Assembly: GCA_020718275.1 (NCBI GenBank)
Contig: DYSI01000003.1
Coordinates: 15,681-79,680, forward strand
DNA from: Draconibacterium orientale
GTDB lineage: Bacteria; Bacteroidota; Bacteroidia; Bacteroidales; UBA1556
Reading direction: 5' to 3'
DNA: 64,000 nucleotides
Within the stretch, counting starts at the first letter, position 1, and each line of letters opens with the position of its first letter. Made by a program: the position numbers and the translations under genes. The notes beneath the pieces are model-generated. The model worked only from the letters and a program-made list of their open reading frames with translations, was not told the DNA's origin and ran no database searches. Shown one piece after another: positions 1 through 64,000 of this stretch.

Positions 1-1
1 A

Positions 2-3000
2 ACGACCGTTTTTACCGTTTCTCAGGGCGGCAGCTCAAACTATAATGCAGCTACCGATGCTACTCAGACTTTGACGGTTTCTACTGGGCCTTGTTTTTCT
101 AAAGACTTTGAAACTGGAAATATTACTGAATGGACTAGTGCAGGAGGTACGACAGGAGGAGGTACAACAGCTGTTAACGGCAGTGCTGGTGATTATTATA
201 TTAACTTAAATGAAGATAGTGAATGGGCTCAGTTACCAACAACAAGCACCTATGGCAGTATTTCATTTAATCTTAAAGGATCCGCATCTTCGAATAGTTG
301 GACATTGAAAGTTCAATATAGCACTAACGGATCAACTTGGAATGATATTTCTGGTGCTGGGACAATAGCTGGATCTTCAATTGGGACTTCATATTCCTTA
401 AAAACTGTTACAATTCCAGTCTCAACAAATTACTTAAGGCTGTTTCTAGTAAGATCTAGTAATTCATGTTACGTAGGTAACATTGATGCCTATTGCTCAT
501 ATACGCCTGAAATCAACCTAAAAGGAAATTCAAATGATATCGCAAATGGCAGCATAAGCCCTAGTACTTCTGATCATACCGATTTTGGAAATGTTGATGT
601 AGCCAGCGGAACTATGGTCAGAACTTTCACCATCGAAAATACAGGAACAGCAGACCTTACACTAACAGGGGCAAGTCCTTATGTAAGTTTGAGCGGTGCG
701 CATGCAGCAGATTTTTCTGTAACGGCCAACCCGACTACTCCTATTTCGACTTCCAGCTCTACTACTTTTCAGATTACTTTTAATCCATCCGCCACCGGAG
801 TCAGGTCAGCTACGGTTTCCATTGCCAATGATGATAGCGATGAAAATCCCTATACCTTTGCCATACAAGGTACTGGCGTAAATAGTGCCAGCTCAAATAT
901 TATTACCAATAGTTCATTTAGCTATTCATCAAATATTGCCTACACCTCCTATCAAGGAAATCCTGCTTCAAGTACCTCTAATAGTGTGGGAGTATTCAAA
1001 TTTACCATCCAAGATGGGGGTGGATCTTCAGATGCCGATGCTTTCTCAACGGAACTAACAGCTATTACTTTTAACGTATCCAATATTGCTAATATTCGCT
1101 CCGCAGCTTTGTTTGGAGGTGGTTCTCAAACCAGCCTAATAAGCAATACGGCTACCATCAATTCAGGCTTAGGTACCATTAGTTTTAGCGGATTAAGCGG
1201 CGCCAATGTGACGGCTGCAGATAATGCAACCAATAATGTTACCCTGCGCGTTTCTTTTAACACCACGGTAACCGATAATAGTCAGATGCAATTTACAATA
1301 AGCTCAGCTACCGCCAATACCTCCGGTTCGGTATTTGCCACAGCGGCTGCAGGTGGAGCAAGTTCTTCAACCACAGCAGATATTAATAGGATTGAAGTTA
1401 CGGCTGATAGGCTTAACTTTAGTGTTCAGCCGACTGGTTCATCGATTAATGTTGCTTTGCCTTCATTCACAGTGGCTACTGCTGATGCTAACTTAAATAC
1501 TGATTTGGATGCTTCTGCCACAGTCACCATCACTTCCGCTGGTACAGGCTTAACAGCCGCTGCTTCTTATTCCCTCACAGGTGGTAGCGTGAGTATTACT
1601 GATGTAGAATTTAGCGACGCGCAAACCACCGCTTTAACTGCCTCAGCAACAGGTTTTACGTCAGCTACTTCAAGCAGTTTTGTAATTTCAGCAGTGGTTA
1701 TTCCTGCCAATAGTTACCGAACAACATCAGCAGGCTCTTGGCCTAGCTCTTCTACAGCAACCTTTGATCGGTATGTTTCAAGTACTTGGTCGAGTGCATC
1801 AGCTCCAGGGGCTTCAACTACGGATGTTCTTTATATCAGACATACTATCACTACCAATGCGGCTTTTGCTGCAGGCGCTCCCGGTACTAGTATGGTTATA
1901 GAAAATAATGGAGTATTTAATGCAGGGCATAATTGTACCTTTGCTTCTATTACTGTTCAAAGTGGTGGAGTTCTAAATATTACAGATCCTGCTGTTACGG
2001 TTTCATCCACCGGAACTATAACCGTAGAATCAGGAGGAAGAGTTATTATTAATTCGGTTACATTAAACAATGCTGATGATTTTTGGGATGGAGCAGAAGA
2101 TTTTCAAGACGGCTCAACCTTAGAAATTCAAAACTGGGATTGGAATAGCGCATCAGGTGAAGAGAGACTTATCGACGCCTCAAATGTAGTGTCAGTGAAT
2201 ACAGGTGGATATTATTTTGGAAATATTATTATCAATGCAACGCCAGACGACGGAAAAGCTTTTACCTTAATTGGAACAACAGGTACTCATAAGCTTTGTC
2301 AAAATGATTTAACTGTAAATCAAGGATCTTCCAGCTATAGTGTTATACTAACTAATGTAGCTGCCAATGTCGAATTTGGAGGAAACATTATTGCTCAACA
2401 AAATACTTTCTCTTTTGGGGCACTTAGTTCTTCTAACGTCACTCATACTGTTAAAGGAAATCTTACAGGAAGTGGTGGTAAAATTAATTTAAATCAGACT
2501 AATTCAACAAGTTCAAGTGTAGTAGTCAATGTGGAGGGAAATATTGATATTCCTTCCGGCTCCACCTTAACTAGCTCTGACGCAGGTTGTAAAATAGTTT
2601 TTTCCAAAGCCGGAACTCAAACGATTGATATAGCAGGAACTTTAGGTTCAGATGTTGATTTCGAGGTGGGGAGTGGTTCAACTGCCCAATTGATTAACCG
2701 TAGTTTAAACCTTGGTAATAGTTCCAATAATTTTACTGTTTTAATAGATGGAATTTTAGATTTTAATTATTATAATATCACTGGTTCAGGGGTTTTCGAT
2801 CTTAATTCGGGAGGAACACTTTTAATATATTCTGCTGATGGAGTCAATGCAAGTGGAACAACTGGAAATGTGCAAAGCACAGGAACAAGAACATTCAGCC
2901 AAACAGGTTATTATCACTATGTTGGCAATACCACTCCGCAATCAACCGGAACGGCCATGACTTCAGGATCTTCTGCAAAAAGGATTGTAATCAACAAAAC

Positions 3001-5140
3001 TAATGCAACTGATGTTGTGAACTTAACGCAGTCCACAGGAACCACAGGATACTTACGAATTGAAAATGGAATTTTGGTAGAAACTGCTGCTGCATACGTC
3101 AATGGATCTGGAGAGTTACAAATGATTGGCGGTGAATACAGGATTGCATTGCTATCCACAGTGCCTTCAATCACAGGAACTTATACTTTGACTGGTGGAA
3201 CGATTCATTTAAATGGCGGTGCAGGAACACAGACTCTTAAGGGAGGAAAAGATTATTATTGTTTGAGCTTCAGTGGAGGAGGTGATAAAAAGATAAGCTC
3301 TGCAATCACCAATATTGGTGGTGCGGCAGTAAATGATGGTTTGGTGAGTATAAGCGGCGATAATACTATTTTGGATTTAGAAAGCAATACTTTTAGTGGT
3401 AATGCTGGCCTTAGTATGTCGGATAACTCACGCATTCGGATGGCCAAATTAAGTCAAACACTTCCACAACTCGATGGAACTTATTCTTTGACGGGGGGCA
3501 CTGTGGAATTATATGGCTCTGCTGACGGACAAATTCATTCCTTGAAAGGGGGAGTTGCTTATTATAATGTTGATATCAATTCTACTTCTGCTAATGTTCG
3601 GGATGATGAGGCCAATGTGGTAGTGGGTTCTAGTTTGTCTGTTGCTGGCACTCTGAATGTTAATTCACCAAGTTGTTTGAAAATTGGCAGCTCATACACT
3701 TTGAGTGGATCAGGAACCTTTGACTTAAAAGCTGGTGCAACGCTCAAATATGGTTCGGCAAATGGAATTACTTCTTCAGGGGCGTCTGGAAATATTCAGT
3801 GTAATACCCGTGTATTTCCTTCCACCGCTAGTTATGGTTTTGTGGGTTCTTTGAATCAAAATACGGGTAACGGATTACCTTTGAGTATGGTAAACATGTA
3901 TCTTGATAAAGCATCTGCAACTGCAAAAGTAACCCTTAGCAATTCGGCGAGTGTACAAAATACATTGGTGATGAATGATGGCATTCTCTATGCCGATACG
4001 ATCAATAGTAGAGTACTTGAATTAGGAACGTCTACTTCGCAATTAGGAACACTGAATTATATTTCTGGTTATGTTGAAGGTAAAATGCGTAGATGGTTTA
4101 GTAGTACTAATAGTGGCGATGCCAGCGGATTATTTCCATTGGGGGTCTATAGAGGCACAGGAGCCGCTGGAATAAAAAATAGAAAAGTTAAAGTTGAATA
4201 TACTACTGCTGCCACTGATGGCGGAAGTTTAACTGCCAATTGGGTGCATACAGCTATGGGAAGTGCTGGTTTAACTATTCCAATTGCAAATACAGGAGGT
4301 TGCGATTTTGATATTTGGTTTACCAATGAAAGAGGCTATTGGCGAATCGATAATTCAAGCGGAACGCTTACTGATGGACAATACACCATAAGTGCTACCG
4401 GCGAAGATTTCAAAGGAATTACTGATTTATCCAAACTAACTCTTCTCAAGCGAGTAGCGCTTGGCGATTGGTATGCCTTTGGAACCCATCAAGTTCCAAC
4501 GGGTACTGCCGCTATTCCAATTGTTTCGCGTAGCGGAATGACCGGCTGGAGTAACTTTGGTTTTGGTGGTGGTTCTGTGAATATTCTCCCTGTACAATTA
4601 TTATCCTTCAGCGCTCAACGTAAAGATAATGCCAATCTTTTGACCTGGACTACGGCCACTGAAATCAATAATAATTACTTTATGATTGAAAGAAGTGAAG
4701 ATGCGCTTCTTTTTGAAGAAATTGGTCAAGTGTCTGGCAACGGAAATTCAAATCAGCTTTTAAATTACTATTTTCAAGACGACAGAGCTTTCCAAAATGT
4801 AATCTACTATCGTTTAAAACAAGTGGATTTTGATGGGCAGTCGACCTTCAGTGATATTATTTTGCTTGATGCCACCACTAGTGGTTTGACCATGCTAAAG
4901 TGCTACCAATCAAATCAGCAATTGCATCTGAGCCTTGCTAGCGATCAGGCTGAAACCATCGGTCTACAGATAATGGATGTTAGTGGTAGAGTACTTTTTA
5001 ATCAGGCTTTAGAAGTGAAGGATGGAACGGATAATTATAGTATAAATCTTCCTGATTTTGCTAAAGGGATGTATTTTATTCAAATCAATAGTAGTCAAAT
5101 GCCATCTAATGCGGGCGGTATCAAACTGATTATTGACTAA
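2..5140 (+). CDS. Large T9SS type A sorting-domain surface protein (5'-truncated): MBG/Ig-like, choice-of-anchor D and beta-helix-like repeats
   Basis: Frame is open from base 2 ([26 protein letters not shown]), so the true start lies upstream of the window. Contains PEINLKGN...[14 protein letters not shown] (choice-of-anchor D), Gly/Ser/Thr-rich repeats, an [10 protein letters not shown]...[11 protein letters not shown]g module and C-terminal KGMYFIQI...KLII (T9SS CTD). Confidence 0.85.
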
Positions 5141-5193
5141 TAAATTTTGACTGAAATTGGCCTTGATTTGATCAGCAATAGCCTCTTAAAATT

Positions 5194-5226
5194 AAAATAA
5201 TCCGTCGAAAGGCGGATTATTTTTTT
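5194..5226. terminator. Bidirectional intrinsic terminator
   Basis: AAAATAATCCGTC-GAAA-GGCGGATTATTTTTTT hairpin between convergent genes. Confidence 0.8.
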
Positions 5227-5267
5227 AGGTAAAATCGTAAAAGTTTTTAGGATTATGAACTTGTTTT

Positions 5268-6680
5268 TTAGCTCTTCTTGCGCTTGTTTTTAATCAAGTT
5301 TTGTATTTCCAGATCTTCCATAAGAGGCGTCATCCCTTCCAGTAGTTCAATGCTTTCGTTGGGAGAATGATTGAGGGCTATCGAAATGTAATTAATGGCC
5401 ATTGGGATGTTTCCCAACTCATAATGAAACTCGGCATATCGTACAAAATTTCGATAATTGGAACTTGTTTGCTGAATACCCAAATCGAGGACTTCAAAGG
5501 CAGAATCTCGTTCTTCCATATTCCAAAAGATTCCTGCCAAGTCAAAATAGATTTCTTCGTTTTCAGGATTCTTTTCCAAAATATGGTGGTAAATAGTAGC
5601 CGCTTCACTGTAGTTTTCTAATTCGGCAAGGATATCTCCTAAAATATATTGATAATCAATATTTTCTGGCTCAAGGCTCAGGGCCTCGTGAATATAGGGA
5701 AGCGATTCGTTATATTTCTCCATATTGAAATAAATAAGCGCAAGATTGACGTACACTTCCACAATTTTGTCGTTAATTTCGATGGCTTTGAAATAATGTT
5801 CGAGCGCTAATTCAGTATTATTCAAACTTTCGTAGCACTGGCCGATATACACATGAGTAAGTCCATCAGGTTCCTCGTGCTGAAATGTTTCTTTAAAATT
5901 ATCAATGGCTCCTTTAAAATCACCCAAGTTGATGAGTGAATTTGCTTTGTTGAAATAGGCGGAACTAAAGGATTCATCAATTACCAAGGTATAATCATAA
6001 GCTTGAATGGCTTTTTCGTAGAGTTCTAAATTAGAGTATGTTATCCCTAAATTGAACCAAGCGACGTGCGAATAAGGATGTTCATTCACAAAATCAGTAA
6101 AGAACTTGAGGCTATCTTCCATTCGTTTGTCGATTTCAAAACAGAATAGAATTTCGTAAAGCACGCCCTCATCTTCGGGGTCTTCTTCAATTGCTTTTTT
6201 CAGATAATCAACCGCAATTTTGTATTGATGAATGCTTTCGTATTCATAGGCAATGGTTACCCAAAGTTCTTTGGGTTCGGCGCCAAGATTAATGCTTTCG
6301 AGATAGGCGTCAATAGATTGTTGATGTTTGCCCATTCGAGAATAAGCGTACGCCATGGTTTGCCTGATATGTGGATTTCGTGGCTCGATGGCTGCTAGTT
6401 CATTAAGGATTAAAATCGCTTGTCCAATTCGCTTATTGGTAATTAGGCGCTGGGCGTCTTTTATTTTAAAATGTAAATGATACGGGTGAATATTGGTGGC
6501 AGTCCTTATGGCTAACTCCATTTGTTTGCCATTTTGATTCATATCATAATATTCAATGATTTCTTCAAACTCCTCAATGTCAAAATAGGGAGATTCAGCA
6601 TTCTTTACAGCCGTTTCAAACCTTGTTACGAGCTCTTCTACTTGTTCATCCGTGAAATCATCAAATTCTTCGTCCATCAT
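5268..6680 (-). CDS. Tetratricopeptide repeat protein
   Basis: 470 aa with many TPR units (AWFNLGITY...YEKAIQAY; AYFNKANSL). Confidence 0.85.
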   Translation of the reverse strand: MMDEEFDDFTDEQVEELVTRFETAVKNAESPYFDIEEFEEIIEYYDMNQNGKQMELAIRTATNIHPYHLHFKIKDAQRLITNKRIGQAILILNELAAIEPRNPHIRQTMAYAYSRMGKHQQSIDAYLESINLGAEPKELWVTIAYEYESIHQYKIAVDYLKKAIEEDPEDEGVLYEILFCFEIDKRMEDSLKFFTDFVNEHPYSHVAWFNLGITYSNLELYEKAIQAYDYTLVIDESFSSAYFNKANSLINLGDFKGAIDNFKETFQHEEPDGLTHVYIGQCYESLNNTELALEHYFKAIEINDKIVEVYVNLALIYFNMEKYNESLPYIHEALSLEPENIDYQYILGDILAELENYSEAATIYHHILEKNPENEEIYFDLAGIFWNMEERDSAFEVLDLGIQQTSSNYRNFVRYAEFHYELGNIPMAINYISIALNHSPNESIELLEGMTPLMEDLEIQNLIKNKRKKS

Positions 6681-6944
6681 CGACTTTGACTTTAATTTAT
6701 GCCATGCAAAATTAACCTATTTGGGCTATTAAAAGCAGTCAAAAATAATATAATGTTTTCGTAAAACCAAAATATTATAGTTAACTATCCTTGGTTGATA
6801 AACTAAGTATCAAATGCCAAGCAATAAATTAGAGGAGTATTAGTCTAATCTTAAGCGAGATAAAAGATTTTAAGGCAGATAGGCAGGTGATACATGGTAA
6901 TAGCTTCAATCATATTTTGGGCAACGACCAATATATTTTTATAT

Positions 6945-7015
6945 CACTATTGTCCGTTAAAAATTATATTTAGTCCATTTCAGCAATTTAGTAGTTTTTT
7001 TATCGGACAACACTG
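6945..7015. mobile_element. 71-bp MITE-like element, copy 1
   Basis: Ends CACTATTGTCCGTTAAAAA and TTTTTATCGGACAACACTG are imperfect inverted repeats. Differs from 12412-12482 at 2 positions. No TSD visible. Confidence 0.7.
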
Positions 7016-7071
7016 AAAAAGAATCAAAAACTGCTGAATATTCTGTTTATAAATAAATGACGTTCAGTAGA

Positions 7072-10000
7072 TTACTGTCCGTGACATTGTTTATATTTTT
7101 TGCCACTGCCGCAAGGGCATGGGTCGTTTCGGCCTACCTTCTTTTCCTTTACAATGGGTTGTGTAACTTGCGTTGCTTGCGTTTGATTGCCGAATTTATT
7201 TGGATCTGGCTTGGCGCTAACTTCACTTCTTCCGGTGGTCAATTTGCTTGAATCAAATTTAGCTGGTTTAAAATCAGATTCAATTTGTGCAGGCTTATTG
7301 GCTACTAAATCGCATTTTACAAGGAAAGAGATGATTTCTCGATTTATCTTATTGATCATTTGCTTGAAAAGGTCAAAAGACTCGAATTTATAAATCAAAA
7401 GAGGGTCTTTTTGTTCGTAAGATGCATTTTGTACCGACTGTTTCAATTCATCCATTTCGCGTAGATGTTCTTTCCATGCATTGTCGATTACCTTTAAGCT
7501 GACGCTTTTTTCGATCGAAGTGATAACTTCGCGGGCGTTGTTGTTAAAAGATTTTTCGAGATTTGCTACGATGTCCATAGACTTCAGTCCATCGGTCATC
7601 GGAATGGCGATATTTCTGTATAAATGCCCCTGACTCTTGTAAACATTGGTAATAACAGGAAGTGTTTCTCTCGAAATACGTTCTGATTTAATTTGATAAT
7701 TTTGGTAGGCAGCATTAAAAACCACCTCGGTCATTTGTTCGGCTTTGCCTTGTAGAAATTCTTTTTCGTCAATAGGAGTTTCAATTCCTAAAATTCGGAT
7801 TAATTCAATACTAAAATTATTGTAGTCTCTGTTTTCAAGTGCCTCATTGACAATATTTTCGGAGAGGTCATAAAACATATTGGAGATATCTAAGGCTAAT
7901 CGTTCGCCATCGAGAGCATGATGTCTTTTTTTGTAAATCACCTCTCTTTGAGCATTCATCACATCATCATATTCCAAAAGTCGCTTCCGAACGCCAAAGT
8001 TATTTTCTTCAACTTTTTTCTGGGCGCGTTCTATGGATTTTGAAATCATGGAATGTTGTATCACTTCGCCATCTTTCAATCCCATTCTGTCCATAATGGA
8101 AGCAATCTTTTCGGAACCGAAAAGTCGCATCAAATTATCTTCGAGTGACACATAAAACTGAGAAGATCCTGGGTCACCTTGGCGTCCTGCGCGTCCGCGC
8201 AACTGGCGATCCACGCGTCTTGACTCATGGCGTTCGGTACCCACAATTGCCAAACCGCCAGCTTCTTTCACTCCTGCACCGAGTTTTATATCGGTACCTC
8301 TACCTGCCATATTGGTAGCAATGGTTACTGTTCCAGCTTGACCTGCCTCTGCAACAATGTCAGCTTCGCGTTGATGGAGCTTGGCATTCAGTACATTATG
8401 CTTTATATTTTGAAGTTTCAGCATTCGGCTCAAGAGTTCCGAAATTTCTACCGAAGTAGTTCCAATCAGCACGGGTCTTCCTGCTTTTACTAATTTTACG
8501 GTTTCTGCTATTACTGCATTGTATTTTTCGCGTACGGTTTTGTAAACTAAATCTTCATGGTCTTTTCTTGAGATGGGACGATTGGTTGGTATCACCGTCA
8601 CATCCAATTTGTAAATATCCCATAATTCGCCTGCTTCTGTTTCAGCGGTTCCTGTCATACCGGCGAGTTTGTGATACATTCTGAAGTAGTTTTGCAAGGT
8701 AATGGTAGCGTATGTTTGGGTTGCGGCTTCCACTTTTACATTTTCTTTAGCTTCAATCGCTTGATGCAATCCGTCGGAGTAGCGTCGACCTTCCATAATA
8801 CGGCCGGTTTGTTCGTCTACAATTTTGATTTTGTTTTCGATAATGACGTACTCCACATCTAATTCAAAAAGTGCATAGGCCTTAAAAAGCTGATTCATCG
8901 TATGCACGCGTTCTGTTTTAACGCTGTAATCTTGCAATAATTTACTTTTGCGTTCTGCTTTTTCGAGGGTAGTGGCATTACTCTTTTCTATGCTGCTGAG
9001 TCCCATGGCCATATCTGGCAAAATATAGAATTCAGAATCTCCGGTCATTTGGGTAACCATGTCGAGCCCTTTGTCCGTCAGGTCAATAGAGTTGTGTTTT
9101 TCGTCAATTACAAAATAGAGTTCATCATCCACAATATGCATAAGCTTATTTTGCTCAGCCATATAGTAGTTTTCGGTTTTCTGCATACCAGTGCGCATGC
9201 CAGGCTCTGAAAGGAATTTGATGAGGGCTTTGTTTTTTGGTAATCCTCGGTAAGCTCTGAATAGCTTGGTGAAACCGTCTTTTTGTAAGTCTTTGTCAGC
9301 GGAGGCAATTTGCTTTTTTGCTTCAGACAAAATCTGTGTAACAAGTTGCTTTTGCACTGTATACAACTTAAGTACGTAGGGTTTTAGTTGGTCAAATTCC
9401 TGATGATCGCCGCGTGGAGTGGGGCCTGAAATGATTAAAGGGGTACGTGCGTCGTCGATAAGAACCGAGTCAACCTCATCCACAATGGAGTAATTGTGTT
9501 TACGCTGTACCAATTCTTGTGTTTCGGTGGCCATATTATCTCGCAAATAATCAAAACCAAATTCATTGTTCGTGCCATAGGTAACATCAGCAAGATAGGC
9601 TTTGCGTCTTGCCTCGGTATTGGGTTGGTGTTTATCGATGCAGTCAACGCTTAATCCATGAAATTCGAGTAACATACCCATCCATTCGGAGTCGCGTTTT
9701 GCCAAATAGTCGTTTACCGTAACTACATGCACTCCTCTTCCTGGCAGGGCATTCAGATAAATTGGTAGGGTAGCGACCAAAGTTTTTCCTTCACCGGTAG
9801 CCATTTCCGAGATTTTTCCTTGATGAAGAACAGCACCACCAATTAGCTGAACATCGTAATGGATCATGTCCCAGGTTACTTTGGTACCGCCAGCGGTCCA
9901 ACTATTGCCGAAAAGGGCTTTTTCTTCTTGGATATTGATATTGTCGAATTTGGTGGCAAGCGCTTTATCATGTTCGTTTGCGATCACCTCAATTAAGGTG

Positions 10001-10374
10001 TTTTCAGTGAATCTTCTGGCGGTTTCTTTCATCACCGCAAAGGCTTCGGGAAGTAAATCGTTAAGGATTTCTTCTATTTTCTCAGTGATTTTCTCTTCGA
10101 TTTTATCTATCTTCTGCCATAATTCTTCTCTTTCAATGATGTTGAGCTCTAAATTGCTGCTTATCTGCTGTTTAATTTGGTCTATTTCAGCTTGTTCGGG
10201 CTCTATCTTAGCTTTTATCTTTTGCTTGAATTCAATTGTTTTGTAACGAAGGGCATCGTTACTGAGATTTTTTATAGCTTTCTCGGCTTGATGAACACTG
10301 TCTACAATTGGCAAAAGCTTTTTGACGTCTTTGTCGGATTTGGTTCCGAAAAGTTTACTTACAAATTCTAACAT
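7072..10374 (-). CDS. secA: Preprotein translocase subunit SecA
   Basis: MATGEGKT Walker [31 protein letters not shown]-terminal [18 protein letters not shown]. Confidence 0.99.
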
Positions 10375-10629
10375 AATGTTTGATGATATTCTATATTTAT
10401 AAAGGCTTATAACGGCAAAAATAGGGCAAATCTTCTTTAGTGAACCATAATGCTTACTTTGAAGGTAATAGTTTGATTACTAATTGTTTAAATGGTGACA
10501 TAAAGTCATATTATACAAATTAACGCAGTTTTTGAAGTGATTTAGGCTTATGTTTTGCTGAAAAATCATGTCTCACGTCCATAAATTAGGGTTGTATAAT
10601 AGTGATAGAGGATATTAAAGGTGCTTTGC

Positions 10630-10657
10630 AAAAAAAAGAAAAGGGACAAAGTCCCTT
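10630..10657 (-). terminator. Intrinsic terminator after the DUF2795 gene
   Basis: AAGGGAC-AAA-GTCCCTT hairpin with an A-run that reads as a U-tract on the minus strand. Confidence 0.55.
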
Positions 10658-10678
10658 CCCATTGATGTTTTACAATAT

Positions 10679-10900
10679 TTAGTATTCGTCCTCGTGGAAG
10701 AAAAAATCTTCTTTTGTTGGGTAGTCTGGCCAAAGGTCTTCAATACTATCATATTGTTCGCCTTCATCTTCAATTTCCAATAAATTCTCGATAATTTCCA
10801 TAGGAGCTCCCGAACGTTGAGCAAAATCAATGAGCTCTTCCTTAGTTGCAGGCCAAGGTGCATCTTCAATTTTTGAAGCCAATTCTAGTGTCCAATACAT
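10679..10900 (-). CDS. DUF2795 domain small acidic protein
   Basis: MYWTLELASKIEDAPWPATKEELIDFAQRSGAP, the conserved Bacteroidota protein usually found next to secA. Confidence 0.85.
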   Translation of the reverse strand: MYWTLELASKIEDAPWPATKEELIDFAQRSGAPMEIIENLLEIEDEGEQYDSIEDLWPDYPTKEDFFFHEDEY

Positions 10901-11002
10901 ATTCTAAATTTTTATAGATTTTTGATAATTTTTGCAAAAGTAATTTTTTAGAATTTAAAAGCAAGAAAAATATTTTGATTCTACATTAAGAAATAGTAAT
11001 GT

Positions 11003-11572
11003 TTATTTCTTGTTTTTTTTTGGTAGCCAAAGTAACTCATCAACTTCCATGAGTTTGGCGGCATATCGAGCAAGGGTAAAATAATAATCACTCAGTCTAT
11101 TCAGAAATTTTAATACAAGTTCGTCAGTATCATGGGTTTCTGCAAAGCGCAAATAGGCCCGTTCAGCCCTTCTGCAAATGGTACGGGCAACATGGCAATG
11201 CGATACCAAAGGATGACCTCCTGGTAAAATAAAAGAGTGAAGCGGCGCAAGGCTCAGCGTCATTCGGTCTATTTCGGATTCTAGAAATAGCACATCTGCT
11301 TCCTTGAGTTGTGGCATTCTCAACTTACTTTCGTAACTATCGCAGGCGACCAAACTTTCGGTGATAAATAAGTTTTCGATGATGATGAGGAGGTTTTTTT
11401 TGGTTAACAGATCATCCACAAAATCATAAACTAGTCCTGTATAGGATTTTAGTTCGTCGATAGTACCATAAGCTTCTACTTGCAAATCGTGCTTTGCCAC
11501 TCGGCTACCGCCAATTAAGGAGGTCTGGCCTGTGTCGCCTGCTTTGGTGTAAATTTTAAATTCCTTACTCAT
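11003..11572 (-). CDS. PduO-type cob(I)alamin adenosyltransferase
   Basis: [43 protein letters not shown] motifs. Confidence 0.93.
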
Positions 11573-12281
11573 ACTGATAATTCAATGCGCTAATAGGGTT
11601 TTTGTTAATTGATTCTGAATCGATCAATCCGTCTTTTAATCGGATAATGCGATGGGTGTGTTCGGCAATATTTTCTTCGTGGGTAACAATAATAACGGTA
11701 TTGCCGGCTTTATGTATTTGCTCGAATAATCCCATAATTTCAATGGAGGTTTTGGAGTCTAAATTGCCGGTTGGTTCATCCGCTAAAATGATAGAGGGAT
11801 TATTTATTAAAGCGCGCGCAACTGCCACTCTTTGTCGCTGACCACCAGATAACTCATTGGGTTTATGGTCCATACGGTCGGCAAGCTGTACTTGCTCCAA
11901 TACCATTTTTGCTCTTTTGATGCGTTCTTCTTTACCGATACCGGCATATACCAGCGGTAACATAACGTTTTCGAGGGCGGTAGCTCGCGGCAATAAATTG
12001 AAAGTTTGAAAGACAAATCCAATTTCTTTATTGCGTATTTCGGCTAGTTGGTTATCGGTTAAAGTACTTACTATCTGATTATTTAAAATGTAAGAGCCCG
12101 CAGTGGGGGTGTCTAGGCAGCCTAGAATATTCATCAAGGTAGATTTTCCTGAACCAGAAGATCCCATTAGTCCAACATATTCATTTTTGTGAATATCCAC
12201 GGTGATGTCTCTGAGCGCTTTAACGATTTGTGTCCCTACCTGAAAGTGCTTTTTAATGCCCCTTAATTCAATGATTTTCAT
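11565..12281 (-). CDS. ABC transporter ATP-binding protein (LolD/MacB-like)
   Basis: GSSGSGKS Walker A, LSGGQRQR signature, [11 protein letters not shown]. Confidence 0.95.
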
Positions 12282-12411
12282 ATAATAGTTTCCAATTTAT
12301 CACTATGGGATTGTTCTATTTAGAGTAAAATGATTCCTTAAATAATCGTTACAAAGATAGTATTATTGTACTGTTTTAATTTTATTTATGGCTAATATCA
12401 GTATTTTGAAA

Positions 12412-12482
12412 CATTATTGTCCGTTAAAAATTATATTTAGTCCATTTCGGCAATTTAGTAGTTTTTTTATCGGACAACACTG
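12412..12482. mobile_element. 71-bp MITE-like element, copy 2, with 9-bp target-site duplication
   Basis: Same terminal inverted repeats as copy 1, flanked by ATTTTGAAA at 12403-12411 and 12483-12491. Confidence 0.8.
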
Positions 12483-12492
12483 ATTTTGAAAA

Positions 12493-13278
12493 TTAAAATT
12501 TAAGGATAAAATGCTGTTTTGTAAAATCTTCCTTCAAACTAATTATTCCAAAATGGTATAAATCAATACTTAAGCTCACTCTTTTATCCGCAATAATTGT
12601 TTCCCAGGCTTTTGTCATTCCTTTCGACCAATAGATATCGTCAAGAAGAATAAATCCGTTTTTTTCCATTTTTTGAATGGCTAACTCGAAATATCGGAGG
12701 CTTGCGGCTTCGGTATGATTGCCGTCAATATAGATTAGATCTGGTTTTTCTTGTGCAAGTAGGCTTGGAAAAACTTGCTCAAAATTACCTCTCAAAAGTT
12801 CAATATTGTTAAGTTTAAGGTGGTCAATTGATTCTTTTGCTATCAAATGGATGGTTTCGCTACCTTCGATACTGAAAATGGTAGCTTTTGGATTAGCAGT
12901 GGCAATATAGGCTGTTGTAATTCCTAAGGAAGTGCCTAATTCAATAATGATTTTAGCCTGAATATACTGTGCAAAGCTAGCGACAAAATGGGCTTCTTTG
13001 GCTGATTTTAGAGTATATCGTGCAATATCGCTAATCTTGCGTTGATTCGATCTACTTACCCTAGAGCCAGCACCGAAATCCATAACCTCAATACTTTGTG
13101 AACGGTTCAAATAGCTTGATCGCATTGCCTCAATGGCTTGGTTATCGAACTTAAAATTATTGGAATAAATGCAATTTTCGTATAGCTCATAAACAAAAGG
13201 AGAATGGATACTATGCCGCCCTTTGGCCTGCATGCGGTATCGCATATAACGGATGATGCTATGTAGTAAATTATTCAC
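12493..13278 (-). CDS. Class I SAM-dependent methyltransferase
   Basis: IELGTSLG motif I, DLIYIDGNH, DDIYWS; N-terminal HSIHSPFVY typical of the Bacteroidota family. Confidence 0.88.
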   Translation of the reverse strand: MNNLLHSIIRYMRYRMQAKGRHSIHSPFVYELYENCIYSNNFKFDNQAIEAMRSSYLNRSQSIEVMDFGAGSRVSRSNQRKISDIARYTLKSAKEAHFVASFAQYIQAKIIIELGTSLGITTAYIATANPKATIFSIEGSETIHLIAKESIDHLKLNNIELLRGNFEQVFPSLLAQEKPDLIYIDGNHTEAASLRYFELAIQKMEKNGFILLDDIYWSKGMTKAWETIIADKRVSLSIDLYHFGIISLKEDFTKQHFILKF

Positions 13279-13342
13279 AATAAGGAGTTTAGAATCTATT
13301 CTTAAGCGAAAAAAAAGTTTGTCTTCAAGAATCTAAAAATAA

Positions 13343-13409
13343 AATAGCAAAACTTTGTGCATACAAAAATCATAGCCTCGAGAAGCTTTTTGCACAAAGT
13401 TTTGCGATT
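13343..13409. repeat. Long inverted repeat (terminator or MITE remnant)
   Basis: GCAAAACTTTGTGCA (13347-13361) and TGCACAAAGTTTTGC (13391-13405) form a perfect 15-bp IR. Confidence 0.65.
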
Positions 13410-13436
13410 GCCAACAATCGATATTATTGGAAGATA

Positions 13437-13694
13437 TTAATAGGCAAGATTAATGGCTTGTACCGATTTGATTTCGGGAATTGCTTTAATCATGGCTTGC
13501 TCAACGCCTTGTTTTAAGGTCATGATACTCATTGAACAAGTGGCGCAAGCTCCTTTCAACTCTACTTGCACATTGTTCTCTTCGGTTAGGTGAACAAATT
13601 CAATATCGCCGCCGTCAGCCACTAAATAGGGGCGGATTTGATTAATGACATTATTCACTCTTTTGATTAATTCTTCTCTATTCTGGTTTTCCAT
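13437..13694 (-). CDS. NifU/Nfu-family Fe-S cluster carrier
   Basis: IRPYLVADGGDIE...LKGACATC. Confidence 0.93.
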   Translation of the reverse strand: MENQNREELIKRVNNVINQIRPYLVADGGDIEFVHLTEENNVQVELKGACATCSMSIMTLKQGVEQAMIKAIPEIKSVQAINLAY

Positions 13695-13704
13695 TGGGAT
13701 ATAA

Positions 13705-14832
13705 TTATTTGGTTGAACAAGATGCGTTAGGGTTCATTTCTACTTTTTTGGTTGGAGCAAACTCTCTATTTCTAATCTCGGTTTGCTCAATTACTTTGGC
13801 GGCAAGGTTTTTAAATGCAATTCCCATAGGGTGATCTGTTTGCAGCGCAATTGGTTTTCCACTTTCGCCAGCTTCCATAATCCCTTGTACTAGTGGTATT
13901 TGTGCTAGTAAAGGTACATTCATGGTTTCTGCCAAACGTTTTGCGCCGTCTTTGCCAAATATGTAATACTTATTGTTTGGCAATTCGGCAGGAGTGAAGT
14001 AGGCCATGTTTTCTACTAAACCTAACACAGGTACATTAATATCCTTTTGTTGAAACATTGATACGCCTTTTCTAGCGTCGGCTAGGGCTACTTCTTGCGG
14101 AGTGCTCACAATGACAACACCAGTGATACCAATATTTTGAACAAGCGTTAAATGGATATCGCCGGTTCCAGGGGGCATGTCAAGAATAATGTAATCGAGT
14201 TTTCCCCAATTTCCATCATTGATAAACTGTGTTAAGGCATTTGTAGCCATACTGCCTCTCCAAATGAGGGCTTTGTCAGCTTCCACAAAAAATCCAATTG
14301 AAAGTAGTTTGATACCATATTTTTCAATTGGCTCAATCCATGTCTTTCCGTTTTCTTGCGATGCTACTGGTTTGGCATTCACCAAATCAAACATTTGTGG
14401 AACTGATGGACCCCAGATGTCGGCGTCCAGTAGTCCTACTTTGGCGCCGGTTTTGGCCAATGCAATGGCTAAATTGGCTGCAACGGTCGATTTTCCAACA
14501 CCGCCTTTGCCAGAGGCTACGCCAATAATGTTCTTTACGCCGGCTAATGGCCGACTTGGCGCTTTAAATGCTGCTGCCTCAAAATGCTTGACTTTCGTTT
14601 CTACGATTACCTCTAATTTCTCGTCAAGATAAAATTGAAGAGTACGCTCACAAGCTTTCACTAAAGATTTAGCAAAAGGATCTTTGGAGCTTTTGGTTAC
14701 TAGCTTGAACTTGATTTGGTTATCATTGATTTCCATATCTTCAACCATCCCCAATTCAATGATGCTTTTTCCTGATTCAGGATGTTTTACCAATTTTAAT
14801 GTGTCAAGTACTTTTTCTGTGTTAAATTTCAT
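13705..14832 (-). CDS. mrp: Mrp/NBP35 (ApbC) iron-sulfur cluster carrier ATPase
   Basis: SGKGGVGKST, DADIWGPS, DMPPGTGD, ENMAYF; N-terminal DUF59-like domain. Confidence 0.95.
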   Translation of the reverse strand: MKFNTEKVLDTLKLVKHPESGKSIIELGMVEDMEINDNQIKFKLVTKSSKDPFAKSLVKACERTLQFYLDEKLEVIVETKVKHFEAAAFKAPSRPLAGVKNIIGVASGKGGVGKSTVAANLAIALAKTGAKVGLLDADIWGPSVPQMFDLVNAKPVASQENGKTWIEPIEKYGIKLLSIGFFVEADKALIWRGSMATNALTQFINDGNWGKLDYIILDMPPGTGDIHLTLVQNIGITGVVIVSTPQEVALADARKGVSMFQQKDINVPVLGLVENMAYFTPAELPNNKYYIFGKDGAKRLAETMNVPLLAQIPLVQGIMEAGESGKPIALQTDHPMGIAFKNLAAKVIEQTEIRNREFAPTKKVEMNPNASCSTK

Positions 14833-14933
14833 TGATTTATATTGTTGTTTTATAAGTTGTTAGGTGAATTTGTCTATTTTTATTTAGATTGTGTAAAGAT
14901 AAGAAATATTAGTTTAACTGATTACCTACTTAG

Positions 14934-14947
14934 TTGATATCTATCAA
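14934..14947. promoter_or_regulatory. FNR/CRP-family box
   Basis: Perfect TTGAT-ATCT-ATCAA about 100 bp upstream of mrp, in the divergent mrp/nqr region. Confidence 0.45.
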
Positions 14948-15920
14948 GTTTATACTTGAGCTTATGGTTCATGTCATTTTGTTTGCAGTTTATTGCTGTT
15001 TTTCTGTTTTTATTGTTTGATTATCACACATTCAAGCTTGCAGAATCGGTTTTTATTGAACATTAATATTTTTTAATGCTACAATTCTTTCCAATCTGAT
15101 TCTCCGAAATTGGATGGTATTATTTTATGGTGGTTAAGCATGCTGGAAGATGATTTGCTGTGATTACGAAATTGGAATAATTTGTTCATTGGCTAATTCT
15201 TTTGGAAATAATAATTTATCTTTCTGTTGGTGGAATAGGGGGAAAGATTTTTTCAAATTTCTTCTGCTAAATATCTTTTATGATTAATATTTTTGTAAAT
15301 TACAGTATAACAGATTATTGTATTGGTCTACTGAGGAATTGAACTATGATTAGCTTCCTTGGTAAAATTTCGGTATTGAGCAATTAATCTCGGTTTGCAA
15401 ACAATCAGATCCTAATTTATAACCACTTCTTCAAACCGAAGTGCTCAACTCAATACACCTTGATTAAAATGTAGAGGTCACATTTTGAAAGCACCATAAG
15501 TGAGCAAGCGTAATCAGCGTTTTATTTGATCTGCTTATATTTTTATTGGTATTTTGGTTTTTTCAATGCTTGCTTTATGGTTGTTTTTATAAGCAGGATA
15601 TAAACCGAATTGATTAAGCATAATCTTGTTGGGGACCTAAAAATAATATTGTTAGAACATCGTCAGAATTCAACTGATTGTTAAATTTTTGTATTTCTTA
15701 TAAAATTGATTATCATGCAATTAATGTAGATGTTTTACATATTTATGTTTTTTAGTTCAAAAAAAACCTGTTAGATATCATAAAATGCTCATTAATAATT
15801 AGTTTAGAAAAATAATTGTTTGAATAAAGGAGGATTTTTTTCATCTTTGCAACTTTTATAAATTTTCAGCTGAATAACACTTAGACAAAGGACTAATCAT
15901 ATAATAATCATCAAAATAAT

Positions 15921-17270
15921 ATGTCGAAACAAGTTAACTTAAAACGAGGCTTAGACATCAAACTCAAAGGTCTTGCCGCCGAAAAGGTGCTCGAGATTCA
16001 ATTGAATTCGGTTGCCATCAAGCCAACAGATTTTCATGGGGTAATTCCTAAGTTGAATGTTCGTGTTGGAGATAAAGTCAAAAGAGGCTCAGTTGTTTTC
16101 TTTGATAAAAATAGAGAAGATATCCTATTTACTTCTCCAGTTAGCGGAACTGTAACTGAAATTCTACGGGGTGAAAAGCGAAAAATTCTAGAGATTCAAA
16201 TTGAATTAGATCAGCTTGATGAATTTGTCGATTTTGGAAAGGGTAATCCTGCATCCATGGAAGGATCGCAGATTAAAGCTAAATTGCTTGAAAGTGGGCT
16301 ATGGTCATTCATTCGCCAGCGTCCCTATACGGTCATTGCAAATCCAAATGAAACCCCCAAAGCGATCTTCATTTCAGGATTTGATAGTGCTCCTTTGGCT
16401 GCTAATATTAGGTTTTTACTAGCTGGTCAGGACCAAGCTTTTCAATTTGGAATTGATGCATTGGCAAAATTGACCAAAGGAAAAGTTCATTTGGGGTTGA
16501 GTGCTTCTACCAAATCAGAGGTGTTGAGTCAAATCAAAGGCGTTGAAATCAACTATTTTAACGGACCACATCCTGCTGGTAATGTTGGAATTCAAATTCA
16601 TCATATTTCGCCCATCAATAAAGGGGAAGTCGTTTGGGTAGTGCAGCCGCAAGAGGTTGTGGCAATCGGTAATTTATTTCTTCAGGGGCAATATAATTCA
16701 GATATTACTATTGCCGTGGCTGGCTCCGAAGTGAAGAATCCCCAATATTATAAGGTGAAACGTGGGGCAGAGGTTGAAGCAATCCTTAAAAATAATCTCT
16801 TAGATAAGGACCCTGTTAGAATTATTAGTGGTAATGTTTTGACTGGTACCAAAATAGACTTGAGCGGTTACTTATCGTATTACCATAATCTCATCAGTGT
16901 AATCCCTGAGGGTAATTATCATGCTTTTTTCGGTTGGTTGATTCCTTCACCCAAAAAGCACAGCTTTTATCGAACTGCTTTTTCGTGGCTAAGCCCGAAT
17001 AAAACATATCGATTAGATACTAATATTAATGGTGGTGAGCGTGCTTTTGTTGTTACTGGCGCTTTAGAAAAGGTTCTGCCAATGGATATTATGCCAATTC
17101 AGCTCTTAAAAGCAATCATGATCGATGATATCGAAAAAATTGAGAACTTAGGTATTTATGAACTTGACGAAGAGGATATTGCGCTATGCGAATATATCAG
17201 TACTTCCAAAATAAATATGCAATCTATATTAAGAAACGGACTCAATTTGACTCGCAAAGAAATGAGCTAG
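15921..17270 (+). CDS. nqrA: Na+-translocating NADH:quinone reductase subunit A
   Basis: KRGLDIKLKG start, GPHPAGNVG, RIISGNVLTG, LDEEDIALC. Confidence 0.96.
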   Translation: MSKQVNLKRGLDIKLKGLAAEKVLEIQLNSVAIKPTDFHGVIPKLNVRVGDKVKRGSVVFFDKNREDILFTSPVSGTVTEILRGEKRKILEIQIELDQLDEFVDFGKGNPASMEGSQIKAKLLESGLWSFIRQRPYTVIANPNETPKAIFISGFDSAPLAANIRFLLAGQDQAFQFGIDALAKLTKGKVHLGLSASTKSEVLSQIKGVEINYFNGPHPAGNVGIQIHHISPINKGEVVWVVQPQEVVAIGNLFLQGQYNSDITIAVAGSEVKNPQYYKVKRGAEVEAILKNNLLDKDPVRIISGNVLTGTKIDLSGYLSYYHNLISVIPEGNYHAFFGWLIPSPKKHSFYRTAFSWLSPNKTYRLDTNINGGERAFVVTGALEKVLPMDIMPIQLLKAIMIDDIEKIENLGIYELDEEDIALCEYISTSKINMQSILRNGLNLTRKEMS

Positions 17271-17298
17271 TTAATCAAAATTAATTTATTTATAGCCA

Positions 17299-18459
17299 AT
17301 GAAAGCAATTAGAAATATTTTAGATTCAGTTAAACCGCATGTGCAGAAAGGTGGAAAGTACCACGCTTTTCACTCCTTATTTGATGCAGCTGAAACTTTC
17401 TTTTTTGTTCCAAATCATGTAACGACAAAAGGAAGTCATATCCGTGATGCTGTGGATATGAAGCGCACCATGTTTATAGTGGTTGTTTCCCTTATTCCTG
17501 CTCTACTTTTTGGAATGTGGAATGTGGGTAATTTGCATTTTAAATCCTTAGGCGAATCGGTAGGACTTTTCGACGCCTTTTCCTATGGATTTATTAAAGT
17601 GCTTCCCCTCATTATAGTTTCGTATGTAGTAGGTTTGGGAACTGAAATAATTTTTGCCCAAAAAAGAGGGCATGAAGTTAATGAAGGATTTTTTGTGAGT
17701 GGTATGTTGATTCCACTTATTCTTCCTGTTAGCACGCCATTATGGATGGTTGCTGTTGCGGTTATCTTTGCCGTCATTTTCGGAAAGGAAGTATTTGGTG
17801 GCACAGGAATGAATGTGGTGAACCCAGCGCTTTTAACTCGCGCATTTCTGTTTTTTGCTTATCCTCAATCCATGTCGGGCGATGCTGTTTGGATTTCGGA
17901 GAAAGCTGATGCCTATTCAGGAGCCACGCCTCTCGCTGAATTAGCCTCCAATAATGGTTCTGGTTTATCAATTACCGAAATGATAATTGGTAATTACCCA
18001 GGTTCCATTGGCGAATCTTCTTTTATCGCCATTATGATCGGTGCGGCAATATTACTTTATACAGGCGTGGCTAGCTGGAAATTGATGCTGTCATTTTTTG
18101 CCGGAGGTTTGGCAATGGGCCTTTTATTAAATGGTATGCAAGACCTGTTTCCACATAATAACTACTTGGACTTTCCTGCTTATCAGCACCTTCTTATCGG
18201 TGGATTCGCTTTTGGTGGAGTATTTATGATTACCGATCCAGTGACAGCTGCTCAAACCGAAACCGGTAAGTGGATTTATGGATTCTTAGGGGGAGTGATT
18301 GCGATTATCGTTAGAGTGCTAAATCCTGCGTTCCCTGAAGGGGTCATGTTGTCAATTCTGTTGGTCAATGTGTTATCTCCTCTTATCGATTATTTTGTTG
18401 TTGAAAATAATATAAAACGACGAATGAAGCGTGCTAAGTTAAGTCAAGCAAAAATCTAA
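17299..18459 (+). CDS. nqrB: Na+-NQR subunit B
   Basis: HIRDAVDMKR, FGKEVFGGTGMN, FMN site SGAT, FMITDPV. Confidence 0.97.
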   Translation: MKAIRNILDSVKPHVQKGGKYHAFHSLFDAAETFFFVPNHVTTKGSHIRDAVDMKRTMFIVVVSLIPALLFGMWNVGNLHFKSLGESVGLFDAFSYGFIKVLPLIIVSYVVGLGTEIIFAQKRGHEVNEGFFVSGMLIPLILPVSTPLWMVAVAVIFAVIFGKEVFGGTGMNVVNPALLTRAFLFFAYPQSMSGDAVWISEKADAYSGATPLAELASNNGSGLSITEMIIGNYPGSIGESSFIAIMIGAAILLYTGVASWKLMLSFFAGGLAMGLLLNGMQDLFPHNNYLDFPAYQHLLIGGFAFGGVFMITDPVTAAQTETGKWIYGFLGGVIAIIVRVLNPAFPEGVMLSILLVNVLSPLIDYFVVENNIKRRMKRAKLSQAKI

Positions 18460-18469
18460 ATTTATCATT

Positions 18470-19255
18470 ATGAATAAGAACGGAAACTTATATATATTCA
18501 CCTACGCCTCGGTTTTGGTTGTGGGTGTGGCGGTAGTGCTTACAGTCGCCTCGATTAGTCTTAAACCCTTCCAAGATAAAAATGTTAGGATCGAAAAAAT
18601 GCAGAATATCCTAGCGTCTATTGGTATTCAATCAACGGCAAAGAATGCTGAGCAAATTTATGATTCGAAAATTTCTGAGGAGTTAATAGTCTCTGTGGAT
18701 GGCCAGGTGACAAGTGTTTACGAAAATGGGAAATTTACAAAAGGAAATTTACGAGCCTTTGATGTGGATTTAAAAAAGGAATTGAGTTCAGTTCAAAAAA
18801 CTAAAAAAGGTAACCTGCCAATCTTTGTGGCTGATATCGACGGTAAAAAATACTACATAATTCCACTGCTTGGTAAAGGATTATGGAGTTCTATCTGGGG
18901 AAATATTGCGCTTGAAGATGATTTGAATACTGTTTACGGTGCCAATTTCGACCATAAATCTGAAACCCCTGGATTGGGAGCGGAGATAGCTCAAAAACCA
19001 AAAGCTGGTGAGAAAGTGTTTTCAGACCAGTTTAAAGGAAAAAAAATATTTGATGACGCCAGTGATTTTAAATCAATTTCGGTTGTAAAAGGAGGTGTTG
19101 CCAATCAAAAAGCTATTGCACTCGATAATGGAGTTGATGCCATTTCAGGTGGTACTCTTACCAGTAACGGCGTTACGGATATGATAAAGGATTGTTTAGT
19201 TAATTATGTAAATTTTATTAAAACCCAAAAATCAAGCAATGAGTCAGGAAATTAA
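18470..19255 (+). CDS. nqrC: Na+-NQR subunit C
   Basis: N-terminal TM, GKGLW, ETPGLGAEI, FMN site DAISGGT. Confidence 0.96.
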   Translation: MNKNGNLYIFTYASVLVVGVAVVLTVASISLKPFQDKNVRIEKMQNILASIGIQSTAKNAEQIYDSKISEELIVSVDGQVTSVYENGKFTKGNLRAFDVDLKKELSSVQKTKKGNLPIFVADIDGKKYYIIPLLGKGLWSSIWGNIALEDDLNTVYGANFDHKSETPGLGAEIAQKPKAGEKVFSDQFKGKKIFDDASDFKSISVVKGGVANQKAIALDNGVDAISGGTLTSNGVTDMIKDCLVNYVNFIKTQKSSNESGN

Positions 19256-19910
19256 AGAAAGAGAGCCCATGTTTTCTCCCAAAAACATGCGACTAATAAC
19301 AAATCCTTTTAATAAGGAAAATCCTATCACGGTGCAAGTTTTGGGAATTTGCTCCGCACTTGCCGTTACCGTAAAATTTGAGCCTGCTTTTATGATGGCT
19401 CTTTCAGTAATTGCTGTTGCCGCCATCGGAAATACAATTATTTCTGTTTTAAGAAATACGATTCCATCCCGAATTCGAATTATAGTGCAATTAGTGGTGG
19501 TGGCTTTACTGGTTATTCTGGTAGACCAAATTCTTAAAGCATTTTCTTATGATGTAAGTAAGCAACTCTCTGTTTTTGTAGGGTTAATTATTACGAATTG
19601 TATCCTCATGGGTCGTTATGAGGCTTTTGCAATGCAAAATAAACCATGGCCATCTTTTCTCGATGGTTTGGGCAACGGATTTGGTTATGGATTAATTCTT
19701 CTTTTGGTTGCTGCGTTTCGTGAAATTTTTAGCCCTAGTGGCTCTCTAACACTTCCATTTTTTGGGACTGTTAAAATCGTGCCCCAGGCCTTTTTTGATA
19801 TGGGTTATGTGGGAAATGGTATGGCAATTCTTCCTCCCATGGCTTTGATATCTGTGGCTATCATTATTTGGATTCAAAGATCACGGAATGAAGACTTACA
19901 AGAAAATTAA
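19239..19910 (+). CDS. nqrD: Na+-NQR subunit D
   Basis: QVLGICSALAVT, LIITNCILMGR. Confidence 0.97.
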   Translation: MSQEIKEREPMFSPKNMRLITNPFNKENPITVQVLGICSALAVTVKFEPAFMMALSVIAVAAIGNTIISVLRNTIPSRIRIIVQLVVVALLVILVDQILKAFSYDVSKQLSVFVGLIITNCILMGRYEAFAMQNKPWPSFLDGLGNGFGYGLILLLVAAFREIFSPSGSLTLPFFGTVKIVPQAFFDMGYVGNGMAILPPMALISVAIIIWIQRSRNEDLQEN

Positions 19911-19934
19911 TGGAAATCTTAAAAATGAAAAGCA

Positions 19935-20549
19935 ATGGAATTATTTAATCTTTTTATAGAATCAATTTTTATTGAAAACATGGTGTTCATGTACTTTATT
20001 GGTATGTGTTCGTATTTGGCCGTGTCTAAAACAGTAAAAACTTCAATCGGTTTGGGTATCGCAGTCGTGTTTGTTCAAATTATTACAGTCCCTGTAAACT
20101 TTTTGGTGAATAAATATTTCTTGGTTGCCGGCGCACTTTCTTGGCTCGGTCCTGAATATGCAGATGTGGATTTGGGCTTTTTAAGCTTTATTATGTTTAT
20201 CGCTATTATTGCATCCATGGTTCAATTAGTTGAAATGGCTGTTGAGAAATTCTCTCCTGCATTGTATAACTCACTTGGGATTTTCTTGCCGCTTATTGCC
20301 GTGAATTGCGCTATTTTAGGAGGCTCCTTATTTATGCAAGAGCGTGAATATGAAACTCTTGCTGAAGCATCTGTTTACGGATTAGGTTCTGGATTTGGTT
20401 GGATGGTGGCTATTGTTATTGTTGCTGCTATTAGAGAAAAAATTACCTATTCAAATGTGCCAAAACCACTCAAAGGACTCGGTATTACTTTTATAATTAC
20501 CGGCCTTATTGGGATTGCCTTCATGTCATTCATGGGAATTAAATTGTAA
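19935..20549 (+). CDS. nqrE: Na+-NQR subunit E
   Basis: [22 protein letters not shown]. Confidence 0.97.
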
Positions 20550-20572
20550 TCATTAACATAAAAAATATAAAA

Positions 20573-21835
20573 ATGGTTTTTTTAGAAATATCTCTGTCGA
20601 CCTCCATTCTGATTAGTGTGGTGCTTTTTCTTAGCATAATGCTTGCTTTGGTTGGTATACTCGTTTATGCCAAGCTAAAACTTACTCCACAAGGTACCTC
20701 AAAGATAACAATAAATGAGGAAAACGAAATCACTGTTGAACCTGGAAGTTCCTTGCTTTCAACCTTGTCAAACGAAAAGATTTTTCTTCCCTCGGCATGC
20801 GGTGGAGGTGGAACTTGTGGCATGTGCAAATGTCAGGTTTATGATGGAGGGGGCGATATGCTGCCTACCGAAAAAGGTTTTTTCACCCGTAAGGAAGCTG
20901 CTGATCATTGGCGTTTAGGTTGCCAAGTTAAAGTGCGTGGCGATATGAAAATTGGTGTCCCTCACGAAATTTTTGGTATTAAAAAATGGGAATGTACCGT
21001 GGTTTCCAACAATAATGTGGCTACTTTTATTAAAGAGTTTGTGGTGAAGCTTCCCGATGGCGAGCGCCTTGAATTTAGATCTGGGGGCTATATTCAGATT
21101 GATGTGCCTAAATGTGAGGTCGATTATAAAAATATTGAAGTCGCTCCTGCTTACCGTGGTGACTGGGACAAATTTAATATGTGGAATTTGAAAATGAAAA
21201 ATCCTGAACCAATTTATCGTGCATATTCGATGGCTAATCATCCTGCCGAAGGAAATATTGTGATGCTAAATGTTCGTATTGCTACACCACCTTGGGATCC
21301 AAAAATTAAAGGTTTCAAAAATGTCAATCCTGGCATTTGTTCTTCCTATATTTTTAACCTTAAACCTGGTGATAAAGTAATGGTGTCGGGCCCTTATGGC
21401 GAATTCTTTATTAAAGACACTAAACGCGAAATGATGTTTATTGGCGGTGGTGCAGGTATGGCTCCTATGCGCTCGCATATTTTCGACTTGTTTCATACTA
21501 AGAAAACGACCGATCGGAAAGCAACTTTCTGGTACGGTGGACGTTCGCTTCGTGAATTATTCTACGTAGACCAATTTAGAGCAATTGAGGAAGAATTTCC
21601 TAATTTTACCTTTAATATTGGCTTGTCCGAACCTATGCCAGAGGATAATTGGACTGGTTATGTTGGTTTCATTCATCAAATTATTCTGGAAAATTACTTG
21701 CGCACGCATGAAGAACCTGAAGAAATTGAATACTATCTCTGCGGCCCTCCAATGATGAACAGTGCGGTCTTCAAAATGCTAGATGAACTTGGCGTTCCGT
21801 CAGAAATGATTGCCTTCGATGATTTTGGAGGATAA
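20573..21835 (+). CDS. nqrF: Na+-NQR subunit F
   Basis: [12 protein letters not shown] [2Fe-2S], RAYSMA FAD motif, [10 protein letters not shown]-terminal DDFGG. Confidence 0.98.
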
Positions 21836-21843
21836 TTTTATAA

Positions 21844-21874
21844 GGAGATCGATTTTATCGGTCTCTTTATTTTC
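21844..21874 (+). terminator. Intrinsic terminator of the nqr operon
   Basis: GGAGATCGAT-TTT-ATCGGTCTCT followed by TTATTTT. Confidence 0.65.
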
Positions 21875-22230
21875 TAATCCCTCTGTTTGACTCAATATTG
21901 GGTTAAAGAAAATATTCAAAGAACTTAAAGAATTCAAACGTGGAAAATAGAAGTTCTAATAATTAATTTTTACAAACCTAATTCAAACATAATAACCCAC
22001 TTCAACGCTTGCAGCTTGATTGAAAATGTTACACAATCTCTTGTTTGCTATTTTGTCAAAGGTGTAAAATTAAATTAAAAAGATAAAAATACCGTAGTTG
22101 TTTTTTAAAATACTGAACAGAAGAAGGGAAAATTTTAAGAAGGTTTATAGAAGCAAAGGAAGTGTAGATACCATATTGTCAAATTTATATGTTTTTTTTA
22201 TCGTTTTAATTTTAAATTTGTGTAATTAAT

Positions 22231-22386
22231 ATGAAAAAAGAATTTAGGAAAAACTGCATGCTAGGATTTTTAGGATTATTTAGTTTATTCGGTTTTAGAT
22301 ATTTTCAAACAGGGGAATGGCTATATTTAATTTGGTTTAGCTGGGCTCTTTGGTTTGCATGGTTTGTCCCATTAAAATCTAAATAA
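22231..22386 (+). CDS. Small 51-aa aromatic-rich membrane peptide (not in the ORF track)
   Basis: ATG..TAA frame MKKEFRKNCMLGFLGLFSLFGFRYFQTGEWLYLIWFSWALWFAWFVPLKSK with an AT-rich initiation context and two short hydrophobic segments. Confidence 0.55.
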   Translation: MKKEFRKNCMLGFLGLFSLFGFRYFQTGEWLYLIWFSWALWFAWFVPLKSK

Positions 22387-22898
22387 TTTGCTTTCGTTAT
22401 AAATTAATAAAAAACGGCACAATTCATACATTAAAAACTTAAGTTCTTAAATCCCAATTGCGTAAATACTTATTTTCATGTATGCTGGTCAAAAGTTGAA
22501 ATGGCTCTAATAGAAGCTTTGGAAAGCTTGAAGAGTAGCCAAGTACTTAAAAAACCAAATACAAAGTGAATGCCTATTTATTATCATTGAGGCTGTTTAT
22601 ACTTCGCTCGGAATTTTCTTTCGTTTGTGATTGGAGGACATGAAGAGTTGTATGAATTGAGAAAATATCTACACAGAGTTATGGGTTCATGATGAGGCTA
22701 TAGTCCTCTACTAGTACTTGATAATTTCTGTAGAAACTAGTGTTTTATACTGGAACAAATATTATTAATTCATTCATCAAGGAGTCTGTTTTTTTAATTT
22801 AAATATTCAGATTTATCCATTGTGTTTTTCTATTTTTGAGCTGCTATCTCCTAAGGTTCATTGCTACTTTATAATCGTCTTATACAATCTATTATTTT

Positions 22899-23918
22899 AT
22901 GAAAAAAATATTTTTAACGTTCTCATTACTAATTTGTTCACTCATTATTTTACAGTCTTGTGACACTAAGAAACAAGTTGTTTTGAGTAAAATCGTCATT
23001 CAAGGCGAAGCGCAAGGCACTTATTACTCGATTAGCTATTACGACTCACAAAATAGAAATCTTAGCGAGCAAATTGATTCTCTACTTCAGCAATTTGATT
23101 TGTCTGCCTCTAATTATAACGAAGCCTCTATTATTTCAAAAGTCAATAGAAATGAACCGGTTGAATTAGATTCTATTTTTATGGGGAATTTTAATTTGGC
23201 GATGGAAGTTTCCAAAGCTACTGGTGGATTGTTTGACATCACAGTTCGCCCTTTGGTTGAAGCATGGGGATTTGGGAAGGAAATTAGGCGTAATATGAGC
23301 ACGGAAATGGTCGATAGCATTATGCAGTTTGTTGGTTATCAGAAGATAGTCTGTGTCAATGGGAAAATGATTAAGGAAGATCCTCGCGTTCAACTCGATT
23401 TCAATGCCATAGCGCAAGGTTATTCCGTGGATGTTGTGGCACAATATCTTGAATTACTGAATATTAAACATTATTTGGTCGATATTGGTGGTGAGGTTTT
23501 TGCCAGCGAAATGAAACCGGATAGTACGCTTTGGCAAGTAGGAGTGGAGTTGCCTGTCGATAGTGCCGAATATGGGAGTAAACTGTCAACCGTCATTCCT
23601 TTATCCAAAAATGGGTTGGCTACGAGTGGAAATTATCGCAAATTCTATCGTAAAGACGGGGCTAAAATTGTGCATACCATCAACCCGCTGACTGGTTATC
23701 CTATCGACCAACGTTTGTTAAGCGCCACCGTTATTGCAAAAACTGCTGCTAAAGCGGACGCTTATGCCACTGCTTTTATGGTTATGGGTTTGGAAAAAGG
23801 AATTGATTTTTTGAAAAACCACCAAGATCTGGCGGTGTATTTTATCTATTCTGATAGTGTTGGAAATTATCAATATTTTGTAAGCCCTCAACTAAAGTCG
23901 ATTATTCAGAAACCGTAA
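22899..23918 (+). CDS. apbE: FAD:protein FMN transferase ApbE (lipoprotein)
   Basis: Lipobox LQSC, FDITV.PL..AWGF, DFNAIAQGY, VDIGGE, ATSGNY, ADAYATA. Confidence 0.95.
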   Translation: MKKIFLTFSLLICSLIILQSCDTKKQVVLSKIVIQGEAQGTYYSISYYDSQNRNLSEQIDSLLQQFDLSASNYNEASIISKVNRNEPVELDSIFMGNFNLAMEVSKATGGLFDITVRPLVEAWGFGKEIRRNMSTEMVDSIMQFVGYQKIVCVNGKMIKEDPRVQLDFNAIAQGYSVDVVAQYLELLNIKHYLVDIGGEVFASEMKPDSTLWQVGVELPVDSAEYGSKLSTVIPLSKNGLATSGNYRKFYRKDGAKIVHTINPLTGYPIDQRLLSATVIAKTAAKADAYATAFMVMGLEKGIDFLKNHQDLAVYFIYSDSVGNYQYFVSPQLKSIIQKP

Positions 23919-23948
23919 GTCGCATTGCAAATTTTGTAAAACTGGATT

Positions 23949-24218
23949 TCACCATTGTTTGATTACCAATCGTTCGGTATGGATGTGCCGCGCTGCATCT
24001 GCTCCTTTTCCATGGTGTGCTTCGTAGTTCTCGCAACGTTCTTCTGCTGGCTTTTGACCACAACTGCAATTATGGCGACCTCCTGGGTCGGTCTCAATAG
24101 TGCTACATTGTTTAGTGAAAAAAGCTCCTTTTATAAAAAACATTTTTATCGCAATGCCCGCAAAAGCAAGACTTAGCAAGATGATGACAATCAAAAAAAC
24201 TTTGAAATATAGCAACAT
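23949..24218 (-). CDS. Single-TM, four-Cys small protein (NqrM-like candidate)
   Basis: One N-terminal TM helix, Cys38/51/53/62, His-containing tail; abuts apbE. Confidence 0.65.
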   Translation of the reverse strand: MLLYFKVFLIVIILLSLAFAGIAIKMFFIKGAFFTKQCSTIETDPGGRHNCSCGQKPAEERCENYEAHHGKGADAARHIHTERLVIKQW

Positions 24219-24446
24219 AGCCTTGTGTTTATATTATTTCTGAACGGCAAAATTAACTCAAAATTATAAGTAAAAAGCAAAACTATGTTGATAGTTATTG
24301 CTATTTAGCTAATTTCTTTGCTTGACAAATGGTGGATGTTTTAGCATTATTTTGTTTTGCATGTAAAGGAATTATCGTGATTATATTCTTCACTATATAT
24401 AGCTATTTTTTTTCTGCAAATAGTTTAGGTCAGCAGCTTTATTTCT

Positions 24447-25190
24447 TTATCTAGGTCGGCGAAATTCAGCACATATAATGGCAGTGGCAATGGCCGCATT
24501 GAGGGATTCCATTTTGGATTCGGAATGGGCAGGGATTTTTATTTTGTGGGTAATTAATTTTTCGATTGATTCACTTATTCCTTTGCTTTCGTTGCCAATT
24601 ACAATTATTCCTTGTTGTTGTATATCAGTTGAATAGATGTTTTTGCCGTCTAGTAACGCCCCATATATGGCGGTGTTTTCGGGTAGTTCTTTTAGCCAAG
24701 GTTCAAGTTCAAGATAGGTGATATTAATTCGAGTGAGTGCTCCCATGCTAGCTTGTACCACTTTGGGACTAAATGCATCAGCGGTGGAGGGGGAACAAAC
24801 TATTTTTTTAATGCCAAACCAATCAGCGATGCGGATGATAGTTCCTAAATTTCCTGGGTCTTGAATCGTATCTAGCGCGATGATTAAGTCTCCTTTCGCA
24901 AATTCCATTGCTGCAGATTCTGGGTAATCAATAATGGCGATTACTTGATTTGGGGTGCTCATTAAACTAATGGCGGCTAAGCCTTTATCACTTATTAAAC
25001 TGAAGTTTTGGAGCTTATGCTCACCCGCATATTGCCAATCTTTGGTTCCGTAAATCTGCGAAATTCTAAAATTGCTATTCAAAAATTCTTCTACCAATTT
25101 AGGCCCTTCGGCTATAAATTGTCGAAATTGATGTCGAAATTTGGTAAGATGTAATTGCTTTATATCTTTTATTTGGTTTTTGCTCAGCAT
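24447..25190 (-). CDS. TrmH/SpoU-family RNA methyltransferase
   Basis: IQDPGNLGTIIR, GNESKGIS, ESLNAAIA. Confidence 0.93.
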   Translation of the reverse strand: MLSKNQIKDIKQLHLTKFRHQFRQFIAEGPKLVEEFLNSNFRISQIYGTKDWQYAGEHKLQNFSLISDKGLAAISLMSTPNQVIAIIDYPESAAMEFAKGDLIIALDTIQDPGNLGTIIRIADWFGIKKIVCSPSTADAFSPKVVQASMGALTRINITYLELEPWLKELPENTAIYGALLDGKNIYSTDIQQQGIIVIGNESKGISESIEKLITHKIKIPAHSESKMESLNAAIATAIICAEFRRPR

Positions 25191-25226
25191 ATAGTAGTAA
25201 TTCTTGAAATTGGGTCGAAAGATAGC

Positions 25227-25263
25227 AAAAAAAATCCCGTTAATGCTTGAATAACGGGATTTT
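25227..25263 (-). terminator. Terminator after rplI
   Basis: AAAATCCCGTTA...TAACGGGATTTT hairpin with an A-run. Confidence 0.7.
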
Positions 25264-25282
25264 ACGAGGTGTGATTTGAATT

Positions 25283-25729
25283 TTATTCAGCGATAACTTC
25301 AAATTTGATAGTTGCTTTAACATCACGATGAAGGTTAACGGTGGCGGTGTATTCTCCAACTTCTTTGATTTTTTCGGTATCAACGATAATTTTCTTACGG
25401 TCAATTTCGATTCCTTGTTCTTTCAGTGCGTCAGCAATTTGCATGGAATTAACAGATCCAAAAATTTTGCCGCTAGTACCTACCTTAGCGCCAATTTGCA
25501 AGCTGATGGCTTGAATGCTGTCAGCAATTACTTGTGCTTGAGTACGAACTTTCTCTTCTTTATGGGCTTTTTGTTTAAGGTTTTCAGCTAGAATTTTTTC
25601 GTTTTGCACAGTAGCTTGAATTGCGTAGCCTTGTGGGATTAGAAAATTACGAGCGTATCCATCTTTTACACTGATTATGTCATTAGTAAAGCCCAATTTG
25701 GCGATATCTTGTTTTAATATTATCTTCAT
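25283..25729 (-). CDS. rplI: 50S ribosomal protein L9
   Basis: VKDGYARNFLIPQG, GKIFGSV. Confidence 0.98.
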   Translation of the reverse strand: MKIILKQDIAKLGFTNDIISVKDGYARNFLIPQGYAIQATVQNEKILAENLKQKAHKEEKVRTQAQVIADSIQAISLQIGAKVGTSGKIFGSVNSMQIADALKEQGIEIDRKKIIVDTEKIKEVGEYTATVNLHRDVKATIKFEVIAE

Positions 25730-25739
25730 GTTTCCCTCC

Positions 25740-26006
25740 TTATTTTAAAAGATCACTTACGTAAGGCATTAATGCAATATGACGAGCTCTTTTAACTGCT
25801 TGAGCTACTTTCTTTTGGTATTTCAATGAAGTACCAGTCAAACGGCGAGGAAGAATTTTACCCTGTTCGTTAACGAATTTGAGTAGAAAACCTGCGTCTT
25901 TGTAATCAATGTATTTAATACCGCTCTTTTTGAAACGACAGTATTTTTTCTTTTTGGTATCAACCGCTATTGGGGTTAGATAACGAATTTCTGAACTTGT
26001 GGCCAT
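25740..26006 (-). CDS. rpsR: 30S ribosomal protein S18
   Basis: IDYKD...[10 protein letters not shown]...AVKRAR. Confidence 0.98.
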
Positions 26007-26035
26007 TTTATTAGTCGATTTTTAGGTTTAACAAA

Positions 26036-26389
26036 TTAAGCTTCTGCAGCTACTTTCTCGGTTCTTGCATTTCTGCGTTTTTCGCTATAAGCTGTGGCAT
26101 GCTTGTCAAGCTTTACAGTTAGAAAACGCAAAATACGCTCATCGCGTTTGAAAGCAATTTCAAAGTCTTTCACAAAAGCACTCTCTGCATCAAATTCAAC
26201 TAAATTGTAAAATCCAGTCGTCTTTTTCTTGATGTTGTAGGCTAATTTTTTTAAACCCCAATTCTCTGTATGCACAATCGATCCACCGGCATGGGTGATT
26301 AAGTCGTTGTACTTATTTACCGCTTCCTTTACCTGATCTTCAGATAAAACGGGAGTTAAAATGAAAACGGTTTCATAACGATTCAACAT
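26036..26389 (-). CDS. rpsF: 30S ribosomal protein S6
   Basis: YETVFIL.P, WGLKKLAY.I.K, ILRFL. Confidence 0.98.
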   Translation of the reverse strand: MLNRYETVFILTPVLSEDQVKEAVNKYNDLITHAGGSIVHTENWGLKKLAYNIKKKTTGFYNLVEFDAESAFVKDFEIAFKRDERILRFLTVKLDKHATAYSEKRRNARTEKVAAEA

Positions 26390-26630
26390 AAATTTGTCTT
26401 TTAAAAGTTAATATTGTTGTTAAAATTTAAGGACTGCAAAAGTATAAATTATTTACATTCAAACAAGCCTTTTTTGTATTGATTTTGATTATTTTATGGC
26501 TTATTTTCTTGCTCTTTTGTTTTGATAGCCCTTCTGCTAGTTTTTGCTTCTTTTGTTTTATAGCAAATTTTATGGAAGATACTCATAAATGCTTGAAAAA
26601 CATTTACATATAGCTGCTTGCTTTTGGGAT

Positions 26631-26667
26631 AAAAGCAAAAGCACCTAATGTTTTCAGGTGCTTTTGC
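26631..26667 (-). terminator. Terminator after the ferritin-like gene
   Basis: GCAAAAGCACCT...AGGTGCTTTTGC hairpin. Confidence 0.6.
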
Positions 26668-26758
26668 GCTGTGTTGTTTGCTTGAAAAAAAGTGAGTTAT
26701 TCCAGAAAAAGCTTAATGGCTTGTAATAATCAGCTTATCAGGCTTCAAATGTAGGAAT

Positions 26759-27262
26759 CTAAAAGGCCCAAAATTGATTGTCGTTCCAGATATCTTCTCT
26801 AAGCACTTCATTCATTTCATGTAATGCTTTTTGATGTCCACTTTCCCATTTTGCCAACATCGTATAGAGTTCTTTTTCCAGAGGATCTATCGCTTCGGCG
26901 GCGCGCTCACTGTAAATTTTAACGGCTCTGGTTTCGAAATCGATGGCTGCCGAAATGGCGGCCGCTTCAAAACTGGCAGCGTTGGTTTCCTTTTTCAATT
27001 GCTCGGTAAGGACTTTCAGCGCCACTTCTTCGCCTTCTGGATCATGATATCCATCGGGTTTTATAAACTGCTGTGTCTTCTCGTAATTCTGAAATTGTTT
27101 GCTCAAAAAAGCGATGTGCTCATCTTCTTCGCGCGCCATCATTTCAAAAATTTCTTTTGCGGCTGGACTATCACTTTTTTCAGCCACGGCTGAATAAAAA
27201 GCTTTCCCTTTCATTTCCAATAATATAGCCTCTTTTAAAATATCTTCTGCGGTCTTTGCCAT
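26759..27262 (-). CDS. Ferritin-like/rubrerythrin-family diiron protein without a rubredoxin domain
   Basis: Two E...ExxH helix pairs (EEDEH, WESGH). Confidence 0.85.
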   Translation of the reverse strand: MAKTAEDILKEAILLEMKGKAFYSAVAEKSDSPAAKEIFEMMAREEDEHIAFLSKQFQNYEKTQQFIKPDGYHDPEGEEVALKVLTEQLKKETNAASFEAAAISAAIDFETRAVKIYSERAAEAIDPLEKELYTMLAKWESGHQKALHEMNEVLREDIWNDNQFWAF

Positions 27263-27367
27263 AGTGTATCAGTTTAAATTTGTTAAAGTGTAAAATTAGT
27301 AAATATCCATGCGCCAAAAACTATTATTCGCATTTAATGTTTTTTATTGTTTCTAGAAATAGCTTTC

Positions 27368-29653
27368 TCATTTATTGAAGTTGCTTTGCGATTTCAATAA
27401 ATTTATCAACTGTAATACTATATTATTGTATTCGTGCACAATGCCAAAGACTAGTAAGGAGGATTTGGATTTGGTGCTATTTGTGCAGATTCTATCTACT
27501 TGATTTTGTCGTATATGCTGTATGAAATCTAAGATTTGCTGTTGTTCTTCAATTAATTCTTCAACTTGCAGGTATTTTCGTAAATTAATTTCTTTTGTTA
27601 ATCCTTTGATGAATTCATTTAAATATTGATTGAGCTCCAGTAAATCTTCTCGCTCTTGTTTACTCAATTTAATATGGTTGTTTTCGATGTGTTCGTAAGC
27701 TGGTTGAACAATATAATCGAGTGAATGAACCAATTCGCGCAAATGATCCACTACTTGTACATAGTATAAACCGTAATGGACGGTTTCTTTATTCGTTTTA
27801 CTAAGGGTGAGATGGACGTTTTTCTTTAAAAGCTTGGTTTCGTTAGTTATTTCCCGAATATGATTCTTGGAAGTTAAAATTAGCTTCCTATCGTAAGTGT
27901 CTAACGCATTTAGGATATTTTCCGTTTCTGTTTTGATAAATTCTAAGGTGCTGATTATTTTGTTATTACAGCTTTCAAAGACCCCAATTTGTTCAAGTAA
28001 TTCTTGTTGAATGGCAAATTTATCTTTAGCGCCCTTATTTTTCTTGTGGATAATATGGGTAAAATAAAAAATGATAACGGTGAAAATTGACATTCCAAAA
28101 ATACCATATACGCCTGTGAAATGGAATAAGACAGCCATTCCAAATGCCGATGCAAAAGCGATAAATGCCGTCATGAGCCAACCCGAGACTACCCAAATAA
28201 CGCCAGAAATTCGATATACAGCGCTATCGCGCCCCCAAGCATTATCGGCTAATGATGTGCCTATCAATACTAAAAAGGTGACATAAGTAGTGGATAGCGG
28301 AATTGTGTTAGCGGTGCCGGTCGCAATTATGATGCTTGCAACTACAAGATTTACCGAGGCTCGCAACATGTCAAATGCTGGCACTTCCTTTCCGCTGGTA
28401 CTGCCTTTGGTTTGCTTTTGGGTGTTTGAAAATTGCTTTCTGACAAAAGCTTGGATCCGGCTAGGGATGTATTTTTCAAGGACAATATTAAGTCTTAAAG
28501 CTTGTCTGTATATTCCGCGGGCTAAGGCATTTGTCGAAAATTTTTGCTCTCCTTCTTCTTGTCTTGCAAGGTCGAGGGATGTTTTTACCACCGTTTTTGC
28601 TTTTTTTGAGGTCCATAGGGTTATTACCATCACTAATCCTGACACCACAAGTATGGTTGCTGGCGATTTGAATGGATGATTTAAGGACTCCATTAAAAAA
28701 TTATTCGGATTAAGCTTTACCTGCGATATATAATCTACGTACGATTCGTAACCCGCCATCGGGACTCCAATAAAATTCACTAAATCGTTACTAGCAAAGG
28801 CCATTGCCAAGGCAAAAGTGCCTATGAAAACGGTTGTTTTTAATATATCAATCTTAGATAACCACATTAATAACTGCAATATGCTGGTCCAAATAAGAAA
28901 ACTAATTATATTGATTTGCCATGACATGTCTTTGGCATATTGCGATAAACTTATGGCTTTGCAGCTTAGAACTCCCATATAGGGTTCTCCAGCCTTGATA
29001 ATTACTACATCGGCATAAGTGGAGCCGCCTAAACCATTGACCAAAATGAAGTAAATAATAGCTGTTAAGGCGATTCCTCCATATACAGCGCCCAAATATT
29101 TCATCCGCAGTTGCAAATTAAAGGTAAAGGCTAAGCGGGAAAAAAATTGGATAATGAGCCCACTAAAAATAGAAATGAAAATCGAAAGAAAGATTCCTGT
29201 AAAAATGTGGGTGGTAGTTTTTAGATTGATGAGCTGGGCTATGTTTGAGTATTCTGCATGTTCGATTATTTTGAATATTCCAATGGCAATGGAGGCGCCT
29301 AATAATTCAAAAATTATTGAGATCGAAGTGGAGGTTGGCATGCCGTAGGTATTGAAAACATCCAAGAGTATCACATCGGTGATCATTACCGCTACAAAAA
29401 TTAACATAATTTCAGCGAAATTAAAATGCTCAGGATTGATAAGCCCATTGCGTGCTACTTCCATCATTCCGTTCGAGAAAGTTACCCCAACCAAAATGCC
29501 TAAAGCTGCAATGAGCAGGATGATTTTAATCGGTGCGGCATTAGAGCCTATGGCTGAATTTATGAAATTAACTGCGTCATTGCTAACCCCTACGATTAAG
29601 TCAACAACCGCGAAAATCATTAACAGTATTACCAAGATTAGGTAAATATTCAT
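27368..29653 (-). CDS. Inorganic phosphate transporter (PiT/PHO4) with C-terminal soluble PhoU-like domain
   Basis: GVSNDAVNF and FASNDLVNF signatures, PLSTTYV, long helical C-terminal tail. Confidence 0.88.
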   Translation of the reverse strand: MNIYLILVILLMIFAVVDLIVGVSNDAVNFINSAIGSNAAPIKIILLIAALGILVGVTFSNGMMEVARNGLINPEHFNFAEIMLIFVAVMITDVILLDVFNTYGMPTSTSISIIFELLGASIAIGIFKIIEHAEYSNIAQLINLKTTTHIFTGIFLSIFISIFSGLIIQFFSRLAFTFNLQLRMKYLGAVYGGIALTAIIYFILVNGLGGSTYADVVIIKAGEPYMGVLSCKAISLSQYAKDMSWQINIISFLIWTSILQLLMWLSKIDILKTTVFIGTFALAMAFASNDLVNFIGVPMAGYESYVDYISQVKLNPNNFLMESLNHPFKSPATILVVSGLVMVITLWTSKKAKTVVKTSLDLARQEEGEQKFSTNALARGIYRQALRLNIVLEKYIPSRIQAFVRKQFSNTQKQTKGSTSGKEVPAFDMLRASVNLVVASIIIATGTANTIPLSTTYVTFLVLIGTSLADNAWGRDSAVYRISGVIWVVSGWLMTAFIAFASAFGMAVLFHFTGVYGIFGMSIFTVIIFYFTHIIHKKNKGAKDKFAIQQELLEQIGVFESCNNKIISTLEFIKTETENILNALDTYDRKLILTSKNHIREITNETKLLKKNVHLTLSKTNKETVHYGLYYVQVVDHLRELVHSLDYIVQPAYEHIENNHIKLSKQEREDLLELNQYLNEFIKGLTKEINLRKYLQVEELIEEQQQILDFIQHIRQNQVDRICTNSTKSKSSLLVFGIVHEYNNIVLQLINLLKSQSNFNK

Positions 29654-29865
29654 TTATCTCAATTGTTCGTTTGTTTAACGCTTTATTTGAATTTGTTGAT
29701 TGTTCTCAGCGTTTTTATTCATGCTAAATTCTTGGCAAAGGTAGAATATTTTAAGTTTTTATGGCTGACAAGTTTTCTATCATGCTGATTATCTTAGTTA
29801 ATATTATTTCAAAGTTAAGTTATTATTAAGCTTTAGTAAATGAAAGATATTACCTATCCGCTTAC

Positions 29866-29873
29866 TATCTTTG
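29866..29873 (+). promoter_or_regulatory. Bacteroidota sigmaA -7 element
   Basis: TATCTTTG matches TAnnTTTG, about 27 bp before ATG 29900. Confidence 0.6.
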
Positions 29874-29899
29874 CAAATCAAAATAAACAAAAAGGAAAC

Positions 29900-30547
29900 A
29901 TGACATTATCTAACTTTTTTAAATCTTTTTCTAGCAAGAATAAAGTTTTTTACAATTTGTTTGAACAAGCTACAGAGAACCTTGTAATAATGAACCAATT
30001 ATTTGAGAAGGTAATATCTGCTAAGGATATTGAAAGTAGAAACGATTTTATTAAACAAATAAAGGACTTTGAACATAAAAATGATGAAATAACGCATCAA
30101 ACGTTTATGGAATTGGGCAGAAACTTTATCACGCCTTTCGATCGCGAAGATGTTCATGCATTGGCTTCTGCTATTGATGATATTGCCGATTTTATTGATG
30201 GTTCATCCAAAAAAATCATGATTTACAAGATGGAGACTTTTGGAAAGGATATCTTTGAATTTACCAGAATAAATGGCTTGGCAATCGAAGAAGTGAAAAA
30301 GGCCGTTTATGGATTACGAAATTTAAATAACGTTAAGGCAATTCAAGAACATTGTATTCGGATTAATCGATTGGAGAACGAAGCGGACGATATTTTTGAG
30401 TCAAGTTTAGGTGCCTTGCTACAAAATGAAAAAGATGCTGCCACCATTATTAAAATGAAAGATCTATTGCAAAGTATGGAGTTTGTTTCTGATAAATGTG
30501 AAGATGCAGCGGATGTAATTACTTCAATTATAGTTAAATACGCTTAG
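29900..30547 (+). CDS. DUF47/PhoU-like phosphate transport regulator
   Basis: EHKNDEITH, FITPFDREDVH.LA..IDDIAD, ENEAD, DKCEDAAD; start moved to 29900, downstream of the -7 motif. Confidence 0.9.
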   Translation: MTLSNFFKSFSSKNKVFYNLFEQATENLVIMNQLFEKVISAKDIESRNDFIKQIKDFEHKNDEITHQTFMELGRNFITPFDREDVHALASAIDDIADFIDGSSKKIMIYKMETFGKDIFEFTRINGLAIEEVKKAVYGLRNLNNVKAIQEHCIRINRLENEADDIFESSLGALLQNEKDAATIIKMKDLLQSMEFVSDKCEDAADVITSIIVKYA

Positions 30548-30557
30548 GCGATGGGTT

Positions 30558-31763
30558 ATGGAGATCGTTATTTTTATCATTGTTCTAGCGCTTATTTTCG
30601 ACTTTATTAATGGTTTTCATGATGCTGCTAATTCTATAGCTACCATTGTTTCCACCAAGGTTTTAACACCTACTCAAGCGGTTCTTTGGGCAGCATTTTT
30701 CAACTTTGTTGCTTATTTTGTCTTCAAAGAACATGGCGTTGCTAATACAGTTGCCAAAACGGTTTACGAGCAGTTTATAACCTTTCAGGTAATTATTTCA
30801 GGACTTTTTGCTGCGATCATTTGGAATCTTTTAACTTGGTATTATGGAATTCCGTCATCGTCATCCCACACTTTGATTGGTGGATTTGCCGGTGCGGCAC
30901 TTGCCCATGCTGGCTTTAGTAGTATTAATCTTGAAATGATTGGTAAAACTGCAAGCTTCATTGTATTAGCCCCAATTATTGGCTTTTTCATCGCTTACCT
31001 TATCTCTATTTGGTTTCTAAATTCGGCCACTAAAAGTTTTTGGGCAAAATTTGTGTCCGTTTCAGTTATTGTTACCATCATTTTGTTATTGGTTTTTAAA
31101 ATTGAAACAAACGTTGTTGAACAATATGACTCCCATTCGCTAAGCGTTATAATGGATTCCAAAAATTTTAAATGGATTCTGCTCGCTACCGTAGTAATTA
31201 TTATGAGCGTATTTGCTTTGTTTTTGAGTTCACTAAATACTTTTCATTCTACTAAATGGTTCAAAAGATTACAGCTAGTTTCCTCTGCTGCTTTTAGTAT
31301 TGGACATGGAGGCAACGATGCTCAGAAAGTTATGGGGATTATCTGGGTAACTTTATGGCTGCATGCTAGCCAAAACACCTCGCTTCCTCTTGCTTTTGGC
31401 GATTTTGAAATGCCTAATTGGGTTCCTATTGCTTGCTATACTGCTATTGCTGCTGGTACCATGAGTGGCGGTTGGAAAATCGTAAAAACTATGGGAACTA
31501 AAATTACTAAGGTAACCCCTTTCGAAGGAGTTGCTGCTGAAACGGCTGGCGCTATTACCCTTTTTATTACTGAATTTCTGAAAATTCCTGTTAGTACAAC
31601 TCATACTATCACTGGATCTATCATGGGTGTTGGCGCCACTAAAAGATTAAGTGCTGTACGTTGGGGAATTACAGTTAAGCTCTTTTGGGCTTGGATTTTA
31701 ACAATTCCCCTCAGCGCAATTATTGCTATTATTGTGTTTTATATCTCTAAACTGTTCTTCTAG
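30558..31763 (+). CDS. Inorganic phosphate transporter (PiT family)
   Basis: NGFHDAANSIAT, PSSSSH, HGGNDAQK, PVSTTH. Confidence 0.95.
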   Translation: MEIVIFIIVLALIFDFINGFHDAANSIATIVSTKVLTPTQAVLWAAFFNFVAYFVFKEHGVANTVAKTVYEQFITFQVIISGLFAAIIWNLLTWYYGIPSSSSHTLIGGFAGAALAHAGFSSINLEMIGKTASFIVLAPIIGFFIAYLISIWFLNSATKSFWAKFVSVSVIVTIILLLVFKIETNVVEQYDSHSLSVIMDSKNFKWILLATVVIIMSVFALFLSSLNTFHSTKWFKRLQLVSSAAFSIGHGGNDAQKVMGIIWVTLWLHASQNTSLPLAFGDFEMPNWVPIACYTAIAAGTMSGGWKIVKTMGTKITKVTPFEGVAAETAGAITLFITEFLKIPVSTTHTITGSIMGVGATKRLSAVRWGITVKLFWAWILTIPLSAIIAIIVFYISKLFF

Positions 31764-31930
31764 TTTTAAAATAGATAGCTTTTGAATTTGTTTCGGAGGA
31801 TAACAATCTTTTCAAACTAGTAATTCTACCTTTCTTATTGGGACTTCCAGCGTTTCATTAAATAGATACTTCTAATTCTTGTTTGGGGATTGCCTTTCAG
31901 TAATTTATTTGCCCTCTATTCTAATGGATT

Positions 31931-31990
31931 AAAAAAACATTGACCATCAATTTATTCTTTAAGAAAAAGGATAATAATTGATGGTCATTA
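31931..31990. terminator. Hairpin between convergent PiT and cysteate synthase genes
   Basis: TGACCATCAATT...AATTGATGGTCA 12-bp perfect IR. Confidence 0.6.
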
Positions 31991-32044
31991 AGTATAGCGT
32001 TTTTTTCGCAGGTAATAGTGAATTGAATATAGTAACTCGTTTAT

Positions 32045-33337
32045 TTAAAATTCAAATAGCTGCTTTAGCGCTTGATGCACTTGCTCTTTATCAGGATTGA
32101 TTGGGAATATTATTTCAGGTTGTAGATAATACAATTGATGTGATTTTTTAAATCTTTCTTCGCCACCGCCTGTTATATTAAGCATTATTAAATCATCTGC
32201 TTGTACTTTTCCGGCTTTCACTGCTTGCATCAAACTTGCCACTGCCACTGCCGAAGCAGGGTGAATATCAATTCCTTCTAAGCTTTCGAAAATACTTGAA
32301 CCTTCAATCAATTCTTCATTATTTACCAAAAGAACTTCGCCGCCGGCATCCATCATGGCATCAAAAAGACCGCCTACGATGGCATAGGGTGGTTTTCTGT
32401 TTGAAAGCACTTTTGCAATAATCTCCTCCACTTGCTTTCTTGCTTGACTGTCATCCATGGGTAATAAATCACGTGACCGAACTTGCCAAGCATCGTAGAT
32501 TGGGTGAAAAGGAAAATTCTGACTTACCATGAGTTGCATTTTATTATCACCAAAACGTCCGTCGGCAATAAGGCGTAAATTAGCTTCCCAAGCTGCAATT
32601 GCTCCAGTTCCGCTGCCAATGGCTTGGAAATAATAGTCAGGGATTTTTCCTATATGTGTGACTGCTGATAGGGTAGTAGTTCCCATTCCGTCTCTTCGGG
32701 CTACGTTTTTAGCCCCGCCCTCAGCAATGAATTCTTCCATTTCGCATGCGATATTGCTTAAATGAATGGCATCAAAATAGTCGCTACCGGAAACCGATGA
32801 AATAAGTCGCACATTTGGCTTAATTGGTTCCTCAAACCATAAGGCGTCTAAATTATCCTCAGGTACACAAAGCAAGAGTGGAATGTCATTATCAGAACAA
32901 ACTTTAGCAAAAGCTCTTGCGGTATTTCCTGCAGAGGCCACTACTAAAATTCTCTTTTCCGCTAAAGGCAAGCGGGCTACCACTGAATAGGATTCTGTTT
33001 CTTTGAATGAGCAAGTGCTCATCGATATACCTTTTTCTGGCCAGTATCCACTGAAGGTGATATACAGATTTCGTAAGCCTAAATGTTTTGATAAGGCTTC
33101 GCTCTTATAGGTGATGGGTGCGTAGGAGCCTTTCAACCTGCGATGAGTTGGTAACCAATCTTCAAAACGGTACAAACCTTCATGGAGGTCTCCAAGCGTG
33201 ATTTGCTTTTTTTGATAAATGGCTCTTACCAATCCTGGTTCGTTCTTATCGGGTGATTCTAGAGTCCATCCTGCATCTTCAAAAGTTCGTTTACTAGCGA
33301 CAGATTCTAAAATATATTTGCTGTTTTGTTCATGCAT
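32045..33337 (-). CDS. Cysteate synthase (PLP-dependent, threonine synthase-like)
   Basis: TCSFKETE PLP-lysine, ASAGNTARAF, EGGAKNVARRDGMGT, YFQAIGSGTG, VLSNRKPPY, LNITGGG. Confidence 0.88.
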   Translation of the reverse strand: MHEQNSKYILESVASKRTFEDAGWTLESPDKNEPGLVRAIYQKKQITLGDLHEGLYRFEDWLPTHRRLKGSYAPITYKSEALSKHLGLRNLYITFSGYWPEKGISMSTCSFKETESYSVVARLPLAEKRILVVASAGNTARAFAKVCSDNDIPLLLCVPEDNLDALWFEEPIKPNVRLISSVSGSDYFDAIHLSNIACEMEEFIAEGGAKNVARRDGMGTTTLSAVTHIGKIPDYYFQAIGSGTGAIAAWEANLRLIADGRFGDNKMQLMVSQNFPFHPIYDAWQVRSRDLLPMDDSQARKQVEEIIAKVLSNRKPPYAIVGGLFDAMMDAGGEVLLVNNEELIEGSSIFESLEGIDIHPASAVAVASLMQAVKAGKVQADDLIMLNITGGGEERFKKSHQLYYLQPEIIFPINPDKEQVHQALKQLFEF

Positions 33338-33345
33338 AGGTTTAA

Positions 33346-34983
<1,638 letters not shown>

Positions 34984-35031
34984 TTAAGCGGTGCAAGTTA
35001 GTAATATTTTTAAAAGCACTTGCATTAAAAC

Positions 35032-35063
35032 AAAAAGAGAAGTCTATTTAGACCTCTCTTTTT
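35032..35063 (-). terminator. Terminator after rpoD
   Basis: AAAAAGAGAAGTCT-ATTT-AGACCTCTCTTTTT. Confidence 0.65.
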
Positions 35064-35098
35064 AAAACATTGAAAATCAATGTGCTAATACATTTGTA

Positions 35099-35965
35099 TT
35101 ATTGACCGAGATAAGCTTTTAGAAGCTTACTTCTTGAATTATGTTTCAGTCGGCGAATTGCTTTTTCTTTGATTTGTCTAACTCTTTCTCGGGTCAACCC
35201 AAATTTAATACCGATTTCATCAAGCGTGTGACTATGAGCATAGCCAATACCATAGTACATATTAATGACATCCCTTTCTTTGTCGCTTAAAGTGCTGAGT
35301 GAACGGGCTATTTCTTGACCTAGGGATTCTCTAATTAGATATTCATCGGTATCGGGTTCGTCACTATTAATCATAACATCCAACATGCTTGATGTTTCAC
35401 CTTCCATCAAGGGAGCGTCAACCGAAACGTGGCGGGAATGCATTTTCAATGCGGCCTTAACTTTGTAAAGCGGCAAATCAAGATATTCAGCAATCTCATT
35501 TGGAGAAGCTGGCCGACCAAGTTCTTGTTCTAGCTTAGCCGATACTTTCCCAATTTTGTTTAATGACCCAACTTGATTTAATGGAAGTCGCACGATTCGC
35601 GATTGTTCAGCTAAGGCTTGCAATATTGATTGACGAATCCACCAAACGGCGTAGGATATGAATTTAAAACCTCGGGTTTCGTCGAAACGCTTGGCAGCTT
35701 TTATTAAGCCTAAATTTCCTTCATTTATTAAATCAGGGAGCGTTAATCCTTGGTTTTGATATTGTTTTGCAACGGATACTACAAATCGTAAATTGGCTTT
35801 GGTTAATTTATCCAAAGCGCGTTGGTCACCTTGCCGAATAAGTTGTGCAAGTCGAACTTCTTCTTCCGCCGTTATTAAATCTTCTCGACCAATATCTTGT
35901 AAATACTTGTCAAGGGAGGCGGTTTGACGGTTGGTAATTGACTTGGTTATTTTTAACTGTCTCAT
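35099..35965 (-). CDS. rpoD: RpoD/SigA-family sigma factor (short Bacteroidota primary-type)
   Basis: [13 protein letters not shown] start, [33 protein letters not shown]; lacks region 1.1. Confidence 0.9.
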
Positions 35966-36090
35966 AATTGGATTACCATTTTTCGTAAAATGAATTTTAA
36001 CACTATACTTGAACCTACAAAAATAGGAAAAGCAATTGCAATTTCCTAATTAAACTTACGTATTTTGTACTCGGGTTTCATCTTTTCTTC

Positions 36091-37554
36091 TTAAAGGCCT
36101 ATGCCATAGTATGCTCTGACTCCATTTGGATAGATTCCTTCAATTAATACCCCGCCGGTCTTCGACTCCAGTGCATCGATGATATCTTTTTCGGTGTGAA
36201 TAATGGTTGAGCCAATTTTCAAAATGATAAAACCTTGTCGGATTCCTGCCGTTTTTAGAACGCCATTATCGATACTCACGATTTGCTGACCGAAATCAAT
36301 GCCCAAACTATTTTGTATACTTACAGGGACATCTTGAAAAGAGGCGCCAATTTTAGCAACCGCTGGTTTGTTTTCTATTTGTTCGAGCTTGGTATTTCCA
36401 AACCTGTTCGTAAGGACTAAAGTGTATTCTTTTTCTTTTTTATTTTGAACTACTTGCATCGATACTTTATCGCCAGGTCTATGTGCGCCGATTCGCTCTA
36501 ATAACTCTGAAGTACTATTTACTGGAAATCCATTGACACTGAGAATAACTGCGCCATTTTCAATACCTGCTTCGTCGGCTGATCCGTCTTCGGTAACGCT
36601 TTCAACATACACCCCTTTGATGGAATCAAGTTGCATTGATTTGGCTTTTTTATCGTCTACTTCCTTTATGGTGACGCCAATATAGGCTCTTTGTACGATG
36701 CCAAATTCTTTTAAATCGGTAACAACTTTTTTGACAATCCCAACTGGAATTGCAAAGCTATAGCCAATATAGCTTCCTGTTCGTGAGGCAATGGCTGCAT
36801 TTATACCCACTAATTCTCCATCGATATCTACTAAAGCACCGCCTGAGTTTCCAGGATTTACCACCGCATCGGTTTGTAAGAATGATTCGATTGCTGAGTT
36901 GGATCCTAAAATATTGATATTCCTTGCTTTAGCACTGATAATTCCAGCAGTAACTGTTGATGTTAAATTAAATGGGTTACCAACTGCGAGAACCCAATCT
37001 CCAACTTGTATTTCGTCTGAGTTGCCAAAGGTTACAAATTGTAGATTTTCTGCCTCTATTTTTAGCAAAGCTAAATCTGTTGATGGATCTGTTCCAATTA
37101 GTTTTGCGGTATATGTTCTTTTATCGTTCAAAGTGATGCTTATCTTGTCAGCTTCTTGTACGACATGATTATTGGTCACAATGTATCCATCCGAAGAGAT
37201 AATTACTCCTGATCCTGAGGCTTTTAGTAAGGATGGGTTTCGCCTTCCAAAAAAATCATCAAGACTGAAATAATCATCGTAAACACTGCTCTTGCTCGTA
37301 AATTCTGTTTGAATATACACTACCGCATGAACTGTTTTTTTTGCCGCTTCTTTAAAATTTGGTAAATTAAGCGCTCCATTGTTACTGACGTTTTGATAAT
37401 TAACTCCTTGATTGAATGCATCATCATCCAAACGGCCGTTTGTTTCTTTGAAACTTCCTATTCCATTATCAAAGAATCCAATGGCTTGTTGACCTCCTAA
37501 TACGATCATTCCTCCCAACATCGCAATCGCGAATACTTTAATAAACTCTCTCAT
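36091..37554 (-). CDS. Do/DegP/HtrA serine protease with PDZ domains
   Basis: GSGVII, TNNHVV, DLALLK, QTDAVVNPGNSGG, two PDZ-like domains. Confidence 0.95.
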   Translation of the reverse strand: MREFIKVFAIAMLGGMIVLGGQQAIGFFDNGIGSFKETNGRLDDDAFNQGVNYQNVSNNGALNLPNFKEAAKKTVHAVVYIQTEFTSKSSVYDDYFSLDDFFGRRNPSLLKASGSGVIISSDGYIVTNNHVVQEADKISITLNDKRTYTAKLIGTDPSTDLALLKIEAENLQFVTFGNSDEIQVGDWVLAVGNPFNLTSTVTAGIISAKARNINILGSNSAIESFLQTDAVVNPGNSGGALVDIDGELVGINAAIASRTGSYIGYSFAIPVGIVKKVVTDLKEFGIVQRAYIGVTIKEVDDKKAKSMQLDSIKGVYVESVTEDGSADEAGIENGAVILSVNGFPVNSTSELLERIGAHRPGDKVSMQVVQNKKEKEYTLVLTNRFGNTKLEQIENKPAVAKIGASFQDVPVSIQNSLGIDFGQQIVSIDNGVLKTAGIRQGFIILKIGSTIIHTEKDIIDALESKTGGVLIEGIYPNGVRAYYGIGL

Positions 37555-38329
37555 CTTGTTAGCTTTAATTTTTAATTGGTTAAATATTATAATGCTTAAT
37601 CATGTTTCGTATGCCTAAAAAAGGATATTCGTTGGTCCTTGGATTTGAATTAAGCCGTTTTAATTGTATCCAAGCGTTTATAGATGCCTTTATTAAACTT
37701 AAAGATTGTAACTATTAACTCAAATTCGACCACAAAATTATTAACATATTACTTTAATAAAAGTTAAAGCGTGTTAATGCTTTTTTACGTTTATCTTCAA
37801 TTTATTGTCAATGAAATTTTCAGAAAGTCAAGATCATTATCTTGCACAGAATTCTTTACTTTCTTATTGAATGTCAATTCGATAGCAAAATGTGTTGATT
37901 TTAGATGTTTAGCTAGGAATCACCAGCTTCAGTTATGAAAGAGTGCTGTATTGCATTGTTTTTTTTGTTCAAAATGGTTAATCAATAATCAGTAGACCGT
38001 CTAATCTGCAATATTATTTATTCTTGCCAGCTAGAATTACTGTTGTTTTTCGTATTAAACCCTTGCACTATTATTTTGAATGTAGGTCCTATCAATAGAG
38101 TAGATAACAACTTATTAAGCACATCGCTATTATGTAAGTTGTTAATAAACATGTTTTTAAGCTTGTTTTATTGATTCATATTAATTTTTTATTCAGCGCT
38201 TGGAACAACCTTACTTTTTGATTTTAATTAAAATAAAAAAAATGTATCAAGTATGTATTGATGAATATAAAATATGCGTATCTTAGCAATCATTTTTGAG
38301 AGTAAAAAATATAACTAAAACTAAAACAA

Positions 38330-38719
38330 ATGGCAGATTTCAATTACAAACAGATTATTTACGCAGGAATGATTGCAATTGCAGGCGTAGATGGTGAGGT
38401 AGATAAAACGGAACGTAAGTGGGTAGATAAAGTTTTTGATCATGATTTTAATATGTCAACCAAAGAGAGAAATGAAGTGCTCGAAGTGTGGGCAAAAGAC
38501 AAAGAAACTTTTACAAATAAGGTGACTCATGAATTAGCTCAGTTTCCTTCATTCGATCAAAAAGAAGCTTATAAACGTATTTGTCATTTTATTCTTTTTA
38601 GAAATGAAGAATATAATAAAAGTACCAAAGCAAGACCAAAAGGTATTGATCCTGAAAAAGAACAGTTAAATCGTTATCGTGAACGTGCTGATGAAATGAG
38701 AAAAAAATTGCATTTTTAA
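38330..38719 (+). CDS. TerB-like small protein
   Basis: IAGVDGEVDKTE resembles the TerB AxADGxxxxxE motif. Confidence 0.6.
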   Translation: MADFNYKQIIYAGMIAIAGVDGEVDKTERKWVDKVFDHDFNMSTKERNEVLEVWAKDKETFTNKVTHELAQFPSFDQKEAYKRICHFILFRNEEYNKSTKARPKGIDPEKEQLNRYRERADEMRKKLHF

Positions 38720-38748
38720 TCAATTCTTCCCTCTAAGGAAATTTAATA

Positions 38749-38775
38749 GGCTACCCTTTCGGTAGCTTTTTTTTT
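38749..38775 (+). terminator. Intrinsic terminator
   Basis: GGCTACC-CTTTC-GGTAGCT followed by a T-run. Confidence 0.8.
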
Positions 38776-38973
38776 GCTTTAAACTAGGTTTATTCCTCCT
38801 CAATTTTCAAAATTTGATTTAAAATGCACCAGCTGAAATCACAGTAATTTTCTAGTCTTTCATAGCTACTTTGGAACTAATAATTATCAGCTTATTACTG
38901 CTTTATATTTTTTGCTACACGTTATAAAATCGCTAAATTTGTGAACTGAACAATTAACCTTTTATTACAATCT

Positions 38974-40131
38974 ATGTCACGTTATCATTCATTAGGACAG
39001 CTTCCATCCAAACGACATATTACCTTTTTTAAGGAGGATGGTAGTTTGTATTCCGAACAGCTTATTTCAACCGAGGGTTTCTCTGCTGAATATTCATTAA
39101 CCTATCATATTCATCGCCCAACCAGAGTTTTAGCAATAGATCCAGTCATAGATATTAGTCCAAAATTTGTTGATAATGAATTAATGATTAATCGAAGTTT
39201 TAAGGGTTTTAAAATTGATGCTTTTGATGATTATCTTGAAAGTAGACAACTTGTTCTTGGTAACGAGGACGTTTTAATTAGCCTAGCAGCTCCTCGACAA
39301 TCAATGAACACTTATTTTTTTAAAAATGCCCAAGCTGCTGAGATGATTTTCATTCATAAAGGTCAAGGCGTTTTGAAAACGATGTTTGGCGAAATCAATT
39401 TTAAATATGGCGACCATCTGATAATCCCAAAAAGTGTTATTTATCAACTTGATTTTGAAACAGAAGACAACAGACTTTTTATTGTGGAATCAAGTACAGC
39501 CTTTAAATTTCCTAAAAAATATCTTAACCAATCAGGCCAAATGATGGAGCATAGCCCAATTTACGAAAGAGATCTTCGGCTTCCCCAAAATCTGAAATCC
39601 CATGCTGAATTGGGAGATTATAAAGTAATTATCAAACGCGATAATCACTTATATCCTTATCATTATCAAGCACATCCGTTTGACGTGGTTGGTTGGGATG
39701 GTTATTTTTACCCTTACGCCTTCTCCATTTTCGATTTCGAGCCAATAACAGGACGTTTACATTTGCCTCCTCCAATTCATCAAACCTGGGAAACTGCCGC
39801 TTGTGTGCTTTGTGCTTTCGTACCGCGATTGTATGATTATCACCCCCAATCAATCCCAGCACCTTACAATCATGCAAATATTGATACCGACGAAGTGCTT
39901 TACTATGTAGATGGAGATTTCATGAGTCGTAACGACATTGAAAACGGTCAAATTTCCCTTCACCCAATGGGCGTGGTGCATGGACCTCATCCTGGAGCTG
40001 CCGAGCGGAGCGTCGGTAAAAAAGATACCCAAGAATTGGCCGTAATGGTTGATACTTTTAAACCTTTGAAATTAACCTTATCGGCTTTAGAAATTGAGAT
40101 TAGGGATTATTATAAATCATGGCTAGGATAA
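38974..40131 (+). CDS. hmgA: Homogentisate 1,2-dioxygenase
   Basis: HPFDVVGWDG, HLPPPIH, PYNHAN.D.DE, HGPHPG. Confidence 0.93.
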   Translation: MSRYHSLGQLPSKRHITFFKEDGSLYSEQLISTEGFSAEYSLTYHIHRPTRVLAIDPVIDISPKFVDNELMINRSFKGFKIDAFDDYLESRQLVLGNEDVLISLAAPRQSMNTYFFKNAQAAEMIFIHKGQGVLKTMFGEINFKYGDHLIIPKSVIYQLDFETEDNRLFIVESSTAFKFPKKYLNQSGQMMEHSPIYERDLRLPQNLKSHAELGDYKVIIKRDNHLYPYHYQAHPFDVVGWDGYFYPYAFSIFDFEPITGRLHLPPPIHQTWETAACVLCAFVPRLYDYHPQSIPAPYNHANIDTDEVLYYVDGDFMSRNDIENGQISLHPMGVVHGPHPGAAERSVGKKDTQELAVMVDTFKPLKLTLSALEIEIRDYYKSWLG

Positions 40132-40153
40132 TTTTACAAAATTTTACATAATA

Positions 40154-40295
40154 GGGATTCTAAAAATTAAATCTTTTGAGGTGGACAAGATTTTAAAACC
40201 GCAGTTTACTGGTGTAAATGCGATGCGCTGAGCCTGCCGATGTGAGGATTTTAAAATTGAAGTCCAACGAAGAAAAAGCAATTTTTAGAACTCCC
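40154..40295. repeat. ~140-bp palindromic MITE/REP-like intergenic element
   Basis: Ends GGGATTCTAAAAATT and AATTTTTAGAACTCCC; inner TGGAC/GTCCA and paired TTTTAAAA arms; central CTGAGCCTGCCGA. Confidence 0.6.
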
Positions 40296-40326
40296 GATAT
40301 AACAAAACCCTTAAAATAGCAATACA

Positions 40327-41424
40327 ATGACTAAGAACACTTGTTTACCTCTTAAAGGAACTGATTATGTTGAATTCTATGTTGGCAACGCAAAGCAAGC
40401 AGCACATTATTATCAATCAGCATTTGGCTTTCAGCCTGTGGCTTATGCAGGCTTGGAAACAGGTCTCAAAGATCGGACTTCGTATGTGCTGCGTCAAGAC
40501 AAGATCACCTTTGTACTCACTGCAGCGCTTCATCCAGATTCACCCATTGCCCAACATCACCTAAAACATGGGGATGGGGTAAAAGTAATCGCATTATGGG
40601 TTGATGATGCCGTTCAAGTGTATAATGAAGCAGTTGCTCGAGGGGCTACTTCTTATCAAGAGCCTCAAATACTGGAAGATAAAGACGGAAAAGTGGTGAG
40701 TGCTGGCGTTTATACTTACGGCGAAACCGTGCATTTATTCATCCAACGGTCGGAATATCATGGTGCATTTTTGCCTGGTTTTATCCCTTGGCAGCCTTCT
40801 TATCAACCTGCTAACACGGGCTTACTCTTTGTCGATCATATTGTTGGCAATGTGAACTGGAACGAAATGGATAAAGTGGCTGAATATTATCGCACTGTTT
40901 TTGGATTCGATCAATTAATTTCTTTCGATGATAAAGATATTTCCACTGAATACACTGCATTGAAATCTAAAGTGATGGCTAATGATAACTTTATGGTTAA
41001 GTTTCCTATCAATGAACCGGCACATGGCTTAAAAAAATCGCAAATTGAAGAATTTTTAGATTTCTATATTGGACCTGGATCTCAGCATGTAGCCATGGCT
41101 ACTGATAATATTGCCATTACCATTGCTCATCTTCGTGCTAATGGTGTTGAATTTCTTGATGTGCCTGATTCCTATTATGATACTGTGAAAATGCGTGTAG
41201 GAGAAATTGCTGAGGATATTGAATTAATGAAAAAGCTTCGGATTTTAATTGACCGTGATGACGAAGGTTATCTTCTACAATTGTTTACCAAACCAGTGCA
41301 AGATCGCCCAACTTTCTTCTTTGAAATAATTCAACGCAGAGGGGCTAAATCTTTTGGTAAAGGTAATTTTAAAGCTTTATTTGAAAGTATTGAATTAGAA
41401 CAATCAAAACGAGGTACCTTATAA
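40327..41424 (+). CDS. hppD: 4-hydroxyphenylpyruvate dioxygenase
   Basis: DHIVGNV, FPINEP, SQIEEF, QHVA, LLQLFTKP, FGKGNFKALF. Confidence 0.96.
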   Translation: MTKNTCLPLKGTDYVEFYVGNAKQAAHYYQSAFGFQPVAYAGLETGLKDRTSYVLRQDKITFVLTAALHPDSPIAQHHLKHGDGVKVIALWVDDAVQVYNEAVARGATSYQEPQILEDKDGKVVSAGVYTYGETVHLFIQRSEYHGAFLPGFIPWQPSYQPANTGLLFVDHIVGNVNWNEMDKVAEYYRTVFGFDQLISFDDKDISTEYTALKSKVMANDNFMVKFPINEPAHGLKKSQIEEFLDFYIGPGSQHVAMATDNIAITIAHLRANGVEFLDVPDSYYDTVKMRVGEIAEDIELMKKLRILIDRDDEGYLLQLFTKPVQDRPTFFFEIIQRRGAKSFGKGNFKALFESIELEQSKRGTL

Positions 41425-41436
41425 ACTTAATAGAAG

Positions 41437-42711
41437 ATGAAAGATTTAAGCATTAAAAGTTGGGTAGATTATCCGGTTAATACGGATTTTCCAATTCAAA
41501 ATATTCCCTTCGGAACTTTTAGAACCAATATTGGGGAGGACGTTCGGGCTGGCAGTCGTATTGGCGACTGGATAATTGATTTATCTGAAATGGCAAGTTT
41601 GGGCTATTTTGATGCCCTAGAAGGTGATATTTCTGTATTCTTCGAATCCACCCTTAATAGTTTTATTGCTCAAGGCAAGGAATTTACGCAGGCTGTAAGG
41701 TTTCGTATTATCGAAGTATTTAGCATCGAAAATCACGATTTGCAATATAATGCTGACCATAAAAGCCGCATATTATTTAGTCTTGAAGAAGTGCAAATGA
41801 TGATGCCAATTGATATTGGTGACTATACCGATTTCTATTCAAGTATTGAACATGCTACTAATGTGGGTAAAATGTTTCGAGATGCTAATAATGCGCTTTT
41901 ACCAAATTGGAAACACCTTCCAGTAGCTTATCACGGTAGAAGTTCGTCAATTGTGGTAAGTGGAACGCCAATTCATCGACCGGTAGGACAAATTCGGCCA
42001 GATGATGCTTTACCACCGATTTTGGCTCCAACTCGTCTGATGGATTTTGAACTAGAAATGGCTTTTATTATTGGTAAAAAAACGGCTCTAGGAAAGCATA
42101 TTCGAGTGGATGATGCCGAAGATTATATTTTTGGAATGTTGATATTCAATGATTTATCGGCTCGTGATATACAAAGGTGGGAGTATGTTCCGCTCGGTCC
42201 TTTTTTGTCGAAGAATTTTGGCTCCATTGTGTCTCCTTGGATTGTTACCCTTGAAGCTCTTGCGCCATTTAGAGTGGAAGGACCTAAACAAGAGGCTCCC
42301 ATTTTGCCTTATTTGCAATCTAGCGGAAATAGAAATTTTGATATCAATTTGGAAGTTTATCTTGAGTCCGAAGGTCAGAAGCAAACCAAAATTAGCCAAT
42401 CTAATCACAGATATTTATATTGGAACATGGCTCAACAATTAGCGCATCACACCATCAATGGATGTAATATCAATGTTGGTGATTTGTATGCCTCGGGTAC
42501 CATTAGCGGACCCAGCGAAGATTCATTTGGTTCTATGCTGGAATTAAGTTGGGGTGGCAAAAAACCAATTATTTTGGATAATGGCGATGAACGTTGTTTC
42601 ATTTTAGATAATGATACTATTGTAATTAAAGCTTTTGCCCAGAATGCTGAATTAAGAATTGGTTTCGGAGAATGTATAACCAAAATTTTACCTGCAATTT
42701 ATGAAATATAA
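41437..42711 (+). CDS. fahA: Fumarylacetoacetase
   Basis: DFPIQNIPFG, DYTDFYSS, YHGRSSS, DFELEM, NDLSARDIQ.WEY.PLGPF. Confidence 0.96.
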   Translation: MKDLSIKSWVDYPVNTDFPIQNIPFGTFRTNIGEDVRAGSRIGDWIIDLSEMASLGYFDALEGDISVFFESTLNSFIAQGKEFTQAVRFRIIEVFSIENHDLQYNADHKSRILFSLEEVQMMMPIDIGDYTDFYSSIEHATNVGKMFRDANNALLPNWKHLPVAYHGRSSSIVVSGTPIHRPVGQIRPDDALPPILAPTRLMDFELEMAFIIGKKTALGKHIRVDDAEDYIFGMLIFNDLSARDIQRWEYVPLGPFLSKNFGSIVSPWIVTLEALAPFRVEGPKQEAPILPYLQSSGNRNFDINLEVYLESEGQKQTKISQSNHRYLYWNMAQQLAHHTINGCNINVGDLYASGTISGPSEDSFGSMLELSWGGKKPIILDNGDERCFILDNDTIVIKAFAQNAELRIGFGECITKILPAIYEI

Positions 42712-43564
42712 ACATATTGATACTAGTAATGTTGATGCTAAAGTAATCCAATCGATCTTTTCCTCAGCTATAGCCCCACGGCCTATTGCCTTTGCTAGTA
42801 CGATTGACTCGCAAGGCAATGCTAATTTATCTCCTTTCAGTTATTTTAATGCTTTTGGCGCAAATCCTCCTATCCTTATTTTTTCGCCGGCTCGCAGAGG
42901 AAGAGATAATACCACTAAACATACTTTCGATAATATCAATGAGGTTCCAGAGGTGGTTATTAATGTGGTCGATTTTTCTATGGTAGAGCAGATGAATTTG
43001 AGCAGTGGCGAATATGCTAAAGGGGTTGATGAGTTTGCAAAAGCTGGCTTTACCACAATTGCTTCGGAGACTATTCGTCCTTTTAGAGTTAAAGAATCGC
43101 CAGTTCAATTTGAATGTGTTGTGAAACAAGTAATCGAAACGGGTACTCAAGGAGGCGCTGGAAATCTGGTAATTTGTCATGTCACTAGAATTCATATCAA
43201 AGAAAGTGTATTAGATATGCAGGGTAATATCGATTCATCACTAATCGATTTGGTCGGCAGGATGGGCGGTGAAGAATATGTTCGTACAAATCAAGCGCTT
43301 TTTACGCTTCCTAAACCTACCCATGCTTTGGGAATTGGCATAGATTCTTTACCTTCTTTTATCACGGATTCCGACTTGTTTACTGGCCGTCAATTGGCTC
43401 GACTTGGTAGTGTTGATCGTTTGCCAAATCAGGTAGATGTTGAATTGTTCACGAAAGTAAATGGGAAAATAATGGAAATCTCAAGAATCAATCTAGTGAA
43501 AATATACATTGAAATGAATAGACCCTGGGATGCGCTTTGTTTACTTTTATCCAAAAAGGATTAA
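42701..43564 (+). CDS. Flavin reductase-like (DUF447/flavoredoxin) protein
   Basis: PRPIAFAST...NLSPFSYFN, RVKESPVQFEC, VGRMGG; overlaps the fahA stop. Confidence 0.88.
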   Translation: MKYKHIDTSNVDAKVIQSIFSSAIAPRPIAFASTIDSQGNANLSPFSYFNAFGANPPILIFSPARRGRDNTTKHTFDNINEVPEVVINVVDFSMVEQMNLSSGEYAKGVDEFAKAGFTTIASETIRPFRVKESPVQFECVVKQVIETGTQGGAGNLVICHVTRIHIKESVLDMQGNIDSSLIDLVGRMGGEEYVRTNQALFTLPKPTHALGIGIDSLPSFITDSDLFTGRQLARLGSVDRLPNQVDVELFTKVNGKIMEISRINLVKIYIEMNRPWDALCLLLSKKD

Positions 43565-43577
43565 AATATTCGTTTTG

Positions 43578-44882
43578 TTAGTGTTTGATAATGTTGGTTA
43601 ACTTTTGTTTAATTGTTTCTATATCAATTAATAAAAGTAAACTTAATTCATAAAAAATAAGGGCTGGGGTACGGTAGCGCGATAGGGCTCCTAAAACAGG
43701 AGTCACCAATCCGATTAAGATAAAATAGCTAAGTGCGAAACTCAAACCAAAATAAAGGAGATTTGCTTGTTCGATTTGCTTTTTTGGGTAAGCTATTACT
43801 AGAATTAGACTCAGGAATAGTAGAAAATTTTCAGCGGCAGCCAAATACATCAACAGATTATTGCTTTCCCAAAACATGGGTTTAAACAAACTATTGATTA
43901 AGGCTATTGGCGAATTAAGGGCAATAGAAGTGGAATTTGCCTCGAATAGTATTGGGGATATTTCACTATTAACTTCTTCATTATTAGTTAGATTAATAAA
44001 TTCCACCTGTTTATCTATCATCAGATCGAAGAACCCTTTAGGTAAATACTGATGTGATTCTGAGGCAAAGCTAAACGATACAAAAATTAAGATGAAGTAA
44101 GGAATTAGTTTGCGCTGTTTGCTGTAAAAGTGATTCCAACTATAGGCTATTAGCGGAGGAACAATTAGCAAAAACACAAACGCTTTTAGATAGAATATGG
44201 CAAGCAAAGATAATAGTCCAATGATACTTCTTAAAATAGGCTTATGTCCTTTTAAGGCTTGACTTCCACAATTAAGCACTAAACCGATAAAGAAAAAAAG
44301 AAAGCTTTCCTTCAATAATCCAGATGACCAAAAGGCAATGGAAGGAGTGAAGAATACCAAGATAAAAATTATTTTTTTATACGGCTTTATTGCATTTCCA
44401 TAGAGTTTGTATATCCACCACAAGCCTGTGAATGACATAAATACAATCAATACTAACATGCCACTATAGCTACCGTTGGTTAGCAGACTAAGTAAAGACA
44501 GTAGGCTGATAAACAAGGTGTTGTTGGTAGTAAGTATGGAGTTTGGCTTTTCCCAATTATTCATCGAATGATAGTACGGATAGTCCTGATAACTTTCTTT
44601 ATCAATTCCCAAAATAACTTTGAAGTATAGATTTGGTTCATGCAAAAGACACTGCCTCAATTGGTTGGAATCTTCATAAAACCGAAATATATCCGCTTTG
44701 GTCTTCGATTGTTCGGTCTGTGTATAATGGAAAACCATCCAGGAGGCTAAAATGAGTTTGAAAATCCAAGCAGCAAGCATCCAGTGCTGCGAAATCCCTA
44801 CCAAACGATACATTTTGACTCGGTAAATCACCAAAATCGAAAGTGCAATCAATAAAATTGTTATAAGGATGTTGAGTATCAT
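43578..44882 (-). CDS. Polytopic membrane protein (GT-C/Wzy-like fold suspected)
   Basis: About 10-11 TM segments, acidic ADIFRFYED in the first loop, WSSGLLKES, GALSRYR. Confidence 0.55.
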   Translation of the reverse strand: MILNILITILLIALSILVIYRVKMYRLVGISQHWMLAAWIFKLILASWMVFHYTQTEQSKTKADIFRFYEDSNQLRQCLLHEPNLYFKVILGIDKESYQDYPYYHSMNNWEKPNSILTTNNTLFISLLSLLSLLTNGSYSGMLVLIVFMSFTGLWWIYKLYGNAIKPYKKIIFILVFFTPSIAFWSSGLLKESFLFFFIGLVLNCGSQALKGHKPILRSIIGLLSLLAIFYLKAFVFLLIVPPLIAYSWNHFYSKQRKLIPYFILIFVSFSFASESHQYLPKGFFDLMIDKQVEFINLTNNEEVNSEISPILFEANSTSIALNSPIALINSLFKPMFWESNNLLMYLAAAENFLLFLSLILVIAYPKKQIEQANLLYFGLSFALSYFILIGLVTPVLGALSRYRTPALIFYELSLLLLIDIETIKQKLTNIIKH

Positions 44883-45002
44883 AATCTAGTTTAGAATTTG
44901 AACAAAGGAGAATAGGTAAACAATATGCATCATCTACCTATTTCTCCATAGCCTGCTTATAAAATATACGGTGGTGAAAGTCCTCTCAGACTCACAATTT
45001 GT

Positions 45003-47099
45003 TTATTTATTTGCTTTTAAGTATTTGTCGAGGAATGATTTAAACTCCCTTTGCCACAGAATAGAATTCTGAGGTTTAAGTACAAAATGCGATTCTTCGG
45101 GGAAAAACAAAAAGCGACTTGGCACATCATTCAATTGAGCAGCATTGAAAGCCTGCATCGATTGGGTATATGGAATTCTAAAATCTTTGCCACCGCTAAT
45201 TACCAAAATTGGGGTGTCCCAGTCGCCAACAAAATTTGCTGGATTGAAATCTTTAAAACTTTTTGGTTGTGGTTTGTCCCAAGGTGCTCCTTGCATATCG
45301 TTGTTAACAAAGAAAGTTTCCTCGGTAGCAGCATACATGCTTGGCAAATCGTAAATCCCACAATGCGAGATTAATGCTTTGAATCGTCCTTGATGATGAC
45401 CTGCTAACCAATAAATACTATAGCCACCATAACTTGCTCCAACAGCGCCAAGATTATTTTCATCAACATAGTCTTCGGCTGCTAAAGTGTCGATGGCCGT
45501 TAAATAATCTTTCATATTTTGGCCTCCGTAGTCGCCACTAATTTGGTCATTCCATTCTTGGCCGAAAGTTGGCAAGCCTCTCCGATTAGGGGCAACCACA
45601 ATATATCCATTGGAAGCAATTACTTGAAAATTCCAACGATAGCTGAAAAACTGACTTACCGCCGATTGTGGTCCTCCTTGGCAATACAATATTGCAGGAT
45701 ATTTTTTGCTTTTATCAAAATTTGGTGGGTAGACTACCCAAACTAATTCCTTTTTGCCATCGGTAGTGGCTATCCAACGCTTCTCAACTTCAGCCATTTT
45801 CACCTTTTCTAAAAGGTCGCGGTTGGTGAATGTAATTTGTTTTTCACTTCCATCCATTCCAATTGCAAAAATTTCGGTTGGTAGTTTCATACTCATCTTT
45901 GCTCCAACTAATTGATTGCCAGCGATTGCTACACTTTGATAGTCGTGGTCACCTTTGGTAATAGCATTAATTGAGCCGCTAGCAAGGTCTAGGGAATATA
46001 TTTGGTAGGTGGCTTCAATACCCGAAATGAAATAGAGTGTTTTAGAATCTTTGCTGAAAACAAAACCGTGGGAGCTTTGGTCGAATTTTGTACTAAAATC
46101 AATGGTTTTGGCGGTCTCAAAAAAGTGAATCATTATACGTTCTTTGTCCGCTTCGAAACCTGGTTTTGCCATGCTACTCCATACCAACATTTTTCCATCG
46201 GGTGACCAAACTGGCTCATTATCATAACCTTCATAGCCTTCAAAAGTTAAATTCTGACTAGTTCCGGCTTTCAGATCATAGAGGTAAATTTCGGAATTAG
46301 TGCTAATCGCATAATCTTTTCCACTTAGTCGTTTGTAACTTACGGCCAATTTGGTTCCGTCAGGCGACCAATTAATATCCTCAATTCCACCAAATGGTTC
46401 GCGTGGGGCGCTGTATCTTTCTCCTGCCATTAGATCTTTGAGTTCTCCTATTTGGTTGTTTTGAAAAGGAGCGATAAAGACATGACTGTAAAATTCGTCA
46501 GCCCAATGATCCCAATGACGATACATTAGTTCGTCATAAACCATTGCATTTGCAAGCGGAAGATCGGGATATAAATCATGAATATTTTTGTCTACCTTCA
46601 CTTCTTTGACAAACATAATCTGTTGTCCATCAGGGCTGTATTTGAATCCGTTAAAGCCATCTTTGTCTTTGCTGATTTGTAAAAGATTGCTTCCATCAGG
46701 ATTCATCTCCCAAAGTTGAACAATACCGCCGGTATCAGCAGCCAGAAACCCAATCTTTGACCCGTCAGGTCTCCAAATTGCATTAAATTCACCGCCTTCA
46801 CTTTGGGTAATTTGTTTGACGTCTTTACCTTCGATGGAGATAGTAAACAAATCTCTATTTCCTTTATTATCAATAATATTGTAGCGAGTAATGCCGTACA
46901 AAATAGTTTTTCCATCTGGAGAAACTTGAACGTCAGAAACGCGCCCTAATCTCCATAATACTTCTGGGGTCATGATGCCAGGATTTACAAAGTTATCTTC
47001 ACTTTTGGCACTTTCATTATTTAGGTCGTCTTTGACTTTGTTTTTACAGGCTGTAAATGAAATAATCATTATTAGCAGGAGTATCAAACTGTTTTTCAT
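45003..47099 (-). CDS. S9-family peptidase (DPP5-like lipoprotein)
   Basis: Lipobox FTAC, beta-propeller WSPDG repeats, QGGPQS, GASYGG, DFRIP, EESH. Confidence 0.92.
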   Translation of the reverse strand: MKNSLILLLIMIISFTACKNKVKDDLNNESAKSEDNFVNPGIMTPEVLWRLGRVSDVQVSPDGKTILYGITRYNIIDNKGNRDLFTISIEGKDVKQITQSEGGEFNAIWRPDGSKIGFLAADTGGIVQLWEMNPDGSNLLQISKDKDGFNGFKYSPDGQQIMFVKEVKVDKNIHDLYPDLPLANAMVYDELMYRHWDHWADEFYSHVFIAPFQNNQIGELKDLMAGERYSAPREPFGGIEDINWSPDGTKLAVSYKRLSGKDYAISTNSEIYLYDLKAGTSQNLTFEGYEGYDNEPVWSPDGKMLVWSSMAKPGFEADKERIMIHFFETAKTIDFSTKFDQSSHGFVFSKDSKTLYFISGIEATYQIYSLDLASGSINAITKGDHDYQSVAIAGNQLVGAKMSMKLPTEIFAIGMDGSEKQITFTNRDLLEKVKMAEVEKRWIATTDGKKELVWVVYPPNFDKSKKYPAILYCQGGPQSAVSQFFSYRWNFQVIASNGYIVVAPNRRGLPTFGQEWNDQISGDYGGQNMKDYLTAIDTLAAEDYVDENNLGAVGASYGGYSIYWLAGHHQGRFKALISHCGIYDLPSMYAATEETFFVNNDMQGAPWDKPQPKSFKDFNPANFVGDWDTPILVISGGKDFRIPYTQSMQAFNAAQLNDVPSRFLFFPEESHFVLKPQNSILWQREFKSFLDKYLKANK

Positions 47100-47156
47100 A
47101 GCGTAAAGATTTGGGTGTTTTTTTGTTTTAGGTATTTATATTAATTTTTGCATCTG

Positions 47157-48149
47157 TTATTGTGATTGAACTCTGTTGAGGCCATCAATGGCACGTTCGT
47201 AATTAGGTTTTAGCAGCAGCGCAGCTTTATAATCTTGCTGTGCATTGAGAACATCGCCAAGCCTTTCGTAGCTCAAAGCACGGTTGTAATAGGCTTCCAT
47301 GTATTTTTGGTCAGCTTCAATGGCTTTAGTAAAATAGGGAATGGCTTGGTCAGCAATTTTAAGGAGTTCCAAATAAATATATCCAATATTGTAATAGCTG
47401 TATGGAAATTTTGGATTTAACCGAATAATTTCCTTGTATTCATCAATGGCTTCGTTGAGACGATCGGTATTCTGATAAAAAAGTCCTAAATCATAATAAG
47501 CGTCAGTTTTTAGGGAATCTATCTGTTTAGCATTTTTAAAATAAGTGATGGCGATATCATTTTTGAGTGCCATAAAAAGGATTCCTAATTCAATATTTGC
47601 CTCGTAATTACTTGGATCTTGTTTTAAACATTCTTGAAATTGGAAAATAGCTTGATTGGTATCACCCATTTCTTTGTAGGAATATGCTTTGAGAAAAAAG
47701 GCGCGATGACTATATGGATTTGCGGCTAATGCTTTATTGGCAAAATTAAAAACTTCTTGGTATTGTTTCTGAATCAGGTATATTTCACCAATTTTTATCC
47801 ATGCATTTTCGTCTTGAGGCGCCAAACTGGTCACTTTTGTAAGTATCCCTAAGGTGTTTTTAATATTTCCCGTTTGCATAAATAGATCCGCTAATTCCAT
47901 ATAGTACGAAACACTATCGGGAGCTAATTTAATAGCATATTGCATGTCCTCAATGGATTTGGTGAGATCCAATTTTTTGCGATAAAGTTTTGCTCTTTGG
48001 AAATAGAGATCTGCTTGTTTGGGCTCTTTTTCAATTTGTTGGCTTAGGCTCTCAATGCTGATGGGTTTTGCATTAGTATCTTTAGCCAGATTACTACAAG
48101 CGGAAAAGGTAATAATCGTAAAAAGTATTATAATGAGTTTAAATTTCAT
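47157..48149 (-). CDS. TPR lipoprotein
   Basis: Lipobox FSAC after MKFKL; multiple TPRs. Confidence 0.85.
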   Translation of the reverse strand: MKFKLIIILFTIITFSACSNLAKDTNAKPISIESLSQQIEKEPKQADLYFQRAKLYRKKLDLTKSIEDMQYAIKLAPDSVSYYMELADLFMQTGNIKNTLGILTKVTSLAPQDENAWIKIGEIYLIQKQYQEVFNFANKALAANPYSHRAFFLKAYSYKEMGDTNQAIFQFQECLKQDPSNYEANIELGILFMALKNDIAITYFKNAKQIDSLKTDAYYDLGLFYQNTDRLNEAIDEYKEIIRLNPKFPYSYYNIGYIYLELLKIADQAIPYFTKAIEADQKYMEAYYNRALSYERLGDVLNAQQDYKAALLLKPNYERAIDGLNRVQSQ

Positions 48150-48203
48150 GCCTAATTTTAGTTTTTCAGTTTGCAATTGGTGCTAATTGCGGTATATTGT
48201 ATC

Positions 48204-48235
48204 CCACAACCGACCGCTTAAAAGGTTGGTTGTGG
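48204..48235. terminator. Hairpin downstream of recA
   Basis: CCACAACCGACC...GGTTGGTTGTGG stem. Confidence 0.55.
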
Positions 48236-48279
48236 CTTTTCGATACAGCTATTTTGTTGGTTTGAAATTGCCTTTTTCT

Positions 48280-49281
48280 TTATTTCAGGTTGGCGATTTC
48301 TTTTATTTTTAATTCAACTTCCTCGGCTAGTTCTGGATTGTCGCGCATCATTTGTTTTACGGCTTCTCTGCCTTGACCCAATTTGGTTTCGCCATATGAA
48401 AACCATGAACCGCTCTTTTTCAAAACGTCTAATTCAACGCCTAAGTCTACAATTTCACCTGCTTTGGAAAAGCCTTCTCCGTAAATAATGTCAAGTTCAG
48501 CGGTGCGAAATGGTGGAGCCACTTTATTCTTTACTACTTTAATTTTAACACGATTCCCCAACACCTTATCAACATCTTTTATCTGACTTGTTTTGCGAAT
48601 GTCAATACGGATGGAAGCATAGAATTTCAAAGCATTTCCGCCGGTGGTGGTTTCTGGATTACCAAACATCACGCCGATTTTTTCGCGTAATTGGTTGATA
48701 AAGATACAAGTAGCGCCTGTTTTGCTAATCGTTGCCGTCAATTTACGTAAGGCTTGCGACATAAGCCGCGCTTGCAATCCCATTTTCGAATCGCCCATTT
48801 CGCCCTCAATTTCACTTTTTGGAGTAAGTGCTGCTACGGAGTCGATCACAATAATATCGATAGCTCCCGACCGTATTAAACTATCCGCAATTTCCAAGGC
48901 TTGTTCGCCATAATCGGGTTGTGAAACTAATAGATTTTCAATGTCAACGCCCAATTTTTCAGCGTAAAAACGATCAAAGGCATGTTCAGCATCAATAAAG
49001 GCTGCAATGCCACCTAGTTTTTGGGCCTCGGCAATAGCATGAATGGCCAAAGTGGTTTTTCCTGATGACTCAGGTCCGTAAATTTCAATAACTCTGCCGC
49101 GTGGAAAACCGCCAATTCCTAGCGCTATGTCTAATCCAATGCTGCCCGTAGGAATTATTTCTATTTCTTCAATTGCATTATCACCTAAGCGCATGATGCT
49201 CCCTTTGCCATGGTTTTTTTCAATCTTTTCTATCGTCAATTGCAATGCTTTCAACTTTTCTTTGTTATCGTCTTTTGCCAT
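48280..49281 (-). CDS. recA: Recombinase A
   Basis: [36 protein letters not shown]. Confidence 0.99.
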
Positions 49282-49313
49282 TTGTATTTTTTTTAAAGGA
49301 TTTAGTAATATTT

Positions 49314-49772
49314 TTAGTAGGCTGCAAGTATTTGAGCTGCATGCTCTTTTGTTTTTACTTTATCAAATATCTTTTCAATATTTCCTTGTTCATCAATAAT
49401 GAAAGTGATTCGATAAATACCTTCGTAGGCTCTGCCGTAGAGCATTTTTGGTCCCCAGGAACCGTATAACTTTAGGATTACTTTATCAGTATCTGGAATA
49501 AGTGGGAATGGGAATTGGTATTTCTCGCTAAATTTCTGCTGCAATTTGGGTGCGTCTGCACTTAGTCCAAGAATCGAAAAACCTTTTTCGATTAACTCTT
49601 GGTAATGGTCACTTAAATCACAGGCTTCTGCAGTACATCCCGGCGTTAAGGCTTTGGGATAGGTAAATAGAATTAACTTCTTGCCTTTGTAATCTTCTAG
49701 GCTTATTCTTTGGCCTTTTTCATCAACGGTTTCGAAATTTGGGGCTTTATCACCAACTTTTAAATGGCTCAT
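49314..49772 (-). CDS. bcp: Thioredoxin-dependent thiol peroxidase Bcp
   Basis: [14 protein letters not shown]; start moved to [11 protein letters not shown]. Confidence 0.93.
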
Positions 49773-50116
49773 AATGAATATTTTATTTATAATAAATTTT
49801 TTGATTTTAATCTTCAAAGATATAAATAATATCACTATTGTTCGACTAAAATTATTAGCAATCATTCGTTGTATCTTAACCTTTAAGGAAGATTGTTTAC
49901 CAATGATTTACATGCTATTGGGACGTAGTAAAACATATTATTGGTAAAAAATGAGAATCTATGCTTCTAAATTGCTTTATTTTCAATGCTCCAGCATGAA
50001 TATGGGTATTTGCTGTGAAATATTTTTGCTGGATTCGCGTAAAAAAAAGGCAAAATTTGCCTTTTATCCACTAGTTTTTTTCTCTGAAATGGGTCGTTTT
50101 ATTTTGCGCAAGGCTG

Positions 50117-51418
50117 TTATACGAGCTCTGCTTTGAGATCGAAGGATTCGGCTTCAGTAATTTTAGCTGAATAAAACTGACCAACTTTAAGTCGGCGTTT
50201 TGATTCTATAATTACTTCGTTATCCACTTCGGGCGAGTCGTATTCGGTGCGCCCAATGTAGAAATCACCTTCTTTACGGTCAATTAATACTTTGTAAATG
50301 TTTCCAATTCTCGCTTGGTTTTTCTCTAAAGAGATTTGTTCTTGAACTTCCATCAATTTATTAAGTCGTTCATATTTAGCATCTTGATGAATATTATCTT
50401 TCAGTTTGAAGGCTCCAGTATTTTCTTCGGGTGAGTAGGTAAAAGCGCCCAAACGGTCGAATTTTGATTCTTTTACAAAGTCCAAAAGTTCATTAAATTC
50501 TTCCTCTGTTTCACCGGGATAACCAACAATCAGCGTGGTGCGAATATTTATATCAGGGACAAAGGATCTGAATTTTTGGATAAGTTCACGAGTAGTATCC
50601 GCAGTGTGGCCACGCTTCATTGATTTCAAGATGCGATTGCTAATATGTTGCAAAGGAATGTCCATATAATGACAAATATTGCTACGGTCGCGCATCAGTT
50701 GCAACACATCGTCCGGAAATTGGGTTGGGTAAGTATAATGCAAGCGAATCCATTCAATACCAGGGATGCTACTGAGTTTATCGAGTAGCGTTCCAAGCAT
50801 TTTTTTGGAGTACAAATCAACGCCATAGAAAGTTAGATCTTGGGCAATTAATATTAGTTCCGTAACTCCCGAATTGCTTAATTTAGTGGCTTCGGTGAGT
50901 AAATCTTCCATTGGGATAGAAATATGTTTGCCTCGAATCAGCGGGATAGCACAAAAGGAGCAACTTCGGTCGCAGCCTTCCGAAACTTTGAGATAGGCAT
51001 AATGGGAAGGGGTTGTAATAAGTCGCTCCCCAATTAATTCATTTTTATAATCCGCCCCTAATTCTTCCACAATTTCTTTTAAGCTATGAACGCCATAAAC
51101 ACCATCAACTTCCACTAGCTCAGTTTTTAATTCATCGAGGTATCTTTCGGAAAGGCAACCCATTACGTATAGTTTCTCAATTAATCCAGCTTTCTTAGCT
51201 TGGATAAAATTAAAAATGGTATCAATGGATTCCTCTTTGGCATCTTGAATAAAACCACAAGTATTGATTACGACGTAATCAGTTTTTTCGCTGGCTTCAT
51301 GGGTAACTTCTAGTCGGTTATACTTCAGTTGCCCCATTAGTTTCTCTGAGTCTACAAGGTTTTTGGAGCAGCCCATGGTGATTACATTTATCTTTTTTGG
51401 GGAGTGATTGGTTTTCAA
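50117..51418 (-). CDS. rimO: Ribosomal protein S12 methylthiotransferase
   Basis: GCSKNLVDSE, NTCGFI, CDRSCSFC radical SAM motif, PEVD TRAM domain. Confidence 0.95.
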   Translation of the reverse strand: MKTNHSPKKINVITMGCSKNLVDSEKLMGQLKYNRLEVTHEASEKTDYVVINTCGFIQDAKEESIDTIFNFIQAKKAGLIEKLYVMGCLSERYLDELKTELVEVDGVYGVHSLKEIVEELGADYKNELIGERLITTPSHYAYLKVSEGCDRSCSFCAIPLIRGKHISIPMEDLLTEATKLSNSGVTELILIAQDLTFYGVDLYSKKMLGTLLDKLSSIPGIEWIRLHYTYPTQFPDDVLQLMRDRSNICHYMDIPLQHISNRILKSMKRGHTADTTRELIQKFRSFVPDINIRTTLIVGYPGETEEEFNELLDFVKESKFDRLGAFTYSPEENTGAFKLKDNIHQDAKYERLNKLMEVQEQISLEKNQARIGNIYKVLIDRKEGDFYIGRTEYDSPEVDNEVIIESKRRLKVGQFYSAKITEAESFDLKAELV

Positions 51419-51454
51419 GATGGGGGTTGTTTAGAGGTGTAAAAATTTTTAGGA

Positions 51455-52405
51455 CTAACCAAATAATGAATCTACAAATTCGGTGCGGTTGAATGTTTGT
51501 AGGTCTTCCATGCTTTCGCCAATGCCGATGTATTTGACAGGGATTTTAAATTCATAGGAGATTCCTATCACGACCCCACCTTTTGCTGTGCCATCTAATT
51601 TTGTCAAAGCCAATGCATTAACATCGGTGGCAGCGGTGAATTGGCGTGCTTGTTCAGCAGCATTTTGCCCTGTGGATGCATCTAAAACTAATAATATTTC
51701 ATGCGGGGCATCAGGGATTACTTTTTGCATCACTCGCTTAATTTTAGACAGTTCATTCATCAAATTAAGTTTATTATGTAAACGTCCGGCGGTATCAATG
51801 ATTACCACATCAGCTTGCTGACTGACCGCTGATTTTAAGGTGTCGAAAGCCACCGAGGCGGGGTCAGCATTCATACCTTGATTAATGCAGCTAACGCCAA
51901 CGCGCTCTGACCAAATAACCAATTGATCAACCGCAGCGGCACGAAAAGTATCTGCGGCGCCAAGGATTACTTTTTTGCCTGCTTTTTTAAATTGATATGC
52001 AAGTTTGCCAATAGTAGTCGTTTTACCAACACCATTTACGCCAACAACCATTATCACATAAGGGGTTTGACGCTTGTCGAAATCAAAACCTACCAGATGG
52101 TCGTTGGTGGTTGAATTTAATAAGGCTACTATTTCTTCTTTCAAAATTCTATTTAACTCACTCGTGCCTAAATATTTGTCTTTGGCAACTCTAGCTTCAA
52201 TGTGTTCAATAATTTTCAAAGTGGTATGCACCCCAACATCGGAACTTACCAATATTTCTTCCAATTCGTCTAATACGTCTGAATCAACTACTGATTTACC
52301 GGCAATAGCTTTGGTGATTTTAGAAAAAAGTCCTGTTTTGGTTTTTTCTAAGCCCTCGTCTAGTTTGTTTTTTTTGTCTTTTGAAAATAGACTAAAGATT
52401 CCCAT
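51455..52405 (-). CDS. ftsY: Signal recognition particle receptor FtsY
   Basis: GVNGVGKTT, DTFRAAA, DTAGR, TKLDGTAKGG. Confidence 0.98.
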   Translation of the reverse strand: MGIFSLFSKDKKNKLDEGLEKTKTGLFSKITKAIAGKSVVDSDVLDELEEILVSSDVGVHTTLKIIEHIEARVAKDKYLGTSELNRILKEEIVALLNSTTNDHLVGFDFDKRQTPYVIMVVGVNGVGKTTTIGKLAYQFKKAGKKVILGAADTFRAAAVDQLVIWSERVGVSCINQGMNADPASVAFDTLKSAVSQQADVVIIDTAGRLHNKLNLMNELSKIKRVMQKVIPDAPHEILLVLDASTGQNAAEQARQFTAATDVNALALTKLDGTAKGGVVIGISYEFKIPVKYIGIGESMEDLQTFNRTEFVDSLFG

Positions 52406-52530
52406 AATAAAATATTTGGCGCTAATATACTGATTTTAATGACCATAGTTTTAGCATCACTATGGAAAATATAAAAAAAAAGCTTTTCTCGAACATCGAA
52501 AAAAGCTTGATAAATTTTTAGTTCTATGAA

Positions 52531-52683
52531 TTATTTTTTGGCTAAAATATCTTTAACCTTATCATTAGGAACTATTTCTTCCTTAAAAGAGTAAGCGCCG
52601 GTTTTATCAGATTTCACCATGCGAATAACTTTTGAATAACTTTTACCTGCTGTTTGCAGACTAGCAACTACTTTCTTAGCCAT
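52531..52683 (-). CDS. DUF4295 small protein (not in the ORF track)
   Basis: MAKKVVASLQTAGKSYSKVIRMVKSDKTGAYSFKEEIVPNDKVKDILAKK, in its usual position between rpmG and ftsY. Confidence 0.88.
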   Translation of the reverse strand: MAKKVVASLQTAGKSYSKVIRMVKSDKTGAYSFKEEIVPNDKVKDILAKK

Positions 52684-52693
52684 AATTCAATAC

Positions 52694-52882
52694 TTATTTG
52701 ATTTCGCGATGAATAGTCATTCGCTTCAAAATCGGGTTATACTTTTTCAACTCCAGACGGTCTGGAGTGTTCTTCCTGTTCTTAGTAGTAATATATCTTG
52801 AGGTACCGGGCTGACCACTTTGTTTGTGCTCGGTGCATTCCAAAATAACTTGAACGCGTGCCTCTTTACTTTTCTTTGCCAT
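52694..52882 (-). CDS. rpmG: 50S ribosomal protein L33
   Basis: [12 protein letters not shown]...[22 protein letters not shown]. Confidence 0.97.
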
Positions 52883-52997
52883 CGTAAAACTCTTTATAAT
52901 TTTAGGGCTGCAAAAATAGAAATTATTTTATTACTTACCAATTGTTTTACGAAAAAAAATAAAAAAATAATCGTCCCCTTTTTTTAGCGGTTGTTTC

Positions 52998-53285
52998 TTA
53001 GATTTCTTCAGTAATTACTACTTTAGCTAGCAAATCAATGTAGGGGATTAAAAGGTATTTTTTGCCTTCAAATTCAGTAGTTGTGCCTGCAAAATCTTTA
53101 TACAATACTGTATCACCTACTTGTATTTCAGGATTCTCAATAGCACTCATAGCAACTACCTTAGCGATGTTTTTCCTTTCCTTAGCAGTGTCTGGAATGA
53201 TGAGTCCACTGGCGGTTTTTGTTTCTTGTTGGTCTTTGGTAATGTCAAGCAATACATTTTGGTTGACTGGTTGTAATTCTCTCAT
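52998..53285 (-). CDS. Divergent co-chaperonin GroES (Cpn10) family protein
   Basis: Mobile loop KTASGLIIPDTAKE, VGDTVLY..FAGT..EFEGKKYL; no adjacent groEL. Confidence 0.85.
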   Translation of the reverse strand: MRELQPVNQNVLLDITKDQQETKTASGLIIPDTAKERKNIAKVVAMSAIENPEIQVGDTVLYKDFAGTTTEFEGKKYLLIPYIDLLAKVVITEEI

Positions 53286-53315
53286 ATTCAAAACGTTTTA
53301 GAGTTTATATTTATT

Positions 53316-53903
53316 TTATCCTTGTATATTTAGCAATTCGTTTATTCTTTTCTTATCAAATCCGATAATCATTTCGCCTGCAATATCAGTTTGTGGTACG
53401 CCTTGTTGGCCGCTACGTTGCACCATGGCTTGGGCCGCTGCTTGGTCTTTGGACACATCAATATCGTTGAATTTAATATTGTGTTTGCGCAAATGCGTTT
53501 TTAAAGTGGTACACCAGGAGCAGCTGGGGGTCGAATAAACGGTTACCCTTTTTTGGGGTTTGTCATCCGATTTGATCTCCGCTTTATATAGACTCTCCTT
53601 GAACAGATTATGATAAAATTGCTCTCCGTTGCAACCTTTGTAAATATTTATAAGCTGTTCATTGTCAAATTGTAATAAGCTAGGAGCCGAGCTGATTTGA
53701 TAGTGAAAATGAATATCACGGACTTGACTTACATCCACACTTACAATTTGAATTCCTTTGAGGGCTTCTAGGCTTAAACCTAGATTTTGATAAGCACAAT
53801 CACTCTGTTCGCTTCCATTTTTATAAATCAAACACCATGTTTTAGGGCTCTTTTTTAAAGTCTCTTGCAGTTCGCTCAATTGATTAATTGGTAATACTTT
53901 CAT
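53316..53903 (-). CDS. Thioredoxin-like plus glutaredoxin (NrdH/YruB-like) fusion
   Basis: N-terminal Trx fold without CxxC (SEQSDC, SAP cis-Pro); C-terminal VYSTPSCSWC...GVPQ..I.GEMIIGFD. Confidence 0.85.
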   Translation of the reverse strand: MKVLPINQLSELQETLKKSPKTWCLIYKNGSEQSDCAYQNLGLSLEALKGIQIVSVDVSQVRDIHFHYQISSAPSLLQFDNEQLINIYKGCNGEQFYHNLFKESLYKAEIKSDDKPQKRVTVYSTPSCSWCTTLKTHLRKHNIKFNDIDVSKDQAAAQAMVQRSGQQGVPQTDIAGEMIIGFDKKRINELLNIQG

Positions 53904-54202
53904 CGTATGTAAAAAGAATTAATAAAACATCTTCCTCATATAAGAATTGTGCCAGCGCTACTTTTGCTCACCATTAAACGGAATAAAAATTATAAAAAGC
54001 CTATTATCAATAATATAGCAGGTCTTGCTTTCATTTATTTTTGACTGTCATCTTGGCAGCAGTTTCGTCGGTCGATTTCATTCCTTTTGCATTACGGCTT
54101 CAGTATTCTATCTGTAGCTTTGCTAAACTTCCTTTTATTGACTGATTTTTGTTTTTTAACATTTCAAAACAAATATCAATATCTTAGCCTGCATTTTTCT
54201 TT

Positions 54203-54210
54203 TATCTTTG
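54203..54210 (+). promoter_or_regulatory. sigmaA -7 element for metK
   Basis: TATCTTTG about 130 bp upstream of the ATG. Confidence 0.55.
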
Positions 54211-54216
54211 CAATCA

Positions 54217-54309
54217 GAAGTGGAAAAATTTGATATTTGATTGCAACCACAGGAAAAAATGCTAAAACAATGATATCCTCTGCAACCCCCCATTTTCGAC
54301 TTCCTTTTT
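54217..54309 (+). ncRNA. Candidate SAM-II-like riboswitch/structured leader of metK
   Basis: TGATTGCAACC...AAAATGCTAAAA resembles the SAM-II core UGAUUUAACC...AAAUG..GCUAAA; enclosed by GAAGTGGAAAA/TTTTCGACTTC pairing and followed by a T-run. Confidence 0.5.
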
Positions 54310-54341
54310 AGTAGTATAAATAACTTTTAAATCTTATTAAT

Positions 54342-55595
54342 ATGGGATATTTATTTACCTCTGAATCCGTTTCAGAAGGACATCCGGATAAAGTTTCGGA
54401 TCAGATTTCAGATGCAATTTTAGATTATTTTTTAGCTTTTGATGCTCGCTCAAAAGTGGCAGTAGAAACCTTAGTAACAACTGGACAAGTATTTGTGGCT
54501 GGTGAAGTGCATTCCAATACTTATGTGGATGTACAATCGGTGGCGCGTGAAGTGGTCAATCGTATTGGTTACACTAAAAGTGAATATATGTTTGATGGCA
54601 ATTCATGTGGAGTGTTGTCGGCTATCCATGAGCAATCTGGCGATATACGTCAAGGCGTTGAGCGGGAAGATAAGTTTGATCAAGGGGCTGGTGACCAAGG
54701 GATGATGTTTGGCTATGCCACTACCGAAACGGCTAATTATATGCCTCTTTCGCTTGAATTATCTCATTTATTGGTTTATGAATTGGCTCAAATTCGTAAA
54801 GAAGGTAAGTTGATGACTTATCTCCGTCCCGATTCTAAATCACAAGTTACTATCGAATATGGCGATAACAACAAACCAGTGAAAATTAATACCATTGTAG
54901 TGTCCACTCAACATGATGATTTTGATGAAGACAATACGATGTTAGCTAAAATTCGAGAAGATGTAATTCATATTTTAATACCTCGCGTAAAAACATTACT
55001 ACCTGCCTATATTCAAGCAATGTTTACTGATGATATCATTTATCATGTGAATCCAACTGGTAAATTTGTTATTGGAGGACCACACGGTGATACTGGTTTA
55101 ACGGGTCGTAAAATTATTGTGGATACCTATGGTGGTAAAGGCGCTCATGGTGGAGGTGCTTTCTCAGGAAAAGATCCTTCGAAAGTAGATCGTTCTGCTG
55201 CCTATGCTTCGCGTCATATTGCCAAAAACTTAGTGGCTGCCGGAATTGCTGACGAAGTACTAGTGCAAGTTTCGTATGCCATTGGAGTTGCCCGCCCAAT
55301 GGGTATATATATTAATACTTATGGCACTTCTAAGGTGAACTTTACCGATCAACAAATCGCTGAAAAAGTGGAGCAAATTTTTGATATGCGTCCTGCTGCT
55401 ATTGAAGATCGCTTGCAATTGCGCAATCCAATTTATTCTGAATCTGCTTCCTATGGTCACATGGGGCGTACTCCCCGAACCATTAAAAAAGCGTTTAAAT
55501 CTGACTATTTTGGCGTGATAGAAATTGAAGTAAGATTGTTTACTTGGGAAGAATTGGATTATGTGGGTAAAGTGAAACAAGCATTTGGTTTATAA
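54342..55595 (+). CDS. metK: S-adenosylmethionine synthetase
   Basis: [35 protein letters not shown]. Confidence 0.99.
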
Positions 55596-55620
55596 GGAAT
55601 TATAAATATTAAATCATCTA

Positions 55621-55658
55621 AATGGGAAATCCTCTGATAAAGGTTTCCCATTTTTTTT
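55621..55658 (+). terminator. metK terminator
   Basis: AATGGGAAA...TTTCCCATT followed by a T-run. Confidence 0.7.
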
Positions 55659-55740
55659 GGCTAAATCATGCTTGTTTGGGTAATGTTTTTTTTGAAAGGT
55701 AAAAATCATTGAAATACAAATAAGGTGGCGAGAAATACCA

Positions 55741-55775
55741 AAAAAAATAAGGCTGCTCTCATCAGAAAGCAGCCT
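55741..55775 (-). terminator. Terminator of the small T9SS gene
   Basis: AGGCTGCT...AGCAGCCT hairpin with an A-run. Confidence 0.65.
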
Positions 55776-55799
55776 CCCAGTATTTAAAAACCTACGATA

Positions 55800-56531
55800 C
55801 TAATGCTGAATTATTAATTTTTTGGAGGAAACTTTCTTATCATCAACTATGATATTGTAAAAATAAACGCCACTTTTTAAAGTTGAAACATCAAAGGTTT
55901 GCTTAGATTCACTATTGATTAATACTTGGCTTAAAAGCAGTGATCCAGTTACATTAAGCACTTCAATACGGGCGGTTTGAGAATCAGCAAATTTATAATC
56001 CAGATTGAAAACTTGGTTTGCTGGATTAGGGTATGCGTTACTTATTTTATAAGTTGATTTTAGATCTTTGGCACTTAATCCGCTGCCAGCATGATATTCA
56101 ATAATTACGGATATTGTATCTGAGGGATTATTTACATCGAAGAAAGTATATCTTACAGCTGATTTACCTGCGTTATTATGGGATTCGTAATCACCAAGAA
56201 AAGCTTTTGCGGTCGCTTTAGAATCAATACGAATGGAGTCAGGAGAAAGGGTTGTTTCGGGAGGGTAGCATTCGAACCAACAAAAAGTATCAAATGCTCC
56301 ATTAACAAGATTTATTACAGTTTTGCGCGCTTTTACGTCCTTATAAACGAGTGCATTATTGGTTATCCAAACATTTACAGAAAATGATGCATCGGCATTG
56401 GTGTTAACTACCGTGACTGTGTCGCCATTATTCAAGGCTAATCCGTTTGGTAAGCTTAAAGAAAAGGTTTGTGCTGATAAGCTAAAGCTTATTAGTAATA
56501 TTAGTATCAGACTGAGAAAAATTCGTTTCAT
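55800..56531 (-). CDS. Small T9SS type A cargo protein with a CWFEC motif
   Basis: Signal peptide ending LSA-Q, Ig-like domain containing FCWFECY, CTD AYPNPAN...SGVYFY...KKLII. Confidence 0.85.
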   Translation of the reverse strand: MKRIFLSLILILLISFSLSAQTFSLSLPNGLALNNGDTVTVVNTNADASFSVNVWITNNALVYKDVKARKTVINLVNGAFDTFCWFECYPPETTLSPDSIRIDSKATAKAFLGDYESHNNAGKSAVRYTFFDVNNPSDTISVIIEYHAGSGLSAKDLKSTYKISNAYPNPANQVFNLDYKFADSQTARIEVLNVTGSLLLSQVLINSESKQTFDVSTLKSGVYFYNIIVDDKKVSSKKLIIQH

Positions 56532-56737
56532 GTAAAATGTACTTGGGTTTAATATTAAATACAAAGGTAAACAAGTTTTTTAGTTTATCATCATATATGG
56601 CTTGATAGAGATTTAAAAAACGTTAAGAACTTCAAATTTTCTTTTTTTTTCGGCTATAGTTATAAAATCAAACTAATCTGTTTGAATCGAAACAATGCAA
56701 AATTCTGAAAAGTATAAAGCTAACAATAGAAAGGGAG

Positions 56738-56770
56738 AAAAAAAAAGGTTGCCGACAAGGCAACCTTTTT
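56738..56770 (-). terminator. Terminator of the Omp28-related gene
   Basis: AAAAAGGTTGCC-GACAA-GGCAACCTTTTT. Confidence 0.8.
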
Positions 56771-56790
56771 AAAAGGATTCTTAAGTGAAC

Positions 56791-58824
56791 TTAGTTGATA
56801 GTAAGTTTCTTAGTGATGGTTTGGTTGTTGATTTGAATTTGGATAGTATATAATCCTTGTGCAAGTTCAGCAACATTAATGCTTTGATTTTGAGCACCTG
56901 CTACCATAAGACCTAAATTCTCATTAGCAACGGTTTGTCCTAGGCTGTTGATGATAACGTAAGTAACGTTTGCATTTTCAGCAAGTTCTAATGATAAATT
57001 TAATTGCTCGTTTGCAGGATTTGGATAAATACTAGCAGCATTGGTTTCTACACTTGTTTGGATGCCAATATTGGTATTGTTGTAAATATTGATATTGTCG
57101 ATATAAAGATTATTGCCATAAGCTGAAATAGCTTTGAAAGAAAGTATCACTTCTGATTTTCCATTGAATGCACTCATGTCAACATTAGCAGTAGCCCAAT
57201 GATTAGCTTCAGGGAAGAAATTGCCAGAAGATACAGCAGGTGAAGTAGCTAAGTCAGCTCCAGCTTTGTCCCAAAGGGTAGTCCATGTGGCACCACAATC
57301 TTCAGAAGCGAGCACTTGTAATCTATCATCTTCGTTAGAATATTGTGCGTAAGCATAATCAAATTTCACTCCAGAGGCAGTATTGCTTGCAAAGTTCAAT
57401 TTGTGAAACATAATTTGAACTGTATTACCAGTATTGATGTTATAAAAGTTAACCAGATAACTTGATAAAGAAGCTGCATAAGCGCCTAAATCAGTAGTTA
57501 AACCAGAAACGCCAGCTTTAGTAAGGGTAAAAGCAGGTTCTTGCGTAGGATTTACAATAATACTATTATCAATTTCAGCGGTATAGTCAGCATAGGATTC
57601 AAAATCTTCGGTGTAAATGGTTGCAAATGGAGTTGCAGGCATCACTAAGAATACGGGAGTTGCGGAAATATTATTTCCAGTTAGAATATCTAAAAGGTGA
57701 GTAACATTAGTTAAGTTTACATTGTACTCGATGGTGTTTGAAGCGGCAGACAGTGAAATGGCAGGGAAAGTAACGGTAGTTGTATTACCGCCCAATAATG
57801 GGGTAGTAACTTGTTGCACCACTGGAGTTCCACCATTGTAGGTATATTGAACATAGAAAGTATCTGCAATTACATTGGAGGTGTTGTTTTTGATGGTAAC
57901 AGAAGGAACAACTGTGTTATCGCACATGGCAGGAATAGTAGTATTATCAGTAGCTTGCATGTCGATGATGCTTACTCCAGCAGGAATTACATAATTCATA
58001 GATGAAATATTTCCAGTTACAATTTCTTGGGTATTCTCGGCGATGAAAGCGATTACTTCAAGATTGCCAAGTGACACAGGAACACCATTGATGTTGGCAG
58101 GAATTTGCCAAGTATAGGTTCTGCTAAAGAAAGTAGATTGTGAGGTAGTATCAATTTGAGCGCCAAATTGACCTGTAATTAAATGACGAAGCATGTGCAT
58201 GTGATTGTATAATCCACTAGGCATAACTTGGCTTGGGTTGCTTGAGCCACCAGTTTGAGGACCTGTCACATTGTTTTGGCTTACAGCCACATTTAATTTC
58301 ATACTGCTGGGGGCGCCTGTACCTGTAAAATATCCTTCAACTAAAACAGTCATTTCGCGTGTGCTAAGATTGATAGTGGTAGCAGCAGCAATGTTTACAT
58401 AAGAAGGTTTGCTAATTACAGTGTCAACGGCATCAGCCCAATGGCTTCTACTCATGGCAGTTCCAGGAGTTGTGGTGCTTTGTGACCAACCAGAAAATAA
58501 ATGACGATTTACAGTACCTGCAGGATAACCAGCCAAACTAGTTTGTGCTTCGATAGCAGTTCCAAAACTAGTTCTGAAGTCAGGCTCACCAGCAGCGGGT
58601 GTGGCAAAACTACCCACATGAATATTTATTGCAAAATAATCATTTGGATTTGCAGTTTGAATGTTGTTGGAAATTAAGTGGCCGTCTGGGCAATAGGTGC
58701 AATGAATTCCAGTGAATTCTTCCAAAATAGCATTTCTGTTTTCAGCAGTGGTACTCACAATGGTTTGAGCAATCATGCTGAAACTTGCAATTACCGTTAA
58801 AAAGGATAGGAAAAGTTTTTTCAT
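56791..58824 (-). CDS. Omp28-related thioredoxin-fold protein with T9SS CTD
   Basis: Signal peptide, LEEFTGIHCTYCPDGH, GYPAGTVNR, HMHMLR, GNNLYIDNI adhesin-like domain, IYPNPAN...KKLTI CTD. Confidence 0.88.
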   Translation of the reverse strand: MKKLFLSFLTVIASFSMIAQTIVSTTAENRNAILEEFTGIHCTYCPDGHLISNNIQTANPNDYFAINIHVGSFATPAAGEPDFRTSFGTAIEAQTSLAGYPAGTVNRHLFSGWSQSTTTPGTAMSRSHWADAVDTVISKPSYVNIAAATTINLSTREMTVLVEGYFTGTGAPSSMKLNVAVSQNNVTGPQTGGSSNPSQVMPSGLYNHMHMLRHLITGQFGAQIDTTSQSTFFSRTYTWQIPANINGVPVSLGNLEVIAFIAENTQEIVTGNISSMNYVIPAGVSIIDMQATDNTTIPAMCDNTVVPSVTIKNNTSNVIADTFYVQYTYNGGTPVVQQVTTPLLGGNTTTVTFPAISLSAASNTIEYNVNLTNVTHLLDILTGNNISATPVFLVMPATPFATIYTEDFESYADYTAEIDNSIIVNPTQEPAFTLTKAGVSGLTTDLGAYAASLSSYLVNFYNINTGNTVQIMFHKLNFASNTASGVKFDYAYAQYSNEDDRLQVLASEDCGATWTTLWDKAGADLATSPAVSSGNFFPEANHWATANVDMSAFNGKSEVILSFKAISAYGNNLYIDNINIYNNTNIGIQTSVETNAASIYPNPANEQLNLSLELAENANVTYVIINSLGQTVANENLGLMVAGAQNQSINVAELAQGLYTIQIQINNQTITKKLTIN

Positions 58825-59064
58825 GGTTTATTAGAATTTGATTAGTAAATGTTTGAGGCGCGAAAATAATTAATTATGCGATATATGTTTATTTTTTTTC
58901 ATTTGGCAATGATTTTTAAAAATATAACAAAATAATCGTTTGGCAACCTTTTTGTTAGTAATGGCATGGTTAAATTTTATTATTTTTGCCTGTTTTTCAC
59001 ACAACACACCACTTTAAAGAATACTTAGTTTAGATATCATAATTATCAATTTAAATTACAATAA

Positions 59065-59586
59065 ATGAAGGTTTTACATTGGATTACCATGATGATTTTC
59101 TTAACACTTTTCGGGTCTTTTACCGCTGATCAAAAAAGTCCAATTCCATCTGTTGATGTCAAAAGTTTAGATGGAAAAATTATTAACACCTCTAGTTTTC
59201 AAAACGATGGTAATCCAATTATCATAAGTTTTTGGGCAACTTGGTGCAAGCCATGTATTCAAGAATTAACCACCATTAGCGAGGTATATCCTGAGTGGCA
59301 AGAAGAGACTGGGGTGAAACTAATCGCTATTTCTGTAGACAATTCGCGTACTTCAAATGCGGTGCTCCCTTTAGTAAATGGCAAAGCTTGGGATTATGAA
59401 GTTTATTTAGATGAGAATAGTGATTTCAAGCGTGCAATGGGGGTGAATGTGGTGCCTCATACTTTTTTGGTGAATGGAAAAGGGGAAATAGTATGGCAGC
59501 ATACCTCTTTCACCGAAGGTTCTGAATTGGAGCTAATTGCCCTCGTTCGTAAGCTCAAGAATGGTGAAGAGATCCCTAGTCACTAA
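59065..59586 (+). CDS. TlpA-family disulfide reductase
   Basis: N-terminal signal/anchor, FWATWCKPC, VPHTF cis-Pro. Confidence 0.92.
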   Translation: MKVLHWITMMIFLTLFGSFTADQKSPIPSVDVKSLDGKIINTSSFQNDGNPIIISFWATWCKPCIQELTTISEVYPEWQEETGVKLIAISVDNSRTSNAVLPLVNGKAWDYEVYLDENSDFKRAMGVNVVPHTFLVNGKGEIVWQHTSFTEGSELELIALVRKLKNGEEIPSH

Positions 59587-59617
59587 TGATTGTATTCAAT
59601 TAATTATCCGATAGCCG

Positions 59618-61264
59618 ATGAAATATATTTTACGATTTTCGCTACTTTTGTTTTTCCTACAAAGTTTTTTCTTTAATCTTTCAGCCCAGTTACTTGGTGG
59701 AGGCGAGGTGCATGGTAGTTTTCAAACCGATGGTCAGCTATACCAAAAAGACTCGGTGATAGGGGCTGAGTCGATTGCTGAGAAGGTTGCTTTTAACAGT
59801 TTCTTCGAGATGCGGTATATCAACAAGAATTTTGAAGCAGGCATGCGGTACGAATTGTTTATGCCACCCATGCAAGGCTATGATGTGCGCTGGAAAGGAG
59901 CTGGTTTTGCCAATAAATACGTTAGGTATAATGGTGAAAAATTGGAGGTAACCGCAGGTAATTTTTACGAACAGTTTGGTTCAGGGATGATTTTACGTTC
60001 TTACCAAGAATGGAATCTTGGTTTTGACAATGCCCTCAATGGAGTACGGGTAAAATATAAGCTTAAGGGTTTGACAATCACCGGTTTGGTAGCCAAACAA
60101 CGCTTCTACTGGGACTTAGGTCCAGGAACCATAAGAGGGGTAGATGCGCAAGTATCCTTGAACGAGGTGATTGACAAATTGAAAGATAAAAAGACGAGAA
60201 TTGGACTTGGTGGAAGCTTCGTGAGTCGTTATCAAACAGATCAAGATCCACTGTATGTATTGCCAGAAAATGTTGGCGCTTTTGCAGGTAGATTTGAAAT
60301 TTATAGAGCCGCCTTTAACATGAAGTTTGAAGCCAGTGGAAAAATAAATGACCCGAATGCTTCTAATAATATGATTTATAAAAATGGAAATGCCGCACTC
60401 CTCGAACTCGGGTATTCAAAGAAAGGCTTTGGGATGACCTTGCAAGCGGCTCGTGCTGATAATATGGATTTTCGCTCAAATCGTGCTTCCTCGGGTTTCG
60501 ATTTGCCAATAAGTTATATTCCAGCCATGACCGCTCAACATGCCTACAGCTTGGCGGCTATGTATCCTTATGCATCACAAGCCAATGGGCAAATGGGATT
60601 GCAGGCTAATATATTTTATAAAATTAAAAAGGGAAAAACCCTTGGCGGTAAATACGGGACTAATATCAATATTAATTATGCATTATCACAAAGCATTTAT
60701 AAACAAGCTATTAATGATTCAACTTATATCGGTCAAAATGGTACACTTGGTTATGAAACTGATCTATTTAAAATAGGTGAGGATCGCTATTATTCCGATT
60801 TTAACATTAAAGTACAGCGAAAACTTTCTAAGAAATGGGACGTTTCATTGATGTTTATGAATGTATTTTACAATATGCTTATCAACGAAGGCCACCAAGA
60901 AGCGGATGTGCATGCCAATATTGGAATTGCTGATATTTGGTGGAAATACAAACCATTTAATTCTTTACATTTTGAAATTCAAGAACTTGTGACTCAACAA
61001 GATCAAGGCAATTGGTCGTCCGTAATGATTGAATACAATCGCAAAGGTTTGTTTGCGGCGGTAATTGCGCTTTATAATCAAGGTATTTCTGGACAGTCTG
61101 ACCCCGTGCTTTACCCTTCGGTTACCACTGGTTATACGCAAGGTGCCAATCGTTTTTCGCTCAGTTATGGAAAACAGCGTGAAGGAATTCTCTGTGTTGG
61201 CGGTGTTTGTCGTGCAGTGCCTGCGGCCAATGGATTTTCAATTACAATCAATAGTAGTTTCTAA
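59618..61264 (+). CDS. DUF6029-family outer-membrane beta-barrel protein
   Basis: Signal peptide, GNFYEQFGSGMILR, amphipathic strands, C-terminal GKQREGILCVGGVCR...SSF. Confidence 0.82.
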   Translation: MKYILRFSLLLFFLQSFFFNLSAQLLGGGEVHGSFQTDGQLYQKDSVIGAESIAEKVAFNSFFEMRYINKNFEAGMRYELFMPPMQGYDVRWKGAGFANKYVRYNGEKLEVTAGNFYEQFGSGMILRSYQEWNLGFDNALNGVRVKYKLKGLTITGLVAKQRFYWDLGPGTIRGVDAQVSLNEVIDKLKDKKTRIGLGGSFVSRYQTDQDPLYVLPENVGAFAGRFEIYRAAFNMKFEASGKINDPNASNNMIYKNGNAALLELGYSKKGFGMTLQAARADNMDFRSNRASSGFDLPISYIPAMTAQHAYSLAAMYPYASQANGQMGLQANIFYKIKKGKTLGGKYGTNININYALSQSIYKQAINDSTYIGQNGTLGYETDLFKIGEDRYYSDFNIKVQRKLSKKWDVSLMFMNVFYNMLINEGHQEADVHANIGIADIWWKYKPFNSLHFEIQELVTQQDQGNWSSVMIEYNRKGLFAAVIALYNQGISGQSDPVLYPSVTTGYTQGANRFSLSYGKQREGILCVGGVCRAVPAANGFSITINSSF

Positions 61265-61276
61265 ATTTATATCATA

Positions 61277-62149
61277 ATGAAATCAAAACTCAATTTGCTT
61301 TTTCTTGGCTTCTTACTTTCGATCTTTGCATTAAGTTCATGCGATAAAGTTGAGCCTCCATATATGCTCAGCAATGGAAACATCATCAGCGGGGATACTG
61401 TTCGAAAAATATTTTTTGAAGATTATACTGGACACAAATGTCCGAATTGTCCTCAAGCACATAAGATTTTAGAGGACCTTAAGGTGGTTTATGGCGATCG
61501 GATTGTGGTTGTGGCCATTCATACTGGCTTTTTTTCAATGACAAGTTCAGCACCATGGGATTATGATTTCACCACCAGTGATGGTGAGGCTATCTCTGCC
61601 TTTTATGGCGCTAATTCGGTTGGGTTGCCCAAGGGAGTGGTGAATCGCAAAAAGGTAAATGGAAGTTATTTGATAGATAGAGCTGAATTTGCCACCGCAG
61701 TTAGCTTAGCTTTAGATTCAACGCCTTTATTGCCTGAAATTTACATTGAGTTAGACGGCACTTATCATAGCCTCGATAGTACTATTTCTGTGGAAGCAAA
61801 AATGACTGCCCTCTCGGATTTGCCATCTGGTAAATACAATATATCACTGATAGTTACCGAAAGTGAGATAGTTAAACCACAGAAAAACACCGATGCAAGT
61901 CTTGGAACCACGCCTGAGATTTTAGATTATCATCATGAACATGTTTATCGGGCGGCTATCAATAATCCATGGGGTGAGGAGTTTGCCAATTCTACTATAA
62001 GCAATGGTCAAACATTTCAAAAGAGCTATACGAATTTCAAAATTGGTGCCGATTGGAATCCAAGCCAATTGCACCTAGTAGCAGTAGTGTACTATGCAGA
62101 TGGAGCCAATGAAAAGCAAGTGATACAAGCGCAACAAATTGATTTGTAA
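61277..62149 (+). CDS. Omp28-family outer-membrane lipoprotein
   Basis: Lipobox LSSC-DKVE, FEDYTGHKCPNCP, GLPKGVVNR, YHHEHVYR. Confidence 0.88.
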   Translation: MKSKLNLLFLGFLLSIFALSSCDKVEPPYMLSNGNIISGDTVRKIFFEDYTGHKCPNCPQAHKILEDLKVVYGDRIVVVAIHTGFFSMTSSAPWDYDFTTSDGEAISAFYGANSVGLPKGVVNRKKVNGSYLIDRAEFATAVSLALDSTPLLPEIYIELDGTYHSLDSTISVEAKMTALSDLPSGKYNISLIVTESEIVKPQKNTDASLGTTPEILDYHHEHVYRAAINNPWGEEFANSTISNGQTFQKSYTNFKIGADWNPSQLHLVAVVYYADGANEKQVIQAQQIDL

Positions 62150-62265
62150 AATATTAAGTGTATTTTAATACTTCAATTTTTAACTCTTTTTTCGTTAATA
62201 AAAAAATGTTTTTGAATTTTTAGCATTTCATTGAAAGCGTAAATTTGCTCAAATTTTAGAATATT

Positions 62266-64000
62266 ATGTCAGAAGTGCAATATGATGAGGATAGTATAAA
62301 ATCGCTCGATTGGAAGGATCATATCCGACTTCGTCCTGGGATGTATATAGGGAAATTGGGAGATGGAGCTTCTCCTGATGATGGGATTTATGTTCTTATT
62401 AAGGAAGTAATCGATAATTCTGTCGATGAGTATGTGATGGGCAATGGTAAGCAGATTATGATTAGCATCCGCGATAAGGAGGTTAGCGTGCGTGACTATG
62501 GTCGTGGGATTCCCCTAGGAAAGTTGATTGATTGTGTTTCCAAAATAAATACTGGCGCTAAATATGATTCTAAAGTCTTTAAGAAAACGGTAGGCTTAAA
62601 CGGAGTTGGTACAAAAGCGGTAAACGCACTTTCAGAATTGTTTGTTGCACAAACATATAGGGACAACGAATCAAAGGTTGTTACTTTTCAGCATGGGCAT
62701 TTGATCAGCGAAGAAAATCTTAAAACGCCAGATGAGAAAAATGGAACGCTTATAAAATTTATTCCTGATGGCGAAATTTTCTCAGGTTTCAAGTTTAGAT
62801 TTGAATATATCGAGCGATTACTTTGGAATTATGCCTATTTGAATCGGTCGTTGATTCTTAATTTCAATAACCAAAAGATTCAATCCAAAAATGGATTATT
62901 TGATTTATTAGAGCATAATATTGATGATGAGATTTTGTATCCCATTATCCATCTCGAAGACGAAGATTTTGAATTTGCCTTTACCCATGCTTCCAAAAAA
63001 TATGGCGAAGAATATTATTCCTTTGTCAATGGGCAGCACACCACTCAAGGGGGAACTCATCAAGCGAGTTTTCGCGAGGCCATTGTTAAAACCTTAAGAG
63101 AGTTTTTTAAGAAAGATTTTGATCCAAGTGATATAAGAACTTCCTTAGTAGCTGCTTTAAGTATCAAAATTCAAGAGCCCGTCTTTGAATCGCAGACCAA
63201 AACCAAGCTTGGGTCGCAACATATAGAGCCAGATGGCCAGACGGTTAGAAATTATATCCACGAAATTGTAAAACAAAAATTAGATAACTTTCTTCATAAG
63301 AATCCAGAAATAGCCGAAGCCCTTCGTCGTAAAATACTCCAGTCGGAAAAGGAACGAAAGGATATGGCGAGCATCAAAAAGTTAGCTCGTGAAAGTGCTA
63401 AGAAGGCGAGTCTTCATAACAAAAAGCTACGCGACTGTCGAATTCACTATAATACTAATAAAGATGAGCGATTAGAGTCGACACTCTTTATTACAGAGGG
63501 CGATTCGGCCAGCGGCTCTATTACCAAATCAAGGGATGTAAATACACAAGCCGTCTTTAGTTTGAAGGGTAAACCATTGAATTGCTATGGTTTAACAAAG
63601 AAAATCGTATATGAAAATGAAGAGTTCAATCTCTTGCAAACGGCTTTGAACATTGAGGAAGATCTCGAAAATTTGCGGTATAATAATGTGGTTATTGCTA
63701 CCGATGCCGATACTGATGGAATGCACATCAGATTACTGTTGATGACTTTTTTCTTGCAATTTTATCCCGAATTAGTCAAAGCTGGGCATATTTATATCCT
63801 CCAAACGCCTTTGTTTAGGGTTCGCAATAAGAAGGAAACTTTCTACTGTTATAGCGACCAAGAGCGAGTTAATGCCATTAAAAAAGTAGGAGCGCAAGCG
63901 GAGATTACGCGCTTCAAAGGTTTAGGCGAAATATCGCCTGATGAGTTCAAGCATTTTATTGGCAAGAACATCCGATTAGATCCAGTTATTTTGAATAAAG
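62266..64000 (+). CDS. parE: DNA topoisomerase IV subunit B (3'-truncated by the window; absent from the ORF track)
   Basis: [69 protein letters not shown]. Confidence 0.93.

Follow-up and report, generated by a model that had tools for sequence, protein, structure and literature searches.

DUF6029 and its cysteine-paired neighbours: a candidate thiol-disulfide relay across the outer membrane of Bacteroidota

Gene content of the locus

The locus lies in a window of 64,000 nucleotides, the whole stretch of Draconibacterium orientale DNA that was analysed. Three genes on the plus strand and two divergent genes on the minus strand encode envelope proteins that each carry a close cysteine pair. 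The following features were assigned:

55749..55776, minus strand: terminator-like hairpin 3' of the PorA-like gene (12 pairs, T tail)
55800..56531, minus strand: PorA-family T9SS cargo, 243 aa, with signal peptide, Ig-like domain with a Cys hairpin, and CTD
56268..56282, minus strand: C84-WFE-C88 pair, aligning with CFGQC (Cys92/Cys96) of PorA
56742..56770, minus strand: terminator-like hairpin between the genes of the two secreted proteins
56791..58824, minus strand: T9SS-secreted Omp28/HBP35-type thioredoxin, 677 aa, with Trx and Ig domains, middle beta domains and CTD (Pfam, NCBIfam)
58690..58701, minus strand: CTYC active-site motif (C42/C45) of T9SS-Omp28
59065..59586, plus strand: periplasmic TlpA/ResA-type thioredoxin, 173 aa, WCKPC (Pfam, NCBIfam, 2M72 match)
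59245..59256, plus strand: CKPC (C61/C64) of TlpA
59377..59379, plus strand: TlpA N105, which co-varies with barrel S267 (covariation)
59618..61264, plus strand: DUF6029, predicted 24-strand outer-membrane beta-barrel without plug domain, L3 and L7 folding inward (Pfam, covariation, AlphaFold2)
60416..60418, plus strand: barrel S267 in the beta12-beta13 periplasmic turn, predicted TlpA docking site (covariation, model)
61193..61210, plus strand: C526-VGGV-C531 beta-hairpin, last outer loop of the DUF6029 barrel
61277..62149, plus strand: Omp28 lipoprotein, 290 aa, with lipid C22, thioredoxin CPNC (C55/C58) and Ig domain (Pfam, HBP35 homology)

ORFs, Pfam domains and gaps agree with the initial annotation, which had described a tight operon of tlpA, DUF6029 and omp28 with two divergent CTD genes. 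A three-gene operon is supported by the short gaps of 31 nt (tlpA-DUF6029) and 12 nt (DUF6029-omp28). The two divergent CTD genes may not share a transcript, because the hairpin at 56770-56742 lies between them. Of such terminator-like hairpins, 7 were found vs 4.8 expected. For the small PorA-like gene, ATG 56531 is a likelier start than TTG 56564, since a TAnnTTTG element overlaps the TTG; this motif is not enriched across the window (100 vs 89 expected). Contigs from three other DNA runs span all 30 bins with few differences, so that the locus is no assembly artefact. The host genome is 71% complete.

The description of the five proteins as otherwise nearly Cys-free holds, as each has at most two cysteines beyond its pair: the PorA-like protein (C84/C88 of CWFEC), TlpA (C61/C64) and DUF6029 (C526/C531) have two in total, the Omp28 lipoprotein has three (lipid C22 and C55/C58), and T9SS-Omp28 has four (C42/C45 of CTYC, plus C301 and C510). 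Of the 1211 ORFs in this genome that reach 170 aa, 157 have Cys pairs 2-4 residues apart, as do 31/304 ORFs with a crudely called signal peptide and 10 of its 42 CTD proteins. The proposed check for Cys conservation found the pairs conserved in alignments of the families at the locus and, judging from these sequences, chance is excluded for five adjacent genes with every pair conserved.

The product of 59065-59586(+) has an AhpC-TSA/Redoxin match in Pfam, matches the named NCBIfam equivalogs ResA, DsbE and TlpA, all under their cut-offs, and matches structure 2M72 with an E value of 2e-50. It is an exported protein of the Redoxin fold in which WCxPC, the insertion and the cis-Pro are all present, the cis-Pro position (P131) being invariant. 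The Omp28 lipoprotein consists of an N-terminal thioredoxin domain with CxxC and an Omp28 Ig domain, and its NF033782 score of 143.7 bits is just below the cut-off of 150. This Trx and Ig architecture and the CxxC are shared with HBP35 of Porphyromonas gingivalis (5Y1A, E 1.2e-8) and with 2R2C (E 5e-33), presumably P. gingivalis Omp28, the homology extending over the full length. The product of 56791-58824(-), identified by Pfam as Omp28 plus CTD, differs from these in its extra middle domains, which have weak choice-of-anchor J/MAM-like matches. Two more Omp28-type genes are present in the host genome. The Omp28-related selenoprotein family NF045500 (cut-off >200 bits, Sec) is matched here with 47.9 and 27 bits, and is over its cut-off in 0/301 genomes.

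Both divergent proteins have a signal peptide and a type A CTD, that of the small protein (55800-56531, minus strand) matching with an E value of 8e-16. The remainder of the small protein has the Ig-like N-domain fold of 6KJK, which we take to be PorA, and DsbD's N-terminal Ig domain is not among the 50 structural matches listed. Identity to PorA (PGN_0123/PG2172) is 13%, and the function described for PorA, activation of PorY-PorX-SigP, resides in the CTD and does not depend on its four cysteines, PorXY being activated without them (PMC12152298). Both cysteines of the PorA-like domain are retained though their spacing varies between 3 and 11 residues, and in one locus (L038) it is fused to Omp28. 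It occurs together with DUF6029 in 31/33 genomes, a figure to be read as about 12/14 without bias, because 17 of the 33 and the window's own genome supplied the profile. Many of the 42 CTD cargoes of the host genome are Cys-rich, and three C25 peptidases are encoded; a search of the 71%-complete genome for SprA found none.

The DUF6029 barrel and its conserved neighbours

The DUF6029 model (PF19494) matches over its full length and over cut-off (565.7 bits, E 1.4e-169, model positions 6-538). A profile search returned 2983 clusters at E ≤0.001. DUF6029 is present in 79/301 phylum genomes and in 298/401 sampled class genomes, the latter a tally that takes in two unpublished genomes (G380 and G450) used nowhere else. 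Among 148 aligned sequences down to 15% identity, only seven columns are invariant, namely C526, C531 and five glycines, of which G523, G529 and G539 flank the pair; no other Cys column exceeds 5/148 sequences. This alignment omits three genes that are frameshifted or split but retain the Cys pair in the downstream frame or piece, as well as one mis-called locus and 27/119 matches, fragments among them. The pair is found in 263/269 database matches, the misses being five truncated sequences and P0254, in which Ser replaces the first Cys and only the second is kept, and in 148/148 further HMM-selected loci; the 80 named loci, partly chosen by the Cys motif, were excluded from these counts. The hairpin sits 17 residues before the C-terminus in 538/543 sequences, and no selenocysteine form was seen among the matches listed (at least 121 pattern matches).

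Covariation and AlphaFold2 each give 24 strands, a size shared by fimbrial ushers. The ushers FimD/PapC and the OprD family are the best structural matches of DUF6029, at 8% identity and an rmsd of 4-6 Å; this is a generic barrel likeness, and the plug and chaperone domains are absent. The Cys hairpin is predicted to extend into the lumen from the last of the outer loops, and the outer half of the lumen appears to be closed by L3 and L7. Residue I524 of the hairpin is coupled to A314 in L7, and A314 to the inner wall of the barrel; how deep the hairpin tip reaches is left free by covariation, because the invariant cysteines give none.

The co-occurrence expected in the initial annotation is borne out. 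In 289 DUF6029 loci, contig-cut ones included, tlpA adjoins DUF6029 in 239 (on the same strand in 233), Omp28 follows it in 232, and both are found in 202. All genomes with an over-cut-off Omp28 also have DUF6029 (49/49, vs 79/301 overall; 53/61 at E ≤0.001), counts that carry no p-values, kin genomes being non-independent. Conversely, 51/52 DUF6029 genomes outside family f29 have Omp28. Within f29, a Redoxin-type lipoprotein and a Redoxin-CTD protein replace Omp28 in 10/11 sampled loci, and one shows no CTD gene in view. Where at least 5 kb of upstream sequence was available, the PorA-like gene is found in 28/53 and a CTD-bearing thioredoxin in 29/53 named loci, so the five-gene form is common. 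The secreted thioredoxin is of the Omp28 type in 59 loci (CxxC in 52, the remainder mostly truncated at locus ends) and of the TlpA type in 24 (CxxC in 24/24). These cargo swaps, together with the Redoxin swaps of f29, indicate that at the sequence level CxxC is conserved at the partner positions, not the thioredoxin family. In the phylum sample, SprA is present in each of the 78 other genomes with DUF6029, and only 78/235 SprA-positive genomes have DUF6029, which marks it as an accessory of T9SS-bearing cells. A similar arrangement had been suggested for P. gingivalis; the published locus tags fit (PG2172 PorA, PG2173 Omp28, PG2174 uncharacterized, PG2175 thioredoxin-domain), with PG2174 as a candidate DUF6029. 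Structures seem to be available for three of these neighbours (2R2C for Omp28, 6KJK for PorA, and 2M72).

Contacts and compartments of the partners

TlpA probably docks directly on the periplasmic side of the barrel, as suggested by covariation. Among 236 tlpA-barrel pairs, TlpA N105 and barrel S267 form the top coupling (z 11.4; maximum of 24 controls 10.5). Its rank was 12 among 78,374 for the first 120 pairs; in 116 held-out pairs, whose genomes are kin of the first set, it came first. N105 tops the 102 TlpA columns with 11.7, vs 6.5 for the other 101 given equal freedom, and Asn/Asp is associated with Ser/Thr at the two positions in the same sense in 12 and in the opposite sense in 0 of 21 independent tree pairs. 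The sister-tip (cherry) test is weak (5/17 vs 11/61), and the statistic over both halves beats the controls narrowly (6.4 vs 6.2). The signal rests on this one pair, since the TlpA patch score without it (10.3) falls inside the control range, and the neighbouring couplings failed to replicate among the held-out pairs, where they rank 219-2237.

The compartment order that had been proposed, from periplasmic TlpA through the barrel to the surface, is consistent with these data: a lipobox-like Cys is present in only 4/238 TlpA homologues, the barrel residue that co-varies with TlpA lies in a periplasmic turn, and the downstream partner is a lipoprotein with acidic N-terminal residues or, in 12/232 loci, itself a T9SS cargo. 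The export signal described for Bacteroidota surface lipoproteins consists of K-(D/E)2 or Q-A-(D/E)2 after the lipid Cys with net negative charge (PMC5080379). The Omp28 lipoproteins resemble this without being identical to it, having D/E at +2 in 79/90 and a net negative N-terminus in 74/90 cases; CDKVEP of the protein studied here is without the minimal motif.

The relay reading of the initial annotation stands where Cys conservation and gene co-occurrence are concerned, and its contact between barrel and Omp28 is without a covariation signal, none rising above controls in 217 pairs (maximum 9.0).

A putative outward relay and its alternatives

The locus pairs a periplasmic thioredoxin with exported thioredoxins whose family is interchangeable, and a single invariant dithiol stands between the two sides. 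By a little over an even chance, we incline to a thiol-disulfide relay as the best explanation, one that would bring reducing power out of the periplasm to the cell surface. The chances are about equal for and against DUF6029 being the first outer-membrane thiol-disulfide electron transporter, with a hairpin that is reduced by the docked periplasmic thioredoxin and then reduces surface thioredoxins. Such a relay would start with the reduction of TlpA by DsbD, as expected from family knowledge; a DsbD gene is present in the host genome (on C46). Cytochrome c assembly genes were found neither at the locus nor, as PF01578, in the 71%-complete genome. Helix 97-106 of TlpA would then dock on the beta12-beta13 turn of the barrel rim, as covariation suggests, and TlpA would reduce the C526-C531 hairpin in its predicted position. 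The weakest step comes next: the hairpin, which spans about 19 residues close to the barrel seam, would either swing or become accessible from outside, and would reduce a surface thioredoxin, be it the Omp28 lipoprotein or a T9SS cargo. Finally, shuttling between surface thioredoxins may fall to the Ig domain of the PorA-like protein, which has a Cys hairpin of its own. The resulting alternation of thioredoxin, hairpin, thioredoxin, hairpin and thioredoxin would by analogy follow the logic of DsbD, which alternates thioredoxin and non-thioredoxin Cys pairs. A likely task would be to maintain thiol enzymes of the surface, and proteins that bind heme or metal, in the reduced state. In favour of the relay, HBP35, to which Omp28 is homologous throughout, is a T9SS protein of the surface that reduces insulin in a Cys-dependent manner; against it, gingipain activity is normal in hbp35 mutants (PMC2907840).

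DsbD/CcdA move electrons across the inner membrane by means of thiols, and Mtr moves them across the outer membrane by means of heme. As in the transfer from DsbD/CcdA to TlpA, ResA and CcmG, one membrane Cys pair would lie between thioredoxin-fold partners on two sides, with a ResA/TlpA-type periplasmic partner. However, DsbD/CcdA consist of inner-membrane helices (PF02683), whereas DUF6029 is an all-beta outer-membrane barrel without a DsbD family match, for which access from both sides and electron transfer are putative. In contrast to the MtrAB porin-cytochrome conduit (PDB 6R2Q), the five proteins contain no CxxCH heme motif, and a dithiol belonging to the barrel is proposed as the carrier. 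Literature searches returned no description of a thiol relay across the outer membrane or of a DUF6029 system.

An alternative that we consider unlikely makes DUF6029 a redox-gated channel or one-sided reductase: reduction of the hairpin by TlpA would open the pore, or serve to reduce a small disulfide or a metal bound to thiols on its way in, Omp28 would be a capture lid, and no electrons would pass outward from protein to protein. This leaves unexplained the PorA hairpin and the CxxC thioredoxins of two families as downstream or divergent partners, and no transporter or catabolic gene recurs among the 91 neighbours scanned.

There is still less reason to expect an usher-like export or assembly pore for Omp28 or a thioredoxin lipoprotein, whose hairpin would hold the cargo in a transient mixed disulfide resolved by TlpA. 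The 12/232 downstream partners with their own T9SS signal, the acidic lipoprotein N-termini resembling the general export signal, and the missing plug and chaperone-binding domains all argue against it.

It is also improbable, at a slightly lower level, that the disulfide of the barrel has a structural role and that the locus is a co-regulated envelope redox-maintenance set, in which TlpA would proof-read periplasmic disulfides before export. A structural role is compatible with an invariant cross-strand Cys pair at a GG turn, and the hairpin block has cross-strand geometry in the AlphaFold2 model (pLDDT 84); the dispensability of the PorA cysteines for signalling points the same way (PMC12152298). 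On the other hand, a sole Cys pair as the most conserved feature at 15-20% identity would be unusual for a structural disulfide, P0254 keeps a single Cys, linkage is near-obligate (49/49), and TlpA co-varies with the rim of a folded barrel.

Very improbable is a relay running inward, in which surface thioredoxins would oxidise or isomerise disulfides of secreted proteins and electrons would enter through the barrel. The Cys-rich CTD cargoes would suit it, as would the complementation of an E. coli dsbA mutant by HBP35, cited in PMC2907840. However, insulin is reduced by HBP35 in vitro. It is further established that CxPC proteins of the TlpA/ResA type normally act as reductants fed by DsbD, and they would be poor acceptors. 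Scarcely credible, finally, is a polysaccharide-export porin, proposed from HHpred likeness to plug-less Wzi barrels in the sole publication found to name DUF6029 (PMC9603273); DUF6029 departs from this class with 24 strands vs 18 and with no OPX family among the 91 neighbours scanned.

For the outward relay, the biological setting is that thioredoxins such as HBP35 and Omp28 are exposed on the surface of Bacteroidota, as are cysteine peptidases, and the pertinent literature passages name no reductant for them; the HBP35 sections of PMC2907840 likewise name no electron donor. If the relay reading is true, DUF6029 acquires a testable function with C526, C531, S267 and N105 as named residues, and a role is offered for the PorA Ig domain. 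Taken jointly, and with the odds evenly balanced, an NADPH-thioredoxin-DsbD chain would reach the outside of the cell in most Bacteroidia lineages, and PorA-type surface shuttles may link redox state to T9SS regulation.

Variation at DUF6029 loci of other genomes

Redox genes adjoin the DUF6029 module in three sampled loci, each type being found in a single genome:

L040, 6700-7239: MsrB
L091, 7718-8356: DsbA-like protein
L085, 7495-8898: pyridine-nucleotide disulfide oxidoreductase

In some genomes (loci L071, L076, and L040), a gene for a small outer-membrane β-barrel lies 3' of omp28 or of the DUF6029 barrel gene; this gene is absent from the window module. In L126 and L145, tlpA is duplicated and a protein with a type 9 secretion (T9SS) C-terminal domain (CTD) carries two Cys hairpin motifs, one of which is similar to the hairpin of the DUF6029 barrel (CVGxxC). 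In the DUF6029 homologue P0254, the first hairpin Cys is replaced by Ser while the second is retained. In L052, L061, L082, and L138, a frameshift or a stop codon interrupts the barrel gene, and assembly errors are the probable cause.

Window genes near the module

52998-53291 (-): GroES (Cpn10) gene (ORF and Pfam)
53316-53903 (-): thioredoxin-like/YruB-type glutaredoxin fusion, 195 aa

groEL is not adjacent to the GroES gene. The fusion has the glutaredoxin motif CSWC, and its thioredoxin-like domain is without CxxC. As it lacks a signal peptide, it is predicted to be cytoplasmic, and no recurrence was seen beside DUF6029 barrel genes.

PorA-like and Omp28-type proteins

The expanded cluster of L038 (G169:C105, 5060-9836) encodes an Omp28/PorA-like/CTD fusion and additional Omp28 proteins. 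Another of its products consists of or contains three PorA-like domains in tandem, every one of which carries a Cys pair. A PorA-like and an Omp28-type gene also occur together at a distance from DUF6029 (G207:C1:935194-938484; G167:C1:3981755-3983766), which suggests that this pair is a two-gene sub-module. Elsewhere in the genome of the window, two more Omp28-type CxxC proteins, one a T9SS cargo and one a lipoprotein, are encoded (C22:9771-11930 and C47:3257-4030) and are candidates for further clients.
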